This document shows, piece after piece, positions 1 to 64,000 of a DNA stretch of 64,000 nucleotides. The notes beneath the pieces are model-generated. The model made no database searches, was not told the origin of the DNA, and was given only the letters and a program-made list of their open reading frames with translations. Each line of letters begins with the position of its first letter. Positions within the stretch are counted from its first letter, which is position 1. The translations under genes were made by a program, and so were the position numbers. Location: assembly GCF_009914755.1 (NCBI RefSeq), contig NC_060932.1; one strand, written 5' to 3'. This stretch comes from the human T2T-CHM13v2.0 reference genome, Homo sapiens.

Positions 1-1420
1 TTTAAGAACATCCTTGGGTGAGTCGTATGCACATTAAAGTTTGAGAAGCAGTGTCTTAGAAGATTTGAATGTTGTAAGTGTAGTTCTTAATATATTTACC
101 TGTATCAAGAAAATCCTACAAAATCATAAGCAGAGTGGGGCAAAGCAACTACAAACTTCATTTTTGGAAAAACAAAAGGTAGGCATAATTCATAGATTAT
201 CAAATATATGTAAGGATTGCCCCAAAGCAGTTGAAATCCAGGAGAAATTACCCGTAAGAGGAGGTATAGGAAATTGCTTGGGGGCCTGTGGCTGGATTCT
301 GGAAATCTGCTACCTTAAAGTTGAGGGGTTTCCTCATCTTAAAAGTGATTCCTTAAAGGTGAGAGATCTTATCAGATAGTATCTTTATCTCTTGTTTAGT
401 ATAGGCAAGACAGAAACTGGGAGGAGCTGTAGGAATTTGGATAGCTACCAGCTGGAATGAGCAGGGCTGAAATTGTATAAAAGTCAGGAGGGAGAGAATG
501 GTGGGAGTAGGAACAGAGAGTTGAGGAGGCCTAGTGGCAGAGGCCCTTACAAAACATTAGTGAAAATCCCTTTCCTGAAGATGAGGGGCCTAACATAAAA
601 GGCTGTGACCTTTTTTTTTTTTGAAGTGGTTCTCATAGGATCTGAGGGAAGCAGGGTGTAATTACACAGAGACGCCTTATTTGCAGGAACTAGTCTGAAT
701 CTGTTGCAACAGAGAGGAGAGCTGCTAGTTTGTATAGCTACCCTGGGCCTCTCCTCCCTAAAACTTCTTGCAAATAGCTGTACCAGGAAATCTATGCTGA
801 ATAGTAGAAATGAATAATAGAAGCGATGAATAATAGAAAATATATTAGCTCAGCATTGATAAAAGATACTATGAGAAAAAAGGTAGAAAAGAACAGCAAA
901 ACATCAGTAGATGAGTAATAATCATAGAGCAGATGAATGTTGTGATCAGATATTTTGCTGTAAAATAAGAAATGTTAAAGAGTCAGTAATCTCAAACATC
1001 TAAATTTGCTGACGTTTAAGATTTTTGCATTTATATTAATCAGAGAAGTAGATAATGTCATTCTTTTTGTCAGAGTTTTGCTGCTCTCGGAACACTGTTT
1101 GGAAAGTTGTTTCGTTGTTTTCTATTCCCTGAAAGAGTTTGTGTAATATTGATGCTAGATTTTTCTTATATGTCTACAAAAATTAAAAATTAAAGGTAGC
1201 TGAGCCAGGAGGTTTCTTTGTGGGAAGGAAAATATTTTCTAAAATAAATGACATTTTGATTTTATATTTGTTCTGGTATCTGTTTTGTTGTGTTTTCCAA
1301 GGACATTGCCCATTTTGTCATAATTATTAAATTTATTGGCATACAATTTCTTTATAATATCTTCTTGTCTTTTTCATATTTGTGTATTATTTTTAATTCC
1401 TTCATAATTTGAGTTCTCTT

Positions 1421-1577
1421 TTTTCCTTTTTCTTTCTTTTTTTTTTTTTTCTTTTTTTTGAGACAGGGATCTTACTATGTTGACCAGGCTGGTGTTGAAC
1501 TCCTGGCCTCAGGTGATTTCTGCCACTTTCACCTCCCAAAGTGTGGGGATTACAGGCATGAGCCGTCATACCTAGCC
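1421..1577 (-). mobile_element. Alu monomer (FLAM-like)
   Basis: Poly-T then GAGACAGGGATCTTACTATGTTGACCAGGCTGG...CCCAAAGTGTGGGGATTACAGGCATGAGCC; single arm only. Confidence 0.85.
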
Positions 1578-1834
1578 ATCTTTTAAAGTACCATCTTTTG
1601 ACTTTGTGGATTCAACACATAATTCTTGATTTTAAAAATATAGACATAGTAGGAATAGTTGGGTATCTCAATAATATTACAAAATAAATCTTTGTAGCAT
1701 GTGAGCCAGCATCATGTTTAGTGGAGGACACTAGAGGCAGTTCCCATTAAAATCAAGGAGAAGGTTAAACTGTAACCAATACCATAAGTGCCAGCCAATA
1801 CAGTTAGATAAGAAGAAGAAATTGGATGCATAGA

Positions 1835-4079
1835 TGTATTAGTCCATTTTCCTACTGCTATTAAGAAATATCGGAGACTGGGTAATTTATAAAGAAAAGG
1901 AGGTTTAAGGGACTTAAACTTCCATGTGGCCGAGGAGGCCTCACATCATGGTGGAAGGTGAAGAAGGAACAAAGTCACATCTTACATGGCGGCAGACAAG
2001 AGCAGGGGAACTTCCCTTTTTAATAAAACCATCAGATCTCGCAAGACTTATTCACTATCACGAGCACAACACAGGAAAAACCTGCCCCCGTGATTCAATT
2101 ACCTCCCAATGGGTTCCTCCCACAACCTGTGGGGATTATGAGAACTACAATTCAAGATGAGATTTGTATGGGGACACAGCCAAACCATATCATTCTGTCC
2201 CTGGCCACTCCCAAATTTCATGCCCTCACATTTCAAAACCAATCATGCCTTCCCAACAGTCCCCCAAAGTCTTAACTCATTTCAGCATTAACCCTAAAGT
2301 CCACAGTTCAATCTGAGACAAGGCAAGTTTCTTCTGCCTGTGAGTCTCTAAAATCAAAAACAAGTTAGTTACTTCCTAGATACAATAGGGATACAGACAT
2401 TGGGTAAATACACCCATTCTAAATTGGAGAAATGGGCCAAAACAAAGGGGCCACAGGCTCCATGCAAGTCTGAAATCCATGAGGGCAGTCATTAAACCTT
2501 AAAGCTCTGAAACGATCTCCTTTGACTCCATGTCTCACATCCAGGTCATGCTGGTTCAAAAGATGGGCTCCCATGGCCTTGGGCAGCTCTACCCCTTTGT
2601 CTTTGCAGGGTACAGCCCCCCTCCTCCTGGCTGCTTTCTTGGGCTGGCATTGAGTGTCTGCAACTTTTCCAGGCACACAATGCAACCTGTCGGTGGATCT
2701 ACCATTCTGGAGGATGGTGGCCCTCTTCTCACAGCTCCACTAGGCATGCCCCAGTGGGGCCTCTGTGTGTGGACTCCAATCTCTTATTTCCCTTTTGCAG
2801 TGCCCTAGCAGAGGTTCTCCATGAGGGCCCCGCCCCTGAAACAAACTTCTTCCTGGACATCCAGGTGTTTCCATACATTCTCTGAAATCTAGTCAGAGGC
2901 TCCCAAACCTCAACTCTTGATTTCTGTGCACCTGTGGGCTCAACACCATGTGGAAGCTGCCAAGGCTTTGGGCTTGCACCTCTGAAGCCATGGCTCAACT
3001 TGTACCTTGGCCCCTTTTAGCCATGCCTGGAGCAGCTGGGACGCAGGGCACCAAATCCCTACGCTGCACACAGTAGGGGGGCCCTGGACCTGGCCTAGGA
3101 AACCATTTTTCCCTTCTAGGCCTCTGAACCTGTGATGGGAGGGGCTGCCCTGAAGGTCTCTGATGTGCCCTGGAGGCATTTTTCCCTTTGTCTTGGTGAT
3201 TAACATTCCATTACTTGTTACTCATGCAAATTTTTTCAGCAGCCATGAATTTCTCCCCAGGAAATGGATTTTTCTTTTCTGTTACATCATTAGGCTGCAA
3301 ATTTTCCAAACTTATATATTCTGCTTCCTCTTGAATGCTTTGCTCCCCAGAAATTTCTTCCACCAGAAACCTTAAATCATCTTTCCCAAGTTTAAAGCCA
3401 CAGATCTCTATTGCAACAGCAAAATGCTACCAGTCTCTTTGCTAAAGCATAACAAGAATCACCTTTGCTCCATTTCCCAGCAAGTTCTTCATCTCCATCT
3501 GAGACCACCTTAGCCTGGACTTTGTTGTCCATATCACTATTAGCATTTTGGTCAAAACCATTCAACAAGTTTCTAGGAAGTTCCAAACTTTCCCACATTT
3601 TTCTGTCTTCTGAGCCCTCCAAACTGTTTCAGCCTCTGCTCGTTACCCAGTTCCAAAGTTGCTTACACATTTTGGGGTATCTTAATAGCAGTACCCCACT
3701 CCACCAGTACCAACTTACTGTATTAGTCCATTTTCATACTGCTATGAAGAAATACCTGAGACTAGGCAATTTATAAAGAAAAAGAGGTTTAACAGACTCA
3801 GTTTCACGTGTCTGGGGAGGCCTCACAATCATGGTGGAAGGTGAAGAAGAATCAAAGGCACATCTTACATGATGGCAGGCAAGAGCGTGTGTGCAGGGGA
3901 ACTGCCCTTTGTAAAACCATCAGATCTCATGAGACTCATTCACTGTCATGAGGACGGCATGGGAGAAACCTGCCCCCGTGATTCAATTACCTCCTACCGA
4001 GTACCCCCATAACAGGTGGAGTTTATGGGAGCTACAATTCAAGATGAGATTTGGGTGGGGACACAGCCAAACTATATCA
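1835..4079 (-). mobile_element. Full-length THE1 (MaLR) element: LTR 1835-2192, internal 2193-3718, LTR 3719-4079
   Basis: Two direct ~360 bp LTRs TGTATTAGTCC...ATATCA (reverse complement of the THE1 start TGATATGGTTTGGCTGTGTCCCC), ~1.5 kb internal region, 5-bp TSD ATAGA at 1830-1834 and 4080-4084. Confidence 0.95.
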
Positions 4080-4084
4080 ATAGA

Positions 4085-5337
4085 TATTTGAAAAGACTAG
4101 ATAAAATCATCTTTATTAGAAGATATGATATACCTGGAAAACCCGAGAATTAAGTAAGAAATTACTACAAACAATAGGAGTAAAGGGAAGTAATGTGGTA
4201 GGTTACTATGCAAAAATAACTAAGCTTCATATACTCAGCAAACAGGCTCTTGAGACATAGCAATGAGGAAAGGACCCTCTGCAAAAGAACAACACAAAGT
4301 ATGAAATATTTAGGAATAAGCTTTATAATAAAGATACAAGACTTCCACAAAGTAAAAAAATACTACTGAAAGATAAAAATGAACTGTTTTTCAAATAGAA
4401 ATATATCCCATATTCTTGTATAGGTAGACTCGACCTAATAAAGATTTTAAGTTTCTCAACTTGTTTATAAATGTGATTCTTAATTTTTAAAAATTAGACA
4501 AGTTGATTCAAAAGTTTACATCAAAAAATTTATATACATGAACTAGGAAAAGATTAAAAAAGCTTAATAAAATATTAGCCTATCAGATGTTAAAATATAA
4601 TGTCTCAATATTGAAAATACTGGTACTAACAAAGGATAGTCAGAACCGTGGAATGGAAGAGAAAGTTCAGAAATAGGCCCAAATTCAGAAAGGAATTTAG
4701 TGATTATACAGGTGTTATTTCAATTCTGTTGTGGGGGGACAGGGAGGGGAGAGTCACTAAAGGATAGGACAACTGCATAGCCATGTTAAAAAAATAAGCG
4801 AAATTTGATTCAATTTGTCACTCCACACAGCAGAATAAATTCCACATGAATAAAATATTTAGGAAATTTTAATTGAAACTGGAAGTTGTAGAAGGAAGCA
4901 TGGGAAAATTTTATTTTTCCTTGGTGTGAGGTTGCACCTGGCTAATGCAGATCCAGAGGCCATAAAAGATCAGTAAATTAAACTGTAATTAAAACATAAT
5001 TATGCATAGTAAAAGACTACCCAAAGACAAGGTCAAAAGACAGATTGTTGGTGGGAGGGAGGGAATAGTTTCCTATAAACAATTACTAGAAATTATTACA
5101 TTAAAGGCCAATAACTCAACAAATAAGTTGAGCAGGAATATAAATAGTCCACAGTAAAGACAATACATTAAATGATTCTTAGTAATTTAAAAAGGTGCTC
5201 AGTCTCAATCATTATAAGAGAAAATCCAATTAAATCCACAAAGTGAGGACTATTTTTCATATTTCTAATCGGTTCAAAACCCAAATGATAGATAATATAT
5301 TCTGTTAGAGGATCTATGGAAAAACAGGGAAATACAC
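4085..5337 (+). mobile_element. Old L1M ORF2/3' remnant, interrupted by THE1 (also ~1640-1834)
   Basis: Degenerate L1 ORF2-like motifs (GAAGATATGATATACCTGGAAAACCC, AAATATTTAGGAATAA, TATATCCCATATTCTTGTATAGGTAGACTC). Confidence 0.7.
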
Positions 5338-5719
5338 TGTGTTAGTCTCTTTTCTGCTGCTGTAATAGAGTACCACAAACTGGATAATTTATAAAGAAAA
5401 GAAATGTATCTCTCACTGTTCTGGAGGTTGGGAAGTCCAGGAGCATAGTGCTAGCATCTGGCGAGGGCCTTCTTGCTGCATAATCCCATGACGGAAGGGC
5501 AGGTGTGCATGTGAAACAGAAAGTGGGGTCCAGACTTACTTTTTTATCAGGAACCCACTCCCTCAATAACTAATCTGCTACTGGGATAATGGCATTAATC
5601 CATCATGAGGGCGGAACCATAATGACTTAATCACCTTTCAGATGTCCCCACCTCGTACTACTGTTATAATGGCAATTACATTTTAACATGAGTTTTGGAG
5701 GGAACATTGAACCACAGCA
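5338..5719 (-). mobile_element. MaLR solo LTR (MLT1A/MST-like)
   Basis: TGTGTTAGTC...ATAATTTATAAAGAAAAGAAATGTATCTCTCACTGTTCTGGAGG...AACCACAGCA, typical of MaLR LTRs. Confidence 0.8.
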
Positions 5720-5959
5720 ACAGTCTTAGTGGGAGGATAAATAGATGTAACACCTACAGAAGGCAGTTTAGTAGTGTCTTTCGCGATGACACTTACATTA
5801 AGAAATTGAATATAAAATTGCAATGTAGTTGCATAAAGTTTCTCTTTAAAATTATAAATTTGAGAAGGATATCATTTAAGGACTCCTGATAAGAGAACAT
5901 TTAAAATGATATGGAATTATCTGATGTTTTATTTCAATATACTAAAAAGATACTGTTTG

Positions 5960-5960
5960 T

Positions 5961-5991
<31 letters not shown>
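5960..5991 (+). repeat. (TTTA)8 microsatellite at a splice acceptor
   Basis: Eight TTTA units end immediately before TAG at 5992-5994. Confidence 0.95.
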
Positions 5992-5994
5992 TAG

Positions 5995-6136
5995 CCAGAA
6001 CCACCAAAGAAACCATCTAATTGGAGAAGGAAACATGAAGAATTCATTGCTACCATAAGAGCAGCTAAAGGCCTTGATCAGGCCCTCAAAGAGGGTGGCA
6101 AACTTCCTCCTCCTCCTCCACCTTCTTATGATCCTG
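5995..6136 (+). CDS. ZC2HC1A: ZC2HC1A (C2HC zinc-finger protein 1A / FAM164A) internal coding exon (~exon 4), 142 nt
   Basis: AG|CCAGAA...CCTG|GTATTT; encodes PEPPKKPSNWRRKHEEFIATIRAAKGLDQALKEGGKLPPPPPPSYDP, recognised as ZC2HC1A; phase matches next exon. Confidence 0.95.
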
Positions 6137-6904
6137 GTATTTGGAATATTGTTGACAGAAATGTTCATGTGGAAAGAAAATAATGATAGAGTTTTTATAA
6201 ATTTTCACTTGTTAAGCTTAACTTACAATCATGGAGTGTTATGAGGCATAATCTTTAAAATTTGGTGTAAAATGGTGGTGGTAATCTAGTCATGTAGGCT
6301 TATAAAGACATTAATTTAGAACATGGAAGTGTATTATGTTTTTATTTTAATACTTTTATTTAAACAAGGCATTATAATATCATTTAAAAATTATTATAGT
6401 AACTATTAAATGTGAGTATTCCAGGAAATATTTTAACCATGCTCACTGCGGATTGAAATGTAGTCATTCAGCAGGAGTCATATAATTATGTTGCCTGGTT
6501 CCTTGGTATCTTCTCATCTGAGATTGATATAAAAAAAATCATAATTTTCCTAAAATGTATAATTCATGTGGCTCGACTACATTTATGGCTTAAATTTGTA
6601 TATTGTTAAATTTTTTCTCATTGAGCAGATAAAAGTTGCTTGAGTCATTGTTACTAAAAGCAAAGCAAGATTTTTGCAACCTTGTATGAGATACTGAGAT
6701 ACCGAAAAACTTAAAGTGACAAAGTTGACACTTTGACATTCCTTATTAGAGCAGCCTAAAGAGGTTGTTAATGTAACAGGGTAGCCACATTAATGCTATG
6801 TTAGTACTCTAGATTGGGATTTATTTTCTAACAAAGAGAAAGTTCTTTAGCAAATCTAGATATGATCGTTTTTGACATTTTATTGTAGAGGAGAGATATA
6901 GTAT

Positions 6905-7557
6905 ATCTACAGATATAGTAAATATCTTAGATTTTATATGCCATAAGGTTTCTATTGCAACAAATAAGCCATAGACTATATATACATAATTATATATATA
7001 TTTATATATAATTATATATGTTTATATAATAAATTATATATATTTATATAATAAATTATATATTTATATAATAAATTTTATATTTACATAATAAATTATA
7101 TATATTTACGTAATAAATTATATATATTTACGTAATACATTATATATATTTACGTAATACATTATATATATATTTACGTAATACATTATATATATTTACG
7201 TAATACATTATATATATTTACGTAATACATTATATATATTTACGTAATACATTATATATATTCATGTAATAAATATATATATTCATGTAATAAATTATAT
7301 ATATATTTATATAATATATATCTATATAATAAATATATATTTATATAATAAATTATATATATTTATATAAATATATATAATTATTTATATCTATATTTTT
7401 ATATATAAACTATATCTATATTTATATATAAATATATATAAATTATATATATATAAATATAAAATGAGCATGGCTGTGTTTCCGTAAAACTTCATTTACA
7501 AAGACAGGCAACAGGCAGGCTGGATTTGGCCCATGGGCCATACTTTGCGAAACCCTG
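6905..7557. mobile_element. MER58-like hAT DNA transposon containing an AT-rich minisatellite
   Basis: GCCATAGAC...GCATGGCTGTGTTTCCGTAAAACTTCATTTACAAAGACAGG...GGATTTGGCCCATGGGCCATACTTTGCGAAACCCTG; left boundary approximate. Confidence 0.7.
6976..7462. repeat. AT-rich minisatellite, ~20-24 bp unit (ATTATATATATTTACGTAATAC)
   Basis: Directly visible tandem units. Confidence 0.95.
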
Positions 7558-8681
7558 TTCTAGAGTATTAATAATTAACTTATATGAATGAATGTTTCTG
7601 GTATGCTTTAACTGATCCTGGGCCTCTTTTAATACTACCTTTTATTTTCTTCATGAACTTGAGTTTTCTCTCTGCTTTGAAGATATTTAGATATTGTGTC
7701 TTAACTCTACATAGCTACATTTCTCATGTCTAATATAAGAGAGTGAGAGGGTACCAGTTCTTCAGGATCGTTTGGGCTTTAGAAGTTTTTTTAATCTTTT
7801 GGGCCTGACAAAAACAGCTTATTTCTTTCTTATGAGAGGTTTAAGACCTACTCCAGTAGTAAGCAGGACAAATTTTTGAGCTCAGATGAATATAAATTGA
7901 AAAGGGCAAACTCTGTATCAAAAAAGTAAACCTGTTAAAATAAGTTGTAAACCTGTTAAATTAAGATTCTTTTTTGACACTACCAGATTTTTACATTTAT
8001 TCCCAGTGTCTCATTTAGTTATTTTACAATGCTACAAAATATGGTTCTGGAATAATTTCAAAAGAAGTTTAATTTACAGTATGCTTTGCATTTTGGGAAG
8101 ATATTTTATCTTGGAAACATTTGCTGTTTCTTAAATTTGAATTATGTCAGTGAGATATATTTTAATCACTTCTTCCATCTGTTGGGACTTTTAAGAGAAA
8201 ATAGCACTTTAAAGATAAGTAAACTATTTCTTGACAGTTTTCCATTTGATGAAATAAAAAATTTTAATAGATGAGCCTGTATTTTAAAATGTATTTTAAC
8301 GTCATGTATTATTACTTCCTAACTAGTCTGCTATATAAAGTATGTATCCATTATAAATGAAAACATAAAGGCAAAAAAGAAATAACGTTTTTCCTCTGCT
8401 TACTCTTTTGTACTAAGGATTTATCTTTTGTTTTTTTTCCTTCACACATTTGATTCAAAGCTAGAAGAAAATTGGAAGTCATGTACCAGCAGACTTTTTT
8501 TTTTTTTAACTCTTTACTAAGTTTAGACAAGTAAAACTGGGTAGTTATAAGGATATGGGAATTTTTGCTTATCAGATGTTATTACTTATATTTTTTGAAT
8601 GACTGCATAGAAACTTAAGATTTTTTAATGTCCGTTTCAAGTACTATGCTATTAATCTGTTTCCGTTTTTATCTGTTATAG

Positions 8682-8833
8682 ATTATATTCAATGTCCATA
8701 TTGTCAGAGGAGATTCAATGAAAATGCAGCTGATAGACATATAAATTTCTGTAAAGAACAGGCAGCACGTATTAGTAATAAAGGGAAATTTTCTACAGAT
8801 ACCAAAGGAAAACCAACTTCTCGGACACAGGTG
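8682..8833 (+). CDS. ZC2HC1A: ZC2HC1A coding exon (~exon 5), 152 nt, C2HC zinc finger
   Basis: TAG|ATTATATTC...CAGGTG|GTAAGT; encodes (D)YIQCPYCQRRFNENAADRHINFCKEQAARISNKGKFSTDTKGKPTSRTQV, with C-x2-C-x11-H-x3-C. Confidence 0.96.
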
Positions 8834-9129
8834 GTAAGTTCAGTTTTAATAATTGCTATAAACGAGAAAATGGCTCATGGACATTCATAGATTATTGTTT
8901 ATGCTTTTCATGACATTAGACTATATTTTTCTCACCTGCTTTTATAGATATATAGTTTTATATATCTATAAAAGTTGTATGCTTTTAGCTCTTATATCTG
9001 TAAATCATTTCAAGCTAATTGTGTATAGTGTGAAGGGGCAATTGTTCCCTTTTTCTATGTGGATATTCTATTGTCTTAGCACGTTTTGTATATATAAAAT
9101 ATATAAAAACACTATATATATGTATACAT

Positions 9130-11340
<2,211 letters not shown>

Positions 11341-11344
11341 CCTT

Positions 11345-11780
11345 ATTTATATATTTATTGAAATTGTAAACGTGCAGATTATAGATGTATATATTTATGG
11401 GGTACAAAGTGATACCATGATTCATGGATACAATGTGCAATGACTAAATCAAGCTAATTAACATACTATCACCTCAAGTACTTACCATTTTTTGTGGTAA
11501 GAACATTTGAAAATTTTTTCTCTTTGCAATTTTGAAAGGTATAATACATTATCATTTACTGTATTCACCATGCTATGCAGTATATCTCAAAATAAAAACC
11601 ACAACAAAAACTTACCCCTTTGACCATCATCATCATCTCCTTGTTCTTTCTTCCCTTTCCCCCTCCCTTTAGCCTCTGGTACTACCATTCAGTTCTCTGC
11701 TGCTTAGAGTTCCATTGTTTTAGATTCTACATGTAAGTGAGTACATGTGGTATTCACATGCCTGTGCCTGGCTTAATTTC
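11345..11780 (-). mobile_element. L1MA-type 3' end
   Basis: GTATATATTTATGGGGTACAAAGTGAT...AAATCAAGCTAATTAACATA...TTTAGATTCTACATGTAAGTGAG. Confidence 0.75.
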
Positions 11781-12186
11781 TCCAATTCCAATCCCTATAG
11801 TTCAGTCTTATTTATTATTACTATTTTTTAATCCTTAACTACTAAATCTGCCACCTGTGGTCATTTGCAGTTAGTTTCTGTTGACTTGACATTTTTGCTA
11901 AATATGGATCATGTTTTCTCTTTCTTTGCTGGTAATGTTTGGTTGAAAACTAGACATGACATGGTAGGTAATATATAACAATTTCTGTTTTGTTCTTTTG
12001 CAAAGTGTTTTTACTTTCTTTCCTTTTTTAGGAGGGGAGCAGTAAGGAGGTCTAAGTGTAGGTGGTTAAATCCAGGGTGTACAGTGTAGGTTTTCCAGTG
12101 GTTTCCAGTAATCTTTTTGTTGTAATTGCTGCTACCTGTAGGATGGTTATATAGCCACTTCACCCCTCCAACATTGAGCTTCTAAT

Positions 12187-13565
12187 TTGTTTTTTTTATT
12201 ATTAGTAGTATACTTTAGTTTTAGGGTACATGTACACAACGTGCAGGTTTGTTACATACGTGTACATATGCCATGTTGGTGTGCTGCACCCATTAACTCG
12301 TCATTTACATGGAGTATATCTCCTAATGCTATCCCTCCCCACTCCCCCCACCCCACAACAGGCCCTGGGGTGTGATGTTCCCTTTCCTGTGTCCAAGTGC
12401 TCTCATTGTTCAATTCCCACCTATGAGTGAGAACATGCGGTGTTTGGTTTTTTGTCCTTGTGATAGTTTGCTGAGAATGATGGTTTCCAGCTTCATCCAT
12501 GTCCCTACAAAGGACATGAACTCATCATTTTTTATGGCTGCATAGTATTCCATGGTGTATATGTGCCACATTTTCTTAATCCAGTCTATCATTGTTGGAC
12601 ATTTGGGTTGGTTCCAAGTCTTTGCTATTGTGAATAGTGCCGCAATAAACATACGTGTTTATGTGTCTTTATAGCAGCATGATTTATAGTCCTTTGGGTA
12701 TATACCCAGTAATGGGATGGCTGGGTCAAATGGTATTTCTAGTTCTAGATCCCTGAGGAATCACCACACTGACTTCCACAATGGTTGAACTAGTTTACAG
12801 TCCCACCAACAGTGTAAAAGTGTTCCTATTTCTCCACATCCTCTCCAGCACCTGTTGTTTCCTGATTTTTTAATTATCGCCATTCTAACTGGTGTGAGAT
12901 GGTATCTCATTGTGGTTTTGATTTGCATTTCTCTGATGGCCAGTAATGATGAACATTTTTTCATGTGTCTTTTGGCCGCATAAATGTCTTCTTTTGAGAA
13001 GTGTCTGTTCATATCCTTTGCCCACTTTTTGATGGGGTTGTTTGTTTTTTTCTTGTAAATTTGTTGGAGTTCATTGTAGATTCTGGATATTAGCCCTTTG
13101 TCAGATGAGTAGATTGCAAAAATTTTCTCCCATTCTGTAGGTTGCCTGTTCGCTCTGATGGTAGTTTCTTCTGCTGTGCAGAAGCTCTTTAGTTGAATTA
13201 GATCCCATTTGTCAATTTTGGCTTTTGTTGCCATTGCTTTTGGTGTTTTAGACATGAAGTCCTTGCCCATGCCTGTGTCCTGAATGGTATTGCCTAGGTT
13301 TTCTTCTAGGGTTTTTATAGTTTTAGGTCTAACACTTAAGTCTTTAATCCATCTTGAATTAATTTTTGTGTAAGGTATAAGGAAGGGATCCAGTTTCAGC
13401 TTTCTACATATGGCTAGCCAGTTTTCCCAGCACCATTTATTAAATAGGGAATCCTTTCCACATTTCTTGTTTTTGTCAGGTTTGTCAAAGATCAGATAGT
13501 TGTAGATGTGTGACATTATTTCTGAGTGCTCAGTTCTGTTCCATTGGTCTATATCTCTGTTTTGT
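12187..13565 (-). mobile_element. 5'-truncated primate L1PA (3' ~1.4 kb), with ORF2 C-terminus and CCHC knuckle
   Basis: ORF 12761..13516 translates to L1 ORF2p (...[26 protein letters not shown]...), followed by L1 3'UTR and poly-T. Confidence 0.97.
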
Positions 13566-15443
13566 GTTTTTAATTTCTTGCAGTTGGCTGGCTATTTTTC
13601 TAATTTCCTATTTTTTATAGTTTGCAATTTTCCATTAATATTTTCATAGTTGTCTGCTATTTCTTTAAATGTAGTACTCATAGTTGTTTGTAATGTGTGT
13701 CTGATAATTATAGCAATATCAAGTGACTTGTATGGATATGTTCCTTGTTTTTTTTTTTTTCCTCATTCAGTTTCCTTATATCCTTATTTCCCTGATTATT
13801 ATTGACCTTTGCTGCTTGTTACAAGTAAAAAGGTATTCATGATTATCATTCATGCCTTCTTCCAGAGAAGATGTGTGCTGTGCTTATTCCTTTTAGGTAT
13901 CTATGAGTCTTATCAGTCTGGAAACATTTGAAATTAAATTATTGGCTTAGTTTGCTTGACCAGCCTAATAATGCAAATTTATACAGCAAATCCATGTGAT
14001 GTTCAGGTCGTTATTACAATTCCATATGGTTTGGCCTGGAAATTTCTTTTCCTCTCATTTGACATTCAGTGCTTTTACAATGATTTTTTATTCTTTCCTG
14101 AGCATTTTTAGTTGTTAATTGAAAGGTTGGTCTAAATAGTAAGTTCTACCATTTTGTCAGAAATGGATGTCCTACAAGTTCTTTAGACTTTTTCCAATTT
14201 CATTAGTCATTAGTCTTTGTATAAATATTTTTGTAAGGAAATGTATGAGATTTGTGAGCAGCATAAAAACACAAAATAATAATTACCAAATAATAATGAA
14301 TGAAAGAAATATGTTGAATGTAATTGTATAAAATCATTTCATTCTCCTGGTCATTAAAATGGATTTATACAAAATTGTTGGTTGATAGAGTCATTCTGAA
14401 AGTCTTCATAATAGCACACAAAACCGTTGATTGATAGAGTCATTCTGAAAGTCTTTATATACCAGTAGACTTTCAGCTTGATGTTGTAGAATAGATAGAA
14501 TATAGCTCAGAAAGGAAGGAGTCAGATTATCTAGGTCAGGGAAAACAGCAAGATACGGAGGGGGAGGTGAATAATGTTTTAAACAAGCAGTTTTCGGAAA
14601 GGAAACTAACCTGACTAGTTCTTGTCTAAAGTAATGGGAAATATTATAGGATATAAGTAAGGTTGTTCTAGGTTCTGAATAGCTCAGAAAACTCAACAAT
14701 AAAATTTAGTAAAATAGTGGGAAGTCTTATATAGAGAGGGAGAAAGCAAAACATTTTTTGGAGACATGTTCTGCCTAAGTATTTGGAAGCCATTAAGTTG
14801 TTAATAATTCCTATTATATACATAAAAATCTTTAGTCTCCATTATGTAATGCTACCAGGAACCTTTCTGCCTGTTTCCTGCCTAAAGACTTGACCTCTCA
14901 ATATGTAATAGGCCACATCAGCGCACTTTGTTTATGCTAATCATTTTGCTCTTTTTTGATTGTACAGTTTGAGTGGGTCAGCAGTCTTGTTTCCTAATCT
15001 GATTTTATTAACTCTGTTTTTATAGACATAACTCTCGTAGTTTAACAAATTTTTGTTAGAGCTTGTTTTCCCTATTGCTATAATTTTAAGTCTTTTCTAA
15101 TGTCTGTCTTTCTCTCTATATATATATATAGTGGCCCAGATGCCCTTTTAAACCAGAAGCACCTCTAAGGTTTTAAAAAATCAGTATCATTATATGGTTC
15201 ATCTCCCAAAGTCTCATAGACATTTGTTAATTTGAAAGACATTTACTGAAGGTTTTGGTTTTCTATTTTTCAGGTGCTGGCATAATACTGCAAAACGTGA
15301 ATGCTACTTTTTTTGTGTGACCGTTTATCAAGATTTAACTTTTTAAAAATTCACATACAGAGTTAGAAGGATATAATGTTTGACTTCAAAATTGGTTTTA
15401 GCTAGCTATTTTTGGTAGTAGTGCATCTTAAATTTTATATTGA

Positions 15444-15797
<354 letters not shown>

Positions 15798-16610
15798 TTA
15801 AAACCAATTTTTCACATGAAATCTTGATACCGTATTGGGCTACATTCCAAGCACATATGCAAGTACGATTTTCACCTTATGGTTGAAGCATTGGGCTAGA
15901 ACCAGCATGAGTCTAAATTCCTGCTCTGCTGTGAAGTTGGGGCATAACCCTGGGCAAGTTCATTTCTTGCTATTGAAGCAGGTGATCAGTAAGATACTTT
16001 TATTGTCAGGTAACTGAGCAAAATTTGGCTCAAAAAGAGAAAGTAAAATAAAATTAATAAAGATATCTCTTTAGAGGAGTAGAGAAATATAAAAATCCAA
16101 GATAAGCTGAAAGATCTTAGGTCAATGCATACTCCATTAATTTAAGATGGTCTGGTGAGGATCGTGAAGCCAGAATTAGCTCTTTCTCTTCATATCAGGG
16201 AAATCCATAATGCAGCTGTTGTAAAACTTGTTCAGGTCCTAGGTCATCTTACGGTTTTTATCAGTAGGAAATATGGCTGAATTATATATATGGAATATAA
16301 AAACACATCCAGGAACATATAAAAATCTTGACCTTTAAAGCTGCACCATAGCTGTTTCTAAGTTTTTCTACTAATGTTTGTTTGGTGTTTAAAATCTTAA
16401 CTTTGAGGAAGTTTTTTCCGTTAGACCTTTTTTTCTTTTTCCTGTGAACTGAAAAAGTTGCTGTTAGTTTGTTTTAGCAGTGGAGCATCTGAGAGGGAGT
16501 CTAGTTTGGAAAACCTTTGAGGTGATATATTTTAATCTATACTTCCTCAATTTGTATAATTCAGTAGAAAAGACTGTTCATTTAAGGGAATGTGAGCTGT
16601 TTCTTTCCGA

Positions 16611-16790
16611 TTATTTTTTTACTGTGGTATAATACATGTAGCATAAACTTTACCATCTTAATCGTTTTTAAGAATACAATTCAGTGTATACTTACAAGTG
16701 TTTTAATACATTAATGATGTGCAACCATCATCACCATTCATTTCCACAACTCTTTTCATCTTGTAAGGCTGAAATCCTAAACCCAAAGAA
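16611..16790 (-). mobile_element. L1MB-type 3' end fragment
   Basis: ACTGTGGTATAATACATGTAGCATAAACTTTACCATCTTAA...GTGCAACCATCATCACC. Confidence 0.7.
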
Positions 16791-16868
16791 TGTTAAGTTT
16801 TGAACCACTACTTTACAATCCATAATCAAAAAGTGATGTTGATTAATATTTTTTTTCCATTATTTTAG

Positions 16869-16968
16869 TATAAACCACCCGCACTTAAAAAGTCAAATTC
16901 TCCTGGAACTGCATCATCAGGATCTTCACGATTACCGCAGCCAAGTGGCGCTGGCAAAACTGTTGTAG
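16869..16968 (+). CDS. ZC2HC1A: ZC2HC1A coding exon (~exon 6), 100 nt
   Basis: TTTTAG|TATAAACCA...GTTGTAG|GTAATG; encodes YKPPALKKSNSPGTASSGSSRLPQPSGAGKTVV; phase 0 to 1. Confidence 0.95.
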
Positions 16969-17144
16969 GTAATGATAGCCGAAAAGCAACTTGATTTGTT
17001 TTTGAAACCATGTTGGCAGAGCAGGAAATAAAGATAGTGGTCTATTCTGGAATATTAAGATAGATTTATAATTAAGAAGAGATGTAGAAGTTAAGTAATT
17101 ATTTTTTAAAATAAGATAACTTTGAGTAGTTTCTACTTTTAACC

Positions 17145-17441
<297 letters not shown>

Positions 17442-17874
17442 ACTTTTTTGTTGTTTTTTTCAGCTTAAATGTTGGCCCCAGATGTTGTTATTGATGTCAT
17501 CTGTTCAGAATAGTCAGCCCAGTACTTCCTTGATTCTTTGATCCAGCATTTTCCTCTCATTTTATGCTAGCTCTTCATAGCTTTCTGAACTGGGCAATTG
17601 TTCGTAGTAGTCAAACACTTAATAGTTAGAAGAAGATATTGACCACTGACATGTACCTTTATTTATATATCAATTATAAGAGGGACATTTAGAAACTAGA
17701 AATGAAGGATGCTATATGTCGTCCTCTGGAAATGCCATTTAAAAAATGTCTTCAATGAAAACTTGATTTATAGTTGCAAAGATTATTACTAAAGCATTGT
17801 TTCCTTTGTTAGATGCTCTGTTTTATGTAACCTTTTTTAGAGTATTGTTAAAAATAATGCTTTTTTATTATAAG

Positions 17875-17974
17875 GTGTTCCTTCAGGTAAAGTGTCTTCA
17901 AGTAGCAGCTCTTTGGGAAACAAACTTCAGACCTTATCTCCCTCTCATAAAGGGATAGCAGCCCCTCATGCAGG
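17875..17974 (+). CDS. ZC2HC1A: ZC2HC1A coding exon (~exon 7), 100 nt
   Basis: TAAG|GTGTTCCT...GCAGG|GTAAGT; encodes (G)VPSGKVSSSSSSLGNKLQTLSPSHKGIAAPHA; phase 1 to 2. Confidence 0.95.
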
Positions 17975-20900
17975 GTAAGTCTACACTGGATATAATTATT
18001 AGTGGTATATAATTAAACGATACTAAGGTTTTGTTATGTTTTGATAATTGCTTTTTCATTCATCTTCATTTCCTAAGTTCATTTGTCTTTTAACATTTTG
18101 CTGGTCAGGAGCACACTCACTGCTGTTGAGTATCTAAATTTGTATAACCATTTTAGAAAATAATCTGGTATTAAAAGCCTTAGAAATCATAGCTTAAATT
18201 GAATAATTTTACTTCTGGGAATTTAGTCTAAGGAAATAATTTGAAATGTTGACGATTTTTATACTAACTATAATTTACTAAGCACTATGTATCAGGCACT
18301 GTGCTAGACATTTTGCATATATTTTTGTTAAAACCACTTCATAATCAAGAGAAAAGAAGATCAGAGAAGCTCAGTTTGCTCAAAGCCACATAGCTGTTAA
18401 AGTTAGACGCAATATATAAATTGGGATATCTTTGACTGTAAACACTGGACTCTTTTCACGTTTTTATTATAATGTTAGAAATAAATAAAATCACCAAAAT
18501 GTCTAGCTTTGTTTGAATAGTAAATTATGAAAATCTATAAAGGGATATTTTGCAACTATAGTATGTATATAAATTTTAATAAGGTGATTCTGTTAAGAGG
18601 AAAATGTTAGCTACTGAACTCCATGTGTAGTATGATAGAAGCAGTGGGGTGATTCTCTTAATTTAATCCTTTTTTATATTTTTCTACTGTTATATTTACG
18701 TGGCTTTTAATGAAGTATATAATTAAACTTTCAATAGTTATGGGAAAAATTGTAACAGTGGAGATATTAATATAGAGCCATATATTTTTAGAAATTTACT
18801 TATTTTTTATTTTGATAAATCAGAAAATTAAGGGATTACCACAGGACCATTAGAATGAAGGTGTATGTCTATATCTTTACATATACTGGTTCAGTTGATT
18901 AATGAAATACAGCACACATTATTTTCTTTTTTTAATTTTAACTTTTAAGTTCAGGGATACAAGTGCAGGTTTGTTACATAGGTAAACTTGTGTCATAGGG
19001 AGTTTGTTGTATGCATTATTTCATCATCCAGGTATTAAGCCTAGTACCCATCAGTTATTTTTCCTGATTCTCTCTCTCCTCTTATCCTCCACCCTCCAAA
19101 AGACTCCAGTACGTGTTGTTCCCCTCTATGTGTCCATGTAGTCTCATAATTTAGCTTCCACTTATAAGTGAGAACATGCAGTATTTGGTTTTCTGTTCCT
19201 GTGTTAGTTTCCTAAGGATAATGGCCTCCAGCTCCATTCATGTCCCTCCTAAGGACATGATCTAATTCCTTTTTATGGCTGCATAGTATTCCATGGTGTT
19301 TATGTACTATATTTTCTTTATCCAGTATATCATTGATGGACATTTAGGTTGATTCCATGTCTTCAGTATTATGAATAGTGCTGCAGTGAACATATGTGTG
19401 TGTCTTTATAATAGAATGATATATATTCTTCTGGGTATATACTCAGTAATGGGATTGCTGGGGGAAATGGTAGTTCTGTCTTTAGGTCTTTGAGGAATTG
19501 CCACACTGTCTTTCACAGTGGCTGAAGTAATTTACATTCCCACCAGCAATGTATAAGCATTCCTTTTTTCTCCACAACCTCACCAGTGTCTGTTATTTTT
19601 TGTCTTTTTAACAGCAGCCATTCTGACTAGTGTGAGATAATACCTCATTGTGGTTTTGATTTGCGTTTCTCTAATGATCAGTGATGTTGAGCTTTTTTTC
19701 ATATGACAGTTGACCGCATGTATGTCTTCTTTTGAAAAGTGTCTGTTCATGTCTGTTGTCCACTTTTTAATGGGATTGTTTGTTTTTTTTCTTGTAAGTT
19801 TCTTTTTTTCTTGTAAGTTTGTTTTTTTCTTGTAAGTTTGTTTGTTAAATTATAGATGCTGGGTATTAGACTTTTGTTGGATGCATAATTTGCAAATATT
19901 TGCTCCCATTCTGTAGGTTGTCTGTTTACTCTGTTGATAGTTTCTTTTGCTATGCAGAAACTCTTTAGTTTAATTACAGCCCATTTGTCAATTTGTGTTT
20001 TTGTTGCAATTGCTTTTGGCATCTTCATTATAAAATCTTTGCTGCTGCCTGTGCCCTGAATGGTATTGGCTAGGTTGTCTTCCAGGGTTTTTATAGTTTT
20101 TGGTTTTACATTAGTCTTTAATCCATCTTGTGTTAATTTTTGTATATGGTGGAAGGAAGGGATCCAGTTTCAGTCTTCTGCATATTGCTAGCCAATTATC
20201 CCAGCACCTTTTATTAAATAGGGAATCCTTTTTCCATTGCTTATTTTTGTCAGGTTTGTCAAATATCAGATAGTAGTAGGTGTGTGGTCTTACTTCTGGG
20301 CTTGCTATTCTGTTCCACTGGTCCATGTTCCAGTACCATGCTGTTTTGATTACTGTAGCCCTGTAGTATAGCTGGAAGTCAGGCAGCATGATGCCTCCAG
20401 CATTGTTCTTTTTGCTTAGAATTACCTTGGCTAGTTTGACTCATTTTTTATTCTATATTAATGTTGAAATAGTTTTCTCTGGTTCTGTGAAGAATGTCAC
20501 TGATAGTTTAATGGGAATAGCATTGAATCTATAAATTGCTTTAGGCAGTATCACCATTTTAACAATATTGATTCTCCCTATCCATGAGCATGGAATATTT
20601 TTTCATTTATTTGTGTCATCTTTAATTTCTTTGAGCATTGGCTTGTAGTCCTCCTGGTATAGATCTTTCACCTCCCCAGTTACCTGTATTCTTAGGTATT
20701 TTATTCTTTTTGTGGCAATTGTGAATGGGAGTTTGTTCCTGATTTGGCTCTCTGCTTAGCTGTTATTAGTGTATAGGAATGCTAGTGATTTTTGCACATT
20801 GATTTTAGAATCCTGAGACTTTGCTAAAGTTGCTTATCAGGTTAAGAAGCTTTTGGGCTGATATAATGGGGTTTTCTAGATACATGATCATGTCATCTGC

Positions 20901-22324
20901 CAGCAGGGATAGTTTGACTTCCTCTCTTCCTATTTGGATGCCCCTTTATTTCTTTCTCTTGCCTGATTGCACTGGCCAGAACTTCCAAAACTATGTTGAA
21001 TAGGAGTGGTGAGAAAGGGCATCTTTGTCTTGTGCCAGTTTTCAAGGGGAATGCTTCCAGCTTTTTCCCATTCAGTATGATGTTGGCTGTGGATTCGTCA
21101 TAAGTGGCTAATATTTTGAGGTATGTTCCTGCAATACCTAGTTTATTGAGAGTTTTTAACGTGAAGGGATGTTGAATTTTATTGAAAACCTTTTCGTCAT
21201 CTATTAAGATAATCATGTGCTTTTTGTCTTTAATTTTGTTGTGATGAATAGCATTTATTGATTTGCATATGCAGAGTCAACCTTGCATCCCAGGGATGAA
21301 GCCTACTTGATCCTGGTGGATAAGCTTGTTGATGTGCTGCTGGATTTGATTTGCTAGTATTTTGTTGATGTTTATCAAGGTTATTGGCCTGAAGTTTCCT
21401 TTTTTGTTGTGTCTCTGCCAGGTTTTGGTATCAGGGTGATGCTGGCCTTATAGAATGAACTAGAGTTGAGTCCCTTCTTCTCAATTTTTTGGAATAATAT
21501 CAGTAGGAATTGTACCAGTTCTTTGTGCATCTAGTAGAATTCAGCTGTGAATCCATCTGGTCCTGGGCTTTTTTCAATTGGTAAGCTATTTATTACTGCC
21601 TCAGTTTCAGAACTCGTTATTTGTCTGTTCAGGGATTCAATTTCTTCCTGGTTCAGTCTTGGGAGGGTGTAGGTGTCCAGGAATTTATCCATTTCTTCTA
21701 GATTTTCTAGTTTATGTGTATTGAGGTATTCATAATATTCTGTGATGACTTGTATTTCTATGGGGTCAAGTGGTAATACCCCTCTTGTCATTTCTGATTG
21801 TGTTTATTTGAATATTCTCTATTTTCTTCTTTTTAGTGTAGCTAGCAGCCTATATATTTTATCAATTTTTTAAAAAGCAGCTCCTAGATTTGTTGATCTT
21901 TTGAATGGTTTTTCATGTATCTTCTTCAGTTTAGCTCTGATTTTGACTATTTCTTGTCTTCTGCTAGCTTTGGGATTTGTTTGTTCTTGTTTTTCTAGTT
22001 CTTTTAGTTGTGATCTTTGGTTGTTAACTTGAGATCTTTCTAACTTTTGATGTGGGCATTTAGTCCTATAAATTTCCCTTTTACACTGCCTTAGCTGTGT
22101 TCTAGAGAGTCTGGTATGTTGTTTCTTTGTACTCTAAGTTTCAAAGCACTTCCCGATTTCTGCGTTAATTTCATTATTTATCCAAAAATCATTCAGGAGA
22201 AGGTTATTCAATTTATATGTAGTTGTAGGGTTTTGAGTTAATTTCTTAATCTTGATTTCTAATTTAATTGTTCTGTGGTTTGAGAGAATATTTGTTATGA
22301 TTTCAGTTCTTTTGCTTTTACTGA

Positions 22325-22661
<337 letters not shown>

Positions 22662-23565
22662 ATGTGATCAATTTTAGAGTATGTGCCAGATGGTGATGAG
22701 AACACTATTCTGTTGTTTTAGGGTGGAGAATTCTGTAAATATCTATCAGGTCCATTTGATCCAGTGCTGAGTTCAGGTCCTAAATATTTATTTGTTAATT
22801 ATCTGTCTTGATAATCTGTCTAATATTGTCAGTGAGGTGTTAAAGTCTCCCACTATTATCGTGTGAGAGTCTAAGTCTCATTGAAGGTCTCTAAGAACTT
22901 GGTTTATGAATCTGAGTGCTCCTGTGTTGGGTACATTTGTATTTAGGATAGTTAACTTTTCTTGTTAAATTGAACCCTTTACCATTATGTAATACCCTTC
23001 TTTTTTTTTTTTTTTTTAAATCTTTGTTGGTTTAAAGTCTGTTTTATCAGAAATTAGGAGTACAACCCCTGCTTTTTTCTGTTTTCCATTTGCTTGGTAA
23101 ATTTTTCTCCATCCCTTTATTTTGATCCCATGTGTGTCATTGCATGAGATGGGTCTCTTGAAGACAGCATACCAATGGATCGTGGTTCTTTATCAAAATA
23201 CTTGCCACTCTGTGTCTTTTAATTGGGTCATTTAGCCCATTTACATTTAAGACTAGTATTGATGTGTGTGGATTTGATTGTCATAATGATGCTAGCTGGT
23301 TATTTGGCAGACTTGTTTATGTAACTAACAGTTTTACAGTATTACTGGTCTGTGTACCTCATTGAGTTTTTGTAGTGGCTCGTAATTGTCTTTTCTTTCC
23401 ATATTTAGTGCTTCCTTCAGGAGCTCTTGTAAGGCAGGTCTGGTGGTAACAAATTCCTACAGCATTTGCTGGTCTGAAAAAGGTTTTATTTCTCCTTCAC
23501 TTATGAAGCTTAGTTTGGCCTGATATGAAATTTTGAGTTGGAATTTCTTTTCTTTAAGAATGTTA

Positions 23566-23936
<371 letters not shown>

Positions 23937-26799
23937 TTAGTCTGATGGGCTTTCCTTTGTAGGTGACCTGGCCTTTCTCTCTAGCTGCCTTTAACATTTC
24001 TTCTTTCATTTCAGTCTTGGAGAATCTGATGATTATGTGTCTTGTGGATGATCATCTCATGAGTATCTTACTGGGGTTCTCTACATTTCCTGAATTTGAA
24101 TGTTGGCCCATCTAGCTAGGTTAGGAAAGTTCTCATGGATGACATCCTGAAATATGTTTTTCAAATTGGTGCCATTCTCCTCATCTCTTTCAGATATACC
24201 GGTCAGTCATAGATTTGGTCTTTTTATATAATGTCACACTTCTTGGAGCTTTTGTTCATTCCTTTTCATCCTTTTTTTCTCTATTCTTGTCAGCGTGTCT
24301 TATTTCAGAAAGCCAGTCTTCAAGCTCTGAGATTTGTTCTTCGCTTGGTCTCTTCTGCTATTAATACTTGTGATTCCATTATGAAATTCTTGTAGTGTGT
24401 TTTTCAGCTTTATCAGGTTGGTTATGTTCTTCTCTATACTGGCTATTTCATCTGTTTGCTCCTGCAGTGTTTTATCATGATTTTTAGCTTCCTTTCATTG
24501 GATTACAATGTATTGCTTTAGCTCAGTGAACTTCGTTCCTGTCCATATCCTGAATTCTGCTTCTTTCATTTCAGCTGTCTCAGCCTCAGCCTGATTCTGA
24601 GGAGATTCTCAGCCTGATTCCTGTTGGAGAGGTGATGCGGTCACTTGGAGGAAAAGAGGGCACTCTGGCTTTTTAAGTTTTCAGCATACTTGTGCTGATT
24701 CTTTCTCATCTTTGTGAGCTTACCTAACTTCAGTCTTTGAGGCTGCTTACCTTTGGATGGGTTTGTTTTTTTGAACAACTCTGGCTACTTTTCCATAGGG
24801 CTGCTTGTGTATGCTGGGTGTCCACTCCAGTCACTAGTCACCTTGGATTTTTCAGTAGCTGGAGGTGTCACCAGTGAAGGCTACAAATCAGCAAAGGTAG
24901 TGGCCTGCCCCTCCTCCTGGGAGCTTCATTTTAGGGATGCCTCAAACCTCTGTCAGCCAAAGAACACCTGTGGGTGTGGCTGAAGACTCCAGTTGGGAGG
25001 CTCCACCTGGTGATGAGGAATGGGACTGGGAACCTGCTTAATAAAGCAGTCTGGCCACATTTTTATGGGACCACTGTGGTGTGCTGTTGTACCACTTCCA
25101 CCTCTGGGTCGGCATGGGCTCTCCAAACCCCAGAGACTGAAACTGCTAAGTTGCCCAAACAGCAAAGATGATGGCCTGCACACCCTGTGGGAGTTCTATC
25201 CCAGGGACTGTGCAAATCTCTGTAGGCCAGAGAACACCTGCAGGGCTGGCTGGAGGTCCCAGTTGGGAGGTTCTTTCCAGTGAGGAGGGGCAATATTGGG
25301 GACTTACTTAAAGAAGCAGTGTGGCCACACTTTCCTAGAGCAGCTGTGTTGTGCTGGGTTACCACTTTCGTCCCAGTTGGCTTTGGCTCTCTGTGGGCCA
25401 GAGAATACCAGCAGGGATGGTTGGAGGTCCCAGTTGTGAGGTCCTGCTCTGTGATGAGGAATGGATTGGGAACCTGCTTAACCAGCAGTCTGACCACATT
25501 TTGGTAAAGAAGTCATGCTATGCTGGGGAATCCTCTCTGCCTCTGGTTGGTTTGTACTCTCCAAAGCCTGCAGAACAGCTGAGTCACCCAAACAGCAAAG
25601 ATGGCAGCCTGTCCCTTCCCCTGGGAGTTCCATCCCAGGTAGGCTCAAAACTGCTACTGGTGGCTGGCTGGAATTCCAAGCCAGTGGGTCTTATCCTGTG
25701 AGGTGTTATGAAAGTGAGACCTGCAGACTGTCTCTACTTGGTCCTCTTGATTCAGCCTTTTTTCCTAAGGGTATGTACGGGGGTCTAACATCCTGCTTTG
25801 CTGGAGTTGCAGTTACTTTTGCTGGGAAGTTTGGAGTTCCTGGGTCTTTGCCTGTGCCGGAGCAGCTGCTCTGCCAAGACTCCCCATATCTGTATGTCAG
25901 ACTGAAGGCTCTAGTGGAGTGGCTTCACAAGGGCGTCTCTTGACCCAAGGGTTGCAAAGATCCGTTGGAGAAGCGTGGTTTCCCAGGGTCACACGTTCAC
26001 TCACTGCTTCCCTGGGCCAGAGAGGTTCACCTTGCTCTGTGTCGCTCCAAGGTGGGCTGTCATCCTGCCTCTCTTTTCTTTGTTCTCTGTGGGTCAAGTT
26101 GTTTCCTTGATTAGTCCCAATGCAAGTACATGGATGTTTCAGATGAAGGTGCTGTATTTACTCACCCCTTTTCCTGTTATTTTCAAGTGTAAGTTATATG
26201 TGGCTCACATTCATTTTGGTTTTTATGTGGGAAATATATACAAAGATATCTGTCAAATGATAGTAACTACATTTTGCTTCTCAATTCAGACTACATAGAA
26301 AATGGAAGACCTAAAGGAATATAATGTAATTATCATTATAGAAAAGGAAAAAAAAATCAACCAACAATATCTTTTGAGTTAAGTGATTTTTCTTATTGTT
26401 GTGCTTCCAAAAACAAGAGACAGGCTATCCATAAGAAAGAGACAGTTTATCAGTAGATCAGGTAGTTGAAAAGTAAAAAAATTTTATCTTTTAGTGGTAA
26501 GAAACTGATCTGATTTATTTTCTTCTCCAATGAGTTGACTCATTGGATGATTAAGTGAAGTATAGACATAGCAATATGTGCTTTAATTTTACAAAGTCAT
26601 TTTACCATATCACAGAGAATTGGCCTCCATGTTAGGTAACAATATTTGTTCATAGTGTTGTTTATAGTTTCACTTACAGTTGATCATAGATTAAAAGCTG
26701 ATATTTTTCAGTATTTCTATAGTACTGGCAATTTTATCAGTTGGCAATATTAAATTGTACTGACACAGTATTCCTAGATAGGACGTGTAAAGCTGGCTG

Positions 26800-26885
26800 G
26801 TGTAATGAAGAGAGGCGCTGACCTTGGAGTTAGAAGACTAGGTTTCTGCATCATAATCTGCCACTAAATAGCTTTGGGCATGTAT
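26800..26885 (+). mobile_element. MIR fragment
   Basis: TTGGAGTTAGAAGACTAGGTTTCTG...TCTGCCACTAAATAGCT resembles the MIR core. Confidence 0.55.
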
Positions 26886-27862
26886 CTCTTTGTCATGCTG
26901 TGACATATTGTCTGACTGTGACAACATCTGTGACTCTGGTTAGACCTTGACAACTGATCCAAGAAAATCTGACCAACATACCTGGTTACTAATGGAAAAT
27001 ATGCTTTTGCTAACAAGCAGAGATTTTGAGTACAATAATTTTGTCAGTTGTGCATTGCTTATGATGAATGCCATGAAGAATACATATTTTTTGGCTATCC
27101 CACATCATATATAACTGTCAATCATACCTGTTCAAATTCTGATTGTCCATTCTGTATAAGATCCTTGCAGATTAAAGGAAGCTTTCCAACTACTGGAAAG
27201 AGAGCTGTGGAGCTCATTTCTACCAATATATTACTATATTAACTGGAACATTATGTTACTGTATTAAATTAGAACCATTCATAGCTGTCTATTTAGTGAC
27301 AGAGTTCCTTCCTTTTTTTTTCTTTTTTTTTTTTTAAGAATTAGTGAAGTAATGATTTGTTTCTCTTGCTAGATTGTAAGCTCCATGATGGCAAAGACTA
27401 TGTCTGCCTTGCTTCCATTTGTAACTAAAATCTAGCAGAATGCCTAGGCTAACAAAAAATTTTTGGTTAAGTGAAAAAAGATAATAAATTAATTCCCTCA
27501 TCTGTTAATCTATTGGCATGTCACAGAATTATCATCTGGTACCAGTGAAAGAATTACTTAAAGTTTGTATGACAACTGTTATTTCGATTTATACAGATGA
27601 TTCAGGATTGAGTAAAGGTTGAATTAAGACATTTGGTCAGGTGTAATGCTCAATAAATTGAGCATTCGCTGAGATTAGTAAATGCTGTTATTTCAGTGGA
27701 TTGCAATTATTTAAAGTCTGGTGTATGTAATCTTTATTGTAGTCCACTTTAATCAGGCATACCAGTGATCTGTAATAGAATCATGCCACAAAGAGATTTA
27801 TTTTTACACTCAGAAAAATTCTCATATGTTTGGTTGTTTGCTTCTAGACAGTTTGTGGATTA

Positions 27863-28010
27863 GGCCAGGTGCAGTGCCTCACACCTGTAATCCCAACACT
27901 TTGGGAGAGTGAGGTGGGAGAGTCGCTTGAACCCAGGAGTTTGAGACTTGCCTGGGCAACATAGTAAGAACTCGTCTCCATTAAAAAAACAAAAACAAAA
28001 ACAACCTTTT
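27863..28010 (+). mobile_element. Alu monomer (FLAM/AluJ)
   Basis: GGCCAGGTGCAGTGCCTCACACCTGTAATCCC...CCTGGGCAACATAGTAAGA plus A-rich tail. Confidence 0.85.
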
Positions 28011-28142
28011 TAAACCTTTTTTTAAATGTAAAAAAAAGCAATCAAATCAATTTCTAGGTCAATTTTAACAGATTTGTTTAAAAAACAACAAAACACACCC
28101 AAGTAGAAAGTTTTTCCCTTCTTCTAAAAGATGATTATCTTT

Positions 28143-28432
<290 letters not shown>

Positions 28433-29084
28433 AAAAGATGATTATCTTTAATACCAGGAAATTTTAGAAATACAGTGAAACACAGATCTTTTAAATAAAT
28501 ATTTCCCCATTTGAATTGTTCCCTAGAGTTTACACAGTTGTACCTTATTACCAGTTTAAATGGATATCTCAGTTAATAATTTTCAATAGTGAAACTATCA
28601 AATATCAGAGATTTACTTCCTTTTAGTTACTATGAAAAGCACATTTACTTTGGAGAGCAACTGTAATACACCTAAAATTAGAGCAACCAAAGGCATGTAT
28701 GGAGCATTTTTTAATTTAAAAAATTGCATTTTGTTTCTCATACCTTATTTAAAACATTAAGAAGTAAATGTCTTTAGTTTTTGAGTACATTTTTATATGA
28801 ATAGGAAACATGCTGTTTTCATAATCCAGTCTTTTGATGTGTGTGAAATGAATTTGTGTGGAGCGTTATGTGAATTTTTATGAACTTATCTTTTATTGTT
28901 GATCTAGAAATGCTTGTGATAACCTAGAATTCCAGACCTCGGTTTCTTATGTGGATAACAATGATTGGAGATTTTGGATAGGGAGCTAACTTTGCTGTGG
29001 AATTGAGATACTAATTATTTGTGTAGGATTGATAAATTTAGGATCAAAAGTAGAGGTATGACACATTTCAAAACTGCCTTAGAG

Positions 29085-29303
29085 CAGGGGGGTGTTCAAT
29101 CTTTTGGCTTCCCTGGGCCACACTGAAAGAAGAATTGTCTTGGACCACATATAAAATACACGAACGCTAATGATAGCTGATGAACTAAAAAAAAAAAAAA
29201 AAATTTCATAATGTTTTAAGAAAGTTTACGAATTTGTATAGGGCCCCATTCAAAGCCATCTTGGGTGGCATGTGGCCTGTGAGCTGCTGGTTGGACAAGA
29301 TTG
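29085..29303 (+). mobile_element. MER30 hAT-Charlie MITE
   Basis: CAGGGGGGTGTTCAATCTTTTGGCTTCCCTGGGCCACAC...TTGGACAAGATTG; 8-bp TSD CCTTAGAG / CCTTATAG. Confidence 0.88.
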
Positions 29304-31456
29304 CCTTATAGCATCATAACAACAGAGGTGTGCAAAGATACAAAATACCATCCGGTAAATTCTTTTCCCAATATTATTTCAGAAATCATCTTTTTGTTAT
29401 ATCTCAATCTACAGTACTTGCTACACTCCTACAAGGTACCTAGTAAGCCACACTAAAATTACTTATTTCGTAAGTGAATTCACTCTCCTGGTATCAACAG
29501 TAAATGACTTTTCCTATGTTAAAGTTTATTTCAAATCAGGGATAGGTTGATATCGTCACCATACTCATTCAGCTATGAGTATTTTGAAGGCCTGCGAAAG
29601 TATTATATGTATAAAATCTTGATTGTTATTGAGATTTATAGATTTTGTTTTTGATAGCCTAATGGCAACTTAGAATGTAAGTTATTAAGTGATTATAGCC
29701 TAAAAATAGCATTCATTAACTTTTAGCCTAAGTAACATTTGAGTTTTGAATGTACATATATATATATGCACACATATAAATCAAGTTGAATGTTATAATA
29801 CAAGTATGGTTAAAATCATTACTGGAACCTGTCCTTCAATTAGGTTTTCAAAATCTGAAAATATTGGCAATCTTTTTATATATGTAATGTTTCCATTGGA
29901 TAATTACCTTTAGGTTTTTATTATATTTTACACATCTTTCTTGAACTGAACTTTGTTGTATCACATGTAGGATTTGACCATTTCTTATCATATAAGAGGA
30001 ATATGTTTTTAAAATATAGTCAAAAATTTTCTAAATTTTAATTTCAGGAAGTTTTTTCTGAGAAAGAAAAATTTTAATCCTTATTTCCAGAATCATGTAA
30101 GATAACCACTGTTTGGAAGAAAAATGTTTTGATAATTAAGGATTAGAATAAAATCTGAATGTTTAAAATTCCAATAGATGGGTTTCTTTGTACTTTAACA
30201 AATTAAAAACAAATTTTAATTTAAAATATTTTAGAAATTTTACTTAATACATTTATTTAATGAAGGCTGCTTTTAAGAACTTTAAATCCTCACGTAAACA
30301 CCACCACCTGCAAAGTATTAATATCAACTTTTTCAACAAAATGCCTGCTATGTATAAGCTACTGAAAGAAGACAAAAATTAATAAAATGTGTCCCTCCTC
30401 TTAGATATCTATAATCTAGGAAAATGAACACATTCTTTTCAGACACTAAACTCCATAAGAACAGGTATCAGATCTATCTTATTTACCACCACATCCTGAG
30501 AATGGAGCACAGTGCCTGACACATAATAGATGCTCATAATAGATGCTCAGGGTTTATAGTCAGTGAATAAGTAAAGAAATGAGTGAGCAAATATCTCTTA
30601 AAAAGAACAGACTTTTAAAGTTAACAAGCAGTGATGTGTTATTCAGTAGCAAATAAGATTGTTTCCTAATGTCATAATTCAATTTTCCCTGCTTCCTACT
30701 ATGACTAGATGTTGGTTGGTGATAGTTTATATGATTCAGTTATTTGGTTGGTTGATTTAAAACAGTGAAATATCCTACAAACCTGCAGTTTGTCCTGCTA
30801 TCCTCTAGATGGAGAGCCTTTATAATTTTGGTCAAAATGTGTGTGTGTATATATAGGCCCCTTACCATTATTATATGTGATTTTTAGAATTGTCATCCAT
30901 GTTTTTTTTTTCCATGCCGAGTCCTGTTTTACTTTGGATACATTTCAGAAATAAAGTCACTTTTTTGTTAGAAGTCAGTGGAGTTAGAAAGTCAAATGGA
31001 GTACATGTTATTTAGTCAATTCCTTATTTTTGGAATTTTAAAAAGCACGGAAATAAATAATATGAAGAGTAGAGAAAGTTTCCATGAATTCTGGGAGGAA
31101 GAAAAATCATTTGTGAATAACAGCATTCAGTTCACTTATAGCTTCATGATTTTTTTTTTGAAATAGTTGTTCTTCCTAAGTTTCTTCATTGATTCCATTG
31201 CCCTGCTGTGTATAATTTGACATTTGTTTGGATGTGTAGGGTAGCCTGTGTAGTCAGAATTTTCAGACCTAATAATGGACATTGTATGAACTCTCTGAGG
31301 ATTCTTTTGGACATTAGTTCTTACCTTGACAGTCAGATAAAATTAAGGACTTGGGGAGTAGATATCTGATGAACCAGAATAATGTCTTTTAAAAAAACTT
31401 TATATAAAGAAGCAGTAGCAATCTCCTTATGGGTACACCTTTATATATTTTAATAG

Positions 31457-31573
31457 TAATATGGACAAGTTAGGCCCTCCACTTCGAACGGGAAGACTTG
31501 TGCAAAGGTTGTATGACAGTGATACAAAATCAGACAGTGCCATCAAAAGACATGAGTTATTACCTATTTACAA
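31457..31573 (+). CDS. ZC2HC1A: Putative in-frame cassette exon of ZC2HC1A (117 nt, 39 codons)
   Basis: TTTTAATAG|T AAT ATG...TAC AA|GTAAGT; phase 2-2 matches flanking exons; no stop; encodes NMDKLGPPLRTGRLVQRLYDSDTKSDSAIKRHELLPIY(K). Confidence 0.72.
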
Positions 31574-33649
31574 GTAAGTATTTGTAACTCAGTTTGGTTA
31601 ATATTTTTCAGATATTTCCTTAAAAGCTTTATATAATGGAATAACATAACTTTTACTGTCCTATACTTAAAAAAATCTGTTGAATAATTTCTAAGCCAAA
31701 ATGTGTCAAATAATCTAGGATTTAAAACATTTTGATTTTTAGTAAGCATTTCTGTTGTACTAAATAAAACTTTTTAGGTTATACATTTTATTCCATTAAA
31801 TATTAATTTTTTGAGGTTTCAAATTGCAGTCACATTTAATAATTATTTTTATGAAGTTTTTTTTAGTAATAATTAGGGTTTTTTGTAATAGTAGTTTTAA
31901 AAAGCAGAGTTTGAGAAAAATAATGTCTTGTACAGTATATAATATTGTTAGATTATCTCTTAGATAAGCCGATGGTGAACTATTATAAAAAGCCCAGAAA
32001 AAGAAAAGATTTTAGGAAACTTTCAATCCAAGGGTCCTTAGTCTTTTTGTTAGATGGTTGTAAATTCTGCCTACAACCGGGAAAAAGTATGACACTGCCA
32101 AAGAGTCAAGCTCGAGGAAGAGTATGACACAGCCAGTTCTGACCTGGCTGGCTGAAAAGAGTGTGTGGCAATGGCAGTTACTTTGAAACTCTACAGCATG
32201 AGTCTTCAAGGTTTACTAATTTGGGTCTCAATTCTAGCCCACATTTTAAATATGAAATTAGGGCCTAAAAATTAATATACCTATTAATGGTGGAAAATAT
32301 TAAGCAGAGTAACTTAGTTAACTTTTAAACCAACACCTACTACAACAGTCTGCTCAGTATGTATGTATGAAAAGTAATAATAAATTTAACTAGATAAACA
32401 AAGGTAGGAGAAGTCTTTAAGATACTAGCAGCAGCCATTTGCTATTTTTAAGTAGTGATAAATCCTAGCAGGAAGAGTTTGTGCTGTGAGCCGTTTTTCA
32501 TTTTGCTGATTCTACTGTCAGAACTCTCTGATGCAGATCTCACAGTAACAGTGACTAGCAGTAAGATGGATTAAGTACAATTCCAAAATTAAACCTTCTT
32601 TAATTATTCATATGAGCTGTTAACAGGTAGATTCTAGATACAGAGTAAGAGTAATGCTTTGCAGATTCTGAACAGAAAGAAAAATTTGTGGACTGTGTAA
32701 GACTGGGGCAAGATGTTTTAAGTGATCAAGGCCATTCTAGATGTTACTAAAAATAAATGACAGGTATTTAATATTGGTAGCTATTAATGATGATAATCTC
32801 TTATATTTTCCTCTAAATATAAACATTTTGAACAACCTCAAGTTACCGATATGGTGACATTATGTGTATATATTCATGGGTGTGTTTGTATTGTTTGTAT
32901 ATCTCATGCACTTAAGACGATTCTATAGCCAAAAAAAAAAAAGTGTTCTTCCTATTTAAAGTCCATTCTTTGACAATGATTTCCTAAAGATTGAATTTCT
33001 AGAAAAAGACTCTAGTAGTTCTACAACATCCCCAAAGAGGCTATACACAAGAGTAGAGTAAACCTCATGAATGGACTTGGAGTGAGCATTTGAAGAGGTG
33101 CAGGGCATTCCATTCATGCACCAAAGTGATTCTTTGCTTGTTGAAGTTTAGAAGTAATTTAAAGAAGTAACTATGCAAAGCAACCACTTTGAATGACAGC
33201 ATTGTGTATTGAATATGAGTTCTGTAATACAGCCCACTTAAGTTCAAGTACTACTCTGGCCACGTAGTAGCCTCACAATTTATATAATCTCTTTGAACAT
33301 GCTTCCACTTTAAAATGGGAATAATATCTTCTGAGATTTGGGGGACATTAAATAAGGCATGTGTAGTATCTGGCTTCATAATTGTCATGTAGTGGCTGTT
33401 TGAAAAATAGTGGATGTTGTTATTACCTGCATGTACTTTGGAAGCAGCTGTTTACAATTTTAGGGTACTCTCTCCTACTTTGCCATATAAGTAGAGTAAG
33501 AAAAATTTCAACTAAAGTTTAAGAACCTCTAATCTGGAGGTATTTTTTAAAGTATTCTGCTGTTCATATAACACTGTTCACCTGTGAAATTTAAAGATTT
33601 GATTAAAGCTCTATAGAGAGGGAGGGAACTATGCTTCAATGAACATCTA

Positions 33650-33840
33650 AATCCTAGCTTTGGAACACACTAGCAGGGTCACCTTGGGTAAGTTACTTAG
33701 GGGCTCTTTACCTCATTTGTCTTATCTGTAAATGGAGTTATGAACGCTACCTATTTCATAGGATTATTAGGATAAATAAATTTCTATGGGCAAAATAATT
33801 AGAATTGTACTTGACATGGAGTAAGCACTATTATATAAAT
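33650..33840 (+). mobile_element. MIR
   Basis: ACCTTGGGTAAGTTACTTA...CCTCATTTGTCTTATCTGTAAATGGAG...TACCTATTTCATAGGATTATT. Confidence 0.7.
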
Positions 33841-34686
33841 GTTAACTTATAGTGGCAACAACAGTAGTAATAGTATTAGCATCAGCTATCTAAATGTTTA
33901 TATGAATTGTACTTTTTTTCTCATAACCTTTCTATAAGTGATCATTTTATAAATGATGAGACTCAGACTTGCTGTCACAAAGCTGTCAGTAGCATTAGCA
34001 TTTGAATCTAAATTCATTTGAATTCCCAAGCCTCTGCTTTTAGTGTTATATCATCATCATTTAGTTTTCTAACCCTTCTTTGATTCTTAAAGTTTCAAAA
34101 TGGAGACTCATGGATGATCCAACCAGAAGTCCCTCTGATTTCGGATAGCCCAGGCTGTGCAGTTGGTAAAATTAAATCTTTAAAGGGAATATTATATTAA
34201 CTCATTTATTTTAGTTGCTGCTTTTTAGAACTTTCATAAGTTGAATATTATTCTTTAATGTGACTAGCAAAAAAATTCTTTTTTTAACTACATCGTATAT
34301 GCCTAGAATAATGAAACTTGTTTGTTTATTTAACCATTATCCGTAAGCATTTATCAGAATATATGTTTTGAGGGAAATATAAATTTAAACTGTTTTTAAA
34401 AATGTATCTTTCAGAATGATTACCTTATAAATTTCATGTAAAGCATATATACATATTTTAGTTGATTTTATTTACTATCAGAATAGTATTAGTAAATGCA
34501 AAATTATTTGGTTTATCTTTAATATTAACTACTATTTGCTTTCAGATTTAAAATAATTATTGGGACTTTAATCTTTTGAACTTCTCTGAAGCTTCTAAGT
34601 ATTCTTTCTAGTCATGTGAATAGGTAATTTGAGAAATACATGCTCACTGTTCAATACTTTTCCATTATTTTTCCTCTTTTTTATAG

Positions 34687-34794
34687 AGCTAATGTCAAAC
34701 CCCGAAATTCCACACCACCTAGTTTGGCAAGAAATCCTGCCCCAGGTGTGCTTACAAACAAAAGAAAAACATATACTGAGAGCTACATAGCCAG
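34687..34794 (+). CDS. ZC2HC1A: ZC2HC1A coding exon (~exon 8), 108 nt
   Basis: TTATAG|AGCTAAT...GCCAG|GTATGT; encodes ANVKPRNSTPPSLARNPAPGVLTNKRKTYTESYIA; phase 2-2. Confidence 0.95.
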
Positions 34795-34934
34795 GTATGT
34801 TTAGCTCTGCTCTCCCAATAACTAAAATAAAATTGAGTATATGATAGTTTTCCAAGGACCATACACAAAAGTAAGTAACAAGCTATTTATAGAAAACCTG
34901 ATTTTTTTCTTTTAATCTGGCTTTTAAGTTGTAC

Positions 34935-35232
34935 ACCTCTAATGGATTTGGGCAAAGTAAACTGAAAACCTTCTGTAAAGGATTAACCCTTCTACATGCC
35001 ACTAAGAACGTATGTGATTTATGGGAGGAGGTCAAAATATCCACATTAATAAGAGTTTGGAAGAAGTTGTTCCAAACTTCATGGATGACTTTGAGGGACT
35101 TAAGACTTCAGTGGAGGAGGTAACTGCAGATGTACTAGCAAAATAGCAAAAGAACTAGAATCAGAAGGGAAGCCTGCAGATGTCATTGAACTGCTGCAGT
35201 CTCACGATAAAACTGGAATGGATGAGGAGTTG
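34935..35232 (+). mobile_element. Tigger1 transposase fragment
   Basis: GGGCAAAGTAAACTGAAAACCTTCTG...TGGGAGGAGGTCAAAATATC...CTTCAGTGGAGGAGGTAACTGCAGATG; ORF at 34929 resembles Tigger1 transposase. Confidence 0.88.
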
Positions 35233-35889
<657 letters not shown>

Positions 35890-36178
35890 TAGTATGTTTT
35901 GTTAATAGATAATAGAGACCTCCCTGTGAGTGCATGCATAAGAGTTTGTTATTTATTGCATCACAATAATTTAATATCATTAAATAATAAAACTAAAATA
36001 AATACTAGAAGCATCACCTCACAATCCTTGTGACCAAGGAGAGAGACTTGAAACCTAAGGATCTCTATCTTTCCTCATGGTTGGGTTCTCTTTAGAGATG
36101 GGTTTGCAGAAAGGACATCATAAATGTTCATTCTGCTCCCAGTGTAGTAAATTCCTAGCACAAAGAACAGATGGAAAG

Positions 36179-36555
36179 CGATGTGGTTTGGATTTGTGTC
36201 CTGCCCAAATCTCATGTCAAATTGTAAACCTCAACGTTAGAGGAGGGGCCTGGTGATAGGCGATTGGATCATGGGGGTGGACTTCCCCATTGCTGTTCTT
36301 GTGATAGTGAGTTCTCAATGTATCTGATTGTTTAAAACTGTATAGTACCTGCCCCTTCTCTTTTTTCCTCCTGCTCCCACCATGTAAGACATGCTTGCTT
36401 CCCCTTTGCCTTCTGCTATGAATAAGTTTCCTGAGGCCTCCCCAACCAAGCTTTCTGTACAGCCTGCAGAACTGTGAGTCAGTTAAACCTCTTTTCTTTA
36501 TAAATTACCCAGTCTCAGGTAGTTCTTTATAGCAATGTGAGAACAGACTAACACA
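36179..36555 (+). mobile_element. MST (MaLR) solo LTR
   Basis: GATGTGGTTTGGATTTGTGTCC...GAGAACAGACTAACACA; 5-bp TSD GAAAG at 36174-36178 and 36556-36560. Confidence 0.9.
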
Positions 36556-36794
36556 GAAAGCATGGCTGCATTTGGTCATGGTAAATTCTCGTAACACAGA
36601 TAAATATAATGTTAAAAAAAAATGTTAGAATTTTAGTATTTACTAACAAGGATTTTTTAAAATTTGAACTAGAGGAATATTAAAAACGAGATTAAGCAGG
36701 CTAATTGTTATATTTATGTCCTGTTTCTCCAGGGTTATGGGTTGAAAACTACTGATACAAACTTTATCTTTTCATTGTTTCTTTACTTTTTTAG

Positions 36795-36960
36795 GCCAGA
36801 TGGGGACTGTGCATCTTCCCTTAATGGTGGAAATATTAAAGGCATTGAAGGACATTCACCTGGAAACTTACCAAAATTCTGCCATGAGTGTGGGACTAAA
36901 TACCCTGTAGAATGGGCCAAATTTTGCTGTGAATGTGGCATTCGAAGAATGATTCTATGA
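36795..36960 (+). CDS. ZC2HC1A: ZC2HC1A terminal coding exon, C-terminal Cys zinc ribbon
   Basis: TTTTAG|GCCAGAT...TGA; encodes [54 protein letters not shown]. Confidence 0.97.
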
Positions 36961-39235
36961 ATAGAATCTCAAAAAAAAAAAAAAGCCAAGTTCAGAGTTT
37001 ATGATTATTGCTGCTTGGACAGCTAGAGCACATCCTCTAGTTAGTTTGTGCTAAAAATACTCGAAATACCATTTCCAGTTAATTTTGAAGTGTAATCTTT
37101 TGGCTATATAATGTGTGTATGTTTATATGTGTACATATACTGTATATAATAAATATCTGATACCCCAGACTGTGTCATTCAAGGAAATATTCACTTATCT
37201 GTCAGAAAATAATTTCAAATGGAACAATTAATTTAGGTGTTACTTTTCTGTTGTTGTTAAAGCACGTTAAGTACATTTCCACAAACTCTCATACTCTAGT
37301 GCTTAGCCCTTCAAGCTTTAGGATAAGTATAACTTTGAGCAAAAAATTTGGATAAACATTTGTATTATTGGTGCCTATCTTCAGATAGTATCATAGTAGG
37401 ATAGATGCTGGGAATTTTGTAATTAAAGAGAACAGTTTTAGTTACCATTAGGTATGTTAAGGTCACTCCTGTAGAGCATGTCAACAAATTATTTCATAAA
37501 TCCGAAAAACTAAGAGAAAAAAAAACCCCTCTATTAGTTACGTAATTTAAACATCTTACTTGTTTTGTAAAAATGTAATTATGCAATTTCCTTTTCAAAT
37601 ACACAAGACTAAAAATACAAATCTATCTTGTTCTATTTATAACTGATTTTTTTTAGTTCTGTATGTATTCGTTGAACATATTTTTTTACTTCCAATTGTT
37701 TTTCCAGATTTCACTTTTCCTCTTTTTCCATAACCCGTGAAGATAGTTTTAATTTGCTAGTTCATTTTTTGCTGTATTTGAAAATGTAATTATTTAATAT
37801 AGAAGGCACAGAATTCCCTGCAAAATCTTACATGTTTAAAAACATATAATTTTTTGTATCTGAATTTAGAATAAATCATTTTAATGCATCTTAAATCACG
37901 TCACCTAATCATAATAGTTGTGGTAACTAATCATTAGTGCAGAGCATGCAGATAAAAAATATTTGAATTTTTTTTTCTTGGAAGTACATGTAGTTATGAG
38001 TAGGTTAAGAGAATATCTAATTTTCCTACTCTTTTTTTCATCTTTAGCATTTAATGTTGAAACACCATTCACGTCACATTAAGGACCCACTGAAAATGTA
38101 TTGTTTTAATGCATAATTGACTTACCTAATTAAACATACACACAAATTTAATTATTTTTTTCTCTTTAACCTGATCACGACACAGCTCTTAATCATTGTC
38201 ACTTTCAGTATATCATAGTAGTTAGTAGTAGATTGCCTTGATGGCAGTAATTCTGTAGTAATTTCTATTCAATCAAACCTAAGAGAGCTTTGATCTTACT
38301 GTAAAGGTACAAACAAATCTCTTATATAATTCCTAGCTTTTTTTTTTGTTTATGATTCTGATCAACTATAAGACACAATGTAAAGAATTGTGGCTTATAA
38401 TTTATCTGAAATTTATTAGCTTAGTTTAGTTTGGGCAGGAGTTACAAACTTAATAGGAATTGTCATTTTACTTACAGTTTATTTCCTGATTAGTTGTTAA
38501 TTTTTTTCCCCTCAGTTATCTTTATTCAGTCTTATTGGTCAAAACAAAGAAACAAATAGTCCATCAACTAAAATAAGCTGTAATGAATTTAGAAGATGAA
38601 TGCATATATTAGATTTCCATTTAAATCACTTCTGTTATAAATCATATAAAGAACTTTAAACTTGTTTTATCTAATACTGAGCACTGTTTTTTTGTCAAGT
38701 ATTTTTTTAAGACCACATAATTCTTTTTGTCTGCTCAAGGAAAGGATAGATAAATAATTGGCACACATTTGTTTCTCACTGAATTTTACAGTAGTAAATT
38801 AATGTTATAATGTACCACATGGAGATGAGTTGGTAAGAAATCATCTAGTTCCAGAGCCCAGAGATTATAAACAGTAGGTGAAATAGATTTATGACTTACG
38901 AAATATGTTGTGACAATATATTTAAATGCATTTTTATATTACTTGCATATTCTCACATTGATTTGTGCAATAGTTCAGTTTTAAAAAAAATCTTCCTATG
39001 CATCATGTATTTTATTTTTATTTATTTTCACAAGTATTTGACAGTATGGTAGAATAAAAGATGATTGTAAGATTAAAAATGTAAAAATTGCTTATGTATT
39101 ATTCTGAATTGTGTTAGGTTGAAAAAGATGATTGTGGTGACTATTATTTCTTGTCCACTATTTGTTTTTTGTTTTTTCACCAATAATGTCTTCATATTTG
39201 AACCTATTCAATAAAGACATGAAGCATAAAAATGC
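36961..39235 (+). other. ZC2HC1A: ZC2HC1A 3'UTR (approximate end)
   Basis: AU-rich segment after the stop with no recognisable repeats; AATAAA at 37148, 37870, 39053 and 39210. Confidence 0.75.
39210..39215 (+). terminator. Probable distal poly(A) signal of ZC2HC1A
   Basis: AATAAA with U-rich upstream region and GT/T-rich downstream sequence. Confidence 0.6.
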
Positions 39236-39966
39236 TAGTTCGTATTCACTGATGTCTTTTAGCCATACATAGAAAGATAGGAACCTAATGAAATATAAAT
39301 AAAATATTTGAAGTCAAAAATAACAGATTTTTACAAATAAAAAGTAGCTTTTCATTGGCTGTATTCTTATGCCATCAGCTTTTTAAAATGTATTACCATT
39401 TTATTGAAGTGTTTTCTGACATCAAAGTATTAGAAATGTTTTTGTTACAAGTTTTTTAAGGCATTATCTTCATAGACTATTTAGCAGTCACAAACATTTG
39501 TGATGTCAAGGTTAATAGGAAACATGGACGTTTCTAGTTAAGAGCTATACAGTTTAATGGCAAAGTTATTTGTGATGAATAATATTTTAGACCACATTTA
39601 AAATTAAAAAGGAATTTAGTGAAATTTCAGATTAGACATGTTTGATTTTTTTCCTTAGGTTAGAGGTGAACATTTAACCATGAGTAGAAGCTCTGGAGAT
39701 GAAAAAATATTAGAAAACACAGATAACAAAGAATCATCAGAACACTTGGGTATTTATTTTCATTGAATGTGTATGTATTTTACATGGTAAGTATTTTTTA
39801 GTATTGAGGTATGTTGATTTTTTTCAAATGACTATATTATTAAATAGAGCTGTGGAGAAATTAAAGCCACAATTTTTATTTTCATTTAGAAAAATTTCAG
39901 TTAAATGTTACTCAATGCTCCTCATTTTAAACACAGTTTTGCTTAGCTCATATGTGAATTGCTTTT

Positions 39967-39985
39967 TAGCCACTAGAGGGTGCAT
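39967..39985 (+). promoter_or_regulatory. CTCF-like motif
   Basis: TAGCCACTAGAGGGTGCAT vs core CCASYAGRKGGCRS (one mismatch). Confidence 0.55.
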
Positions 39986-41853
39986 TTGGATAATTATTTC
40001 ATAATATTACGGCCTATTCTTTTTAAGGGCCTCTCAGCAATATACATATGATTTTTTGACAACACGAAACTACAGAGATTTATAAGGGTAGTTTTCTTTG
40101 TTTTGTTGTGATTTTAATAATGTGTTTATATTTTAGAAATTTTGCCCAGCTCAACTGGGGCACCAGGATTGCAGTAATTGATAGAGATATTTAATAATTA
40201 CACTTCATGATATTTTGTTAGCAAAATTATGCATCTCAAGCATATCACTTATGGACAATACATGGATTAGTAAATACTCCTTGAAATATTACTTTAATAT
40301 TTCATCTTAGTTCTACCACAGTTTAGTAGGTTATAGTTTCATTTAAGATAAGGATCTTTTTTTCCCCAATCGTCTATTCTAATTTAACATTATCTAACAC
40401 AAAAGAGTGTCATCTATTTAAATAGGAGCTAATAAGTGGTTAGATCAACTACTGTAAGGTGCACAAAGCTAAAGCTTTGTACTTACCATTGAAAAACGCT
40501 TTATGTGCTCTTTCTGGATATGCAATGATGGGGATCGAGATAATAAGATGTAATTAAGTGTCTGCCCTCAAGTTGATACAATTTATTTGGAGAAACTGAT
40601 ACCTAAACAGACAATTACAACATGGGACAAAAATAAGTGATTTATTTTAATGGAACTTTTGTTTATCATGAAGATACCAAAAAGTGCGGCAGAAATATTA
40701 AAGAGGGAGCTTCTTATAACCATAAATTATACAGCTCAGCATTTCCCATTTTTTCTTTTCTTCCTTGTGCCAATGCTTGGGAGGAAACCAGAGTATGAAC
40801 AAGAACTGTTTTACCTTCTAGTGGAGAAAGGACAATTTGCAGTGGAAAGAATGTGTGTGTCGTCCGTTTGATCTGTAAAATGTGAACTGCTTCTGTAGTC
40901 CTGAGGACTGAGGAAAAGAGATGTTGAGTAAAAGTTACTGATAATTCCAGCTATTCAATCTTATCTCACTTTTTCCTCTCTTTTATCTCTGCCCAAATAC
41001 CTCTACTTATGCACCTACTTTGAATTTGCAACAGTGAGGCTGGGGATAGGAGACGGCCAGTAGTGCTGAGTAGTGTCAAGTACAGTTAACAGTGAAATGC
41101 GGATTTTCACTCATCAAATCAGCAATCTTAAATTATAAAACTTAAAACCTGTCATGGGGCGTTAAGATGAATGCCCTTATGTACTGATGGTGGAAATATA
41201 AATAGATCATACTTTTTGAAAAGGTCGATTAAATTTACGTTAAAAGCCTTTACAAACATTTGTGCTTCATAACTTAGTAATTTTATTTCTAAGACACACT
41301 TAGGGAAATAATCTGAAGTATAGGAAAATATTTATGCAAAACATGATTAATAGTACTATATAGTGATAAAATTGAAGAAATTGGCCTTTAAATCAATTTT
41401 AAATAATTTTAATGGAATCACAAGGTTGTTTTATTGCTAAGATAAAAATTTTCAAATAACGTTTGTATATAAAATATTCCAATTACATAAAAAAGTGCAA
41501 AGACAAAAGGCTAGAAATATATTTCTCAATATTATGCTTATTTCTACCAAAGGATATTTGGTAAGTTATCTTTTATATTTTGTATATTGTCAATTTTTAA
41601 AATAAATGCACATTACCATTATAATTTTTAAAAAGCAAATAGGTTTCTGTTTTTCAGAGTTACTCATGTTCATCTGCAATATTTAATCTGAAACTGCCGC
41701 CTTTTACGTTGTTTTCTAATGTCCACAAATGTCCTGTGATCTACTTAAGCTAGTTTATTTTTATAAAAGCTGTATTGCTGAAAGTGGCCTGTCAACTAGA
41801 GGTATAATTTTAACGAAATTATTTTTCCTAAATTTCATTCAAGAGGACATTCT

Positions 41854-42556
41854 ATTTTTTAATTTTAAAATTTTTATTTTTTGCTTTCAATAAGAATTTA
41901 TTTTGCACATTTTAAAAATCGCAATTTTCAGGATGTGTAAGAAAACTATTTTTCTTATACTGAAATAAGCATGTCTTTGGTATAGAAACCACACCCTATG
42001 TGTGATCTTTAACTAAGAAAACTAATCAAGAACTATGATCTAATATGATAAACAAAACTCTTCTTTGCCCATCCATCTGTCCCCTTTCATAGCCCCATTG
42101 TGGGGCTTTAGAATATAGTTATGTACATATCTCCATATCTACAAAGAGTTAAGATGCCATATCAAAGATGTTCAGAAGTTATATATGGTAGAGAATTAAT
42201 TGGCTTATCCTTGACACATAATACAAAACACCAAAAGTAATATATATACAGGACAAGCAAAATAGAACATTGTCACTAAGGTCAAATAATAGAAAAACAA
42301 TCACATCATTTAAGTTTGATGCATTGGAAACAAAGTAACTTCTTTATTATGTAAACAACTTGCAAAGCTCAAAAGGTAACAGCACAGAGCCATAAATTTG
42401 ATAAGGCACTTTAAAGATAGCAATCAAACATATAAAAATGTCAACCACAAAAAAACTGTAAAAATAATAACCATAAAAAATAGGGGGGAATACATGCATT
42501 CTTTCTAGATAGTCTTTCATTTTCCAAAGGAAAGCCTTCTATAAAAATATAGAAGT

Positions 42557-42591
<35 letters not shown>

Positions 42592-43642
42592 GAAGCCATC
42601 ATCAAAGTTCAAATCTCTGTAAAGAGAATGTTTTTCCTCAAGTTAGTAAAGTTTGGATTCATACATTTTCTAGAGAAGCAATTACAATCTTCATGCTATA
42701 TATAGGAAGAAAAATAGCTTTTAATTATGTTTGTCGACTCTTTTATTCAATAAACATTTAGTGACTATTGTGTGACACTGTTTTAGGTGCTAGGGATATA
42801 GAAATAAATCAGAAACAATCATTAGCCCTAGAGAACTAAACCTAATGGAACTGGATCTATCACTGGCAACCTTAAAATTACCTCCGTTTGTACTTAAGCT
42901 GAAGCTCAACTTCAAACTCTGACATGCTTGGCATCTTGTTGAAAATAAATAACGATCTACCTAGTTTGCCACTGGTAGCACTTTGGCACTATTAATATTA
43001 ACTATATACTGATGAAATTAACTTTCATAAAGGATTATACAAAAGTTTAGAGGGCAGAAAATATTAATGGATAAACAAGTACTGGTCAGCAACAAAAATA
43101 GCGTCAGCCTTCTGCTTTCACAAAGGCCAAGAAAACCAAGAAAAATTTCATTCTGAGTATATACAGAACTGCTGGGAAGAGATCATTCTATACATGTAGT
43201 ACATATGCAAATATCATATATGAGGAAGTATGAGTTATTACACAATCATTAATAACTAAGCATGCCAAATCAGTCATCAGGTTTCAAAGAATCATAGCCT
43301 TGTTTCAAGAGGTCCTGCCAGGTTTTAAGGAAACATGCATTTTCTGTACATTGGAAGACAAGCTATTCCACTTGAGCTGGTACTGCAGATGTGACCTCAA
43401 GAAATTTGGTTAATGAAAATGCTGCATCTCTGATCTGCATCTCCACTTTCTCCAGCAGGTCTACCATTTGGCCCTTGTTCCTGCTCAGAACTGGCCAGCC
43501 CAAACTCACTGGTTGCGTGGGAAAGATGCTAAAAGGTGTTTGAAGATGAGGAAGAAAAGGGAAGTTCTGGGAGCTGGTGAAGAAACCCACAACTCCTCAA
43601 GGTCAGCCATGGGGAAGAGCTAGGAGCTCAGAATCCAACCAG
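41854..43642 (-). pseudogene. Processed pseudogene of C4orf46 (disrupted CDS 43610-43270, retro-copied 3'UTR, poly(A))
   Basis: [12 protein letters not shown] / [79 protein letters not shown] matches recalled C4orf46; intronless, frameshifted, premature TAG at 43363-43365; AATAAA (- strand) at 41897-41902, A tail, TSD CAAGAGGACATT at 41840 and 43643. Confidence 0.92.
42561..42588. repeat. (AT)n microsatellite
   Basis: Directly visible. Confidence 0.95.
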
Positions 43643-44843
43643 CAAGAGGACATTTTAAAACAGGTTCTTTTTTCTTTCTCTTTTTATCACCTATGATTTT
43701 AAGAGTCCAGGTAATACAAGCAAAGGTTTACTCCATAGAGCATAGAATAAAAACAGTTAATCTAAATATTTAAGAGGTATTTTGCCATGCTATTGTTGGG
43801 CTTGGGTGAATATATATTTACATTTCTGTATATCTACATATGTATGAAATATTTAGATCTGTTTTCATATATTTGCCTATTTAAAGCTTAATTTTTTAAA
43901 AAAGTTTTATTTTTCTTCTAATTATTGTTAAGGGGAACATTTTAAGAACTAGAAAGTTTTAAAAATATATATTTTTACTTATCTTCTCAAACTTATATTT
44001 CTTATAGGGAAAACTCATATAAACTCTTCAAGAAACATCAGGAACTTAAAATTTTATTTTAAACATTAATTCCTTAACTGTGATTCATTTTGGAAACATG
44101 CTATTCAATTAACTATTAATTTGAAAATTCAAAAATAGGTTTTTCCATATGTCTTACTATCAATGAAATCAAAACGTCATTTGAATAAGCAACTTGTATG
44201 CTAGAGTAGCTTTATACCCTCTCTGAGGCAGTCTATTCTCATGCCGTTCCCTTTTAGTAAACACTGTCATGTTTCTCCCTCTTATATCAGTAGAAAGATT
44301 TTTTCTCACTGATGTCATTACCCGAAAGCTATTTTCAAGGAGGAAGAGGTCTTATCGTTTATTGGCTCAGATACCATATTTTAAGTAGAAAACATTGGAC
44401 AATATAAAACACTGCCCAACTCCTGTCTTCTAGTGAAAAATTATTTTGATTTGTGATGTATTTCAAATCTAAATTTTGTTATTATCTGTAATGGGCATTT
44501 GTCATCATTGTGGCTAGCACCTTTTGAAAATCATATGTTTGGCAAATTTTCCATGGTGAAACTCTCACTGCATCAAAATTGTAGCTAGAATTTATAGTTT
44601 TCTATACTTTCTTACAGCGAGGGAGTATTCATGTGACTTGGGAACTACTGAACAGACTTGGATTCTGAAACAAATAATATGAAATGGACACTGCAGCCTC
44701 CATTTCCTAGTGAGGATGGTGGAGTTTAGTGGAGAGACACAGAGCTTCTAAGGTAGCTGTGGCAGAGCATCAAGAAGTGACACCCTTATTGCAACATGTG
44801 GCCTGTTCCCCATGGTAGCACTTTAACTGACTGTCCTCCCCTC

Positions 44844-44931
44844 CAAGTTTGGAGGCTGTTCAGCCAGAAAGAGTGCCAAGTTGGTGATTATAACTTGGGC
44901 ATTGTTTCTGGCTGAACAGCCTCCAAACTTG
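44844..44931. repeat. Perfect 27-bp inverted repeat / 88-nt hairpin
   Basis: CAAGTTTGGAGGCTGTTCAGCCAGAAA (44844-44870) and its exact reverse complement (44905-44931). Confidence 0.97.
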
Positions 44932-45379
44932 ACTATCTGGCTCTCCCAGAGATTCTATGCATTTCCCAATAGCTTTTAGTTATTATTATTATTATTTGCT
45001 TAAACTGATTAGACTCGGATCTGCTGTTTGCACTCAAAAACTCTTCAACAACCAAATTTGGTCTAACTTGTGCTTTCCTTTTACAGTGGCTGTAGTAATG
45101 GGGGATGTGTTAAAATCATATTTTACAGGAAAGAATATTCAATATACTGAAACAAGACATCTTCCTTAACCCAATCGTAGTGTTAGATAACCACAGACTG
45201 AATTTAAGAAGTATGCTTTGAGTATAATTATATGTATCTTGCAGGATGAATTTGAGGATTATCAGTAACATGTATAAAATCTTTGCCACAATCTGTGACA
45301 TTTAATAGGCCTCAGTAAATGTTATGAATTATTTATTACATAATGTTAGATATATGTTCATGTTAGATGTTGATCAAAA

Positions 45380-45990
45380 ATTTATTTTATTTAATTCCCA
45401 CCAGGCACTATTTTAGGTGCAGTGAACAAAGCAGTCAAAAATCTGTTTTTTTTTAAGTTCACATCCTAATAGATGAAGATTGAAAAGAAATATGTCAAGC
45501 AAGTAAATATGCTTCATATTAAATTCTGACAATGCTATGGAGAAAAAGCATGGGGGTGGTTAGAAGGGAAATGTGAGGGAGGGTGGAAGAGGGTTACAAT
45601 TTTAGATAGAGTGTTCAGGGATGATTTCATTGAAAAAGTGATATTTGAGCACAGACCTGAAAGAGGGGTGAGCCATTATTGTATATCTTTTTTGTTTACT
45701 ATACTTGTTTCTTGGATTATTTTCCTTTAACATTTAGTGCTTTCTGTTAGGGTATTCAATGTGATTGATATGTGCAAATGTACAAGAGAGGAAAGAGTAT
45801 TTCATGAAAAGGGTTAAATAAGTGCACAGGCTCTGTGGTGAGAGCCCGGTACCTCTGGAATGGTGTGTGTGTGGAAAAGAGTAGAAAATTAGTCATGTAA
45901 CCAGCCAGCCAGATTATGTATGCTTTAGAGGCCATTCATATGACTTTGGCTTACTCAGAGTAAGACGGGAATAGGAGAGTGACCTGATCT
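45380..45990. mobile_element. L2 fragments
   Basis: CCAGGCACTATTTTAGGTGC...GAAAAAGTGATATTTGAGCACAGACCTGAA...GAGTGACCTGATCTGGCTT. Confidence 0.6.
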
Positions 45991-47319
45991 GGCTTAAACA
46001 TATAACCTGAATATACTTTTTAGCCCCTTAATTAGTGAGACATAAAAGCAAGAGAAAATAATTGTCTCCCATTCCTCCCTAAAGTGGTCACAGGTATTGA
46101 TCAAATTAAGTATCCTTAGCACTCAGTTTTAAAGTATTACATGGTATAATGTAGAGTTGAAGCAAACTGAGACTTTCCTCCCCCACCTGAGTGTAAAACA
46201 AAATGATCAATTTCCTTAATAGTGCACTCCAGTCCCCTAATCTCTCATCCTTAGTCCCACTCATTAGAAATAAAGGCGTGTTTGTTATCGACTCAACTAC
46301 TTTGTCTTGTTTAGGATGCAAAGATTAGTCATTAATTCTAGTTTCTTAATATAGTACCCTAATGTTCATAAATTTGCTTTTCATTCTCATTTCCTCCTTC
46401 TTCAGTGTAAAATAATCTCAATAGAACTTTCATATATAAGGGACAGAGATCCTTTCAGTTACCTTGAGAAAAAGGGTTTGACAGAAGGTGCATATGGATT
46501 AGAACTGGTCCTGAGACCATTAGGTCCTGAGAAAACTCCAAGGACTGGTACATCTGTGGGCCTCTATGCCTCTCTTAGTTATCTGTCCATTCTCTGTTGT
46601 CTTCTTCACTGTGGTGTATCTTTTTTGCTTCCCTTTTCTTTCAGCTTGCCAGTGCCCAACTTAATTAAACCTTGCAACTTCCTCTCCTTTTCATTGTGAT
46701 TTGGAGCAAATTCATGTGAGACTGTGGTTGTAATTCCTGGCATAGAACACCTAAATCACCACATCTTTTCAAGCTGCATGACATGTATAATAGATCATTA
46801 GCCAGCCTGTTAATTAGTTGCACTTAGGAGAGTTGCCCTATTCTCTCTTCCCTTTAGTTGGGACAGAGGAATGAGTTCACATGATTAAAGAACATGGCCA
46901 CTTAGAAGAATAGTACAGAATCCTTTTCAGGTCATGTTGACATTCCAAGGAATGATTGACATATTTCAATAACAAGTATTTGTTTACATTTTAAGAGTCA
47001 AACTAGAAAATTTGAAATTTGCTTGAAGTGGAAATGTAGAAATGTATCATAACTCTTTATGACTATTAATTTAGTGCTGAGTTTCTTAATAGCAGTAAAG
47101 TGACAAACTCCTGAGAAATATGTATCCAAACCTTCTGATAAGGAGGCAATGGGTAATTTTAAAACACAAATTCAATATGTCTATTATTTTTATAATATAA
47201 ACATCAGAAAGTAAGTTGACAACATCTTGGCTGGGGGAGGGGCTATGCAGAAGATAAATTAAGAATTTTAAAAGTGAGATTTCAGAAGGTTCTATGTTCA
47301 CAGAAGGCATGATTTCTAT

Positions 47320-48135
47320 TTTGCAGATGTCATTACTGTCTTTGTAGAAAATCTCACTCCATAAACGCTACAACTAATAAGTGAGTTTAATAATCCTATA
47401 TCCATAGGATATAAGAACAATATACAAAAGTGAGTCATTCTTATATATCAGCTATGAATTCTGAATTTGAATATTACAATACCATTTGTAAAAGCACACA
47501 TGTGCATACAAACCCAAATAAATAGTCATGCATATATCTAACTAAATAGTTGTAGAATATGTATGCTGAGAACTATAAAACACTAAGGAAAGAATTCAAA
47601 GAAAAACTAAATAGAGAAATATACCATGTTCCTTAATCCCAAGGAAGAACAGAGTACAGTACAGATGCCATTTCTTCCCCAGTTTAATCTATAGTCTCCA
47701 TTGCAATCTCTGTTGATATTCCAACAAGCTTTTTTTACTGATTTGATAGACTGATTCTAAAATGTACATAGAAAGGCAAAGCAACTAGAATAGCCAAAAC
47801 AACTTTGAAAAATAAAAACTGGAGGACTCAAATGACCCAATTTCTAGAAATGTTATAAAGCCATAGTAATCAAAACTGTGGTATTGGAGAAAGGATACAT
47901 AGATCATCAGAACAGAGCAGAGCAGAGCATCCATAAATATGCACACATAAATATAGTCTACCAAAATTTACAATAGTGCAAAGGTAATTCATTTGAGAAA
48001 GTAGTCTTTTCAACAAATGGTGATGAAACACTTGGATATCCATATGCATAAAATGAAACTTGATACACATTTTATGTCTCATACACAAATAAGTCATGAA
48101 CCTAAATGTAAAACATAAAACTATACAACTTCTAG
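47320..48135 (+). mobile_element. Old L1M ORF2 fragment
   Basis: TTTGCAGATGTCATTACTGTCTTTGTAGAAAATC...AGAATAGCCAAAACAACTTTGAAAA...TCTTTTCAACAAATGGTG. Confidence 0.82.
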
Positions 48136-48137
48136 AG

Positions 48138-48310
48138 CAATGGTTTCAAGTGGTAGTAACTTTTGTCTCCAAGAAACAAAGTATAGAGACATTTTTGACT
48201 GTCAGTACTTGGGGGGAGGAGATCACTGGCATCTAATGGGTGCAGACCAGGGATGTCACTAAATATCCCACAATGCACAGCACAGTCACCATCACACACA
48301 CGAAAATGCC
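48138..48310 (+). mobile_element. MER20-like DNA transposon
   Basis: GAGACATTTTTGACTGTCA...CACTGGCATCTAATGGGTGCAGACCAGGGATGTCACTAAATATCCCACAATGCACAG. Confidence 0.75.
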
Positions 48311-48729
48311 AATTTCTAGTCTGGATAAATATACCATGGTTATGTAACTATCTCTTATTAGAGGAACAGAAACTTGGTAAAGAGTGTATGGGAATGCTTT
48401 TTACTCCCTTTGCAACTCTTCAGGGCAATAGACTATACTTCAAAGTCTAACATTTAATAATTTCCTATTCTATTTCTGTGAAGGCATCATGTACTGTAGC
48501 AGATGTATTCTGCTTTGATGTCTTGCAAAATCACTTTGATTCTTCAATTAAATTTATTAAATGTGTAAATATTGCCAGTCATGTATTATATGTTAAAAAT
48601 TTGAGACCAATAAAATATTTTCAAATGTCTCCTCTTTATAGGAGCTTTCCTGTTTCATCTAACCTAAAATACCACCTTTCTCCACCAATCTTTCTGATGT
48701 TCTCCCCATGGAACTTTTTTCTGACTGTT

Positions 48730-48845
48730 TTCCCTTTTCTAGGGTATATGCTCCATGAAGGCAGGGACTTTGTTGTACCTCCAGGGCCAGAACTGGCACA
48801 CTAGAGATGGATGCTTAATAAATATTTGTTGAGTGAATGAATTAT
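48730..48845 (+). mobile_element. L2 3' end
   Basis: GCTCCATGAAGGCAGGGACTTTGT...GCTTAATAAATATTTGTTGAGTGAATGAA. Confidence 0.75.
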
Positions 48846-51800
48846 ATGTATTTGTGTTGCGTCTTCCCAATAAGTGGTCTTTATTCAAACGTTGGAGCTT
48901 CAGTAAACCCCTATTTGGCTGTGAACAGATTAGTCTCAATCCTAGTATTTAATTTACCCCGAGTGAAAGTAACACCTTTCTCTTAAGCAGCAAGATGCAT
49001 TAATCTTTACATTAAGATTTTTCATGGCAAAAAACAAATCCATTTTTTTTCTTCCCTTTCTTCAGCTCTGGGGATGCCAGGCAAGAAGGAGATGACGGGG
49101 TAGATAATGGTTACTTTGTAATTTTCTGGAAGATCATGCTGGTTCTACTAGAAGACTTTTACCTCACATGATTGGATGCTCCTCAAGCTGAACTTCTTCC
49201 ATTTGTGATAGTATTTGGACCATTTCTAGAATATGTTATAAGATTTTTATAAGATTGTCTTTCCAATTAAAGTTTTAGGTTAAAGTTCTCATTTGAATCA
49301 GATTATTTCAAATATAAGAAAATTTGTGATAAGCATTGAAGATAGAAATTGGCAAACATATGTCCCTCTCCCAGAGATAACAGGTGGTAGGTTATTAAGA
49401 GTTACTTGTTGAGCTGAGCAGTGGAGGCATACATGAAGGAATGATCAGTTCCACCTGGGAAAGCATGGGAAAGCTTCAGAAAGAATGAAACACTTAGATT
49501 GAAGAAAAAGAATAAATCAGTAATCAACAATAATTTAAACAACTAAATTTTAATGTTGCCCCTTGCCTTAACTTTCTTCATGTAAAATATGAATATGAAA
49601 TTAGTTCACTTTTAGAACAGTATCTTAAGTAACAATGACCTCTCCCCCATTTAGAAAATTGCTGCCTTTCAAGAAAAATGTACTTCATTCTTACCACTTT
49701 TTATGTGAAGGATGCAAATCAAACCCCAGATTATTCCCAATACAAAACGATGATTTAGCACCTTTCTCAAATATTAACTTTATGGGTCTATGACTGCATG
49801 TATTTTTATATTTAGACATTAAAAACTGTTAGAATTTATAATTATCAATACACCTACTTGTTTCATTGTCTTGTCCTACGATATTTCCATAGATTCTATT
49901 ATTTGGTCAGAATCAAAGCCAAAAGATGTTTCACAACAAATGAAATTTAGAAATCAAAGAAAATTCTGCCATATCATCCTGAATGCACCCAGAATGCATG
50001 GTGATTTTGAGTACACAAAGTTGGGCCATATTGTCCTAAATTAGTTATGTTTTCTGGTGCTATCATACCCATCTTTAAGTAAATTATTGTAGAAATGTGT
50101 TTTCTAGATGATTTAAATGGATATTAATAACAGAATGGCACAATGCAGTTCCTGTAGACTTGCTAACTACCATATGTCTAGCTTTTCCCCTTAGGAGCTG
50201 AAAGGAAGACAAAGATCATAATTCTTTTAGGGTAGATAAAACATTTCAAATGAACAGATTATTTAAATTGTATTTAAGATAAAGTACTAAGATGAATCTG
50301 GTCAAATAATAATGAATGATGCAGGCTTAAGTGCTATGAACAACTAAGGGAACATACATTAATATTATCTAGAATTATCATGGAAGTCATAGCAATTGAG
50401 GAAAAGGAATTGAGATGCCCTTTGAAACTTAAGCAGGGTTGGCGTAGAATTTGCAACAACATTCTAAGCAGTAAGAACGTGATGAATGAAGATTGCCCGT
50501 ACAGAACACCATAAAGATTATCTGACCTACAGTACAAGATACGTGTTTCTAGAGAAATATTTATATGGCGTGGTAGGGTTAACAAAATGTCCTTCTTAAG
50601 TTGGCTGTCAATGAAAGTATGGCCTAAAGCAAAGAAACTTTTCTAGTTCAGTTTTCCCATGGATCAATTTTAAGAAAATTATCTTATTCCTGAAAAGAGT
50701 ATTTCCTTCAGCATATTCCCTGAAAACCTGTTTTAAAATACTTTTAACCGTAACTCTTTGTATAAAGCAGATTCTCCTTGCTGTTATATTAGCTTTAATT
50801 CTATGAATTATATTAACCTCGTGTTAGGTTAGGGATTTTTAATGTAAAAATGTTTTATATAATCAATTAAGTTTTAGAAATGCTATATTACTATTAAATT
50901 TTTTTCACAGCTACATGAATGCGTTTTTAGGGATTTTAATATACTTATAAGAATTGTGAACCTCCAAGAGAATATTTAACTCACATCAAAAATAAGTATC
51001 TTCCCTCCTTATTTTTTTTTCTTTTTGTAGCATTGACAAGGATTAGCATTTCTTGGGGCAAACTTTAGAAAATGCTGACTTAAAGCATTTAAATATATAT
51101 TTAAAAGAAAATGTTTATTGAGATAAATCTCTAATTGTGGAGTAGATATACTTATACTCTCCCAAATCATTATTAGCCAACCTATCTTGTTAGAGGCTAG
51201 GAAACAAAGAAGGGAAATGCAACCATAAGTGTGTGGGTAATTTTTCCAAACGTTTGGCACACAGTACAAGCTGAGTACACTGTTTGAGTCCAATTTTTCT
51301 CAAAAATTCAAATCTACTATAACAAATGACAGAAACCAAGGAAGAAAATTTTAATAGCGTTTTTAAACAAGCATTTAAAAAATATTGACCCTTATTTTAC
51401 CATAACATCAGAGAGAATATATTTTTTTAACACTGTTAGGGAACATTATAGATAGCCTTGAAGGAAACATTTTCAAGGACAGTTTCAAGAGTTTACCTTT
51501 AGAAATGTAAATTCCCTCATTTCTCTAACTAATGGTTTACCAATATCTCCAGTAATCAGGGTAGAGGTGTACCACATGGTTGACCATGTTTTATGATGGA
51601 AGGAGCATAACCTACTTAGAAAAGTCCATCTGAAGAAAGAAAGCTTGGTGAAGAGTCATTTGCTTCTAAAAAATGTTAGTCAACTCATCTTTCTGGAGTT
51701 AACAGTGATAACCAAACAGAAAAAAATACTTGACTCAAAGTCCTGTTAATGGGGCAGTTCAGTAAATTGTATGGAAGTGTATACAATTCTATACAGCTAT

Positions 51801-52244
51801 CGCACCAGTGAAGGTGAAATGTCATATGGGTCAAGGAAAGTGAGAGAAGGCAGGAAGGTGTTACCAACACACACTGAGGGTGTCACCAGAGCATCTTCTG
51901 TAGATCAAATAAAGCCCATCAGCACATAACTAGATGGTGATGAGGCTGAGAGAGCATGAAGGATGTGAGTTCAGTGCAATGCAAACTGACAGCTATTTGT
52001 AGATTCTGGCCTGCTTAGAATAGTGTTTCCATTTCCCTTTATCAGTGAATGAAGACTGCAGACATTTCCAGACAAGTTTCTTTTAAAAGACTAAAATTTA
52101 ACATAGAAGGTAATGTCTCATATTCATTGTTGGTAATAGGCTATTAAAGGTCATATATTCAATGAAAGTAGAAAATTAAAGAGCAGTGAAGTATTAAAAA
52201 TCTCATCTTAAAAATTCTGTTGAGATTTATTAACTGAATCTGGC

Positions 52245-53189
52245 AGTGTTAATACATAGCTCATTTATTTTATCAAAGGAGAAATGTATTCCAAAGTAAG
52301 CAATTTGTAATGCTGTATGAAAATATTTTATATACAGATATAGTGTCAAAATTAAATACAGATATTTCATTAATTAAAAGGTAAACATATATTATTATCT
52401 TAAAAATATATCTCCCAAATTGCAAACTTATTTAGACAAGTTATAATCTATATAAATGACAATGTAACTCAGTACTAAGGTTTAGCATCCTTAGACTAGG
52501 TGAATTTATTTTTATTTTATTTTATTTTTTTGAAATTGTCCTTTTTTCATGTCAAAACATTTGCTATACCATTTATTGAAGGCACTGTGTTACACATTCA
52601 TGATTAATTAAATCTCTTGAAATCTCTTTTAGGTATCTTGGACCTTGTTATGCTGTTGCTTACTTAAGGTTTATGACTCTCTTATTCTCACCGGCATTAT
52701 CCATATATCATTGTTAACTCTAAAACATCTCCAGCACAGAAGAAGACAATTTTCACTCTTAATACAGTATAATAGATTCATAGTGAGCCATAAAATTATT
52801 TTGACAGTAAAGCAATGTCAATTTTGAATCTTTGAAACCATTATATACTTCATAGATTTAATGTCTTGAAATATTTAAACAGGTTTGAGAAGTATTATTG
52901 CAACTGATACCTTACATGGATTGTCTTACAAAAATCAGTACAGAATTATACTGATTGATAAATGTTCACATATATAAGAAATAGTTTGTTGACTGGAGCA
53001 TTCAGTTTCCATTGTTTGTATTCATCTTCTAGTAATACAATATGCATTTCTCAAATGCCCTAATCCGTTTTGACCATGGTGCATTCAGTAACTTCTAGGA
53101 AGCATTCCACTCTGAAAAACTGCATAAGCAGATAGATTCTTGGAGGATGCAGCTAAAGTTCGTGTTTCTATATTGCCACTCCATATTTT
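52245..53189 (-). other. IL7: IL7 3'UTR (approximate end)
   Basis: Follows the IL7 stop; AATAAA on - strand (TTTATT on +) at 52572, 52505-52527 cluster, 52264 and 52226. Confidence 0.75.
52264..52269 (-). terminator. Probable distal IL7 poly(A) signal
   Basis: AATAAA on - strand ~0.93 kb after the stop. Confidence 0.55.
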
Positions 53190-53309
53190 TCAGTGTTCTT
53201 TAGTGCCCATCAAAATTTTATTCCAACAAGTTTTTATCTCTTGTAATAGTCTCTTTAGGAAACACAAGTCATTCAGTTTTTTCTGTTCCTTTAAAGATTT
53301 ATTTTCTTC
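53190..53309 (-). CDS. IL7: Interleukin-7 exon 6 (terminal coding)
   Basis: CTAG|GAAGAAAAT...TGA; encodes [39 protein letters not shown]. Confidence 0.98.
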
Positions 53310-53995
53310 CTAGAGAATAGAGTTTTAAAAGTTTAAACTTCACATTTTTACAAAAATATATATTTTAAAATACTATTTTTCATCATATTACTTTATACTG
53401 AAAAACTGGTGCAATGAAAAGGTAGAATCCTGTGTGACATTTTAAAGACGATGATTTCTAACTATCTTTGTGATAACTGACATGTAGAAAATTCAAGGTT
53501 GGTGTGATTAAAGACTTAGGATTCTCCAAAGAGCTATATCAGCTGACCGCCATTTTCACAGTTTAACAGTGGACATAATAACACTGTTTGGAATTTCATG
53601 AGAAAGGTAATTGTAGGTTACTCAGTTGAGTTTCTTTAATGTAGAAAAATGTATTTTTAGTGGGAAGAATAATCAACATTGAAAATACTCAGATTATTTT
53701 GCCAAAGATAATAAGGATATAGCTGATGGAACTTGTACCCTAAGGTCTCCTCCAACAACTAACCTTCACCAGAGTATGTCAGATGCCTGCCTCATAAGCT
53801 AGGTTTTAGCACCTGACAAGAATCTTAAAAAGGGCTACCTGTACAACCTGTAGGAAGAAAGAGATACTTGGCATGAACAGACATATAAAGGAGTAACTCT
53901 GTATAGACTCAGTTATATTTCTCTGAGTCCTCTGACCTGTGAGAATGGGAATAGTGCAGGGTAGAGTAATTCTTCACTTAGATAACAACTAGTTG

Positions 53996-54167
53996 ATCAC
54001 AAATATAAAGCATACCAGTGACTTTTACCCCTTCCTAGACCAGGAGGTGATATCAGTTGTTTGTTTTACACTCTTCACAGTTGAGCCCAGACTTCAGGGT
54101 TAAAATCAACATAGTGTTTTCAACAATCACTAGCAAGTAAATGGATGTGCAAGCAATATAAAAACTA
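53996..54167. repeat. IL7 intronic dispersed repeat, copy 1 (intron 5)
   Basis: Shares ATCACAAAT, ATATCAGTT, GTTTTACACTCTT, TTTTCAACA, TGGATGTGCAAG with 56611-56839 and 59989-60197. Confidence 0.9.
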
Positions 54168-54738
54168 TTATAACTAGTTATTGGGTAACTAGATAATTTA
54201 GATAACAAGTTATTGGGTATTCTCTCAGTCATATATTGTGCTCAGTGTTTAACATAATTTACTTCATTTTATTTGCTTAATCATCATATGAACTTGATGA
54301 TTTGAACTCATTTCACAGATGAAGAAACTGATCCGCAAAGAAGATAAATAAGCTGCTAAGGTCAAGTAAATAAATATATGTCAAGTAAATATAATGACTG
54401 AATCTTGAGCTCCTCTGTCCTATTTTTAATTTGGCCACAAATTCAGATCTCTTTTTGTCATGTATTTAGTAACACTAGCACATACTTTTTAAAGAATACA
54501 TTTCAAAGATTAAACAACAGATCTCAAAGGGAAATATAAAGGCAAACTTTTCATATTGTTTTCAATAGGGGGTCCTGGACAATTTTTTTAAGTACAAGTT
54601 GAAGTTGATTTGCCTAAGCAGATTTGAAATATACAGATGTGAAAATTTCATACTTTTCCTTGCACACCGAGAATAAGCATTCACTAAAAAGTAAAAAACA
54701 GAGAATCTTGGTTTTACCCCTGCATCCTGGGAAAATAG

Positions 54739-55088
<350 letters not shown>

Positions 55089-55954
55089 CTTTCTTTTCTA
55101 AACTTTCCAAATTCTCTTAGTGAAAAGCCTTCAGGGTGATTATATTGCTTTTAGCTTCTGTATTCACTTCAGATGTTCCACTTTGCATAGAATCCCTAGA
55201 ATTTCCTAAATCTCAGAGTGTACAGGCTCACTTTGCTTTTCTGAAAAGAGTAAGGAATTTCCATGTTGCCATGTAGCTATTGGTCAAATAATGGAAATAT
55301 AAAAGAAGAATCCATCACTTTTATGAACCAGGTGTGCTCATTTTTCCATGCCTCAACTTAATTAGTACCTATATCATTTTAAAGTTTAGTCAGATCCATT
55401 TAAGTATTCTGCCTTATTAAGTCATTCATAAATATTTTCCATATTATTGTATAATTTATCTAATAATGTCTAGTAGTATATGTATAAATATATGTTTATA
55501 TACTATTATATATTATTTATACTGTACAATCTACACTAATAAAAGAGGTATATATAAGATAAGTCCTTATTGTTTAATTTTTATTTCTTTACAAACTAAC
55601 AGGGATGGCTTTTTTTCTTCATGTATTTGTCATCTAGTTTATTTTCTCCTATATAAATTATTTGTTCATTTCTTTTACGTGCTAGCTGCAATATTTTAAT
55701 GCTGCTTCTTCTAAAAAAAAAAAAATCATGCTTTTGTATTTGCCCTAACAGCTTCTATTTTAAAATAGTGGGTTTAAAAATGCAATTTAAAGGAATCAAA
55801 TTTTTGAGGGGCACCTCGCTTCTCCTTTTATCAATGTTATAATAAATTATTTCAAAACCAGCTATAAGAAGGAAACAATTCAAAATGAAAAATTAGGAAT
55901 TAAGTTGAGTAAAAACCTGATGAACCATAAGGAAAATTATACAATTATTCTCAC

Positions 55955-56008
55955 CAAACTCTTTGTTGGTTGGGCTTCACCCAGGGCAGCTGGTTTTCTT
56001 CCTTTAAC
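55955..56008 (-). CDS. IL7: Interleukin-7 exon 5 (54 nt)
   Basis: TTAAG|GTTAAAGGA...AGTTTG|GTGAGA; encodes VKGRKPAALGEAQPTKSL. Confidence 0.97.
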
Positions 56009-56610
56009 CTTAAAAACAAAGTCACATTTATAATATTGAATATTTCTTCATTGCTCCTCCAGTTGTTTGTAATTGCTAATTTTCATATTGCCTTCAGCTC
56101 ATCTAATCTATTTGAGACTCTACTTTAAATTTCTTATTGTTAAGAAAGTAAAATATTAATATGATTTAGAAATGGAATATCAGGGTAAAGGAAGAAGCAA
56201 GATAGTTCAGTCTTCTGAATACCCAGAATCCATAATTTTGTAGGTCTGCCTAGTACTGTGTTAACTACTGTGAGGTATGAAAAATTAACATAGTAGGGTA
56301 TACTAGCAGAGATAAAACTTGAATTTTAATCAATATAAAAATAAAGTTAACAAGAAATTGTTAAATCCTGGCCATACATTTTATTAAGCTTCACTTATCA
56401 GAAACAAAATGAAATAAAACAATAGTAAAAAGCTTGTAGCGTGCCTGGCTCATGAAGAAAATTCAGTGTAGCTGACTGCTTTAACATCTTGCCTTGTTAT
56501 TTCAAGAAAAAAGTGACTTGTATCAAGTTAATCAATGTAATATAATTTAATTTCAAAGATTTAAATTATTTGCATATTTTCTTTCTCTACAGTTAATTTT
56601 GGAACATGAT

Positions 56611-56839
56611 GATCCATATAAAGCTCAATACATAAGAGAAAGAATCACAAATATATAACATACCTAAGACCTTTACCTCTTAGTAGACCAAGAGGTGATA
56701 TCAGTTTTCCGTTTTACACTCTTTTCAGTTGAACCAAGAGTGGAGGCTTATAATCAACACAGTATTTTCAACAGTCACAACTAATTAATTGGATGTGCAA
56801 GCAACATAAAACCTATCTGCATTAGACAGTACTTTGAAA
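56611..56839. repeat. IL7 intronic dispersed repeat, copy 2 (intron 4)
   Basis: Colinear with the copies at 53996 and 59989. Confidence 0.92.
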
Positions 56840-57984
56840 CCGCTGTTAAGTAGGAATGAAGAAATGGTAGACTAGAGTAGGAAGTCTTCATGAATCTTGA
56901 GCCGAGCCTTGAAGGCATAGAACAAAATAGATCCAATTTATAGAAAAAAAAAGTAGAAATGCTCTCTAGGGGACAAACGTAAGGACGCAAGTTTGGAAAT
57001 AAGTTTGGCAAATCCAGCACACTAAGAGGAGACTTGCTTCCATCAAGTACATAAAGCAATGATAAATGAGGCTATCCAAGTTATATAATAGATAATCTAC
57101 ATTTTTATCACTGTCAATAGGATTCAAAGATAATCTTACCATTTTACCTTCTATGGGAAACTACTAGTGCTCAAACAAAACAAAATTCTTTTTTAAGTCA
57201 TAAAAATGTTATTTAAGAAAATATTTAAAACCATAAAATAAACTTTTGGTTTTGTGTGGCAGCTGGTAAAATCCAAAAAGAGGTAAATAATACAAATAAA
57301 ATAAAGCACTGTATTAAATATTGAAAACTTTTTAGTACTAAGCACTTTACATGTGTTATGCCATTTAATCCTTTCAAATCCCACAATGTAGATATGTTTT
57401 TCTGCATTTTGTAGATAAGGAAACTGCTGTCTAGTCTCTAGATGATGTCTTCCATATTTGGTTTTGTTGTTTTAGTTCATAACCACTAGTAGAAAAGTAG
57501 GAAAATATTAGCCCTATTTGTATCAAAATTATTTAAAGAAGGGAAAATTGTTGGACATGTTTATGTCTAGTTTAAGCCTATAAAGATATTTGTTAAATAC
57601 ATTTGATTTCCTGTTTTATTGACTAGGAGTTCTTGTAAATGTGTACATATATGGATTAAAGCTATTAATAAGTTTTAGATATAGAAATTTACCATTCCCC
57701 ACCCAATATATCACCCTAGTATCCTTGGAAGTTATTATGGCAATGAAGAATTTATTTATTTATTTTTTACTCCCCTTTCACAAACAATTCACTCTAGCCA
57801 AGAGATAAATAGGTATTTCCAAACTGAGCCTTTCCTCTTCTAGGATTGAGTAAACATACTTCAACTTTAGATGATAATAAACACTTAGGATTCTATGATA
57901 ATGGATGTGATCATCAGAGAATAGTGGTATCTTGGCACAGGAGTATTTAATATTTTTATTCAAAGTAAATAGTCCTTAGCTTAC

Positions 57985-58116
57985 CTGGCCAGTGCAGTTC
58001 AACAGTATTGTTGTGCCTTCTGAAACTTTTAATAAGTGGAGATCAAAATCACCAGTGCTATTCATTTTAAGAAATTGCCTCAACTTGCGAGCAGCACGGA
58101 ATAAAAACATACCTTC
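57985..58116 (-). CDS. IL7: Interleukin-7 exon 4 (132 nt)
   Basis: ATAG|GAAGGTATG...GGCCAG|GTAAGC; encodes [44 protein letters not shown]. Confidence 0.98.
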
Positions 58117-58892
58117 CTATTATAGGAAAAAGTCAGAAGGGCCATGGTTCAAATAAAATATTAAGAAATTATAAGCTTTCTTAAGGAGCCTAGAGCTTGA
58201 GCTATGTTGCTAGGTAATGCCCCGCCTCCACCCCAGCTTTCTATTCCAGTTAATCATGTGATTGACAAGTAACAGAACTAAAACTGTTTGGCTCCTAGGT
58301 GACAGCATGAAGTTCTTAGAACTTGGTTTAATAATTATCTTGACTTTTAAAGTTTGTTTTCTCTATTATGCTTATGTGATCTTATCGCTTATGTGTGAAC
58401 ATATTAGAAGATTATTCAATTTTAAACATGATAACCGAAGGAGAAGACTTCTGGAAGCAACAATGTATTATAAGAGGTATGTGTGGTTTTTTCTTAGTAT
58501 TTCTTGCATCTTTTGAGCTATGGAAGAATAGCTGATAATAAGAAAATAAAGGACTGTAGTCACCTAAAACATAAGTTTTGCAGATATTTAAATTAAGAAA
58601 TTTAAAAAAAAGAATTTATGGTTGTGAGATGCCATGAGGCTAACTTAGCTACTGTGAGTTTTTAAAAGACTATGAAATAGCACACTTGTTTCTGTAGGGA
58701 GAAATGATATAAACTTTTTAGGTTTTTTAAAGTGTAATATTATACCAACTAGATGTGGTAATCATTTAGAGATAAGCAAATATTGAAAGAAAAATTTTCA
58801 AGACGCTTCCAACTAAATTATACCAATGACTTATATTTGTATGTGTGCAAGCATTCACATTAACAAGTATTTTTCTGTATAAGAAATTTAGA

Positions 58893-59294
<402 letters not shown>

Positions 59295-59483
59295 TTAATA
59301 AGCACAGGACTATTTGTAAAACAAAAATATAAAATTGGGCCATAGTATGATTTAATCAATGGGAATTATGTGATCAGGCTACAAATATTAATAGTATTCA
59401 TATAATTGTCTAACAGAGGCACAAAAAATAGAAGCTTCTATAAAATCAAGCTTGAATGACAAACTCCAAATAATTATCATTAC

Positions 59484-59564
59484 CTTATTAGCATCACAGA
59501 TATGTCTTTTAAAAAAGTTAAATTCATTATTCAGGCAATTGCTACCAATTTCTTTCATGCTGTC
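59484..59564 (-). CDS. IL7: Interleukin-7 exon 3 (81 nt)
   Basis: ACAG|GACAGCATG...AATAAG|GTAATG; encodes DSMKEIGSNCLNNEFNFFKRHICDANK. Confidence 0.98.
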
Positions 59565-59988
59565 CTGTAATAAATAACATAAAATAATATGGTTAAAACT
59601 GAGTACTTTTCTAATATCTTGTAATTATAAAAAATAATAATCTTATAATATCTGATATTTATATGTGCATTTTAAGGAAAATAAGTTTTGCCTGGCTCAG
59701 CTGACTAAGCATGAGGAATCATTTTCTATAGTTGAAGGATAAATAAGTGTATACACAAATCCTCCCATATTTAGAGCCCCTCCCAGATCCCATAATTGAA
59801 TCCCAGAATTCTCTAAGAGAATCTGGCTCATCTAGGGAAATAGAAGTACCTATTTTAGAAGTTATGCTTTATAGACAAAGTATTATAAAATGTGAAGTCA
59901 TTAAGTTGAGATGAACTTAAGAGGTTATTCAGTCAAATTTCCTGCCATCAACAAATAACAAGAAAAGGAATTTATATTAGAATGAAGG

Positions 59989-60197
59989 GATCCATACAAA
60001 GCTCAACACATAAGAGAAAGAATCACAAATGTATAACATACCTAAACCCTTTACCCCTTCATATCAGTTGTCTGTTTTACACTCTTTTCAGTTGAGCTGA
60101 GACTACAGGCTTATAATCAACATAGTATTTTCAACAGTCACAACTAATTAATTGGATGTGCAAGGAATATAAAACCATCTGCATTAGTACTTTGAAA
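59989..60197. repeat. IL7 intronic dispersed repeat, copy 3 (intron 2)
   Basis: Colinear with copy 2 apart from a short deletion of the TAGACCAAGAGG block. Confidence 0.92.
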
Positions 60198-61515
60198 TTG
60201 ACAGTGAGAATTAAGGTTGAAATTTGTTCACAACATTTTTAGCAATCCAATTTTCTGGGATGGTTGAGGTAGAATTTTCCTGAGACAGTGTAATTATATG
60301 TGTGTATTATAAACATAGGAGTGAGAAAGCAGACTGATATGTGCGCTATTTTTTTTTTTCATTTACAAGGAATGTAGTAGAAGAAGGTAGAGATTATCTA
60401 AATCAATAATTTAGTTGATATTAGGAAAAACCTCCTAAGGTTTCAGATTTTCTTATGCACCGGGTTGGACTAGCTCTGTCCAGCAAACTAGCAACTCCAT
60501 GCTATCAGAGCTTCTGGGACTGAAAGCAATCTTAGCCTATGTAATGTCTCCAGAGAAACAGGATAAGAAGTGGAGCAATGGCAGGATTTAGTCATGGGCT
60601 TTGAATCCTCATCTGCCTCTCAGAAAAGTATTCATTACTCTTATCACCTGTGAAAAGCATGATGATGTCTGGGTTTACCCTGATTTTAAAATGTATATAC
60701 TATCAGCTTTATCTGCAAGAAGTGTCTGAATACATACATCTCAAGTGTAAAAGATACATTTTCAATAACTATCTTCACATTGCCATTGTACATATTCCTG
60801 AAAATTTAGTGGATAATTAATATTTGCCTATTAAGTCATTTTCATGTTGACTTCCCCATACCCCAAGGACAATAACTCATACATAATTTTTTCTTTGATA
60901 AAACATAGAGTATTTAATTTTTACCATGTCATCCTTCAAAAAAGAAGGTGAAACGTGTAGCTACTCTATATGTTATCTTCCAATTCACCAAAAATATCGT
61001 ATGAGACAATATGTCACATAATGAATGCCAATTTCTTGCAACATGTTAGCAAATTGCATGACACATGAATATTTAAAAAGCCATATTGGTTAGGTGGCTG
61101 TTCTAGGTTATTAATAAAACTTATTTTTGGCAGATCCACAGAAAGATAATGTTATACCAGTTGATTATTTTTTACCTAATGCTTGATATGGAATGTAAAT
61201 GTGTTACTATACCCTTAAAAGGTTGACTCCTATAGAGGTCACAGTTATTAATTCATCGACCTTAGTACATTTTATTAATGCATCTAATATAGATCTATAT
61301 GATTGCCAATTACTGTTGCTTTCTAAAATTCTTTTCATTCATGCCCTATCAGAAGAATGGCTCAGAGTAAGAATTATAGATACATGGTGTTGGAAAGAAA
61401 CTTAGATGGCCATCTTTTGATTTAACAAAGAATAGAATTACTTGACCAAAGTCCCAATAATTGTTTCTTATTCACATGTCACATATGTCCAGATGCAAAT
61501 AAGAAACAAATCACA

Positions 61516-61881
<366 letters not shown>

Positions 61882-62199
61882 TCAAATATTTTATAAATAT
61901 GAAAAATCAGAAGAGAAAAGCCAGGATTATAAGACTGAACTGCAGTATTTTCTAGTATAAAACATGACATTGGCTAAGTTCTTTTTTTTAGGTGAAGTTA
62001 TTTTTTAATACTTTTGTCTTTTAACTCTTATAGTAGAGGAAAAGTAACTTATAAACTATAATTACAGTATACACTTAATTACATACAAATTCATTACAGC
62101 CCTCTGAATTTGACTATATTTTATCTTTATGGTGAATTTTATGCTTTATCTTTACAGTGAGTTATATGCTTTCATATCTTTTCATGTTTTTAGTGTCTT

Positions 62200-64000
62200 T
62201 TTCTTTCTCTATTTTTTAAACATTTATTTTAAGTCCAGGGGTACAAGTGCAGGTTTGTTACATAGGTAAACTTGTGTCATGGGTTTTTTTTGTATAGATT
62301 ATTTCATCACCCAGGTATTAAGCCTAGTATCCATTAATTGTTTTTTGATCCTCTCCCTCTTCCTACCCTCCATCCTCCAAAAAGCCCCAGTGTGTATTGT
62401 TCCCCTGTATGTGTCCATGTGTTCTGATCATTTAGCTGCCACTTATAAGTGAGAACATGTGGTATTTGGTTTTCTGTTCCTGCATTAGTTTGCTAAGGAT
62501 AATGGCCTCCAGCTCCATCCATGTCCCTGCAAAGGACATGATCTCATTGATCTCATTCTTTTTTGTGGCTGCATAGTGTTCCATGGTGTATACGTACCAC
62601 ATTTTCTTTATCCAGTCCATTATTGATGGCCATTTAGTTTGATTCCATGTCTTTGCCATTGTGAATAGTGCTGCAATGAACATACATGTGCATGTGTCTT
62701 TATAACAGAATGATTTATATTCCCTTGGTTATATGCCCAGTAATGGGACTGCTGGGTTGAATAGTATATCTGTCTTTAGGTCTTTGAGAAATTGCCATAC
62801 CATCTTCCACAATGGCTGAACTGATTTACATTCCCACCAACAGTGTATAAGCATTCCTTTTTCTTCACAACCTTGCCAGCATGTTATTTTTTGACTTTTT
62901 AATTATAGCCATTCTGACTGGTGTGATATGGTATTCCATATTTCTCGGAGGTTTTGTTCATTCCTTTTCATTCTTTTTTCTCTACATTTGTCTGCCTGCC
63001 ATATTTCATTAAGCTCTGAAATTCTTTCCTCTGGTCTATTCTACTATTAATACTTGTGATTGCATTACGAAATTCTTGTAGTGTGTTTTTCAGCCCTATC
63101 AGGAGGATTAAGTACTTCTCTATACTGGCTATTTTGAACCCTTGCTGGAGAGGTAATGAGGTCAGCTGGAGGAAAGAGGGCACTCAGGCTTTTTGAGGTT
63201 TCAGCATTCTTGCTCTGATTCTTTCTCATTTCTGTGAGCTTATCTAATCTACCTTCAATGTTCGACGTTGCCTACCTTTTTTTTTCCCCCTGGCACAATT
63301 TGGCCAATTTTCCATAGGGCTGCTGTGGTTTGCTGGGGGTCTACTCCAGTCCCTAGTTGCCTTGGATTTTCCGGTAGCTGAAGGTATCACCAGTGAAGGC
63401 TGCAAAACAGCAAAGATGGCAGCCTGCCACTTCTTCTAAGAGCTCTGGCCCAGGGAGGTATGAACCTGTTGCCAGGTGGAACGCACCTGCAGGAGGTGGC
63501 TGGAGATCCTGGTTGGGAGGTCTTGCCCAGTCAGGAGGAAGAGGATTGGGGACCCACTTATAGAAGCAGTCTGGCCATGCTTTTGTAGAGCAGCTGCGCA
63601 GTGCTGGGGTAACGCTTCACCGCCTGTTGGCTTGGGCTCTCCAAAGCCCACAGGCTGGACAGGTTCAGTACCCAAATAGCAGAGATGTCAGCCCACCCCT
63701 CCCTCTGAGACCTCTGTCCCAGGGAGTTTTCAAATCTCTGTAGGCCAGAGAACACCAGCGGGGATGGCTGGAGGCCCTGGTTGGGAGGTCCTGCCCAATA
63801 AGGAGGGATGGCTCAGGGACCTGCTTAAAGAAGCAGTCTGGCCACGTGTTGGTAGAGCAATTGTGCTGTGTTGGGGGATCCCTTCTGCCCGATCGGTTTG
63901 GACTCTTCAAAGTCTGCAGGCTGAAAAAGGTGACTTGCCCAAACAGTGAAGATGGTGGCCTTCCCCTCTCCCTGGGAACTCTGTCCCAGGTAGGCACAAC
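62200..64000 (-). mobile_element. Older primate L1 (similar to 18927-26176) with a large internal deletion; runs off the window
   Basis: 3'UTR/ORF2 end 62200-62935 joined directly to ORF1 and repeated 5'UTR sequence 62936-64000. Confidence 0.92.

What the first reader, a model, noticed from the sequence alone, without database searches (positions are those of the whole stretch)
44844..44931. 88-nt near-perfect hairpin between the convergent ZC2HC1A and IL7 3' ends
Seen: exact 27-bp inverted arms, extended by an imperfect inner stem (AGTGCCAAGTTG / TAACTTGGGCATT, one bulged G, G-U pairs) closing a ~7-nt loop, for ~39 bp of stem in apparently unique sequence. Inference: perfect arms imply a recent template-switch inversion or ongoing arm homogenisation. 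The size resembles a pri-miRNA hairpin and fits the known route by which de novo miRNAs arise. It could also extrude a cruciform, or form dsRNA in read-through transcripts from either gene.
Basis: partly seen in the sequence, partly recalled or inferred. Interest (0 to 1): 0.75.

Follow-up and report, generated by a model that had tools for sequence, protein, structure and literature searches.

The report
Template-switch hairpin in an IL7 intron
This is a real 88-base DNA hairpin found once in the human genome, likely left by a short DNA-copying error inside an intron of a long IL7 transcript, and likely one of the thousands of such ordinary hairpins, with no sign so far that it is a microRNA gene.

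Summary
The hairpin is real: exact 27-bp inverted arms (44844-44870, 44905-44931) around an imperfect inner stem and a 7-nt loop; folding z = -10.9. The arm occurs only here in the T2T genome at up to 3 mismatches and there is no target-site duplication, so it is not a young MITE. It is not intergenic: it lies in an intron of long minus-strand IL7 isoforms. Best reading (about 0.72): a short-range template switch copied one arm next to an older imperfect hairpin. A TTG microhomology and a leftover 7-mer weakly suggest the right arm is the insert (p about 0.04, post hoc). Perfect arms only date it to within roughly the last 55 My. PMC10710096 counts 6,054 such hairpins in human gene regions, 0.9% of them annotated miRNAs. 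No miRNA evidence here: no Rfam family, no RefSeq MIR row, not among 2,469 novel candidates; the stem is about 5 nt too long, and basal UG, CNNC and mGHG are missing. A cruciform is costly (about 40 kcal/mol). No primate alignment or small-RNA data were available. Verdict: an ordinary new member of a known class.

The parts
44844..44870 (+). Left outer arm, 27 bp; inferred template of the switch
   Evidence: Exact reverse complement of 44905-44931; only these two matches in the genome at up to 3 mismatches
44871..44883 (+). Left half of the imperfect inner stem; inferred older quasi-palindrome
   Evidence: Pairs with 44891-44904 with 4 differences in 14 columns; the inner 34 nt alone fold better than all but 15 of 5000 shuffles
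44884..44890 (+). 7-nt apical loop (9 nt on the minus strand)
44891..44904 (+). Right half of the inner stem with one bulged G; ends in TTG (44902-44904)
   Evidence: 3-nt microhomology with the end of the right arm
44905..44931 (+). Right outer arm, 27 bp; more likely the inserted copy; ends in TTG (44929-44931)
   Evidence: junction microhomology of 3 nt under this reading and 0 nt under the mirror reading
44936..44942 (+). 7-mer in the right flank complementary to 44862-44868 of the left arm; possible remnant of the older hairpin
   Evidence: anchored alignment score reached by 172 of 4000 random segments and 97 of 2000 shuffles; weak and post hoc
40567..40907 (-). Alternative IL7 exon downstream of the hairpin; places the hairpin in an IL7 intron on the minus strand
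   Evidence: Hub annotation table; pyrimidine tract plus AG acceptor at 40908 and AATAAA just before its 3' end

Best explanation
The element is a single-locus inverted repeat in an intron of long IL7 isoforms, likely made by one short-range template switch during DNA replication and likely a neutral by-product rather than a gene. Inferred steps: an older imperfect hairpin (the inner 34 nt, perhaps reaching further) let the nascent strand fold back or jump to the other strand at about 44904; the polymerase copied 27 nt of 44844-44870 in reverse; it returned to the original template, possibly by the 3-nt TTG match (event type 3-2-1-4 of the four-point model). Time since then has been too short for a substitution in the arms. 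In IL7 long-isoform pre-mRNA the minus strand would fold into a stem-loop that is probably spliced out and degraded, or cut by Microprocessor only weakly. Shown: sequence, fold, single locus, no target-site duplication, intronic position. Inferred: mechanism, direction, age, neutrality.
For: Exact 27-bp arms with sharp outer ends; chance expectation 2e-4 per genome. No other copy and no target-site duplication of 2-10 nt. All arm differences sit in the inner third: probability 0.03 for 3 of 3 in 13 of 40 columns, 0.01 counting the loop-closing pair. The inner part is a hairpin of its own, 15 of 5000 shuffles, as the classic model needs (PMC5453318 passages). Right-arm-new reading: 3-nt microhomology and flank similarity 172 of 4000; left-arm-new: 0 nt and 4000 of 4000. 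It meets the size criteria of PMC10710096 (fragment at least 15 nt, stem 30-55), a class of 6,054 in human gene regions with 57 annotated as miRNA; switch lengths in the part of its Dataset S1 that I read are mostly 20-61 nt.
Against: No outgroup: the pre-event state was not seen. The direction evidence is weak and was found after looking; in the fold test of the arm-deleted locus (15 of 1000) the right flank folds on itself, not on the left arm, so that test gives no support. The base before the new arm faces a G-G mismatch, a poor primer end unless it mutated later. The site was not found in the searched great-ape or human event lists, which fits an older event but gives no positive support. 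The clustering test is post hoc (about 0.06 if either end is allowed). My screen for old repeats found 0 hits in 21 of 21 tiles, including tiles that look like MIR/L2 by eye, so it was too blunt to exclude an old repeat underneath.
Confidence: 0.72

Rival explanations
1. One older inverted duplication of about 40 bp made the whole stem; the inner third has since decayed faster, or the outer arms were re-perfected later by quasi-palindrome correction.
For: The two halves align end to end over 41 columns with 37 identities. Conversion of near-perfect into perfect repeats is documented (PMC5453318 passages).
Against: Differences are confined to the inner third; it does not explain the TTG match or the flank 7-mer, though both are weak.
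Confidence: 0.14
2. An unannotated young miRNA gene hosted in the IL7 long-isoform intron: Drosha cuts the minus-strand stem-loop and a 22-nt product is loaded on Argonaute.
For: Stable stem on the IL7 sense strand; 81 of 99 intragenic template-switch miRNAs lie in sense introns (PMC10710096); many real pri-miRNAs lack the motifs (PMC11100773 passage).
Against: No Rfam family at gathering score in the window; the best of 17 weak matches are structure-only, far below cut-off. No MIR row in the hub's RefSeq table. No coordinate match among 2,469 novel candidates (PMC4054668) or in PMC10710096 supplements. Arms 40-41 nt against 35 +/- 1, loop 7-9 against at least 10, no basal UG, CNNC or mGHG in register. 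Base rate 0.9%.
Confidence: 0.04
3. A remnant of a palindromic MITE or other DNA transposon whose terminal repeats form the arms.
For: 88 nt with inverted ends resembles MADE1-type elements (recalled). The old-repeat screen was insensitive, and the genome search warns that a blank does not prove rarity.
Against: A family young enough to keep 27 of 27 pairs should leave many copies within 3 mismatches; none was found. No target-site duplication. A sequence profile of the hairpin hits only itself in 264 kb.
Confidence: 0.04
4. A stem kept perfect by selection as a structural RNA or DNA element (ADAR substrate, splicing or termination aid for IL7/ZC2HC1A, cruciform).
For: It lies in the zone where alternative IL7 3' ends are chosen (hub table); a 27-bp duplex is long enough for ADAR (own knowledge).
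Against: No RefSeq functional element (hub table); 3.9 kb from the nearest annotated IL7 acceptor; cruciform penalty about 40 kcal/mol is met only near strong supercoiling in a rough model; perfect arms need no selection; no paper found linking a hairpin to these genes.
Confidence: 0.05
5. Chance, or an assembly error.
For: Reads or a second assembly could not be checked here.
Against: Chance expectation 2e-4 per genome; a 27-nt local inversion in unique sequence is an unlikely error for a T2T assembly (own knowledge).
Confidence: 0.02

Closest known systems
Short-range template-switch mutations, type 3-2-1-4 / 1-4-3-2 (PMC5453318, PMC7954356, PMC9435742)
   Same: One short reverse-complement copy beside its source gives a perfect inverted repeat with sharp ends; this type was 31% of high-confidence human-chimp events.
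   Different: Those events were called from pairwise alignments; here no ancestral sequence was available. 27 nt is longer than the 11.56-nt mean of human polymorphic events but well under their 97-180-nt maxima.
Template-switch-derived miRNA-sized hairpins and miRNAs, e.g. hsa-mir-4713, hsa-mir-5687 (PMC10710096)
   Same: Same size class (28-nt switch lengths in those two), sense-intronic position, single locus.
   Different: No miRBase/RefSeq annotation or read evidence found; it matches the 99% unannotated pool rather than the 57 annotated loci.
MADE1-type palindromic MITEs and MITE-derived miRNAs such as the mir-548 family (recalled, no call)
   Same: About 80-90 nt, long inverted arms, short centre.
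   Different: Single locus, no TA or 8-nt target-site duplication, no Rfam family match.

Membership tests
Template-switch mutation (four-point model) | Reverse-complement copy of a nearby fragment at full identity | tested here: met
   27 of 27, 34 nt apart
Template-switch mutation (four-point model) | Ancestral or sister sequence lacks the copy, and a switch alignment beats a forward alignment | not testable with these tools
Template-switch mutation (four-point model) | Pre-existing quasi-palindrome or junction microhomology (common, not required) | tested here: inconclusive
   Inner hairpin 15 of 5000; 3-nt microhomology; flank similarity p about 0.04; fold test gives no support
miRNA-sized template-switch hairpin (PMC10710096) | Fragment at least 15 nt, stem 30-55, inside a gene region, not simple repeat | tested here: met
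   27 nt; 37-39 pairs; inside the IL7 span; arm GC 0.48 (hub table)
Canonical miRNA gene | Stem about 35 +/- 1 bp with loop of at least 10 nt | tested here: not met
   Arms 40-41 nt, loop 7 (+) or 9 (-); a preference, not an absolute rule
Canonical miRNA gene | Basal UG, CNNC, mGHG or apical UGUG in register (optional enhancers) | tested here: not met
   No UG at the stem base, CNNC at flank positions 12 (+) and 26 (-) instead of about 5-7, lower stem fully paired; a GUG opens the plus-strand loop only
Canonical miRNA gene | Transcribed | tested here: inconclusive
   Inside annotated minus-strand IL7 isoforms (hub table); no expression data seen
Canonical miRNA gene | Phased 22-nt mature and star reads with 2-nt overhangs, Drosha/Dicer dependence | not testable with these tools
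   No read data; not found in one novel-miRNA catalogue by recalled coordinates
MITE / DNA transposon | Many dispersed copies | tested here: not met
   One locus at up to 3 mismatches; old diverged copies not excluded
MITE / DNA transposon | Target-site duplication | tested here: not met
   None at 2-10 nt
MITE / DNA transposon | Match to a Dfam/Repbase family | not testable with these tools
   No repeat library on hand
Cruciform-extruding palindrome | Short or absent spacer, perfect centre | tested here: not met
   Imperfect 34-nt centre; penalty 40.1 against 10.5 kcal/mol for a 4-nt-loop control; spacer effect in PMC7999016 passages

The most novel reading that the evidence does not exclude
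An unannotated primate-specific miRNA born by template switching in an IL7 intron, made only when the long IL7 isoform is transcribed, tying a new small RNA to IL7 3'-end choice in immune cells.
Probability: 0.04. Interest if true: 0.45.

Novelty: new member of a known kind. Interest (0 to 1): 0.13.

Why it matters
As read here it matters little: it is one more example of a described mutational class with thousands of members. It is a clean test case, because the sequence alone predicts which 27 bases an outgroup primate should lack. If it did yield a miRNA, it would add one to about 110 described template-switch miRNA loci, in an immune gene with a clinically studied intronic variant (PMC9800275 passages).

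Tried and rejected
Rfam: 17 weak matches around the site, the miRNA ones structure-only and 21 bits or more below their cut-offs; 0 at gathering score in the whole window. Old-repeat screen by nhmmer against about 260 kb: 0 hits in 21 of 21 tiles, failed its informal positive control, so inconclusive. Fold test of the arm-deleted locus: nominally 15 of 1000, rejected because the flank folds on itself. Background rate: only 200 kb of genome sample was available, too little for a rate; 24 exact repeats with arm of 13 or more and spacer up to 100 in 264 kb, 22 dropped as AT-rich (arm GC under 0.2, lengths not printed), leaving this hairpin and one 13-bp pair. Bacterial promoter/terminator scan: irrelevant to a human locus, nothing above shuffles. 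Catalogue look-ups used GRCh38 (about 78.725 Mb) and hg19 (about 79.638 Mb) positions that I derived from recalled gene coordinates; attempts to anchor them in a paper failed, so these blanks are soft. Two further novel-miRNA catalogues were not held. C4orf46P3 search gave one unrelated listing.

Full report
Observation. Arms 44844-44870 and 44905-44931 are exactly complementary over 27 bp, do not extend outward, and enclose 34 nt. The plus strand folds into 39 pairs with a 7-nt loop (z = -10.86, 0 of 200 shuffles), the minus strand into 37 pairs with a 9-nt loop (z = -8.44). It is the longest exact inverted repeat with a spacer up to 200 nt in the window, and independent bases would give about 2e-4 per genome. 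In 200 kb of other genome sample plus the window there were 24 exact repeats with arms of 13 or more and spacer up to 100; 22 were dropped as AT-rich, leaving this one and a 13-bp pair. The sample is too small for a genome-wide rate.

Context. By the hub's table it is 5.6 kb past the ZC2HC1A end and 7.3 kb past the main IL7 end, but within the IL7 span: longer isoforms run through it on the minus strand to an exon at 40567-40907, whose acceptor and poly(A) hexamer I could see. So the minus strand is the one with annotated transcription, and the hairpin is sense-intronic. The table lists no MIR gene and no functional element in the window.

Not a young MITE. The 88-mer and the surrounding 1 kb match only this locus. 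The arm matches only its own two copies, and the inner part only itself, at up to 3 mismatches in 3.1 Gb. No target-site duplication of 2-10 nt flanks it. A profile of the hairpin hits nothing else in 264 kb. An old repeat underneath is not excluded: my tiling screen gave 0 hits in 21 of 21 tiles, including tiles that look like MIR/L2 by eye, and no repeat library was on hand.

Anatomy and origin. The stem has two tiers: 0 differences in the outer 27 columns, 4 in the inner 14 (probability 0.01-0.03 under even decay, post hoc). The inner 34 nt form a hairpin by themselves (15 of 5000 shuffles). This is what a template switch beside an older quasi-palindrome would leave, the 3-2-1-4 type of PMC5453318 (passages). 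Which arm is new? The right arm is preceded by TTG and ends in TTG, a 3-nt match at the return point; the mirror reading has none. The right flank resembles the right arm more than most random segments (172 of 4000; 97 of 2000 shuffles), the left flank not at all (4000 of 4000). These are weak, post-hoc signals. Against them: the fold test of the arm-deleted locus is not support, since the flank pairs with itself, and the base before the new arm faces a G-G mismatch. The prediction is still sharp: an outgroup should lack 44905-44931.

Age. With an assumed 1e-9 substitutions per site per year, 27 pairs stay perfect with probability 0.72 at 6 My, 0.26 at 25 My, 0.10 at 43 My and 0.03 at 65 My (rates recalled, 0.6-2e-9 also tabulated). 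The event is probably within primates, and no ongoing homogenisation is needed. I found no matching coordinate in the great-ape event list (PMC7954356: passages, part 1 of 28 of S2 Data, 6 supplements searched, S1 Data too large), in PMC5453318 (7 of 8 files searched) or in PMC9435742 (passages; 11 of 22 files searched). These look-ups used GRCh38 and hg19 positions derived from recalled gene coordinates, which I could not anchor.

How common. PMC10710096 (read: parts 1-4 of 6, part 1 of 3 of Dataset S1; 3 supplements searched; Dataset S2 too large) reports 53,666 putative switches in human gene regions since the primate ancestor, 6,054 of miRNA size, and 57 of these (0.9%) annotated in miRBase. 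This hairpin meets their size criteria. Their full list was not in the files I could read, so the site may already be catalogued there.

miRNA test. Rfam gives no family at gathering score and only weak structure-driven matches. No coordinate match among 2,469 novel human candidates (PMC4054668: 8 supplements searched, one cut when stored, main text not read). Against the Microprocessor preferences stated in PMC11100773 (passages), the arms are 40-41 nt instead of about 35, the loop 7-9 nt instead of 10 or more, there is no UG at the stem base, CNNC is out of register and the lower stem has no mismatch. The same passage notes that many real miRNAs lack the motifs, so this lowers but does not close the case. 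Read data, the deciding test, were not available.

Cruciform and dsRNA. Extruding all 88 bp costs about 40 kcal/mol in nearest-neighbour terms, against 10.5 for the same arms with a 4-nt loop; in a rough 5-kb-domain model with recalled constants, relief is 34 at superhelical density -0.04 and 55 at -0.06. Extrusion starts at the centre and is hindered by spacers (PMC7999016 passages). A hairpin in single-stranded lagging-strand DNA or in IL7 pre-mRNA is more plausible; nothing here shows a consequence.

Not in print. Searches for ZC2HC1A + IL7 + hairpin (1 unrelated listing), novel miRNA + chr8 + IL7 + ZC2HC1A (1 unrelated listing), IL7 + ZC2HC1A + chr8 (none) and C4orf46P3 (1 unrelated listing) found no description of this hairpin. 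Supplements that I could not see may list it.

Verdict. Observation confirmed; interpretation partly supported. Most likely a neutral template-switch hairpin (0.72), a new member of a known and numerous kind. Probability of a real miRNA about 0.04. Interest 0.13.

Noticed in passing
window 35214-35894: Two Alu-like repeats (family name recalled) in inverted, tail-to-tail orientation in the last intron of ZC2HC1A, 29 nt between the masked stretches, 249 identities, 41 mismatches, 6 gap positions. Closely spaced inverted pairs are uncommon and are typical ADAR substrates (own knowledge).
   Followed up: partly
window 44678-44709: A small hairpin with 8-bp arms, 135 nt upstream of the finding; 24 of 2000 shuffles fold as well; shares a 9-mer with the right arm, within chance.
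   Followed up: partly
window 44840-44855, 44854-44865, 44936-44950: Micro-palindromes (7-, 5- and 5-bp arms) overlap the left end, the arm itself and the right flank; they might mark earlier small switches or pause sites. Not tested against chance.
   Followed up: no
window 43250-43612 (-): The C4orf46P3 frame read from its first ATG has several stops, as expected for a processed pseudogene; its annotated 5' end (43848) is 1 kb downstream of the hairpin on the IL7 strand, so it may be transcribed with the IL7 intron (hub table).
   Followed up: partly
window 44700-44950: The hairpin sits in a short island of about 50% GC within 22-42% GC surroundings; an old unrecognised repeat is possible.
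   Followed up: partly
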